DNA from: Terriglobales bacterium
GTDB lineage: Bacteria > Acidobacteriota > Terriglobia > Terriglobales > Acidobacteriaceae
Length of the DNA: 28,247 nucleotides
Reading direction: 5' to 3'
Assembly (NCBI GenBank): GCA_038253455.1
Contig: JBBSHD010000001.1
Location: 1-28,247, forward strand
The notes beneath the pieces are model-generated. The model had not been told where the DNA came from. It did no database searches and was given only the letters and a program-made list of their open reading frames with translations. Positions 1 to 28,247 of this stretch are shown in pieces; position 1 is the first letter of the stretch, and the number at the start of each line of letters is the position of its first letter. The position numbers and the translations under genes are program-made.

Positions 1-761
1 AGGTCGTAGTAATCCACGTCGAGGTAAAGAGACAGCATGTAAATGGCGATGGCGTCGGAGAACGCGGTCTGCAGGTATTCTGACTTGGCCTTTTCGTCCA
101 CCCGCTGCTCCATCTGGCCGGCGCGATCGCCATCCGGCAAAGCGGCTGCGGGCCTGGCGGCGAACGATGCCGGGGCGGCAAAGCCGAATCTTTTCTTGCG
201 GTTTCCGTTATTTTCTTTGCGGGCAGAGTCCCCCGCCAGCGAGCCGTGCGTGGCCAGCTTGCGAAGCTCCTGGGCGTCGGCGCTGGTTTCCCCGCGAATC
301 CCCGCTTCAGCCTGCTGCCACACCAGGTCGGAAAACGTCTGCGGGACTCCCGCCTTCTCCACAAAAGGGTGGGCGACGTTGATGTAGAACTCGAATGCCA
401 CGGAAAATTTATCGTCCATCAGGCGCGTGGAAATGAATACGCACTGGGAATTGCCCACGGTCACGTTGCGATGGCAGGTGGCCCGGTCGCTGAGGCTGAC
501 CTCGTAGCGTTCCGCCACCAGGGTGTGCTCGCCTTCGCTGATGGTCAAGGGAACGAAGTAGTAGGCCTTATGCTCGAGGGCGGCGGCAATCACCGCCGGC
601 ACCGCGCTGACCATGCGCTGCAAATCGGTTTCCGGCAAGGCATTTTCGCCGCGCGAGGCGAACGAAACCCCGTTGGGCGCCTGCCAAACCGGCGCCAGGC
701 GAATCACTTCCGAAGCCGGCTGGGTGCCGGCCAAAACCGGCATTTCATTCTGCAAGGGCAT
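1..761 (-). CDS. Hypothetical protein, 3' end runs off the left edge of the window
   Basis: Manual translation of the minus strand from ATG 761 (alternative ATG 743) is open to position 1: MPLQNEMPVLAGTQPASEVIRLAPVWQAPNG...FEFYINVAHPFVEK...TAFSDAIAIYMLSLYLDVDYYD. It is absent from the ORF track because no stop lies in the window. TAGAAT sits 8 nt upstream of the ATG. Confidence 0.8.
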   Translation of the reverse strand, partial: MPLQNEMPVLAGTQPASEVIRLAPVWQAPNGVSFASRGENALPETDLQRMVSAVPAVIAAALEHKAYYFVPLTISEGEHTLVAERYEVSLSDRATCHRNVTVGNSQCVFISTRLMDDKFSVAFEFYINVAHPFVEKAGVPQTFSDLVWQQAEAGIRGETSADAQELRKLATHGSLAGDSARKENNGNRKKRFGFAAPASFAARPAAALPDGDRAGQMEQRVDEKAKSEYLQTAFSDAIAIYMLSLYLDVDYYD

Positions 762-862
762 GGGCTTCTATTCTAGCGCACTGCGGCTGAGGACTGCGGG
801 GGGCGCGTAGCGGTGAGTATGCGGCTGCACCGGACTGCCAGGGTACGGCGTGGCGGATGAGT

Positions 863-875
863 CCGGAAGTTTGAC
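863..875. repeat. Left target-site duplication CCGGAAGTTTGAC
   Basis: Identical to 2265-2277. Confidence 0.9.
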
Positions 876-909
876 GGGGATAGCTATACCATGGGGAAAC
901 TGCTACACC
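875..909. repeat. Left terminal inverted repeat
   Basis: Inverted copy at 2229-2264. Confidence 0.9.
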
Positions 910-1178
910 TCTTGAGATCGCGAGCTCAAGACTTCAACTCCTCTTATCTAGACCAATCCCTTTTTTTAAACCATGATCCGCGAAGCACGTTTACGCGCAA
1001 GAAGGCCCGCGCGATGAAGATGCTGTACGTTCTTGTAGTAGTAACATTCAGTATCTATAGGTGCGGCGGATGCATAGGCTTTCCGCGTTGATTCATGATG
1101 TTCACGTTTAAGAAATGGAACTACTGTCTAAAGAAGGTAATGGCTTGGCTCGCTAGCCTAAGCGACTCAAATGCAGAA

Positions 1179-2076
1179 ATGAACCGCAAGAGAACAAGGA
1201 TCGTCATCGGTATTTTGGTCACGTTCGTCGGTCTTCCGTTGGCATTCGTCGTAACGGCCATGGTGTGGTTTTCCTATGGATCGTCACTTCGGCTTTGACG
1301 CGCAAATACCTGCTCTACGTACCGAAGACCTATGATCGGTCCAAGCCAACGTCCTTGGTCATCAGCCTGCACCCCGCAGGCACAGGGGCGACGACTGAAA
1401 TGGAAATAAGTGGATGGAACGAGGCGGCGGATGAGCACGGTTTCATCGTCGTCTAGCCGGCTGGAGACGGCTTTCCCAGAGGCTGGCACATGGGACCGCG
1501 CAGCTTGGGAGTGAACATAAGATTCATTTCAGGTTTGATCGACAAGCTGGAAAGCGAGTACAACATCGACCCAAACCGCATCTATGCTGACGGAATGTCG
1601 ATCGGTGGAGGGGCACCTTCGCGTTGTGGTGCAAACTGTCCGATCGAATCGCGGCGGTCGGCGCCGTGGCGGCTGCACAAATGCTGGATTGGGATCAGTG
1701 TGGAGATTCCAGACCTATGCCGACGGTGGCTTTCCATGGAACGGCTGACCGACTCACCCCTTACCTGGGCGGTTCATCGCCGATCGCCCCCGGGACGTTT
1801 CCAAACATCAGGGATTGGACGGCCCGCATGGCGCAACGAAACCAATGTAAGGGCGAACCAAGCGAAACTCGTATCACCGCGAGCGTCGGCCGCCTTGCCT
1901 ATACGAACTGCGCGGAGAATGCTGACGTGATCCTCTATACCGTTGAGGGCGGTGGCCATACCTGGTCAGGCGGCAAACCTCTTCCGAAATGGATAGTTGG
2001 GCGCAGGACCCGCGAGATCAGCGCCACGAGCCTGATGTGGGATTTCTATGGTCAGCATCCGCTTAGACGGAAGTGA
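1179..2076 (+). pseudogene. Disrupted PHB-depolymerase/LpqC-like alpha/beta hydrolase (esterase) with an N-terminal membrane anchor
   Basis: Fragments join into one protein: MNRKRTRIVIGILV (TM), frameshift at ~1275-1290, RKYLLYVP..LVISLHPAG..GWNEAADEHGFIVV, in-frame TAG at 1454-1456 where Y of 'VYP' is expected, IDPNRIYADGMSIGGG (nucleophile Ser), 1-bp frameshift at ~1613, ..FHGTAD (Asp)..GGGHTW (His). Confidence 0.85.
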
Positions 2077-2115
2077 CCTGGGAGGTCGCTGGGGTGTCGC
2101 TATCACGATTCAGAG

Positions 2116-2226
2116 TTAAACATCGTCTTGAAGGGGTAGACCTATTCCAGCCAATACTCCTATTACCACGACAGCTAATCCAAGCGCGAAACCACCGATT
2201 GTTTTCGAACCACTTTCCGCGAGCAT
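2116..2226 (-). CDS. Possible 36-aa hydrophobic peptide or captured gene fragment inside the element
   Basis: Manual translation: MLAESGSKTIGGFALGLAVVVIGVLAGIGLPLQDDV*. One clean TM-like segment; the ATG lies immediately inside the right TIR. Confidence 0.3.
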   Translation of the reverse strand: MLAESGSKTIGGFALGLAVVVIGVLAGIGLPLQDDV

Positions 2227-2228
2227 GG

Positions 2229-2264
2229 GGTGTAGCAGTTTTCCCCATCGTATAGCTATCCCCG
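2229..2264. repeat. Right terminal inverted repeat
   Basis: Inverted copy of 875-909. Confidence 0.9.
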
Positions 2265-2277
2265 CCGGAAGTTTGAC
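2265..2277. repeat. Right target-site duplication CCGGAAGTTTGAC
   Basis: Identical to 863-875. Confidence 0.9.
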
Positions 2278-2301
2278 CCTCCGCAAAGGCTACACTAGAC
2301 T
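2273..2301 (+). promoter_or_regulatory. Putative sigma70 promoter of thrS
   Basis: TTGACC (2273-2278), 17-nt spacer, TAGACT (2296-2301). Confidence 0.7.
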
Positions 2302-2329
2302 CGAACCCTGGATTCCGAAATTTCTCATC

Positions 2330-4312
2330 ATGACTGACAGCGCCGCACCCGCAAAATCAACCTCTGAGCTGATCAACGTCACCCTGCCCGACGGCTCAGT
2401 GAAGCAGCTTCCGCGCGGCACGACCGCGCTCGATGTGGCGCGCGAAATCAGCCCGCGGCTGGCCGACGCCGCCCTGGTCGCCAGCGCCGGCGGCAAGCTG
2501 GTTGACCTGGCGCAACCGCTCGAAAGCGATACCGGCCTGCGCATCCTTACCGCCAAGGACCCCGAAGCGCTCGAAGTTTTTCACCACTCCTCCGCCCACC
2601 TCCTGGCGGCGGCGGTGCTCGAACTTTTTCCCGAAACCAAGCTGGGCCACGGGCCGCCCACCGAGAGCGGCTTCTTCTACGACTTCTACCGTGCTGAACC
2701 TTTTACCCCCGAAGATCTCTTGGCCATTGAAGCCAGGATGCAGGAGCTGGTCGATCACAATCTTCCTTTTTCCCGCGAATACCTTCCCCGCGAAATGGGA
2801 TTGAAGAGTTTCAAGCTGGAAGGCGATTTCATGAAGTGTCATTTCATCGAGCAATTCACCAAGCCCGATGAGATGATCTCGCTCTACCGCACGGGAACGT
2901 TTCAGGATTTCTGCCGCGGGCCGCATATTCCCTCCACCGGAAAGATCAAGGCATTCAAGTTGTTGAGCATCGCCGGGGCCTACTGGCTGGGCGATAAGAA
3001 CAACCAGCAACTGCAGCGCATCTACGGCGCCTCGTTCTATTCCAAAAAAGAGCTGGAAGAATATCTGCACCGGCAGGAAGAGGCCAAAAAACGCGACCAC
3101 CGCGTGCTGGGCAAGCAGCTCGATCTGTTTTCCATACAGGAGCTGGCCGGGCCCGGCCTGATCTTCTGGCACCCCAAGGGCGGAATGGTGCGCAAGATCA
3201 TGGAAGACTGGATGCGCGATGAATACCTCAAGCGCGGCTATTCGCTGGTCTATACCCCGCACGTGGCGCGGGTTGACCTGTGGAAGATGAGCGGCCACGA
3301 AGGCTACTACGCGCAGAACATGTTCGTCCCCATGGAACTGGATGACGCCAGTTATCGCATGAAGCCGATGAACTGCCCGTTCCATATTCTTATCTACAAA
3401 GATTCGATGCGCTCCTACCGCGACCTGCCCATCAGGCTGGGCGAGCTGGGGACGGTGTACCGCTACGAGCTTTCCGGGGTGATGCACGGCCTGCTGCGGG
3501 TCAGGGGATTTACCCAGGACGACGCGCACATCTTCTGCACTCCGCAGCAGGTGGAAGATGAGATCGTGGGATGCACGGAGTTTGCCCTGGCCGTCCTCAA
3601 GACCTTCGGCTTCAGCGAGTATGTGGTCGAGCTTTCCGTCTGGGACCCCGCTGACCGCAAGAACTATATCGGCGCCGAGGAACAGTGGACGATGGCCATC
3701 GCGTCGCTGGAAAGCGCGATGCAGCGCCTGGGGATTCCCTACAAAACCATTCCCGGAGAAGCCGCATTCTACGGCCCAAAGATTGATATCAAACTATTGG
3801 ACGCGATCGGGCGCACCTGGCAGCTATCCACGGTGCAATTCGACTTCACCCTGCCCCAGCGCTTCGAATTGGAATACGTTGCCGAGGACGGCAAGCGCCA
3901 CCAGCCGGTGATGGTGCACCGCGCACTGTACGGCTCGGTGGAGCGTTTCTTCGGCGTACTGATCGAACACTATGCCGGCAACTTCCCGGTATGGCTGGCG
4001 CCGGTGCAGGTGGTAATGGTTCCCATCGCGGAACGGCACGCGGCCTACGCGGAAGAAGTCGCCGCCGGGTTGCGGGCCGCGGGGGTGCGCGTCGATGTCG
4101 ATTCCCGCAACGAGAAGATGAACGCCAAGATCCGCGAGCACACCATGCAGAAAGTCCCATTCCTGCTGGTGGTAGGCGATAAGGAAGCCGAGGCCCGCCA
4201 GGTCAGCGTCAGGACCCGCGGCAAAGGCGATGAGGGAGTCGTGCCGGCCGCGGAATTTGCGGCGCGCATTCAGAAGTTGATTGCGGAGAAAGCGGTGGAG
4301 TTGTCCGCTTAA
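2330..4312 (+). CDS. thrS: Threonine--tRNA ligase
   Basis: TGS domain (VTLPDGS), editing domain (HHSSAHLLAAAV, FCRGPH), KPMNCP, RYELSG..HGLLRVRGFTQDDAH, anticodon domain (WLAPVQV..KIREH..KVPF). The start is placed at ATG 2330, downstream of the promoter. Confidence 0.98.
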   Translation: MTDSAAPAKSTSELINVTLPDGSVKQLPRGTTALDVAREISPRLADAALVASAGGKLVDLAQPLESDTGLRILTAKDPEALEVFHHSSAHLLAAAVLELFPETKLGHGPPTESGFFYDFYRAEPFTPEDLLAIEARMQELVDHNLPFSREYLPREMGLKSFKLEGDFMKCHFIEQFTKPDEMISLYRTGTFQDFCRGPHIPSTGKIKAFKLLSIAGAYWLGDKNNQQLQRIYGASFYSKKELEEYLHRQEEAKKRDHRVLGKQLDLFSIQELAGPGLIFWHPKGGMVRKIMEDWMRDEYLKRGYSLVYTPHVARVDLWKMSGHEGYYAQNMFVPMELDDASYRMKPMNCPFHILIYKDSMRSYRDLPIRLGELGTVYRYELSGVMHGLLRVRGFTQDDAHIFCTPQQVEDEIVGCTEFALAVLKTFGFSEYVVELSVWDPADRKNYIGAEEQWTMAIASLESAMQRLGIPYKTIPGEAAFYGPKIDIKLLDAIGRTWQLSTVQFDFTLPQRFELEYVAEDGKRHQPVMVHRALYGSVERFFGVLIEHYAGNFPVWLAPVQVVMVPIAERHAAYAEEVAAGLRAAGVRVDVDSRNEKMNAKIREHTMQKVPFLLVVGDKEAEARQVSVRTRGKGDEGVVPAAEFAARIQKLIAEKAVELSA

Positions 4313-4354
4313 TTTGATGTCACTTAATTTGAAGTCACTTATTTGTAAGTCATG
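4310..4354. repeat. Three imperfect tandem 15-mers between thrS and the peroxiredoxin gene
   Basis: TAATTTGATGTCACT / TAATTTGAAGTCACT / TATTTGTAAGTCATG. Confidence 0.7.
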
Positions 4355-4365
4355 AGGAACGACCA

Positions 4366-4887
4366 ATGACCAACCTCGCACAACCATTACAGCCGGGCGT
4401 CCCGGCGCCGGATTTCAAGTTGCGTTCTACCCCAGACCAGGAAGTATCGCTTTCAGATTTTCGCGGGCGATCGGGGGTCCTGGCGTTTTATCCCGCTGAC
4501 TGGAGCCCGGTATGCGGCGACCAGATGGCCTTGTATAACGAAATCCTCCCCGAATTCGCCCATCATAAGGCGGAGCTGCTGGGCATCTCGGTGGATGGCG
4601 CCTGGTGCCACGCCGCCTTCAGCCACGATCGCAAGCTGCATTTCCCGCTACTGGCCGACTTCGAGCCCAAGGGCGCGGTGGCGAAACTCTACGGGGTCTA
4701 TCACCCCGGCGGCATCGCCGAGCGGGCGCTCTTCGTCATCGATAAAGATGGCGTCATTCGCTGGACGTATGTCTCGCCCATGGGAGTGAATCCGGGCGCG
4801 GAAGGCATTCTCGAAGCGCTCGAAGGTTTGGATGGCCATCCCGCCGAAGATGGAAAGGCCGCGGAAGCGAAAAAGACAGACGCATGA
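4366..4887 (+). CDS. Peroxiredoxin (AhpC/TSA family, AhpE-like)
   Basis: APDFKL..LSDFRG..FYPADWSPVC (PxxxS/TxxC), LLADFEPKGAVAKLYGV, ERALFVIDKDGVIRW. Confidence 0.9.
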   Translation: MTNLAQPLQPGVPAPDFKLRSTPDQEVSLSDFRGRSGVLAFYPADWSPVCGDQMALYNEILPEFAHHKAELLGISVDGAWCHAAFSHDRKLHFPLLADFEPKGAVAKLYGVYHPGGIAERALFVIDKDGVIRWTYVSPMGVNPGAEGILEALEGLDGHPAEDGKAAEAKKTDA

Positions 4888-5417
4888 CCCCCGCAGCGAA
4901 GGCCAAGGCCGCGCAAACCATCAGCGCCGAGGACCATGCCAGAGGCCCGGCCGGCGCCCCGGTTACGCTCCTTGAATACGGCGACTACGAGTGCCCGCAT
5001 TGCGGCCACGCCCACAGCATCGTGCAGCGCCTGGAAAAACATTTTGCCGGCAAGCTGCGCTTCGTCTTCCGCAACTTCCCGTTATCCAACATGCATCCCC
5101 ACGCCGAGATGGCCGCGGACGCGGCCGAAGCCGCGGGCGCCCAGGGAAAATTCTGGGAGATGCACGACATGCTGTTCGATAACCAGGAAGACCTGAGCGA
5201 AGACGCGATCACTGATTTTGCCGGCGAGCTGGGCCTCAACATGGAAAAGTTTTCCGAAGCCCTGGAATCGCACCAGTACGCAGCCCGGTTAAAAGCCAAC
5301 TTCGCCGGCGGAGTGCGCAACGGCGTCAACGGGATCCCCACATTTTTTATCAACGGCGCCCGCCACGACGGCGGCCTCGAATACGAAGACCTGATGAAGG
5401 CCATCGGTTCTCTCTAG
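4884..5417 (+). CDS. DsbA-like thioredoxin-fold protein
   Basis: DHARGPAGAPVTLLEYGDYECPHC, FVFRNFPL, GKFWEMHDMLF, GVNGIPTFFING. It overlaps the upstream stop (ATGA), suggesting translational coupling. Confidence 0.9.
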   Translation: MTPAAKAKAAQTISAEDHARGPAGAPVTLLEYGDYECPHCGHAHSIVQRLEKHFAGKLRFVFRNFPLSNMHPHAEMAADAAEAAGAQGKFWEMHDMLFDNQEDLSEDAITDFAGELGLNMEKFSEALESHQYAARLKANFAGGVRNGVNGIPTFFINGARHDGGLEYEDLMKAIGSL

Positions 5418-5501
5418 CCGGCGCCCGTCCTATCCGGCGGCTCATAGATGTATCCCGGTTGCGCGGTAATGTAATCCCCGTTAACACCCGATGCGCGCTT
5501 C

Positions 5502-8500
5502 CTAACGCGGAGCAGCCTGCGGCTGACTTCCCTCGGTGATCTCGAAGTATGAGGGCTTTAAGGTAACCGAAGATTCGGGATTGTAATAATCGTAGAGCAG
5601 TGACGGCGCGGTCTGGGCCTGCATGGCAAATCGCGGGCGGAATTTAAAGGTAAGATCCGATCCGCCGGCGCTCGGCCACAGGTAAAGAATGACGCGGTCG
5701 GGCAGCACGTCGTACCGGTACAGCGAGGTGTTTCCCTTGAGCGCAAGTTCAAGGCTTTCGCGATCGACCTCCGCTCCGGGAGGCAATCCCACTTCACCCA
5801 GCATCATTCCATAGCCGCGGTAGCCAAGGCGCTCGGTTCGCACGCGGCATTCAATTTTGTCTCCGGTTGTGGCCCGGGTTGAGGAGTAGCCCACGTCCAG
5901 CTTCAACGTGCTGAGCGAGTGGACCTCGGTTTTTACTACCGGACCCGCATCGTGCGGCCATTCCACATAAGATTCCACCACAAATTGCGCGCTGATCATG
6001 CCTTCGCTGGGCAAAGCAAGGTCGACCTGATTCTCACCGGCTTTTACGAATTGCGAAACATCCACTTCAATAGGCGGAGTCACATCCCGTCCCGGCGGCA
6101 GGTCGATGGCGGCCGCGGCGTTGTGATTGACCACCACGGAAAGCCTGGAGCCGGGGCCGATCGCTCGCGGAGTGACGAGCTTCAACAGCGTTTTGAGGAC
6201 GTGCACCGTGGTCTGGCCGGAAAACCACATGCCATCTTTCGCTTCATTGCGCAGAAGAAAAATCAGGCCTTGCCGAATCAGCTCCTCGTCGGACGCGCTC
6301 TTGGTCCCGGCGGCGGTGAGCGCGCGCAAAACTTCGGCGGTCGATTCCACACGCCCTGCGGCGCCCCAAACGTAGAACGGCGTATTACGTTCGAGTTGCC
6401 AGTAGGCTGCATTGTTTTCATAGTGCACGCTGGCGCGCAACCCATCAACCAGTCTGGCAAAGGTCTTATCGTCGCCGGCCGCTTTGGCCGCCAGGGCATA
6501 GTTTGCGATCACATAGGGCTCGTCGATCAGGCTGGAGTGCGCGGCCAGAAACGCGAGTGCTTTTTGGCGCGCCGGCGGCACAGCGGGCTGTGGCCCTTTG
6601 GGTTCCTCGAGTTCGTCCAAGCCCTGCGCAACGTATGCGGTTTGCATAGTCGCGTTCTTATCGCTTTTGTCGTAATGTCCACGCCATGAGCCGTCTTTTT
6701 CCTGCTGCGCCAACAGCCAATGTTGAGCCTTGAGACTCACATCGGCATCCACGTCGATCAAGCTCCCCGCATGATGCAGGAACTCGAGCGCGTATCTGGT
6801 CAAAGCAGTATCAGGATTTCCCGTTCCCCAGTAGGTAAATCCGCCTGAAAGATCCTGGTAGCGCAGCAGGCGTTCGTATCCTGCCTGCAGATAACGCCGC
6901 GCCTTCAAGGCTATGGGAGGCTTCTTTGCCGACTTCTCATAAATCTCGGTGACCAGCAGGCTGGGATAGGTCGAAGAGATGGTCTGCTCGCCGCATCCAT
7001 TTGGCCTTTCGAGACCAGCCTCAAGGTTTTCGATCACGTGTGCCAGCAGGTTGGGATACACCTTCACCTTTGCGCGAATTGTTCCCGCGATCGTATCTGG
7101 AGGTAATTGCAGGGTCAGGGCGCCTGTCTTCTGCATGACCGTGCTTGCGGTCGCGGAAGCGGGCCTTCCGAAAGGATGAACGTCCACCGGCTTCTGGGCG
7201 GCATCACTGATTTCCGCGTTGGCCGCTCCCACCTGCTGCTTGCCTCCGGTAATCGCGGCCGTAACCCGGTAGCGGAAGATGGCGCGTCCGGCGTCTCCGG
7301 CGGCCACCGTGACCGGCACTTCAGAGGGGCCGATTGATTGAAACCACGTAGCCGGTTTTATCCAGGCTTTGAGGGTCTGCGCACGCTCGAGATAGTTGCG
7401 CAGCACGACGGGATACGCAATCACATCTCCCTGGGTAAGAATTCGGGGCGGGTCGTGCTCGATAAAGAATGGCTGAAACGCACGCAGGTTTTTCTCGGCC
7501 GTACCAAACTCTCCGGTCTTGGTGGACGCGAACGCGGTAAGCTTCCAGTTGGTAATGCTATCCGCCAGCTTGAAGTTGAGCCTGGTCCTTCCGTGACTGT
7601 CGGTAATTACAGCCGGCTCCCAAAGCATGGTCTCGGGAAAATCCTCACGCAGCCGGGGCGTGCTCAGCGCCATTCCCGGCGCCGCACCCTTAGCCATTCC
7701 GGGCGGAAGTCTGGTGAGCGGCAGGGAGTGGAGAGATTCACTCGAAATCGCCGAGCTGGTGGTCTCCAGGAGAGGGGACACCGCCGTAACTTCGACGGTC
7801 TCGGAAGCAGCCCCGATGGAAAGCTGCAGATTGACATCAGTCACCACTTGCCCCTGGACCGGCACGGCAGACAATGTCAAGGACTGAAAGGCGGGGGCGT
7901 TGCACACCAACTTATAAATCCCCGGCTTCAGATTTATCAGTTCAAACCTACCGTCTTCATTGGTTTTGACAGTGGTCGTCGCGCCGCCGCCGTCGCGTAT
8001 GGCTTCGACAGTCGCATCGACGATCACCGCGCCGGTGGGATCAGTCACCGTGCCTGTTATGGCGCCGTCGCCTGCGATCAAATTTATTTTTTTCTGGGGG
8101 ACCGACTTCTGATCATGCGATCCCTGCCCTGAAAGGAGCACCGTATAAGCCGCGACCTGGAAATCGTCATTTGTGTCCTGAGTCTTGTCCATGCCCGCGC
8201 TCATCACCCGGACTTCTTTACGGATGAGCGTTACCGGCTCGGTCACGCGCCTGCCCGTAACCGAAGTTTGCTGGATGGTCACTCGATCGCCGTACTCGGC
8301 TGCCTTCTTGAAAATGATGTAGTAAGCAGTTCCCCACGGATCGCGCAGTTCGCCGAGATCGACTCCCGCTTTGCGCAACATGCTTCGGATTTCTGCTTCG
8401 TTTTCGGGATATCGGCCGACGGAACGCAGATGCGCGGCCAGCACCTGCTCGAAGTGCTGGCGAGTTGTAGCGAAGTAATCCACCTGGGTTTGCCATACGA

Positions 8501-11453
8501 CTTCGCCATCGCTCTTCTTCTTGTCCTGCGGATCTTCTCCGTGACTAACGATCTGGGTCAGGAACACAGACCCTTTTACAAGGAAATTTGTTTCGTAAGG
8601 TTTCCTCCAGGGATCGCGTAGCGAATCAATATCCACACCCTTCTTCAACATCTCCCCGCGCAAGGTGCTGCGATCGCGGATGAAGCGCCCCTGCTTCTCC
8701 ATCAGGTCTTTGGAGACATTCTCCAGGATGTTGCCGTAATAGAGAAAAAATTTCTGGCTCAAAGTCTGGGCAATGAAGTCGTCGGCCGTGCCCGGCGTCT
8801 TATCGGGCCCGGCGGAATGCGCCTTCACGAAATACTGGTCGCCCGCAAATCCTGTTTCGTAGCGGTACGGGGTGCCCCAGGGATCGCGCAAACCCTGCAG
8901 GTCGATGCCATCTTCCTTCGCCAGTTCGGCCAGCTCGGCTTCGTTGTGCGGCTGTTGGTTGCGTTCATTCCAGCGCTGCAGCGCCTTGTCGAGCGCCTGG
9001 AATTGCTCGGTCAGTCTTGGTCCAAAGACCGCGTCGGCGGTACGGTGGGCCTCGTCTCCCAATAGCTCTGTATCCCGGCTTCCATTGCGTAGGAGATATT
9101 CCGCCAATAGATCCAGATCGTGAGGCACCGGTTGATCCAGGTCAATTTGGTCGAGGTCCTCTCGGGAGACCCCGGCGAAAGTGGAGTGGTATCTTCCCGA
9201 AAACAATGCCCAGGGCCAGCTTCCGCTGGATTGGCCTCCAAAATCGCGGTCAGTGCGGGAGCGCTCTTCCACCGCAGTGTCCACGATCTTCACACCCAGT
9301 GCACTCTCGGCCCCGGTCTGGTCGGGGGCGTGAACTGCAAAGCGCACGCTGGCGGCCTCTCCGGGCCGGTGCTCATCTTTATCAAACTGTACATTGATCT
9401 CCAGCCGCCGGTTTCTGGGAAACAAAACCCTCACCGACTGTTCAAGATAGCTGTAAGGCGAGATTCGCTCCTCCAGTGAATATGCAGTGATATTAATTTC
9501 ATCGGTGAATCGCTGGTCATAAGGAAATACCACGTAAGCCCGGCCGTTGCGGAGCCGAACCTGTTGCCGGCCCAGCGCCACTCCTTCGCGCGACGCTTCT
9601 ACGACTGCCCGAAGATCTGTCTTATTGCTGCGCAGCGTCACCTCGATGTCTTCCTCTTTTTTGTGGATGGTGTGTGAAGTGGTAATTTCCAAGCCGGTGG
9701 TATGGTCATCCCCTTGATAATGGAATGTCTTGTAACTGCCTCCCAGTCCTTTCTGATCACTCGCCTCGAACACCAGCGAATCCCTTCCCTTCGGGGTTAT
9801 GAGAAGCCCCGTCACTTTCGCTAAACCATAACGATTGGTTTCCAATGTACGTAGTAGTTGTTTCTTTGACGGGTCGTCGCGATTCGTCAGGCTTAGCCGC
9901 ACCTTGCAGCGCGCGGGCTCGCCATCGGCATAAAACGTCGAAACATAGTAGGCATCCGCCGCATATGCTTCGAGTGAGCCGGCCTCGATCGCATAGACGT
10001 GAATGGGATCCCGGGTCACCCGCAAAGAAAATCGCCGCTGCTCGGTGTGCCCGGTAGTCAGATCGGTCACGTATGCCGCCAGATCCAGATCGCGAAAATT
10101 AGCGGGCTCCTCGCCCGTCTCCGACAGCGCGTCTCTGGTGGGTGTGAGGTCAAAGCGCGCCGTGAAGTGGCCGTCCCGATCGAGGGTTCCGGTTTGCACC
10201 TGGTCTTCCCTGGTTTCCCACTCCTGCTTGCGATAATTCCACTTTCTGTCTTTTTCTGCGACCACCCTGACCCGGCCCCGGGTTACCGGCTGGTTGAACA
10301 AATATTCCGCTGAGACCAACACCTCGGCATTCTGCCTGGGCAGGTAGTAAGGATGGTCGGGCTTGGCCGTGACCTTGAAATTGGGAAGGTCATAGCGGTA
10401 GATATGTACTGATTTCGAGGCGGTATTCTGGCGGCGGCTGTCATCATCTTTTTCCGCGCTCACCGCGACCCGATATTGACCCAGCAAGACGTTTGCCGGA
10501 ATCTCCCAATCGAAGTGCGCGACTCCGAACGCGTCGGTGGTAACGGTTTGACTCGAAACCAGCGTATTTTCCTCATCGGTGACGCGTACGTCCAAAGGTT
10601 GCCTGGGGAGAGCCCGGCGCCCGGAGTCGAACAGCAATACCCGGGCATGCAGAGTCTGTCCGGGCTGGTAGATGTCCTTGTCGGTGTCAAGCAGCAGGAT
10701 GTTTGCCGAACGAAATTCGACGGTATTGTCCAATGACCGGACGATGAGCCCGCGTTGCGCCTGCACGGTCAAGTCACCTGAGCTGGCTGGCGCCGTGGCC
10801 GGAATGAAGAACCGCAGGCTCCCATCGCCGGCGCTATTGGTTACGACGGTAGAAACAAGTTTCTGCTCACCGTTTTGTGCGTCCCAGGTAATCATGCCGC
10901 GAACGGTGGCACCGCGCAAGGGAGCTCCGGCGCTGTTGCTGGTGTGCACCGGGACTTCATACCAGCGCCCCGCACCGGTCACCCTGCCGGCAGCCGCCGT
11001 CAGCACAAACTGATCGGTCTCCGGGGAGTGTAGAGACTCGATCCCGGAGGCGAGTATCTCGCCCGTCCTGGTGCGAACTTCATATTGCAGTCGCAGCCAT
11101 TCCACCTCATTCGCCTGTCCGGGCTGGACATTGGCAAAAGGCTTGTCGAGTCTGAACACCAGCTGCTTCTGCCGGCGAGCAGGATTTACCTCGGTAGCCG
11201 CAGACGCGATGATCACATCCCCGGGGTTCAATAGCTGGAGTTTTACCTGCAGGGGATTAGTCTCGCCGATGGGAGAAGCGAATTGCAGCGTAAGGGTCAG
11301 TACGTCCTGACGCACGCCAATTTGGGCGATGTACTTTGGGTCTTTGGGAACCGGCTGGGCATGCATTGTTCCTGCACTCCCCAACCCCAAAAGAAGCAGG
11401 ACAACTCCGAAAGTAAAGCGGGCATGCGAACGAAGGGGTGTTCGTAGATTCAT
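5502..11453 (-). CDS. Alpha-2-macroglobulin family protein with inserted GspG-like repeats and a carboxypeptidase-regulatory-like domain
   Basis: Signal peptide from ATG 11453 (MNLRTP..VLLLLGLGSAGTMHA|Q); MG2 motif LLDTDKDIYQPGQTL; LREDFPETMLWEP..LADSITNW; thioester GCGEQ (CGEQ at 6995-6984); receptor-binding-type C-terminus (GLPPGAEVD..LYDYYNPE). Confidence 0.92.
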   Translation of the reverse strand: MNLRTPLRSHARFTFGVVLLLLGLGSAGTMHAQPVPKDPKYIAQIGVRQDVLTLTLQFASPIGETNPLQVKLQLLNPGDVIIASAATEVNPARRQKQLVFRLDKPFANVQPGQANEVEWLRLQYEVRTRTGEILASGIESLHSPETDQFVLTAAAGRVTGAGRWYEVPVHTSNSAGAPLRGATVRGMITWDAQNGEQKLVSTVVTNSAGDGSLRFFIPATAPASSGDLTVQAQRGLIVRSLDNTVEFRSANILLLDTDKDIYQPGQTLHARVLLFDSGRRALPRQPLDVRVTDEENTLVSSQTVTTDAFGVAHFDWEIPANVLLGQYRVAVSAEKDDDSRRQNTASKSVHIYRYDLPNFKVTAKPDHPYYLPRQNAEVLVSAEYLFNQPVTRGRVRVVAEKDRKWNYRKQEWETREDQVQTGTLDRDGHFTARFDLTPTRDALSETGEEPANFRDLDLAAYVTDLTTGHTEQRRFSLRVTRDPIHVYAIEAGSLEAYAADAYYVSTFYADGEPARCKVRLSLTNRDDPSKKQLLRTLETNRYGLAKVTGLLITPKGRDSLVFEASDQKGLGGSYKTFHYQGDDHTTGLEITTSHTIHKKEEDIEVTLRSNKTDLRAVVEASREGVALGRQQVRLRNGRAYVVFPYDQRFTDEINITAYSLEERISPYSYLEQSVRVLFPRNRRLEINVQFDKDEHRPGEAASVRFAVHAPDQTGAESALGVKIVDTAVEERSRTDRDFGGQSSGSWPWALFSGRYHSTFAGVSREDLDQIDLDQPVPHDLDLLAEYLLRNGSRDTELLGDEAHRTADAVFGPRLTEQFQALDKALQRWNERNQQPHNEAELAELAKEDGIDLQGLRDPWGTPYRYETGFAGDQYFVKAHSAGPDKTPGTADDFIAQTLSQKFFLYYGNILENVSKDLMEKQGRFIRDRSTLRGEMLKKGVDIDSLRDPWRKPYETNFLVKGSVFLTQIVSHGEDPQDKKKSDGEVVWQTQVDYFATTRQHFEQVLAAHLRSVGRYPENEAEIRSMLRKAGVDLGELRDPWGTAYYIIFKKAAEYGDRVTIQQTSVTGRRVTEPVTLIRKEVRVMSAGMDKTQDTNDDFQVAAYTVLLSGQGSHDQKSVPQKKINLIAGDGAITGTVTDPTGAVIVDATVEAIRDGGGATTTVKTNEDGRFELINLKPGIYKLVCNAPAFQSLTLSAVPVQGQVVTDVNLQLSIGAASETVEVTAVSPLLETTSSAISSESLHSLPLTRLPPGMAKGAAPGMALSTPRLREDFPETMLWEPAVITDSHGRTRLNFKLADSITNWKLTAFASTKTGEFGTAEKNLRAFQPFFIEHDPPRILTQGDVIAYPVVLRNYLERAQTLKAWIKPATWFQSIGPSEVPVTVAAGDAGRAIFRYRVTAAITGGKQQVGAANAEISDAAQKPVDVHPFGRPASATASTVMQKTGALTLQLPPDTIAGTIRAKVKVYPNLLAHVIENLEAGLERPNGCGEQTISSTYPSLLVTEIYEKSAKKPPIALKARRYLQAGYERLLRYQDLSGGFTYWGTGNPDTALTRYALEFLHHAGSLIDVDADVSLKAQHWLLAQQEKDGSWRGHYDKSDKNATMQTAYVAQGLDELEEPKGPQPAVPPARQKALAFLAAHSSLIDEPYVIANYALAAKAAGDDKTFARLVDGLRASVHYENNAAYWQLERNTPFYVWGAAGRVESTAEVLRALTAAGTKSASDEELIRQGLIFLLRNEAKDGMWFSGQTTVHVLKTLLKLVTPRAIGPGSRLSVVVNHNAAAAIDLPPGRDVTPPIEVDVSQFVKAGENQVDLALPSEGMISAQFVVESYVEWPHDAGPVVKTEVHSLSTLKLDVGYSSTRATTGDKIECRVRTERLGYRGYGMMLGEVGLPPGAEVDRESLELALKGNTSLYRYDVLPDRVILYLWPSAGGSDLTFKFRPRFAMQAQTAPSLLYDYYNPESSVTLKPSYFEITEGSQPQAAPR

Positions 11454-11728
11454 TTCCGGGCGCCGATCGAACTGCGCTGATGCTAGCACGCACCAGCGTA
11501 CGCCCAACATCGAAACCGGCGGCCAGGGCTGGTTGAAAACAATCGCCGGGAAACGCGGGTTAAATCGGGAGCGGGGCATGAGCGGCATTAACTTTCCACT
11601 GATCTTGCGGACGTCGAAACTCAAAGCGATAAATTCGGGTCACAGGGACCACTGGACTTTTCCCCAGGTGGTTGTTCTCCCGGCGGCACGTTCAAGCCTT
11701 ACAATAATCAACAAGGAGTTTAACCATC

Positions 11729-13147
11729 GTGGCCATTTATCTGCCCGCTGCCGCTGAAGAGCAGGAAGGCGCTCTTGACGATCTGACGCCGCGGGAAATT
11801 GTTGTCGAGCTGGATAAGCACGTGGTCGGGCAGCACGACGCCAAGCGCGCCGTCGCTATCGCCCTGCGCAACCGCATGCGCCGCCAGAAACTCTCGCCCG
11901 AGCTGGCCGATGACATCATGCCCAAGAACATCATCATGATCGGCCCCACGGGCGTGGGTAAGACCGAGATTGCGCGCCGCCTGGCCAAGCTGGCCAACTC
12001 CCCGTTTCTCAAGGTGGAAGCTTCGAAGTTCACCGAAGTCGGCTACGTAGGACGCGACGTGGAATCGATGATCCGCGACTTGGTGGAGATCGCGATTGAG
12101 ATGGTGCGCCAGGAAAAACTGGAGGAGGTCGGCGACAAGGCCGAGCAGAATGCCGAGGAACGCGTGCTTGACCTGCTGCTGCCGGCGGCGCCGCGCTCCG
12201 GCGAGGCAGGCTATTCGCCTTCCCCCGGCGAGAACACGGGCGACGGCGATTCTCACCACCGCACCCGCGAGAAACTTCGCCAGCAGCTTCGCGAAGGCAA
12301 GCTCGACGACCGAATTGTCGAAGTGGAAGTTCGCGAGCGATCCATGCCCGCCTTTGAAATCATTTCCAACCAGGGCGCCGAAGACATGGACATCAATCTC
12401 AAGGACATGCTGCCCAACATCTTCGGCCAGCGCACCAAGAAGCGAAAGATGAAGGTCAGCGAAGCCATCGAGTACCTGATTCAGGAAGAGGAGCAGCGCC
12501 TCATCGATATGGACCACGTCACCCGCACGGCGGTCGAGCGCGTGGAAAATTCAGGCATCATCTTTCTCGATGAGATCGACAAGATCGCGGGACGCGAAGG
12601 CGGCCACGGCCCCGATGTCTCGCGCGAAGGCGTGCAGCGCGACATTCTGCCCATCGTCGAAGGCACAACCGTGAACACTCGCTACGGCATGGTGAGCACC
12701 GATCACATTCTGTTCATCGCCGCCGGCGCATTTCACGTATCCAAGCCCAGCGATCTGATTCCCGAGCTGCAGGGCCGATTCCCCATTCGCGTGGAGTTGC
12801 AGTCGCTGACCATCGAAGATTTTATCCGCATCCTTACCGAACCCGCGTTTTCATTGGTAAAGCAATACACCGCGCTGCTCGAAACCGAAGGACTCAAGCT
12901 GGAATTCACCGCCGACGCCCTCGACCAGATTGCCAACTTCGCCGCCCGGGTCAATGAAACCACAGAGAACATAGGCGCCCGCCGCCTGCATACCATCATG
13001 GAGCGCGTGCTGGATGAGGTGAGCTTCTCATCTCCCGAAATGGATGCCGCGATGAAAGCCAACCCGTATGTGATCGACGCCGAATACGTGAAGAAGACCC
13101 TGGCCGACATCGTGAAGGACCAGGACTTGTCTCGCTATATTCTGTAG
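11729..13147 (+). CDS. hslU: ATP-dependent protease ATPase subunit HslU
   Basis: [98 protein letters not shown] precedes the GTG start. Confidence 0.98.
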
Positions 13148-13209
13148 GCGGTGAGCAAATACATGAGCGCAGCGTTCTAATTCTTTGTCTTAATTCTTTC
13201 AAATCAGCC

Positions 13210-13549
13210 TGCATCTTTGCGCCGGACAAAATCTCCCCCGTCAGTTTGTCATTCTGACGACCCCCGGCTTCACCGGGGCGAGGAAGAACCCCTACAGTTC
13301 AAGAAATCTTTCCCTATGTGGTTCTTCTCCAGTATGCATCCGATAAACTTTGCGGGTAGGATCTCTTCTCGTGATTAGCGACGGAGCAACCCCTCGCCCA
13401 AAATTTATCGACAGCGTCGTGTTGAAAAACCCTCACAAGGGAAAGATTTGGGAAACAGTAGGGGTTCTTCCTCACCCCGATAAAACTGGGGGTCGTCAGA
13501 ATGACAACTGATGAGAAAGATTTCTGTCGGAGGCGGAATTACCGATACG
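13210..13549. repeat. REP-doublet/MITE-like palindromic element, copy 1
   Basis: Left arm GTCATTCTGACGACCCCCGGCTTCACCGGGGCGAGGAAGAACCC (from 13248) and inverted right arm GGGTTCTTCCTCACCCCGATAAAACTGGGGGTCGTCAGAATGAC (to 13505). Colinear homologue at 20125-20472. Confidence 0.9.
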
Positions 13550-13598
13550 CTCTGGGGTTCCTCACCCCCACACCCAAAATCTGCTAACCTTTTTTCGC

Positions 13599-14786
13599 AT
13601 GAAGCTGGCGCTTATCCTGACGGCCGCCGCAGCGATCACACTGGTCACCGGTTGCGGGACGCCGGGTGCACCCCAGCCTCCGTCGTTGCAGTTGCCGCAG
13701 GTTCCGCAGGACCTTGCCGCCATCCGCAAGGGACAGCGCGTGCTTCTCACCTGGACCACGCCGCGCAATACCACTGACGAGCAGGTCCTTCGCCACCCCG
13801 CGTCCACCCGCATATGCCGTTCGCCCGCCTATGCCGCTTCGGAGCTGCAGATCATGGAAGGCTGCAGCGATCCAGTTGGCGAAGCGCCACCGGGGGCGGT
13901 TGCAGATAACGTGGGTTCGGGAAAGACCGCGCCGAAGAGCAGTTATGTGGATTCGCTGCCCGCAATTTCAATGAGCGGGTCGGCCCCGCAATGGGTAACC
14001 TACGCCATCGAGAGCGCCAACACGCGCGGCCGCAGCGCCGGACTTTCCAACCAGGTCAAAGTTTCTCTCGCTCTCGCGCTGGCCGCGCCGCGCAACGTTG
14101 GCGCCGGCGTAACCGCCGACGGAATTGTTATTTCCTGGTCCGGCGACGCCGCCATTCCGTCCTCGGAGCCGTACCAGTTTCGCTACCGCGTGGAGCGCCG
14201 CGTCAAACCGGGGAGCGTAACCGCCCTGCCGGTACGCACCGCGCCGGCCAAAGGCCTTCCGCGCGGCCCAAGCACCGCCCGCAACCTGGAAAACTTTCTT
14301 GCCGTGGGGGAGCTCGCTCCCGATACGCGCGGCGAATATTCGCTGGTCGATAAGAGCTTCGTATGGGAGCAGGATTACGAATACAAGGTGAGCGCGGTCA
14401 CCAGCGTGCTGGCGCAGGGGAAATCTGTGGCCGAAGTCGAGGGCGACGATTCTCCGGTGATTGAAGTCGCCGCCCGCGACATTTTCCCGCCGGCGATTCC
14501 GGCGTCGGTGGAAGCGGTTTTCTCGGGCTTGTCCGATCCCAGCAAGCGCTTCATCGATCTTAGCTGGGCGCCCAACGGCGAGCCCGACCTCGCCGGTTAT
14601 AACGTCTATCGCCGCCAGGGCGACACGCCGCCGCAAAAAATTAACCAGGACCTGGTGAAGACCCCCGCCTATCGCGATGCCGGGGTGCAACCGGGCACGA
14701 CCTATCTCTATTCGGTGTCGGCGGTGGATGTCCGCAACAACGAGAGCGGCAAGTCAGCCGAAGCCAGCGAGAAAGTTCCGCAGTAG
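13599..14786 (+). CDS. Fibronectin type III domain lipoprotein
   Basis: Lipobox LVTG|C followed by GTPGAPQPPSL; C-terminal Fn3 motif DIFPPAIP..LSWAPN.EPDLAGYNVYRR..YLYSVSAVD..NES. Confidence 0.8.
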   Translation: MKLALILTAAAAITLVTGCGTPGAPQPPSLQLPQVPQDLAAIRKGQRVLLTWTTPRNTTDEQVLRHPASTRICRSPAYAASELQIMEGCSDPVGEAPPGAVADNVGSGKTAPKSSYVDSLPAISMSGSAPQWVTYAIESANTRGRSAGLSNQVKVSLALALAAPRNVGAGVTADGIVISWSGDAAIPSSEPYQFRYRVERRVKPGSVTALPVRTAPAKGLPRGPSTARNLENFLAVGELAPDTRGEYSLVDKSFVWEQDYEYKVSAVTSVLAQGKSVAEVEGDDSPVIEVAARDIFPPAIPASVEAVFSGLSDPSKRFIDLSWAPNGEPDLAGYNVYRRQGDTPPQKINQDLVKTPAYRDAGVQPGTTYLYSVSAVDVRNNESGKSAEASEKVPQ

Positions 14787-14829
14787 CCCCGCGCTTGCCC
14801 TGCCGGAAGGCGCCGGCCGCCACGCACGA

Positions 14830-14835
14830 TACAAT
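14830..14835 (+). promoter_or_regulatory. -10 box 7 nt before the FAA hydrolase ATG (putative leaderless transcript)
   Basis: TACAAT, 7 nt, ATG 14843; no Shine-Dalgarno. Confidence 0.55.
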
Positions 14836-14842
14836 TCCAGAA

Positions 14843-15622
14843 ATGCGTTATTGCCGATTTCGCTCCTCTGACCGGGTACTGTTTGGCCTCATCGAATCAC
14901 AAAGCGGCGTGGATGTAATCACCCGCGCGGCGTTTTCTCCCGCCCAGTGGGAAAAACATGAGGACTTCGAACCCGTCCCGTTGGCTGACGTGACCCTGGT
15001 GGCGCCGGTCACTCCCTCCAAGATCATTTGCGTGGGACGAAACTACAGTGATCACGCCAAGGAGTTGGGCCACGACGTTCCCGTGCGGCCGCTCATTTTT
15101 TTGAAACCACCCTCATCCATCTTGCCTCCGGAGGGAAAGATCATTCGGCCTCCGAGCGACGTATCCCAGCGCGTCGATTTTGAGGGCGAGCTGGCTGTGG
15201 TGATCGATCAGGCGTGCCACCTTCTGGCGGAGGGCGCGGAGGTGAAACCTTATATCCGCGGCTACACCATCGCCAACGATGTGACGGCGCGCGATTTACA
15301 AGCGCCCGACGGCCAGTGGACGCGCGCCAAAGGCTTTGACACATTCTGCCCGGTGGGGCCGATGGTGAGCGATGAGATCGATCCGGCCAAGGGCGTGGTG
15401 CTTGAAACTCGCCTCAATGGCGAGGTCAAACAGCGCGGCGACACCCGCGATTTCATCTTTTCTCTCGATGCTATAATCCGTTTCATCTCGCAGGTCATGA
15501 CGCTGCTGCCGGGAGATTTGATTCTTACCGGCACCCCGGCAGGCGTAGCACCCATGCAGGCCGGCGACGTGGTCGAGGTCAGCGTCGCGGGCATCGGAAC
15601 GTTGCGCAATTCCGTGTTTTGA
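14843..15622 (+). CDS. Fumarylacetoacetate hydrolase family protein
   Basis: PSKIICVGRNYSDHAKELG, PLIFLKPPSS, VDFEGELAVVI, GYTIANDVTARDLQ, WTRAKGFDTFCPVGP, LLPGDLILTGTPAGV. Confidence 0.95.
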   Translation: MRYCRFRSSDRVLFGLIESQSGVDVITRAAFSPAQWEKHEDFEPVPLADVTLVAPVTPSKIICVGRNYSDHAKELGHDVPVRPLIFLKPPSSILPPEGKIIRPPSDVSQRVDFEGELAVVIDQACHLLAEGAEVKPYIRGYTIANDVTARDLQAPDGQWTRAKGFDTFCPVGPMVSDEIDPAKGVVLETRLNGEVKQRGDTRDFIFSLDAIIRFISQVMTLLPGDLILTGTPAGVAPMQAGDVVEVSVAGIGTLRNSVF

Positions 15623-15737
15623 TTCCGTGGTTTGATTCGACGCCTGATTCGATGAACTTATTCCCCATGACATGCAGCGGCGGTTCCCGGTTGGGTTGCG
15701 GCTCGATTCGAACCCATGGCAGGAGATTCACCCGACA

Positions 15738-16148
15738 GTGAAGTATTTTTCGTATGAATCCCTGAACATCTATCTCCGGGTGGCGGCCATCGCCATCGCC
15801 CTGGGGTTGGTGATCTTCGCGTGGGTATTGAGCCGCCGCAAAAGCGCCGAAGAAAAAGAGCGCGAGCGCCGCGATCTGATCAGCAAGGCCGGGCGCATCA
15901 CCGACGGCACTGTCCTCGACATCAGCGAGATCACTACTGCCGGCAAGAGCAACGCGTTTTTCCTTTTTTACCGCTACCAGGTGGCCGGGGTTTCCTACGA
16001 AGCCTCGCAGGACGTGACCAGCCTGCATCACCTGCAGCTGAATCTTTCCAAGTACCGAATCGGGTTGCCGGCGTCGGTGAAATACGATCCGCAGAACCCG
16101 GTGAATTCCATTATCGTCGCCGAAAATTGGAGCGGGCTGCGGGCTTGA
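15738..16148 (+). CDS. DUF3592-like membrane-anchored protein
   Basis: N-terminal TM, then GRITDGTV..FYRYQVAGVSY..VKYDPQNP. GTG start chosen after AGGAGA (15721-15726); the ORF track starts at 15672. Confidence 0.65.
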   Translation: MKYFSYESLNIYLRVAAIAIALGLVIFAWVLSRRKSAEEKERERRDLISKAGRITDGTVLDISEITTAGKSNAFFLFYRYQVAGVSYEASQDVTSLHHLQLNLSKYRIGLPASVKYDPQNPVNSIIVAENWSGLRA

Positions 16149-16236
16149 ATCCGGCATGGCTTCGGTTCGCGGGCCCTTTCCCCAGCGAGCCGGACGGCCC
16201 CGGCGAATAAAATTGGGTTAAGCTCGTTATAACCTT

Positions 16237-16959
16237 ATGGGCAATCTTCCTTTACCGCTGGCGGCATTTGTCGCCGGCATCATCTCCTTTCTCTCGCCGT
16301 GCGTTCTGCCGCTGGTTCCCGGGTACGTGTCTCTGATCTCCGGCGCGACGGTAGAAGAATTGCAATCGGGCGAGAGCCGCGTCTTCCGCCGGCTGATGTT
16401 GAATTCGGTGATGTTTATCCTCGGCTTCAGCGTGGTCTTCATTTCGCTGGGGGCCGCCGCCACCACCATCGGCGGGTGGACCCGCCATTACCATGCGGTG
16501 CTCAGCCGAATCGCCGGAGTCATCATCATCATTTTCGGCCTGCATCTCACCGGCATCTTCAAGATCAAAGCGCTCTATGCGGATAAGCGCCTGCACTCCA
16601 CCGGCACCGGCAAAACCCCGCTGGGCGCTTTCATCGTGGGATTTTCATTTGCCTTTGGCTGGACGCCCTGCATCGGCCCCATTCTTTCTGTGATCCTGGC
16701 GTTCGCCGGTTCGCAGAACACGGTCAGCCGCGGCATCTTCTTGCTGGCGATCTATTCCGCGGGGTTGGCCATTCCATTTCTGCTGACCTCGCTGGGGGTC
16801 GGCCGGTTCCTGGCGTTTTACACTCGCTTCCGCCGACACCTGCATGCGGTCGAGGTATTCAGTGGAGTATTGTTAATAGTGGTAGGACTGCTGATTTTCA
16901 CCCGCCATTTCACCATTCTGTCGGGCTATCTCGGCTTTCTCAACCGCTTTGCGCTGTAA
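16237..16959 (+). CDS. ccdA: Cytochrome c biogenesis protein CcdA (DsbD transmembrane domain)
   Basis: AFVAGIISFLSPCVLPLVPGY and FAFGWTPCIGPILSVIL. Confidence 0.93.
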   Translation: MGNLPLPLAAFVAGIISFLSPCVLPLVPGYVSLISGATVEELQSGESRVFRRLMLNSVMFILGFSVVFISLGAAATTIGGWTRHYHAVLSRIAGVIIIIFGLHLTGIFKIKALYADKRLHSTGTGKTPLGAFIVGFSFAFGWTPCIGPILSVILAFAGSQNTVSRGIFLLAIYSAGLAIPFLLTSLGVGRFLAFYTRFRRHLHAVEVFSGVLLIVVGLLIFTRHFTILSGYLGFLNRFAL

Positions 16960-16980
16960 CCGAATCGAAACGGAAAACGC

Positions 16981-17601
16981 ATGAAACCAACAGCAGTGAT
17001 TCTCGCGGTCATCGTCGCCGTGGCCGGCCTGATCTACGTGGGCGCCCGGCAGTCGCGGCACGCCAAGGTCGGTTACAGCGAGCCCAATCCCACGCTGCCG
17101 GAGCTGCCCCAGGGCAACCTGATCGGCAAGCGCGCGCCCGATTTTTCTCTGGATGACCTCAAGGGCGCAAAAGTCACGCTCGCCGATTACAAAGGCAAAG
17201 CGCTGCTGGTGAATTTCTGGGCGACGTGGTGCGGTCCCTGCAAGATCGAAATGCCGTGGTTCGTGGAGTTGCAAAATCAATACGGCCCGCAGGGCCTGGT
17301 GATCGTGGGAATTGCCATGGACGATTCCGGCAAGGACGCCATTGCCAGTTTTTCGCGGGACATGAAGGTGAATTACCCCATCCTGATCGGCAAGGAAGCC
17401 GTGGGCGAGGCCTACGGCGGCGTGATGGGATTGCCTACTTCGTTTTTTGTGGATCGTTCCGGAAAGATCGTAGCCCACGTCGAAGGTCTGGCCGATCGCA
17501 GCAAGATTGAGGATGACATTAAGCTGGCCCTGGGAACGTCGAAGGCGGCGGCCGTGCCGGATGACACTAAACCGGATGGCGCCAGGAAGGCTGCGAACTG
17601 A
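16981..17601 (+). CDS. TlpA/ResA-like membrane-anchored thioredoxin
   Basis: N-terminal anchor, APDFSL.DLKG..V.LADYKGK.LLVNFWATWCGPC.IEMP, GLPTSFFVDRSGKI. Confidence 0.92.
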   Translation: MKPTAVILAVIVAVAGLIYVGARQSRHAKVGYSEPNPTLPELPQGNLIGKRAPDFSLDDLKGAKVTLADYKGKALLVNFWATWCGPCKIEMPWFVELQNQYGPQGLVIVGIAMDDSGKDAIASFSRDMKVNYPILIGKEAVGEAYGGVMGLPTSFFVDRSGKIVAHVEGLADRSKIEDDIKLALGTSKAAAVPDDTKPDGARKAAN

Positions 17602-17626
17602 TTCGGAAAACGCCTGGCAACACGCA

Positions 17627-18223
17627 ATGAAAGAAAATATGCTGAAGCGCAAACGAGCCACCAATTTCCGGCTGGCATTCCTGCTGATGTTACTGGCAGG
17701 CATATTTCCCCGGCCGGACCAGGCCGCCATTGTCCGGCGGACAGCGGTTTTGGGCGCGATCACCACCTTCGACGACATTCCCGGCAAGCCGCAGGTCCTG
17801 ACCGTAATTCCCGCAGCGCCGGTGGCGCTGTCAGCCGGTCATAGCGCGGTGGTGGAGCTCAAGTTTCACGTGGGCAGCGGATATCACGTGAATTCCAACA
17901 AGCCGCATGCCGACTACCTGATCCCCACGACGTTGAGCCTGACCGCGCCCGCGCGGATCACGATTGGCAAGGTCACCTACCCCACGGGCACGGATATCAC
18001 CCTGCCCTTCGACCCCACCGACAAGCTGAATGTTTACAGCGGAGATTTCTCGGTGTCAGCCGGACTGCTAGCTTCTGCCAAGGCGGCGCCGGGAACCTAT
18101 GCGGTGAAGGGCGACATCCATTACCAGGCTTGCAACGACAATTCGTGCTTCCCGCCGAAAAAAATGCCGATCCAATTCGACGTCGTGGTTTCCGCCGCCA
18201 GCAAACGCAGTTCCCGGCGCTAG
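17627..18223 (+). CDS. Stand-alone DsbD N-terminal-like (Ig-fold) domain protein
   Basis: Signal or anchor segment, then GYHVNSNKP..YLIPTTL..YP.G..LNVYSG..HYQACNDNSCFPP (CX4C). Start uncertain (17627 or 17639). Confidence 0.75.
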   Translation: MKENMLKRKRATNFRLAFLLMLLAGIFPRPDQAAIVRRTAVLGAITTFDDIPGKPQVLTVIPAAPVALSAGHSAVVELKFHVGSGYHVNSNKPHADYLIPTTLSLTAPARITIGKVTYPTGTDITLPFDPTDKLNVYSGDFSVSAGLLASAKAAPGTYAVKGDIHYQACNDNSCFPPKKMPIQFDVVVSAASKRSSRR

Positions 18224-18249
18224 ATGCTCGATCGCGACCCCCAGAATTA

Positions 18250-18645
18250 TTATTCCTGCTTGATGGCCATGGTCTCATCGATGCTGATGACCGATGGACC
18301 GGCGGTCTCGGCGCCCCCGCGGGTGGCGGTGATGCGAAAGGTAGCTTCACCAATCTCCGCCGAATAGGTGTAGGGCCCCCGGGTGTTCGAGGTCATGCTG
18401 ACGTCGCCGTTGGAGCGCAGCTCGTCAAGCGACTTGTACTTGCCCGCGGAGGCCATCGAGCGGCGTTCCGCTTCGGCCAGGGCAACCAGGTCGTTTTTTA
18501 CCCCGGCGAGATCAATGGTGCCGCGGGGGGTGCCCTGCGCGCCTTCCACTCCCGGGGTGGAGACTGCTTTAATTTGCCGCTGGTAAACCATCCAGCCGAT
18601 TCCCAGAACAATCAGCAGACCGACAAACCCGAATACACGCGTCAT
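18250..18645 (-). CDS. Small pilin-like, N-terminally membrane-anchored protein
   Basis: AGGAGG RBS 6 nt before ATG 18645. MTRVFG-FVGLLIVLGIGW (TM), helix VKNDLVALAEAERRSMASAGKYKSLDEL, then YTYS..FRITAT..SIDET. Confidence 0.6.
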   Translation of the reverse strand: MTRVFGFVGLLIVLGIGWMVYQRQIKAVSTPGVEGAQGTPRGTIDLAGVKNDLVALAEAERRSMASAGKYKSLDELRSNGDVSMTSNTRGPYTYSAEIGEATFRITATRGGAETAGPSVISIDETMAIKQE

Positions 18646-18670
18646 CTCATACCTCCTGATGCTGATGTAT

Positions 18671-19093
18671 TTACCGGCGGCGCGCCTTCTTGGAGCCGGT
18701 GGTGGAAACTCGGTCGCCGGATTGCCTGGTCTTCTCGCCAGGGGACTTGCTCTCTGCAGCCGAAGCCCCGGCCTTCTTTTCAGGCGCGGGCTTGGTTTCG
18801 CCGGCGGTTTTTTCGGCAGCAGGCTTGTCACTGGCTGCGTCGGCCGAGGTTTTCTTTTCATCCGGCTTCAAGGTGGCGCTGCCGCCATCATTCGACGAAG
18901 TTTCGCTCGAAGATTTCTTGGCGTAGTCGGTGATATAGAACCCCGAACCTTTGAAATGCACGGCAGGCGCGGACAGCAACTGATCCACTTTGCCCCCGCA
19001 TTCCGGGCATTTCTTCAGCGGCGGATCAGAGAACTTGGAAATTTTTTCGAACTGGTGGCGGCACTTCTGGCAGCGGTATTCGTGGAGAGGCAA
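18671..19093 (-). CDS. FmdB family zinc-ribbon protein
   Basis: MPLHEYRCQKC..CPECGG..SAPAVHFKGSGFYITDY with a low-complexity tail. TTG start after AGAGGA. Confidence 0.9.
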   Translation of the reverse strand: MPLHEYRCQKCRHQFEKISKFSDPPLKKCPECGGKVDQLLSAPAVHFKGSGFYITDYAKKSSSETSSNDGGSATLKPDEKKTSADAASDKPAAEKTAGETKPAPEKKAGASAAESKSPGEKTRQSGDRVSTTGSKKARRR

Positions 19094-19218
19094 AGATCCA
19101 TCCTCTTTCTAGTTGGCTGTTTCGATTCTAGGCGGCGGTGCGCGAGAGCGTCAATTTTCGCGGGGCAGCGCCGCTCCCTTATACTTCAGGCCAAAGCTGC
19201 GGCGGCCACGGCACGAAC

Positions 19219-20100
19219 ATGCGCGAAGAAAATAATTCCGAAACAAGGCGGGCAAACATCGTACCGGGCACGCTGTACCTGGTGGGCACCCCCATCGGCA
19301 ACCTCGAAGACCTGACGTTGCGCGCGCTGCGCATCCTCAAAGAAGTGAGCGTGGTGGCCTGCGAGGACACGCGGCAAACCCAAAAGCTTCTCAATCACTA
19401 CGACATCCGTACCCTTACCATCAGTTATCACGAGCACAATGAAGCCGACCGGGCCGCGGAGTTGATTGTGCGATTGGCCGAGGGCGCATCGGTGGCCCTG
19501 GTCTCCGATGCCGGTACCCCGTGCATCTCCGACCCGGGCTTCCGCCTCGTACACCTCGCCATCCGCAAAGGCATTCCCGTAGTTCCCATTCCCGGCGCCA
19601 GCGCTTTCGTGTGCGCGCTGATCGCCAGCGGACTGGCGGTCGATTCATTTCACTTTGGCGGATTTCTTCCCGCCAAGTCAGGGCAGCGCCGCACCGTGCT
19701 GGAATCGTTGCGCAGCTCAACCCTCACCGACGTGTTTTATGAAACGCCGCAGAGGATCATCGCGGCGCTGGAAGACATAGTCGAGCTGCTGGGAGCGGAT
19801 CGCGAGGTGGTGGTTGCACGAGAGATCACCAAGCTGCACGAAGAGTTCTTGCGGGGCCCGGCAGGCGAGGTGCTGGCAGAAGCCCGCGAGCGGCCTTTGC
19901 GCGGTGAGATTACGCTCATCATTTCCCATGCACAGGGCGGGTCTCCGGCGGCAGAGGCCGCCAACCTGCGCCAGCGCGTCGAGCAAATCATGGCCGAGCA
20001 GAATCTAGACGAAAAAGCGGCGCTTAAGACCGTGGCCCGGGAGCGCGGTATGTCGAGGAGTGAGGCTTATCGGGAGCTGCAAAGACTGAAGGGCGGATAA
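19219..20100 (+). CDS. rsmI: 16S rRNA (cytidine1402-2'-O)-methyltransferase
   Basis: GTLYLVGTPIGNLEDLT.RA, ACEDTRQT.KLL, SYHEHNE, VALVSDAGTP.ISDPG, FYETPQRI, AREITKLHEE. Confidence 0.96.
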   Translation: MREENNSETRRANIVPGTLYLVGTPIGNLEDLTLRALRILKEVSVVACEDTRQTQKLLNHYDIRTLTISYHEHNEADRAAELIVRLAEGASVALVSDAGTPCISDPGFRLVHLAIRKGIPVVPIPGASAFVCALIASGLAVDSFHFGGFLPAKSGQRRTVLESLRSSTLTDVFYETPQRIIAALEDIVELLGADREVVVAREITKLHEEFLRGPAGEVLAEARERPLRGEITLIISHAQGGSPAAEAANLRQRVEQIMAEQNLDEKAALKTVARERGMSRSEAYRELQRLKGG

Positions 20101-20124
20101 CCGGTTTAATCCTTCAAAGTAGAT

Positions 20125-20649
20125 TGCATCGTGGCGCCGGACAAAATCTCCCTTCTCAGTTGGTCATTCTAACGACCCCCGGCTTCACCGGGGCGAGGAA
20201 GAACCCTTACTGTTCAAGAAATTTTTCCGTATGTGGTTTTTTACAACCACCACTCCGATAATGTTTGCGGGAAGCTTTTGGAGTTCTTCTCGTGGTTAGC
20301 GACACAGAGCAACACCTCGGCCGGAATTTATCGAGAGCATCGCGTTGCAAACCCATCGCAGGGGAAAGATTTGGGGAACAGTAGGGATTCTTCCTCACCC
20401 CGATAAAACTGGGGATCGTCAGAATGACATCTGATGGGAGGGATTTCTGCCGGAGGCTGAATTACTGATACGGTCAGGCAAAAACCCACCCAAAATTTAT
20501 CGGAAGCATCGTGTCGCAAACCCATCGCAGGGGAAAGATTTGGGGAACAGTAGGGATTCTTCCTCACCCCGATAAAACTGGGGGTCGTCAGAATGACTAC
20601 TGATGGGAGGTATTTCTGCCAGAGGCGGAATTACTGATCCGGTCAGGCG
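20125..20649. repeat. REP-doublet/MITE-like element, copy 2, with a tandem ~169-bp duplication of the right arm
   Basis: Homologous to 13210-13549. GGGGAAAGATTTGGGGAACAGTAGGGATTCTTCCTCACCCCGATAAAACTGGGG occurs at 20361 and again at 20530. Confidence 0.9.
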
Positions 20650-20692
20650 AAGCTCGACCCGAGACCTAAAATCGTCTCTCGGCTCCCCGCAC

Positions 20693-21190
20693 CTAAGCCT
20701 GCACCGAAGAATGATCGTGCACGATGCGCCAGCCTTCGGGAAATTTTCGCAGCAGCAGGGTGTAGAGTCCCTGCGGGGTCTTGCCGTCACTCATTGCCAG
20801 TCGCCAGTGCCCGCGCACCATCGCGGTGTCGCCCGACAACATAGTGACTTCGAGGCCTTCGAACGTCAGGGTGCCCATTTCCATTCCGGTGCCCTGATAA
20901 CGTTTCTTATAGCGCTCCAGTGTCGGTCCCCAGCCGCGGGTCACCGTTCCTCCTGAATAAAACGTAAGGTCGGGAGAGTTCCAGTATCCGGTTATGAACC
21001 CTTCGATGTTTCCGTGGTTCCAATCTTCCACCTGCTGGTGCAGAAGCTTCAGGATCTCGGCCTGGCTTTGCGCCGGGGACGCGGTACCAATCTTGCTTCT
21101 ACCCCAGAGGGGAGCCGGGCTGGATGCGGTGAAAACCAACATCAGGAAAGCAGTGAACAGGAGACTGGAGGCGCGGCGGCTGATCGGCAT
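20693..21190 (-). CDS. Secreted NTF2-like/DUF4440 (YybH-like) protein
   Basis: Signal peptide, then I.KLL..QVEDWNHGNIEGF..GYWNS..L.F.SG..VTRGW..TLERYKKRY..MGTL.F..A.VRG.WRL..G.YTLLLRKF..GWRIVHDHSS. Confidence 0.88.
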   Translation of the reverse strand: MPISRRASSLLFTAFLMLVFTASSPAPLWGRSKIGTASPAQSQAEILKLLHQQVEDWNHGNIEGFITGYWNSPDLTFYSGGTVTRGWGPTLERYKKRYQGTGMEMGTLTFEGLEVTMLSGDTAMVRGHWRLAMSDGKTPQGLYTLLLRKFPEGWRIVHDHSSVQA

Positions 21191-21202
21191 AGCGGAATTT
21201 TA
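21191..21202 (-). promoter_or_regulatory. -10 box 6 nt before the DUF4440 ATG (putative leaderless transcript)
   Basis: Minus strand reads TAAAAT-TCCGCT-ATG. Confidence 0.55.
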
Positions 21203-21409
21203 CGCCCACGCGGCATTGCGCCATAATGTTGTTTTCCTAATGCCCGGGGAAACGAATAGAATCGCATTAGCAGCGCATAATACAGAAGCCGGAATGTGCC
21301 GGCAGCTTAAAACCGAATCGCCGGCGTAAAACTCACTGTAGTTTTCCGCCACGAATTTGAAGTCAGGCCTTTGACGGGCCAACCCAAGTTTCTTGAACGA
21401 GTTTCGGCA

Positions 21410-23875
21410 ATGTCAACTGGGATAGAACCGCACAGCGTCGGACGCTACCAGGTGGTCAGCGAACTGGGCCGGGGTGCAATGGGCGTGGTTTTCAAAGCCA
21501 TCGACCCTAACATCGGTCGCACCGTTGCCCTGAAGACCCTGCGCCTCGACGCCCTCGGCATCGAGAGCGAGGACGTGGTGCGCCGCTTCAAAAATGAGGC
21601 GCGCTCCGCCGGGGTGATGAACCATCCCAACATCGTCACCATTTATGACGCCGGCGAAATCCATGGCATTTTCTACATCGCCATGGAATTTATCGAGGGC
21701 ACGACCCTGCAGGCCCTGATGGCGCAACAGCGGGTGCTGCCGGTGGACCGCATCATTACCCTCTCCCGCCAGATATGCGCGGGGCTCGATTACGCGCACT
21801 CCCACGGGGTCATCCACCGCGACGTGAAGCCGGCCAACATGATGATCACCTCCGACGGCACGGTGAAGATCATGGATTTCGGAATCGCCAAGGCCGGCGG
21901 AGGAATGACCAGCACGGGACAGGTGCTGGGCACTCCCAACTACATGTCACCGGAGCAAGTAAAGGGGCGCACGCTCGACGGACGCTCTGATCTGTTCAGC
22001 TTCGGAGTGATGCTTTACGAAATGATCACCGGCGAAAAGCCGTTCATGGGTCAGAACATCACCACCATCATTTACAAGATTGTGAACGAGAACCCCGTCT
22101 CGCCGCGCGAGCTCGACGTTACCGTGCATCCCGGCTTGAGCGCCATCATCACCAAGGCGCTGGCCAAGTCGCCGGATGAGCGTTACCAGAGCGGCGCGGA
22201 GATGATGCGCGATCTGGAAAGCTACAAGAACCTGGGGAGCGGCGTGGCCCCAGGCTTCAACGCGGGCGCGGCCACGACTGTGATGCCCGCCATGGCAAGC
22301 GGCGACGATCAGACCCAGTTGTTGAACAACGCGGTTCCGACTCCCGCGGCGCCAATCGAGGCGCAGCCGCCTTCACCGATCGCCCCTTCAGCCAGTACGG
22401 TTGCGGCTGCCGCTGCCAGCGCCGCCCGCATCGCATCGGAATCTCCCACCCTCGATCAACCGGCCTCGCCTCCGGCCAAGGCACAAGTTGCGGCGGCACC
22501 GGTTGCGGCGAAATCGGTCGAGGCAGCGAAGAAAGCGCCACAGCCTGCTCCCCGCAAGCCCGGGGTTGCGCATCCTCCGGGCAAAGCCGGGGCAGCGATG
22601 CAGCGCTATATGCTGATCGGGCTGGCGCTGCTGGTGCTGATTGCGGGATGGGTTTTTGCCAGACGAGGGTCGAAGAAATCCAGCGGACAATCCGCCGCCG
22701 CGCAACCCGCGCCCGTTACCCCGGCACCGTCCCAGCAGGCGTCTTCCAGTGCGCAGCAACCGCCCGCAATCCCGCAGAAAGATAGTCCGCAAGGAATAAA
22801 GAACGGCGCCGCGCCATCCACGGCGCCCGGTGGAGCGTCTGCTCAACCTGCAACAGCGCCTGGCGCGGTTCAGCAAGGCGCGGCCGGCCAGAACCCTCCG
22901 CCAACAACCGCAACACCTGCGCCGGGCACGGTGAGTGCCGGCGCAACTCCACAGCCCGCGGTGAAAACGCAAGCGACGAAGCCTGAGGACCTGGCGCTGC
23001 AGAAGAAAATTGCCGCCGACAAAAAATTGGCTGCCTCCCTCGCCGCCCGCAATCGCAATTTCCGCCCAGCCGGCAAGACCTTGCCTGCCCAGCCGGGGGC
23101 GCCGCAATCGGAGAACCCGGTGCTGGCTGCGACCAATGCCATGGGAGTCGCCGGCCTTACCGGCATGAGCGTGGTCTCAACTCCCGACGGCGCCCGGGTC
23201 GCGATCGACGGGGTTTCACAGGCGGGATGGAGAACGCCCTTTCAGATCGGCAAGCTCGCGCCTGGCCGCCACAGCGTAAGCTTCTCCAAACCGGGCTACA
23301 CCGAGGAAACTCGCGCGGTCATGGTCCTGGCCGGCAAGATGGCCAGCGTGGGAGTGCAACTCAAGGCCAAGGTGGCCATCGTTTCTCTTTCCACCAATCC
23401 GTCGGGCGCCGCGGTACTGGTTGACGGCAAGTCCACATCCCGCGTCACGCCCACCGAAGTGGCAATCGAACAGGGCGATCACATCCTGACCCTTCGTCTC
23501 ACCGGCTATAAAGACACCACCTTTCACGCCACCATCGGCGAAGCGCAAAGCTATTCATTCAAACCTAGAATGGTTAAGGAGAGCGCCGCGCCAACGCCCC
23601 CTGGCGGGCCTAATCCATTTGCCAAGATCGGGCACTTGTTCGGCGGTGGGATTCCGCAGGGCAAAGGGCGATTAAGCATTCGCACCAATCCACCGGGTGC
23701 GGAGATCACCGTGGAAGGCCATCCGGCGCCGCGCAAGACGCCCTCCAAATTTCCCCTGGAGCCGGGCACCTACCAGGTGACCCTGACTCTGCGGGGATAC
23801 AAGTCCCTGCACAAGACGGTCACGGTGCAGGAAGGCAAGACCGCTGAAATTCTGGATACCTTCGAAGCCCAATAG
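21410..23875 (+). CDS. Membrane Hanks-type Ser/Thr kinase with a Pro/Ala/Gln-rich linker and three C-terminal PEGA domains
   Basis: GRGAMG, VALK, HRDVKPAN, DFG, GTPNYMSPEQ; TM YMLIGLALLVLIAGWVFA; three repeats of S/T-x-P-x-GA-x-V-x-I/VDG...TP...G-x-H/Y...GY. Confidence 0.95.
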   Translation: MSTGIEPHSVGRYQVVSELGRGAMGVVFKAIDPNIGRTVALKTLRLDALGIESEDVVRRFKNEARSAGVMNHPNIVTIYDAGEIHGIFYIAMEFIEGTTLQALMAQQRVLPVDRIITLSRQICAGLDYAHSHGVIHRDVKPANMMITSDGTVKIMDFGIAKAGGGMTSTGQVLGTPNYMSPEQVKGRTLDGRSDLFSFGVMLYEMITGEKPFMGQNITTIIYKIVNENPVSPRELDVTVHPGLSAIITKALAKSPDERYQSGAEMMRDLESYKNLGSGVAPGFNAGAATTVMPAMASGDDQTQLLNNAVPTPAAPIEAQPPSPIAPSASTVAAAAASAARIASESPTLDQPASPPAKAQVAAAPVAAKSVEAAKKAPQPAPRKPGVAHPPGKAGAAMQRYMLIGLALLVLIAGWVFARRGSKKSSGQSAAAQPAPVTPAPSQQASSSAQQPPAIPQKDSPQGIKNGAAPSTAPGGASAQPATAPGAVQQGAAGQNPPPTTATPAPGTVSAGATPQPAVKTQATKPEDLALQKKIAADKKLAASLAARNRNFRPAGKTLPAQPGAPQSENPVLAATNAMGVAGLTGMSVVSTPDGARVAIDGVSQAGWRTPFQIGKLAPGRHSVSFSKPGYTEETRAVMVLAGKMASVGVQLKAKVAIVSLSTNPSGAAVLVDGKSTSRVTPTEVAIEQGDHILTLRLTGYKDTTFHATIGEAQSYSFKPRMVKESAAPTPPGGPNPFAKIGHLFGGGIPQGKGRLSIRTNPPGAEITVEGHPAPRKTPSKFPLEPGTYQVTLTLRGYKSLHKTVTVQEGKTAEILDTFEAQ

Positions 23876-23990
23876 GGCCCCCGGCGCCGCGCACAACCGG
23901 GTTGCCGATTCAATCTGCGGGACATAACATGGCAGCGCAACGCCCGAGCCTCGCTTCCTGGCGGAGTGCGGCGATCACACAGGAGAAGTA

Positions 23991-25646
23991 ATGGCGCGAC
24001 TCCTCATATCCTCTCCCGATGGCAAGCGCGGGATCCTGGAATTGAACAAGCCGGAGCTCACCATTGGGCGCGGCAACGCCAACGACCTGGTGCTCAACGA
24101 TGGCAGTGTGAGCCGTTCGCACGCCGTCATCCGGCAAAAAAATGATTCGGAATTCAGCATCGCCGATCGCGGCTCCACCAATCGCGCACTGCTCAACGGC
24201 CACCCCATTCATTCCGATAGCCTGTTGAAGAACGGTGACGCCATCCGCATCGGCGTCTATGAGATCACTTTCGAATCCATTAACGAATCCGGGCTGGTAG
24301 TGAGCGCCGGCCACGCTCCGCTCAACGAGGCTATGCTGCAGCGCGCCCGTGATTCTTTTAACTCCAGAGAAAACACCGCCGGCAGCCGCACCGATCTTGT
24401 CTCCACGATAAAGCGGCTGGAGCGGGAAAATTACCTGCTGTCAGTGCTTTACGACGCCGGCTGCGCATTGAATTCCAAGCTTTCATTCGATCATATTGCC
24501 GAGCAGGTCATGTCGCTCAGCTTTCGCATTCACGGGGTGGAGCGCGGGTTCATCATGCTGTTCGACGAGAACGGCGAGATCGAGCGCCAGACCGAGGTGC
24601 GCTACCGCCGGCCGCCCGGCAAGGAACAGCCGCAGATCATCCTGGGCCGCTCGATTCTGCAGCGCATTAAAGATGAGCAAACGCCGTTCCTCATCTCCGA
24701 CGTCAGCACCGACGCTCGCTTCAATGCCAGCGAGAGTATTGTGAGCAGCGGGCTTCGCTCCGCCATGTGCGCTCCCCTGCTGGGGAACCAGCGCATCCTC
24801 GGCGTGCTCTACGTCGATAACCTCGAAAAAACGGCGGCGTTCGAAGAAGCCGAATTAAATGTCTTCGCGCTGGTGGCCGCGCAGGCCGCCGCCGCCATTG
24901 ATAACGCCGAAACCCATGACCAACTGGCCCAGCAGGCGGTGGAGCGTTCCGCCCTGGAGCGTTTTCTTTCTCCCGACCTGGTGGAAATGATCTCGGCCAA
25001 CGACGGCGTGATCAAGCTGGGCGGCGAGCACCAGAAGGTCAGCATACTGTTCAGCGACATTCGCGGCTTCACCAGCCTCAGCGAGCGCCTCAAAGCCGAA
25101 ACCGTGATCGAGTTGCTGAATGAATATTTCACTCGCGTCACTGACGTGATCTTTGCCCACTCCGGCACCCTCGACAAGTACATCGGGGACGCGGTCATGG
25201 CGGTGTTTGGCGCGCCCATTTCCAAGCCTACCGACGCGGAAAATGCGGTGCGCACCGCCATCGGAATCCAGCGCGCCATGCTCGAAATGAACCGTCATGC
25301 GGCGGAACGCGGGCTTCCCGAGCTGCGCATCGGCATCGGCGTCAATACCGGGGTGGTGACCGCGGGCAACATCGGGTCTCCACGCCGGCTGGAATATACG
25401 GTGGTCGGCGATGCGGTGAATATCGCTTCGCGCCTGATGTCGTGCGCCACCGCCGGCCAGATCCTGATCTCGGCCAGCACTGCGGACGAGCTCGTAGGCG
25501 GTCCGGAACTGGCGCCATTGCCGCCGCTGCGGGTAAAAGGCAAGACCGAAGCGATCAACGCCTTTAGCGTCCGATGGAACGATAAAGAGGACACTAAGAC
25601 CGGCATGCGGGAACGCAGGCAGGCCCATTCAGACGAACCAGAATAG
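23991..25646 (+). CDS. FHA-GAF-class III adenylate cyclase
   Basis: FHA (IGRG..ND.VL.D.SVSRSHA..DRGSTN), GAF (SGLRSAMCAPL..GVLYVDN), cyclase (LFSDIRGFT, DKYIGDAVMA, EYTVVGDAVNIASRL). Confidence 0.93.
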   Translation: MARLLISSPDGKRGILELNKPELTIGRGNANDLVLNDGSVSRSHAVIRQKNDSEFSIADRGSTNRALLNGHPIHSDSLLKNGDAIRIGVYEITFESINESGLVVSAGHAPLNEAMLQRARDSFNSRENTAGSRTDLVSTIKRLERENYLLSVLYDAGCALNSKLSFDHIAEQVMSLSFRIHGVERGFIMLFDENGEIERQTEVRYRRPPGKEQPQIILGRSILQRIKDEQTPFLISDVSTDARFNASESIVSSGLRSAMCAPLLGNQRILGVLYVDNLEKTAAFEEAELNVFALVAAQAAAAIDNAETHDQLAQQAVERSALERFLSPDLVEMISANDGVIKLGGEHQKVSILFSDIRGFTSLSERLKAETVIELLNEYFTRVTDVIFAHSGTLDKYIGDAVMAVFGAPISKPTDAENAVRTAIGIQRAMLEMNRHAAERGLPELRIGIGVNTGVVTAGNIGSPRRLEYTVVGDAVNIASRLMSCATAGQILISASTADELVGGPELAPLPPLRVKGKTEAINAFSVRWNDKEDTKTGMRERRQAHSDEPE

Positions 25647-25653
25647 GTGGGCC

Positions 25654-25692
25654 AAATAAAAAGGCCGCCGCCTCCCCCCGAAAGCGACGACC
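25654..25692 (-). terminator. Intrinsic terminator oriented for a minus-strand transcript
   Basis: Minus strand: GGTCGTCGC-loop-GCGGCGGCC-TTTTTATTT. The 9-bp stem is complete with two G-U pairs, which are C-A mismatches on the plus strand. Confidence 0.7.
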
Positions 25693-25756
25693 CATTTATT
25701 TTTTGTAACTCTTCTTAAGTGAGAGTACCGGCGGCCGTTCTTACCCGCAAGTTACC
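25654..25756 (-). ncRNA. Candidate ~100-nt small RNA
   Basis: Minus-strand CTGCCA-18-TAAAAT promoter (25792-25763), a structured body (GTAACT/AGTTAC and ACTCT/AGAGT helices), and the terminator above. No recognisable ORF or family. Confidence 0.45.
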
Positions 25757-25833
25757 GAGGTAATTTTACCTTCCCTCATTCCAGCCTGGCAGAGAAGGCA
25801 ACCCGCAAGCGCCGTGATTTCCCCGCCGTCAGC

Positions 25834-25839
25834 TAAAAT
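25834..25839 (+). promoter_or_regulatory. -10 box 7 nt before the folC GTG (putative leaderless transcript)
   Basis: TAAAAT, 7 nt, GTG 25847; no Shine-Dalgarno. Confidence 0.55.
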
Positions 25840-25846
25840 CTGAACC

Positions 25847-27313
25847 GTGCCCGATTCCTACGCCGCGTCCGTCGCCGAACTGCTTCGCCTGGGCCATGAG
25901 CTCAGCGGATCTCCCGCGATTAAATTTGATCTCGACCACATGCGGCGGCTGCTCACCGCGCTGGGCAACCCTGAACGGCGCTTTCCCGCGGTGCTGATTG
26001 CCGGAACCAACGGCAAGGGATCGACATCGGCAACCCTCTCCTCAATCCTGCGGGCGGGCGGTTACCGCACCGGGCTGTTTACGTCGCCCCACCTTGTCTC
26101 CATCAACGAGCGCATTCGCATCGACGGCGAAACCATCAGCAATCCGGAGTTTGCCGAGATCCATCACCGGGTGGAAGTTGCGGCCCGTCAACTGGAAGCG
26201 ACCGGCGAGCTGCCGCGGCACCCCAGTTTTTTTGAGATGGTGACGGCCATGGCCTTCGAGTATTTTGCCAGCGCCGGAATCGATCTGGCGGTGCTCGAAG
26301 TGGGCCTGGGAGGCCGGCTCGACGCCACCAATGCCGCCAGTCCCTGCCTCTCCGTGATCACCGACATCGCGCTCGATCACCAGAAATATCTGGGAGAAAC
26401 CATCGGCGAAATTGCCGCCGAAAAGGCGGGGATCATTCGCCCCGGGGGATTGCTGGTCACGCTTCCCCAGCATCCCCAGGCCAACGAAGTGATTGGCCGG
26501 ATCTGCGTGGAGCGCAATGCCCGGGCGGTAAGCGCCGCGCGTTTCGTGCCGCCGGTATCGCCCGGCGCCGGCGCCGCCGGACGGCAGAACGGAAATTTTA
26601 TGCCTGATGCGCTTGCGGCTGATCGCGATTCGGCTCCGGGATTTCGCAGCCGCTACCGGTTGAGCCTGGGAGACGGCCGCGCCGGCGATGACGAGATCAC
26701 CGTGGAATCGCCGCTGGTCGGACGCCACCAATTGCGCAACGTGGCGCTGGCCATCGCCGCGGCGCTGGAGCTGAAGCAATTTGGGTTTCCTCTGAAGGCC
26801 GCCCAGATCGAGCGCGGAATCCGCGAAACCGAATGGCCCGGCAGGTTTCAGTTCGTCCCCGCCGCCGGCGGATTGCCGGGAATTATTCTGGATGTGGGCC
26901 ACAACCCCGCCGGAGCATGGGCGCTTCGTTCCACGCTGTCGGAGTACTGCCCCGACCACCGCTTTATCTTTATCTTTGGCGCCATGCGCGATAAAGCCAT
27001 CGGCGAGATCGCCGAGATTCTCTTTCCCCTGGCCGACCATGTGGTCCTTACCCAGGCCAGGATTCCGCGCGCCGCCACGCCGGAAGAAATTCGCACCGCC
27101 GCCAGCCGCACCTCAACCGAGATGAGCACCGAGCCCACCGTGGCGGACGCGTTGCAACGCGTGCGCGCCATGGTGCGCGCCCTCCCCGCCGAACCGGCGC
27201 ACAATGGCGATGCGCCTGATTCCGCTCAGCGAACTACCGGTAATTTGTTATTGGTCATCACCGGGTCGATATACGTTGTGGGTGAGGCTTTGCAGCTTCT
27301 GGGTAAGAGCTGA
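25847..27313 (+). CDS. folC: Folylpolyglutamate synthase/dihydrofolate synthase
   Basis: IAGTNGKGSTS, FTSPHL..INERIRI, SFFEMVTAMAF, LEVGLGGRLDATN, HQLRNVALA, WPGRFQ, LDVGHNPAG, ITGSIYVVGE. Confidence 0.96.
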   Translation: MPDSYAASVAELLRLGHELSGSPAIKFDLDHMRRLLTALGNPERRFPAVLIAGTNGKGSTSATLSSILRAGGYRTGLFTSPHLVSINERIRIDGETISNPEFAEIHHRVEVAARQLEATGELPRHPSFFEMVTAMAFEYFASAGIDLAVLEVGLGGRLDATNAASPCLSVITDIALDHQKYLGETIGEIAAEKAGIIRPGGLLVTLPQHPQANEVIGRICVERNARAVSAARFVPPVSPGAGAAGRQNGNFMPDALAADRDSAPGFRSRYRLSLGDGRAGDDEITVESPLVGRHQLRNVALAIAAALELKQFGFPLKAAQIERGIRETEWPGRFQFVPAAGGLPGIILDVGHNPAGAWALRSTLSEYCPDHRFIFIFGAMRDKAIGEIAEILFPLADHVVLTQARIPRAATPEEIRTAASRTSTEMSTEPTVADALQRVRAMVRALPAEPAHNGDAPDSAQRTTGNLLLVITGSIYVVGEALQLLGKS

Positions 27314-27314
27314 G

Positions 27315-28181
27315 ATGGCCGGCGAAATGCCAGGACCGCCTGGCGATCGAGCCGCCCGGGCACAAATAGACCTAGATGTATCTCCGGCGGCGGAAGCTGC
27401 CCGCTACTGCACCCCGCATGCGATCAGCTGGTTACGGTCTTTTGTTTTTTTCATTCCCTTGATCTTTCTTTACACCGGGGTGCTGGGCGCGATATCGCTG
27501 TCGTCATCGTTTTTCGATCGCCGGGGCAAATTTCAGCACTGGCTCGCGCGCCTTTGGTCAAAGATGATCCTGGCGACCCTGGGTACGCCGGTGACGGTGG
27601 TGGGTGCGGAATACCTGGCGCCGTTTCCGCCGCGATTATTTGCCGCCAACCATTTGTCGTCGCTCGATATCCCCGTCCTGTATGCCAACCTGCCATTTCC
27701 GTTCCGCATCATCGCCAAGCGAGAGGTCTTTCATTACGTGGTTATAGGCTGGCACCTGCGGCGCTCCGGCCAAATCGAGGTGGACAGCTCCAATGCGCGG
27801 GCGTCGCTGCGCGGCCTCAACCGCGCTGCCGAAACGTTGAAGCAGGGGATGCCGGTCGTGGTCTTTCCCGAAGGCAGCCGCTCGACCTCCGGCGAGATCC
27901 AACCGTTTTTGAATGGGACGTTTTACGTGGCCATCAAGGCCCGTGCCGAGATCGTCCCCATCGCCCTGGTCGGGACCCTTGAGACTTTGCCCATGAACCA
28001 TTTCCACATCCGCCCCCATCCGCTGCAACTGGTGGCGGGACCACCGATTTCGACCGAGGGCTACACCCTTCGCCAGGCCGATGCCCTGGCAGCGAAGGTC
28101 AAGACGGCGATCGAGAACCTTTATTATCCGCAGGCGCACGTCCCAGATCCGCGGCAGATTCAGCGCGAACCAGGAGGGTAG
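27315..28181 (+). CDS. plsC: 1-acyl-sn-glycerol-3-phosphate acyltransferase (PlsC family)
   Basis: NHLSSLD (HX4D), IIAKRE, VFPEGSRS, IVPIAL. ATG 27315 lies 1 nt after the folC stop; the exact start is uncertain. Confidence 0.9.
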   Translation: MAGEMPGPPGDRAARAQIDLDVSPAAEAARYCTPHAISWLRSFVFFIPLIFLYTGVLGAISLSSSFFDRRGKFQHWLARLWSKMILATLGTPVTVVGAEYLAPFPPRLFAANHLSSLDIPVLYANLPFPFRIIAKREVFHYVVIGWHLRRSGQIEVDSSNARASLRGLNRAAETLKQGMPVVVFPEGSRSTSGEIQPFLNGTFYVAIKARAEIVPIALVGTLETLPMNHFHIRPHPLQLVAGPPISTEGYTLRQADALAAKVKTAIENLYYPQAHVPDPRQIQREPGG

Positions 28182-28247
28182 GACAGGATTCAGTATTACC
28201 AGCGGCCTTCAGGGCGATGAATAGATGATCTTAAGAATTCGGCTTCA

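Follow-up and report, generated by a model that had tools for sequence, protein, structure and literature searches.

How did a 1,388-bp segment with inverted repeats at both ends, in which no transposase, integrase or Cas1 can be recognized, come to lie ahead of thrS in a Terriglobales bacterium, and to which group of mobile elements do its ends belong? The segment (about 1.4 kb; positions 876-2263) was analyzed within a stretch of 28,247 nucleotides (GCA_038253455.1, JBBSHD010000001.1:1-28247), here called the window. An initial annotation had proposed a non-autonomous, cargo-carrying element derived from a casposon, and this assignment is supported because the same family of terminal inverted repeats (TIRs), a target site duplication (TSD) of 14 bp and a GTCAA(A)C target belong to Cas1+HTH/PolB elements in related genomes. 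Casposons are rare and have been studied mostly in archaea, and Cas1, the integrase of CRISPR spacers, is thought to derive from the integrase of casposons. Judged from sequence comparison, the window element is very probably a casposon derivative that lost or never had the genes for Cas1 and PolB, i.e., a natural 'mini-casposon'.

The left TIR (876-909, plus strand) comprises 34 nt with the tip GGGGATAGCTATAC and fits the TIR profile of a Terriglobia casposon family, and the right TIR (2229-2263, minus strand) comprises 35 nt. Aligned as GGGGATAGCTATAC[C/G]ATGGGG(A)AAACTGCTACACC, the two agree except for one mismatch and a single-base indel, as the initial annotation had described for a segment of about 1.39 kb, and the termini of the element read GGGG...CCCC. 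The sequence CCGGAAGTTTGAC occurs exactly at both 863-875 and 2265-2277, and from it a target duplication of 12-13 bp had been deduced. This length did not hold: we read the TSD as 14 bp because relatives (G797, G726, G561) show an unambiguous 14-bp TSD. The left copy (862-875) is TCCGGAAGTTTGAC and the right copy (2264-2277) GCCGGAAGTTTGAC, i.e., [T/G]CCGGAAGTTTGAC, identical at 13 of 14 positions with the mismatch at the first base only; the right copy begins with the 'extra G' at 2264. The opposite strand of the right copy, GTCAAACTTCCGGC, carries the GTCAAAC target motif of the family. A 12-bp TSD with C...G termini, entertained in view of another cassette (L020), was dropped, since G797, G726 and G561 together with the spacers in G709 and G681 fix the length at 14 bp.

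The segment 876-2263 is a confirmed true insertion. Upstream of thrS, where a search for an empty site had been suggested, a genome of the same genus (G001, flanks 93-94% identical) has both flanks abutting around one GCCGGAAGTTTGAC with the insert absent, and contigs of two other metagenomes (X2 and X3, from a G001-like relative) show the empty site in the same form with a single target copy. At the mismatched base of the TSD, G001 has a G in its empty site, as in the right copy. Separate Logan contigs built from the source run also span both insert junctions, but they go back to the reads used for the assembly and are thus not independent evidence; the source genome (G000) is a fragmented metagenome-assembled genome, 82% complete and in 390 contigs. 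The G+C content is 54% in the element vs. 59% in the window. Directly left of the left TSD copy, 12-14 nt (848-861) differ from G001 at about seven positions, the flanks being otherwise about 94% identical, and this stretch beside the insertion may mark a hot spot of local change.

The interior begins with a subterminal stretch of lower G+C content (910-1094; about 46% over 900-1120), which contains only small unsupported open reading frames and shows no likeness to casposon interiors. It is followed by the cargo, which had been recognized from the sequence as an esterase pseudogene (1095-2076, plus strand) and belongs to the PHB-depolymerase family. It matches NCBIfam NF050058 (E 9.5e-43, just below the cut-off) and also TIGR01840, and its relatives in the PDB are feruloyl and PHB-depolymerase-family esterases; Pfam gave no name to the mended protein. 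An in-frame TAG (1454-1456) and two frameshifts (near 1296 and 1613) break the gene, which retains an N-terminal transmembrane segment and the GMSIG serine motif, and the best intact homologs are just 72-73% identical. The initial annotation had reported no transposase, integrase or Cas1, and the searches agree: Pfam revealed none of these in the element, and tblastn with casposase and PolB returned nothing. Two features of casposon membership are therefore unmet, Cas1 (absent from the element and from anywhere in the 82% complete G000) and PolB (absent from the element); no trace of the cas1 or polB genes or of the subterminal regions of casposons was detected in it, the TIRs alone matching. 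Because it lacks Cas1, while relatives sharing its TIR family have Cas1, we regard the window element as a casposon derivative and not as an autonomous member. A second copy of the cassette was found nowhere in the sequences searched, so its movement as a mini-element is not demonstrated.

A search with the TIRs for other copies and for a full-length partner, as had been proposed, succeeded in part: relatives with a Cas1 casposase were found (G797, G002, G769), and BLAST, fuzzy regular expressions and an nhmmer profile gave no further TIR copies in the source genome. An 18/19 match to the TIR on contig C313 of that genome lies within coding sequence and was rejected as chance. An exact scan with the 20-mer tip gave one match in JGI metagenome contigs (L020) and none in genome contigs or viral contigs, and a scan with the inner half of the TIR gave five matches, of which the only real relative is from an Acidobacteriota genome (L025, G492). 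With a degenerate TIR pattern, we then scanned the taxonomic family of the source (about 400 genomes), the named members of which are labeled Acidobacteriia/Terriglobia: 27 of 401 genomes, the source genome among them, had a match, and the reversed control pattern matched in none of the same set (one unpublished genome, G003, is counted in the tallies only and supports no claim). The window TIRs are 86-91% identical to TIRs that bound or adjoin Cas1/PolB elements (G797, G530, G769, G681), and the same pattern and profile detect both, which meets the feature of casposon-homologous TIRs. An autonomous casposon with the exact TIR subtype of the window and L020 was not found, the nearest being those 86-91% identical.

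Other ends stand alone. Those in G333 and G492 are considered solo ends because no partner end occurs within 15-30 kb, and for the casposons of G002, G769 and G530, no second end was detected within 19 kb with the 14-nt flank as probe. Directly inside the solo end of G333 lies a gene for a protein of 1010 aa (P0001; L033:6653-9685) without a match in Pfam, NCBIfam or PADLOC, the N-terminus of which resembles a PD-(D/E)xK nuclease (GGGDQGADFE...ACSLEK); it has about 80 homologs across phyla, one of them adjoining a type III R-M system (L042). P0001 was ruled out as a novel transposase, its homologs being low-copy, without TIRs nearby, and in one case in a type III R-M island, and it is a candidate for an uncharacterized defence gene. 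About 400 bp of flank of the same solo end (L033:9786-10184) are duplicated some 4 kb downstream (L033:13821-14219) and partly on contig C5, so that the G333 genome has more than one copy of the very segment that bears the target.

The most complete partner is an element of 11,572 bp in G797, the only full-length one having both ends and a TSD. Its two identical 35-bp TIRs face each other and are 86-89% identical to the window TIRs, and its TSD, GTCAAACGACGCAC, is exactly 14 bp and not extendable on either side. It encodes a Cas1 of 523 aa (PF01867, E 1.7e-41) with a C-terminal HTH, which passes the generic cas1 model alone and no CRISPR-subtype model, and which matches the structure of the M. 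mazei casposase (6OPM); no CRISPR array was found near the element. Its PolB (962 aa) shows all Exo I-III and Pol A-C motifs and only a weak Pfam match to PF03175 (a protein-primed-type model), and an NTPase and an FRG/PDC-S15 protein are also encoded. In G002 and G769, Cas1 (51-61% identical) and PolB adjoin ends of the same TIR family, and in G530, G681, G668 and G703 fragments of PolB or Cas1 adjoin ends. A metagenome contig (L094:773-12800; JGI 3300041025, Ga0435228_000148), which ends inside the element, carries a casposon whose Cas1 shares 86% identity with that of G797; a PolB-sized gene (957 aa) is also present, and the anti-phage cargo consists of Shedu (SduA_C) and CBASS (CD-NTase + Cap15 pair) genes. 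More than 100 clusters of this large casposase clade were listed (about 510 aa, 62-89% identity, mostly from soil metagenomes), all of them automatically named CRISPR Cas1, and many such calls of a '~510-aa CRISPR-associated Cas1' in soil metagenomes are probably casposases, not CRISPR genes. By these comparisons, the ends, the 14-bp TSD and the GTCAA(A)C-type target of the window element are those of a casposon family common among the Terriglobia.

The footprint of the family is uniform where it can be read. Exact 14-bp TSDs occur in G797, G726, G561, G557 and L020, and the window element meets the TSD feature of casposons (about 14-15 bp) with 14 bp, 13 of them identical. In two genomes, two ends stand back to back with exactly 14 bp between them (L074:9808-9891 and L075:9895-9978 in G709; L076:19406-19489 in G681), the spacer in G709 being GTCAAACCGGGCCG; these are tandem elements with one common target copy, in a repeat-insert-repeat layout. 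Among 39 distinct ends, GTCAA stands at exactly -14 to -10 in 18 and its complement at -5 to -1 in 7, and just 3 have GTCAA at another offset; the feature of a sequence-specific target, with positions conserved on one side of the TSD, is fulfilled as well. The solo ends are strongly biased in orientation, with the GTCAA side distal to the tip in 21 and proximal in 7, and one particular element end seems to survive decay preferentially.

In the window, this target coincides with a putative promoter. The start codon of thrS lies at 2330, with the element 53 bp upstream, and a promoter-like arrangement (TTGACC-17 nt-TAGACT; 2273-2301, plus strand), read from the sequence with its function inferred, places the putative -35 box inside the duplicated target, so that the right TSD copy keeps the box in place. 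The L094 casposon abuts GCGGACGGTTTGAC|CC...TAGACT...ATG-thrS, and the counterpart of this junction in the window is GCCGGAAGTTTGAC|CC...TAGACT...ATG-thrS. The two elements used the same thrS-promoter site independently. A contig of run X4, in which the right TIR is followed by ACCCGGGATTTGAC|CC, represents another site of the same type.

The window element is not the only short one. L020 is an element of 1.58 kb with perfect TIRs and a perfect 14-bp TSD, without cas1 or polB; its ends are identical to the right window TIR over 35 of 35 positions, its flanking repeat is unlike that of the window, and its cargo, a secreted retropepsin-like protease and a fragment of a multicopper oxidase, is unrelated to the window cargo. 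It lies in an array, because decayed TIR-like tips flank it. In the plasmid collection, just multicopper-oxidase fragments of this cargo were recovered. The same locus contains a separate MITE-like structure (L020:2190-2320) whose inverted arms of 25 bp (GAGTGTAATTGATTCCATAACAATG) are separated by about 80 bp, and a related short motif near L020:305-325. Further TIR-bounded elements with a 14-bp TSD and without cas1 or polB were identified in G561 (2.8 kb), G726 (3.8 kb) and G557 (3.9 kb). The one in G726 (L088:503-4342; exact 14-bp TSD) has two IS110-family transposase genes inside, which are IS110 elements nested in a very small casposon derivative.

In the mechanism that we propose, a Cas1+HTH casposase would bind both TIRs, whose 3'-OH ends (...TATCCCC-3') would attack the two strands of a target that starts with GTCAAAC, at positions 14 bp apart, and gap repair would duplicate the 14 bp. 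Integration through the TIR 3' ends is inferred, without biochemistry, from their ...TCCCC sequence and from what has been published for the A. boonei casposase. The right TSD copy would keep the thrS -35 box and hence an intact promoter, and the site may be tolerated because the duplicated target includes this box. The enzyme might have been supplied in trans by an autonomous casposon, or the element might have arrived complete and been gutted later; we lean, if only slightly, towards supply in trans. The cargo esterase would have arrived with the element and decayed since, and what is left today is most likely an immobile fossil.

Gutting in place would mean that a full autonomous casposon with esterase cargo inserted before thrS and lost its core of about 10 kb (cas1, polB) by internal deletion, the 1.4-kb form never having transposed. 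We take this history seriously and still expect it to be wrong somewhat more often than right. A decay series exists in the relatives, with PolB or Cas1 fragments in G530, G668, G681 and G703 and with solo ends being common, and the cargo of casposons varies (Shedu and CBASS in L094, FRG/PDC-S15 in G797); the single copy of the cassette and the low identity of its best esterase homologs (72-73%) also fit, and one TSD mismatch, the TIR differences and three gene-breaking lesions make the element old enough. However, no remnant of cas1, polB or the casposon subterminal regions is left beside the matching TIRs, and in at least four independent short elements both TIRs and the TSD persist around unrelated cargo without casposon genes. 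The perfect TIRs and TSD of L020 imply a recent insertion, yet it lacks genes for casposition, which suggests movement in trans, and one TIR subtype (35/35) surrounds different cargo in L020 and in the window. Mobilization in trans is also consistent with artificial mini-casposons, which have been mobilized in vitro and in vivo (PMC5137440, PMC10359463).

Two other explanations would dispense with a casposon. Mobile insertion cassettes (MICs) and Tn3-derived miniature elements (TIMEs) are known classes of transposase-less, TIR-bounded cassettes, and Tn3-family inverted repeats (about 38 bp) begin with GGGG and are associated with a 5-bp TSD; IS4-group elements make duplications of 10-13 bp, and IS4-family ends typically begin with CA, not GGGG. 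A DDE-dependent cassette, whether a MIC of the IS4/IS231 type or a TIME, could account for ends beginning with GGGG or for a long duplication. Against this, the TSD measures 14 bp wherever it can be read unambiguously, and the window ends have no 5-bp repeat next to them, so that the exclusion of Tn3 by the initial annotation stands; its IS4 alternative gains no support, as about 30 loci revealed no IS4-type transposase either between these TIRs or next to them. DDE_Tnp_Tn3 had no match at any locus examined, no DDE transposase lies between these TIRs at any locus apart from the two nested IS110 elements in G726, and wherever a recombinase is present it is Cas1, which leaves a DDE origin very improbable. 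The fragmented state of the source assembly could in principle have produced a chimera, or the repeats could be a matter of chance; this is hardly credible when a 34/35-bp TIR and a direct repeat identical at 13 of 14 positions exactly bound a segment that is missing from G001, X2 and X3, and when the TIR family recurs in 27 genomes with no control matches.

The casposon reading, with supply in trans, can be extended into a tentative hypothesis, for which we would claim slightly less than an even chance: a large Terriglobia casposon family using GTCAAAC-type sites, including the thrS -35 box, may have spawned cargo cassettes without Cas1 and PolB that were mobilized in trans and stacked head-to-tail with single 14-bp target copies between them (G709, G681 and the L020 array). 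If true, such arrays, with short foreign inserts set between copies of a repeated target, would be present-day counterparts of the intermediate proposed between casposons and CRISPR. To our knowledge, non-autonomous passengers exist in every well-studied transposon superfamily, and a Cas1-less insert with casposon ends suggests that casposons, like other transposons, may yield cargo passengers dependent on the enzyme of another element; if the window element was mobilized in trans, casposases act in trans in nature. Casposon ends can apparently ferry arbitrary genes, including the defence genes on full-length relatives, and a defined TIR, target and casposase would form an experimentally tractable set for the casposon-to-CRISPR scenario. 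In the searchable literature, we found no paper on natural Cas1-less cargo casposons, only on artificial mini-casposons, and none linking casposons to Acidobacteria/Terriglobia, which is not proof of absence in either case. A natural Cas1-less cargo casposon would here sit in a common soil phylum, in a family with a clear target motif and tandem arrays spaced by 14 bp.

Among published casposons, a resemblance to the terminus of the Aciduliprofundum boonei element had been noted in the initial annotation, and the published sequence confirms it: the LE26r oligonucleotide reads GGGGATATATATACATCCCC..., 12 of its first 14 nt are identical to the window tip, and both 3' ends read ...TCCCC. In a test anchored at the tip, positions 5-14 agree in 8 of 10 (P = 0.003). 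Alignments of the whole TIR to published casposon TIRs, also proposed in that annotation, were no better than shuffles; the resemblance of the tips is therefore weak on its own, and the classification rests on the physical link of the TIR family to Cas1/PolB elements. The A. boonei casposase requires in vitro only the 3' TCCCC motif, and casposases integrate artificial mini-casposons carrying no casposon parts but the TIRs, in vitro and in vivo, with a TSD of 14-15 bp and a need for 3' TCCCC (PMC5137440, PMC6614799, PMC10359463). MetMaz-C1 and NitAL212-C1 have TIRs of 31-37 bp starting with GGG(G) and a 14-bp direct repeat, MetArv-C1 and MetFor-C1 have 14-bp direct repeats and GGG(G) tips with much longer TIRs (134 and 91 bp), and the values listed for AciBoo-C1 are a 40-bp TIR and a 15-bp direct repeat. 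In M. mazei, conserved first TSD positions, solo TIRs and tandem insertions have been described, and bacterial casposons target intergenic regions.

Within this range, the window element is most readily compared with families 2 and 3. NitAL212-C1 of family 3 (Nitrosomonas sp. AL212; Krupovic et al. 2014, PMC4046053) shares with it a 35-bp TIR starting with GGGG, an inner A-run and TACAC, a 14-bp direct repeat and an intergenic insertion, and the Cas1 of AceAut-C1 (family 3, 521 aa) is similar in length to the Cas1 with HTH of the Terriglobia relatives (about 520 aa); by eye, in a machine-read supplement and without a phylogeny, the Terriglobia casposase resembles the AceAut-C1 rows. In contrast to the casposons of family 3, the window element lacks cas1, polB and every other casposon gene and measures only 1.4 kb. 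Family 2 (AciBoo-C1 of A. boonei; MetMaz-C1 of Methanosarcina mazei) is alike in the GGGGATA... tip, the 3' TCCCC, TIRs of 36-37 bp, a TSD of 14-15 bp with conserved first positions, and the occurrence of solo TIRs and of tandem insertions at a single site; however, it is archaeal, targets tRNA genes or other motifs (CGCA), and its sequence identity to the window TIR is confined to the first 14 nt. MIC231 and the Tn3-derived TIMEs are likewise transposase-less, TIR-bounded and sometimes cargo-carrying passengers of an autonomous element, but they depend on DDE transposases with a TSD of 5 bp (Tn3) or 10-12 bp (IS231), whereas the partner here is Cas1 and the TSD 14 bp. Artificial mini-casposons come closest in design, with two TIRs around unrelated DNA, the casposase supplied in trans and a TSD of about 14-15 bp (PMC5137440, PMC10359463); they are, however, laboratory constructs around a marker gene (in vitro, and in vivo in M. 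mazei), whereas the window element is natural, carries a natural cargo and resides in a bacterium.

Follow-up and report, generated by a model that had tools for sequence, protein, structure and literature searches.

The closest solved relatives of the protein described here are human A2M, A2ML1, CD109 and C5. The first three have the same set of domains in the same order (MG2, MG3, A2M_BRD, A2M, a thioester domain (TED) with CGEQ, and a receptor-binding-type domain), carry a bait-region domain (BRD) within MG6, and are its best matches in both sequence and fold. In the complement proteins C3, C4 and C5, a folded anaphylatoxin (ANA) domain, which is a small helical bundle, occupies the same insertion point, before the segment that aligns with the N-terminus of the alpha' chain. 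The human BRD has 127 residues and little regular structure (PMC9181621), and bacterial BRDs are smaller than eukaryotic ones (2026 review, PMC12939704). The bacterial A2Ms of the ECAM/YfhM type and of Salmonella are likewise thioester protease traps that combine MG domains with a BRD.

GspG, the pseudopilin of type II secretion, provides the other comparison. The calcium ligands of PulG are D117, S122, D124 and D125 (PMC13081927, which treats the PulG and OutG ligands). Without calcium PulG is disordered and degraded, while OutG is stable, and a variable loop of genuine GspG tunes the specificity of secretion (PMC13081927). We show here that a bacterial alpha-2-macroglobulin (A2M) carries three tandem domains related to the GspG head within its BRD.

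Results

A secreted A2M of the eukaryote-like type

The window (the whole stretch of DNA that was analysed, 28,247 nucleotides) encodes a secreted thioester (CGEQ) A2M of the eukaryote-like type (Table 1). Amino acid positions of domains, repeats and DPW motifs are numbered along the open frame 11624 to 5502 (-). The Pfam matches to MG2, MG3 (25.8 bits), A2M_BRD and A2M all exceed their cut-offs, and their order is canonical for the family. They are matches to the eukaryote-type models, the bacterial bMG3 model staying under its cut-off. Foldseek with a 786-aa model returned only A2M and complement chains, ECAM (5a42) being among the fold matches, but the alignments are global over these proteins and hence uninformative on the insert. 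The thioester motif of the homologues is CGEQ in 81 and CAEQ in 27, and none was found in 12. The signal-peptide-like N-terminus (MNLR...) also opens a homologue that is 88% identical (P0003); the database gene call begins downstream of the ATG chosen here, at M87. A direct reading shows that the N-terminal 90 residues lack Cys, and the protein is thus not a lipoprotein. It differs from the ECAM/YfhM type by having neither a lipobox Cys nor a pbpC (PBP1c) neighbour. We infer that the product is a secreted, thioester-bearing protease trap of the A2M type.

Table 1. Features of the A2M gene, from the N-terminus to the C-terminus of its product.
Feature	Position (nt)	Strand	Basis and remarks
Alpha-2-macroglobulin gene	5502..11453	(-)	ORF list and translation; 1983 aa, starting at the ATG (open-frame residue 58)
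Predicted Sec signal peptide MNLRTPLRSHARFTFGVVLLLLGLGSAGTMHA	11358..11453	(-)	Direct sequence reading; putative cleavage site
MG2 domain, aa 314-399	10428..10685	(-)	Pfam PF01835, E 1.1e-20, 74.2 bits
A2M_BRD, aa 645-785 (MG5/MG6 first half, into BRD)	9270..9692	(-)	Pfam PF07703, 30.8 bits; beta strands in model
Linker A, aa 786-861	9042..9269	(-)	AF2 model: short helices and two low-confidence stretches; conservation like folded domains
GspG-like repeat 1, aa 862-955, 94 aa, DPW nt 8885	8760..9041	(-)	Ca-ligand positions D941, T946, D948, D949 conserved
GspG-like repeat 2, aa 956-1047, 92 aa, DPW nt 8615	8484..8759	(-)	hhalign to repeat 1; Ca loop degenerate, SDGE instead of xDDF
GspG-like repeat 3, aa 1048-1165, 118 aa, DPW nt 8342	8130..8483	(-)	hhalign to repeat 1; Ca loop conserved
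CarboxypepD_reg beta-sandwich, aa 1189-1268	7821..8060	(-)	Pfam PF13620, E 1.3e-19
Linker B, aa 1269-1321	7662..7820	(-)	Disordered, pLDDT 28-36; length 42-91 aa across homologues
A2M domain, aa 1322-1418, begins TPRLREDFPETMLW	7371..7661	(-)	Pfam PF00207, 73.7 bits
Thioester domain, aa 1528-1813	6186..7043	(-)	Pfam PF07678 (TED_complement), E 1.8e-29, 103 bits
GCGEQ thioester motif, aa 1543-1547	6984-6998	(-)	CGEQ from aa 1544
A2M receptor-binding-type C-terminal domain, aa 1939-2020	5565..5810	(-)	Pfam PF07677 (A2M_recep), 32 bits vs cut-off 21.7

Three tandem repeats related to the GspG head

The initial annotation had reported three tandem repeats of ~90 residues at 8155-9000, built around DPW motifs and similar to the C-terminal domain of GspG. 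The three copies are there, although their true span is slightly wider (8130-9041) and the third is longer, being extended in the model by a beta-hairpin of ~30 residues. In the translated frame DPW begins at residues 914, 1004 and 1095, so that the nucleotide starts and the spacings of 270 and 273 nt given earlier are exact, and the helix and the S.G.D...GT.DD-type motifs around each DPW are present as quoted. By profile comparison, the three repeats are contiguous and mutually homologous far beyond chance: hhalign gives 99.5% probability for repeat 1 against repeat 2 (E 1.2e-22) and again against repeat 3 (E 7.5e-23). The suggested survey of repeat number, made with a repeat HMM on 120 homologues, found three copies end to end in 118 of them and four in the other 2; among the genome loci the copy number is 1, 3 or 4.

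The match to GspG is clearest in repeat 1, which passes the Pfam T2SSG cut-off (PF08334; 22.1-26.2 bits, cut-off 21) over profile positions 17-100 of 108, positions 1-16 being unmatched, as do 12 of 18 of its orthologues taken alone. Its own profile matches the solved GspG and PulG over the whole head domain (E 3.4e-7 and 8.5e-7), with 83 of 92 positions aligned, helix included as well as loop. Repeats 2 and 3, taken singly, have no Pfam match in this protein (1 of 19 orthologues for each). Their best PDB profile matches, PulG for repeat 2 (E 0.08) and GspG 3g20 for repeat 3 (E 0.012), are weak, and it is their homology to repeat 1 that ties them to GspG. In the structural search PulG and EpsG are the two best matches, and the leading places are taken by pilins and pseudopilins. 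Foldseek with the three-repeat model gave nothing at E <= 0.001, its leading rows (Hsp70) being judged spurious, and an ESM feature search landed on GspG clusters (0.88-0.89), a result that we treat as no more than a lead.

The modelled repeat has a long helix, a short helix and three strands, with the calcium loop ahead of the last strand. This helix-helix-three-strand order is common to GspG, PulG and EpsG, as are the T2SSG head profile (PDB 3g20, 1t92, 5wda), DPWG.PY and the S.G.D...T.DD calcium loop. Because the models are alpha/beta and not MG beta-sandwiches, the repeats do not map onto ordinary MG domains, an identity that is thereby ruled out. The proposed likeness to GspG holds. The confidence of the three-repeat model (pLDDT 91, pTM 0.79) suggests that the copies hold a fixed arrangement relative to each other. 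Unlike GspG, the repeats are internal, tandem, outside any gsp operon, and devoid of a prepilin leader or hydrophobic N-terminal helix (across aa 781-1340 the Kyte-Doolittle value of 19-residue windows never exceeds 1.8). The missing helix means that they are not pseudopilins, and a domain with neither leader nor helix cannot polymerise as a pilus subunit.

The positions equivalent to the PulG calcium ligands are kept in 83-85 of 85 sequences for repeat 1 and in 80-81 of 85 for repeat 3. The set is degenerate in repeat 2, which has G1040 in this protein. Such near-invariance suggests that repeats 1 and 3 may bind calcium, and the GspG-like copies are probably stabilised by Ca2+.

An insert within the bait-region domain

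The initial annotation had put the repeats after the MG domains and ahead of the thioester domain, close to the bait region. Alignments to human A2M and to the start of the C3 and C5 alpha' chains agree and sharpen this to the inside of the BRD. The repeats lie just N-terminal of the segment aligned by phmmer to human A2M 728-821, TPRLREDFPET aligning from residue 728 onward. The start of the A2M domain also aligns (phmmer) to C5 759-849 and to residue 16 of the C3 alpha' chain. E729-R732 of human A2M make up BRD region IV (PMC9181621). By alignment, then, the A2M-domain start corresponds in human A2M to BRD region IV and the second half of MG6, and in C3 and C5 to the N-terminus of the alpha' chains.

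The stretch equivalent to the BRD has ~540 residues and four folded domains, in a bacterial protein with a predicted Sec signal peptide, which sets it apart from metazoan A2Ms. Where complement has ANA, it has three GspG-like alpha/beta head domains and a beta-sandwich, with no releasing processing site seen. ANATO was not matched in the Pfam scan of the protein, and the two inserts share position only. As in C3, the cut would presumably fall between the insert and the alpha'-like segment. The conservation of the repeats equals that of the MG6 part, and linker B is the most variable segment among homologues, in sequence and in length. The pLDDT is below 50 over aa 1279-1332. Model, alignment and variability together place a flexible segment just ahead of the second half of MG6, as is expected of a bait in the A2M family, and linker B is probably the true scissile bait.

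The sandwich has a relative in the same genome, a CarboxypepD_reg-OMP-barrel protein whose residues 32-158 align to aa 1187-1313 with 38% identity over 128 aa. The first ~45 residues of linker B resemble the stretch after CarboxypepD_reg in TonB-receptor-like proteins (alignment to L045). What the insert shares is the N-terminus of an acidobacterial CarboxypepD_reg-TonB-dependent-receptor-like outer-membrane protein, including the ETVEV...LE.TS segment past the sandwich. The A2M has this module alone, without the barrel.

Distribution and genome context

Many Acidobacteria share this layout of the insert. The multi-repeat form makes about 180 clusters at 50% identity, in common soil bacteria. 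Related A2Ms are graded, from one GspG-like domain, to one with CarboxypepD_reg, to three or four with CarboxypepD_reg, and all keep the GCxEQ motif. The search for the one-repeat form gave 10 matches, including one MAG labelled Armatimonadetes, which are too few to define a taxonomic range. The search of representatives was saturated by multi-repeat A2Ms and did not reveal the nearest non-A2M relatives. Databases name the family only 'MG2 domain-containing protein'. In the literature searched we found no description of an A2M with pseudopilin heads inserted, in agreement with the initial annotation, whose author did not recognise it as a described A2M architecture.

The neighbouring genes are thrS, a peroxiredoxin, a DsbA-like gene and an AAA ATPase. 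None is a gsp gene, and the sole T2SSG match in the genome (82% complete) is the A2M itself, no genuine GspG being found. No neighbours conserved across families were found. Two recurring genes, one upstream for a DPP-IV-type peptidase and one downstream for an Slt transglycosylase, were considered as functional partners and rejected, since they recur only inside one taxonomic family (f31), and neither in the window nor in other families.

Discussion

We lean, if slightly, towards reading this protein as an A2M-type trap with an expanded BRD, in which the folded array serves as plug or spacer and linker B as bait. The BRD, which like that of human A2M sits within MG6, would have expanded from about 100 residues to about 540. 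The insert runs from three GspG-type heads lacking the membrane helix, through a CarboxypepD_reg sandwich and its trailing segment, which presumably originated as a copy of the N-terminus of a TonB-dependent-receptor-like protein, to a disordered and hypervariable linker directly adjoining the conserved STPRLR(E/D)xFPET segment. A protease cutting in linker B would free the N-terminus of the MG6b, or alpha'-like, segment. The body would then rearrange as in A2M and C3 and expose the CGEQ thioester, ready for covalent capture. The four-domain array fills the slot of the anaphylatoxin domain of C3, C4 and C5. Its most likely role there is that of a rigid plug or spacer, which would keep the native state in place or shield it while presenting the bait, and after cleavage the array would remain on the N-terminal fragment. 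What the analysis shows is which domains are present, in what order and where, how well they are conserved, and that the linker is disordered; where cleavage falls, whether calcium is bound, the plug role and the trapping are deduced. The function of the array would be that of a folded extension of the bait domain, and not that of a proven decoy.

The initial annotation proposed that the repeats act as decoys or adaptors, which is speculative. On this line, the array might instead be a module of recognition or decoy, recruiting prey to the bait or anchoring the trap by contacts with partners such as proteases or exoproteins that touch pseudopili or pili, or components of the cell surface or matrix. 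Repeats as constrained as the core domains, with surface-exposed DPWG.PY and calcium-loop motifs that are near invariant, would fit this role, as would a copy number of 1, 3 or 4 depending on lineage, which is common among binding modules, and the GspG loop that tunes secretion specificity (PMC13081927). Yet the invariant motifs are those that stabilise the GspG fold, so that their conservation needs no ligand. Nothing indicates a partner either, as neighbouring genes are not conserved across families and the 82%-complete genome has no other gene of T2SSG type. We consider this role unlikely.

A still less likely role is suggested by the position of the array, which is that of the anaphylatoxin domain. 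Low Ca2+ would unfold the heads, as it does PulG, and expose them to proteases, making the trap calcium-sensitive or the array itself the bait: the whole 400-residue insert would then be a conditional bait or a released fragment like C3a and C5a. The conserved ligands of repeats 1 and 3 and the fate of calcium-free PulG (PMC13081927) are consistent with this, and the low-confidence flanks in the model (aa 849-861 and 1279-1332) mean that a double cut could free the array. However, calcium binding is itself deduced from these residues, and the stability of calcium-free OutG (PMC13081927) makes the motif no predictor of lability. Moreover, linker A is not hypervariable, and no C3-like processing motif was seen. 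It seems equally improbable to us that the array is functional in its own right and no passive spacer, as a calcium-dependent recognition surface mimicking pseudopili or pili so as to lure particular proteases secreted by competitors, or as a C3a/C5a-like fragment released upon activation. Were the released fragment true, this would be a bacterial thioester protein with an independently evolved, complement-like 'activation fragment'.

Finally, it is very unlikely that the repeats form a family without pseudopilin ancestry, in which an unrelated alpha/beta domain happens to share the calcium-loop and DPW motif, given that the profile alignments to T2SSG, GspG and PulG extend over nearly the whole head, helix included, that most repeat 1 sequences pass T2SSG alone, that the order of secondary structures is that of GspG, and that pilins and pseudopilins head the structural matches.

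In A2M, complement and TEP proteins alike, activation works by way of a single small region lodged in MG6. In the present protein it has recruited folded domains of two unrelated envelope machines, the pseudopilin head of type II secretion and the N-terminus of a TonB receptor, and within the lineage the copy number is graded from one through three to four. Such recruitment parallels the insertion of anaphylatoxin in complement. It may provide a natural experiment on the amount of cargo that the activation switch can bear, and on whether the cargo tunes specificity. It also indicates that a pilin head can be soluble and occur in tandem copies.

Results

An A2M with an intact thioester and a Sec signal

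The largest frame in the window (11624->5502, minus strand) encodes an alpha-2-macroglobulin (A2M) with an intact thioester motif and a Sec signal (Table). Translation most likely begins with the ATG of residue 58 (nt 11453), which yields the N-terminus MNLRTPLRSHARFTFGVVLLLLGLGSAGTMHA, a predicted Sec-type signal without cysteine; an 88%-identical homologue has a matching N-terminus. The database gene call (1954 aa) starts at M87 and cuts off the signal peptide (window 11358-11624). Among solved structures, sequence similarity is highest to human A2M, A2ML1, CD109 and C5, and a fold search with a 786-aa model retrieves the family that comprises C3/C4/C5, CD109, A2M, TEP1 and ECAM. Judged by its sequence, in which every testable feature is present, the protein can be assigned to the A2M/TEP family. 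The adjoining genes are thrS and those for a peroxiredoxin, a DsbA-like protein and an AAA_2-family ATPase; pbpC is absent among the neighbours in the window, and the neighbourhood yields no functional clue.

Features of the A2M gene, with residues numbered along the open frame 11624->5502
Feature	Position	Strand	Basis
MG2	aa 314-399	(-)	Pfam
MG3		(-)	Pfam
A2M_BRD	aa 645-785	(-)	Pfam
Repeat 1	aa 862-955	(-)	around DPW nt 8885
T2SSG	aa 874-948	(-)	Pfam, 26.2 bits, cut-off 21
Repeat 2	aa 956-1047	(-)	around DPW nt 8615
Repeat 3	aa 1048-1165	(-)	around DPW nt 8342
CarboxypepD_reg	aa 1189-1268	(-)	Pfam
CarboxypepD_reg and linker start	window 7662-8060	(-)	match to TonB-receptor-like protein L045:306-3773:+ (G000:C81)
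A2M domain	aa 1332-1418	(-)	Pfam
TED_complement	aa 1528-1813	(-)	Pfam
Thioester motif GCGEQ	aa 1543-1547	(-)	sequence
A2M_recep	aa 1939-2020	(-)	Pfam

Three old repeats in the bait-region equivalent

The DPW motif singled out in the initial annotation does recur at residues 914, 1004 and 1095, with the claimed spacings of 270 and 273 nt. The three repeats together span nt 8130-9041 and align at 22-39% identity. When profiles were built with orthologous copies from 18-19 other genomes, repeat 1 matched repeat 2 (E 1.2e-22) and repeat 3 (E 7.5e-23), both at 99.5% probability. The repeat is thus real and old, and chance recurrence of a motif does not account for it.

The repeats had been placed between the MG domains and the thioester domain, near the bait, and we can now locate them within the equivalent of the bait-region domain. 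The segment TPRLREDFPETMLW, starting at residue 1322, aligns to human A2M 728-821, to C5 759-849 directly after C5a, and to residue 16 of the C3 alpha' chain. The 127-residue bait-region domain (BRD) of human A2M is inserted between MG6 strands 4 and 5 and ends with region IV, E729-R732 (PMC9181621). The stretch from the end of A2M_BRD to residue 1322 is therefore the BRD equivalent; it has about 540 residues, against 66-127 elsewhere (PMC12939704), and bacterial BRDs are described as smaller than eukaryotic ones in a 2026 review (PMC12939704). The 786-aa model (overall pLDDT 78) runs from MG strands through a few short helices, the three repeats, a CarboxypepD_reg sandwich and a low-pLDDT stretch back to MG strands; in this model the BRD carries a folded four-domain array.

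A disordered, hypervariable linker directly precedes the conserved region-IV-like segment. Residues 1279-1332 (54 residues) have a pLDDT of about 30, and across 85 homologues the linker ranges from 42 to 91 residues and is the least conserved of all segments: its mean majority frequency is 0.38, whereas the repeats reach 0.52-0.54 and the A2M domain 0.78. Such variability would be expected of a bait. CarboxypepD_reg and the first ~45 linker residues share 38% identity over 128 aa with the N-terminal part of a CarboxypepD_reg-OMP_b-brl_4 protein encoded elsewhere in this genome, which indicates that they were copied from a TonB-receptor-like gene. At least nine paralogous N-termini of this type occur in the source genome, and the linker of some homologues retains an LPxNGRN..L..L.PG-like stretch.

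Pseudopilin-head-like domains

The proposed likeness to GspG was borne out, as repeat 1 by itself scores 22.1 bits over positions 17-100 of the 108 in the Pfam T2SSG profile, above the threshold, which 12 of 18 of its orthologues also pass. Its profile matches GspG (3g20, E 3.4e-7), PulG (1t92, 8.5e-7; 5wda, 3.4e-6) and other GspG/EpsG chains in the PDB. Repeats 2 and 3 are more diverged: neither alone gives a T2SSG match in the window protein, only 1/19 orthologues does so for each, and their top PDB profile matches are GspG/PulG at E 0.08 and 0.012, respectively. An AlphaFold2 model of the three repeats (19 sequences; pLDDT 91, pTM 0.79) gives each unit a long helix, a short helix and three strands, with a long hairpin extension in repeat 3. 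Foldseek with this model found no significant match, and an ESM-feature search reaches GspG clusters at 0.88-0.89, a lead only.

The calcium ligands of PulG/OutG are D117, S/T122, D125 and possibly D124 (PMC13081927), whose counterparts in repeat 1, by the profile-PDB alignment, are D941, T946, D948 and D949. These putative ligands are retained in repeat 1 of 83-85 of 85 family members and in repeat 3 of 80-81; in repeat 2 they are partly retained (48-55), and the window protein has G1040 there.

All the features by which a pseudopilin serves as a pilus subunit are lacking. The repeats have no leader peptide, the hydrophobic N-terminal helix is absent (residues 781-1340 contain no hydrophobic window), and no gsp genes lie beside the A2M gene. 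They are therefore pseudopilin-head-like domains, not pseudopilins, and for want of that helix and operon context the protein lies outside the GspG family. This 82%-complete genome has no second T2SSG match.

Distribution and copy number

The insert retrieves 240 protein clusters (90% identity; 1.1-3.6 kaa), nearly all with the same Pfam set and annotated merely as 'MG2 domain-containing' or 'alpha-2-macroglobulin family'; those named are Acidobacteriota (Pyrinomonadaceae, Blastocatellia, Sulfotelmatobacter, Acidoferrum, Angelobacter). The repeat 1 profile finds 180 representatives (50% clusters) at E <= 1e-30. In the survey of repeat number called for initially, run with a repeat HMM, 118 of 120 homologues had three contiguous repeats and the other two had four. 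Among 401 genomes of the phylum, an A2M-family gene occurs in 206, and the three-repeat insert is matched (E <= 1e-5) in only 21 (16/228 genera). One genome has three paralogous three-repeat genes on one strand within about 20 kb (G089:C64:2374-20212; L011, L023, L026), which suggests local gene-family expansion.

In related, more distant A2Ms of ~1600 aa, 40-70 residues separate a lone GspG-like domain from FPET; those of ~1800 aa have one such domain plus CarboxypepD_reg, and the series continues with three- and four-repeat forms, GC(G/A/F)EQ being kept throughout. The series suggests that the older state was a single GspG-like head in the bait position and that tandem duplication came later. 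The thioester motif varies between subfamilies (loci L027-L030, L032-L034 and L036, all one-repeat, and L035): three-repeat forms have GCGEQ or GCAEQ, one-repeat forms GCFEQ and a four-repeat form GCAEQ.

No neighbouring gene is conserved past one taxonomic family. In one acidobacterial family (f31), a DPP-IV/S9 peptidase gene lies directly upstream of the three-repeat A2M gene on the same strand (L037:5831-8092:+; L038, L040, L042) and an Slt-type transglycosylase gene downstream, an arrangement absent from the window and from other families.

A 2027-aa acidobacterial A2M (L031:1368-7448:+, in G256:C18:20300-28000) lacks both GspG-like repeats and CarboxypepD_reg in the stretch from A2M_BRD to FPET; its residues 975-1340, about 360, instead hold roughly six strongly hydrophobic, transmembrane-like segments. 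It would be most unusual for a soluble trap to carry an insert that spans a membrane where the bait should be. P0227 (4137 aa) has 24 matches to the repeat profile, all confined to its 21-residue Ca-loop part, and may consist of calcium-binding loops in an array unrelated to the repeats.

Discussion

On balance, we think it probable that linker cleavage triggers the protein. Proteases would cut the hypervariable linker, and the freed MG6b/alpha'-like N-terminus would let the protein rearrange as A2M and C3 do, so that the thioester becomes exposed. The array would be a rigid plug or spacer, stabilised by Ca2+, and would fill the place taken in C3 by the anaphylatoxin domain, which shares only its position with the insert.

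The array might alternatively be a recognition or decoy module, which seems unlikely. A calcium-conditional or releasable bait fragment is a further reading, and we consider it quite doubtful. That the GspG similarity is superficial is highly improbable, the repeat 1 profile aligning to GspG/PulG across 83 of 92 positions, long helix included.

The architecture had seemed unfamiliar, and our literature search found no paper describing an A2M with pseudopilin-like domains. The sequences point to a known family, A2M/TEP, in what would be a new form, with a pseudopilin-head-like array in its BRD.
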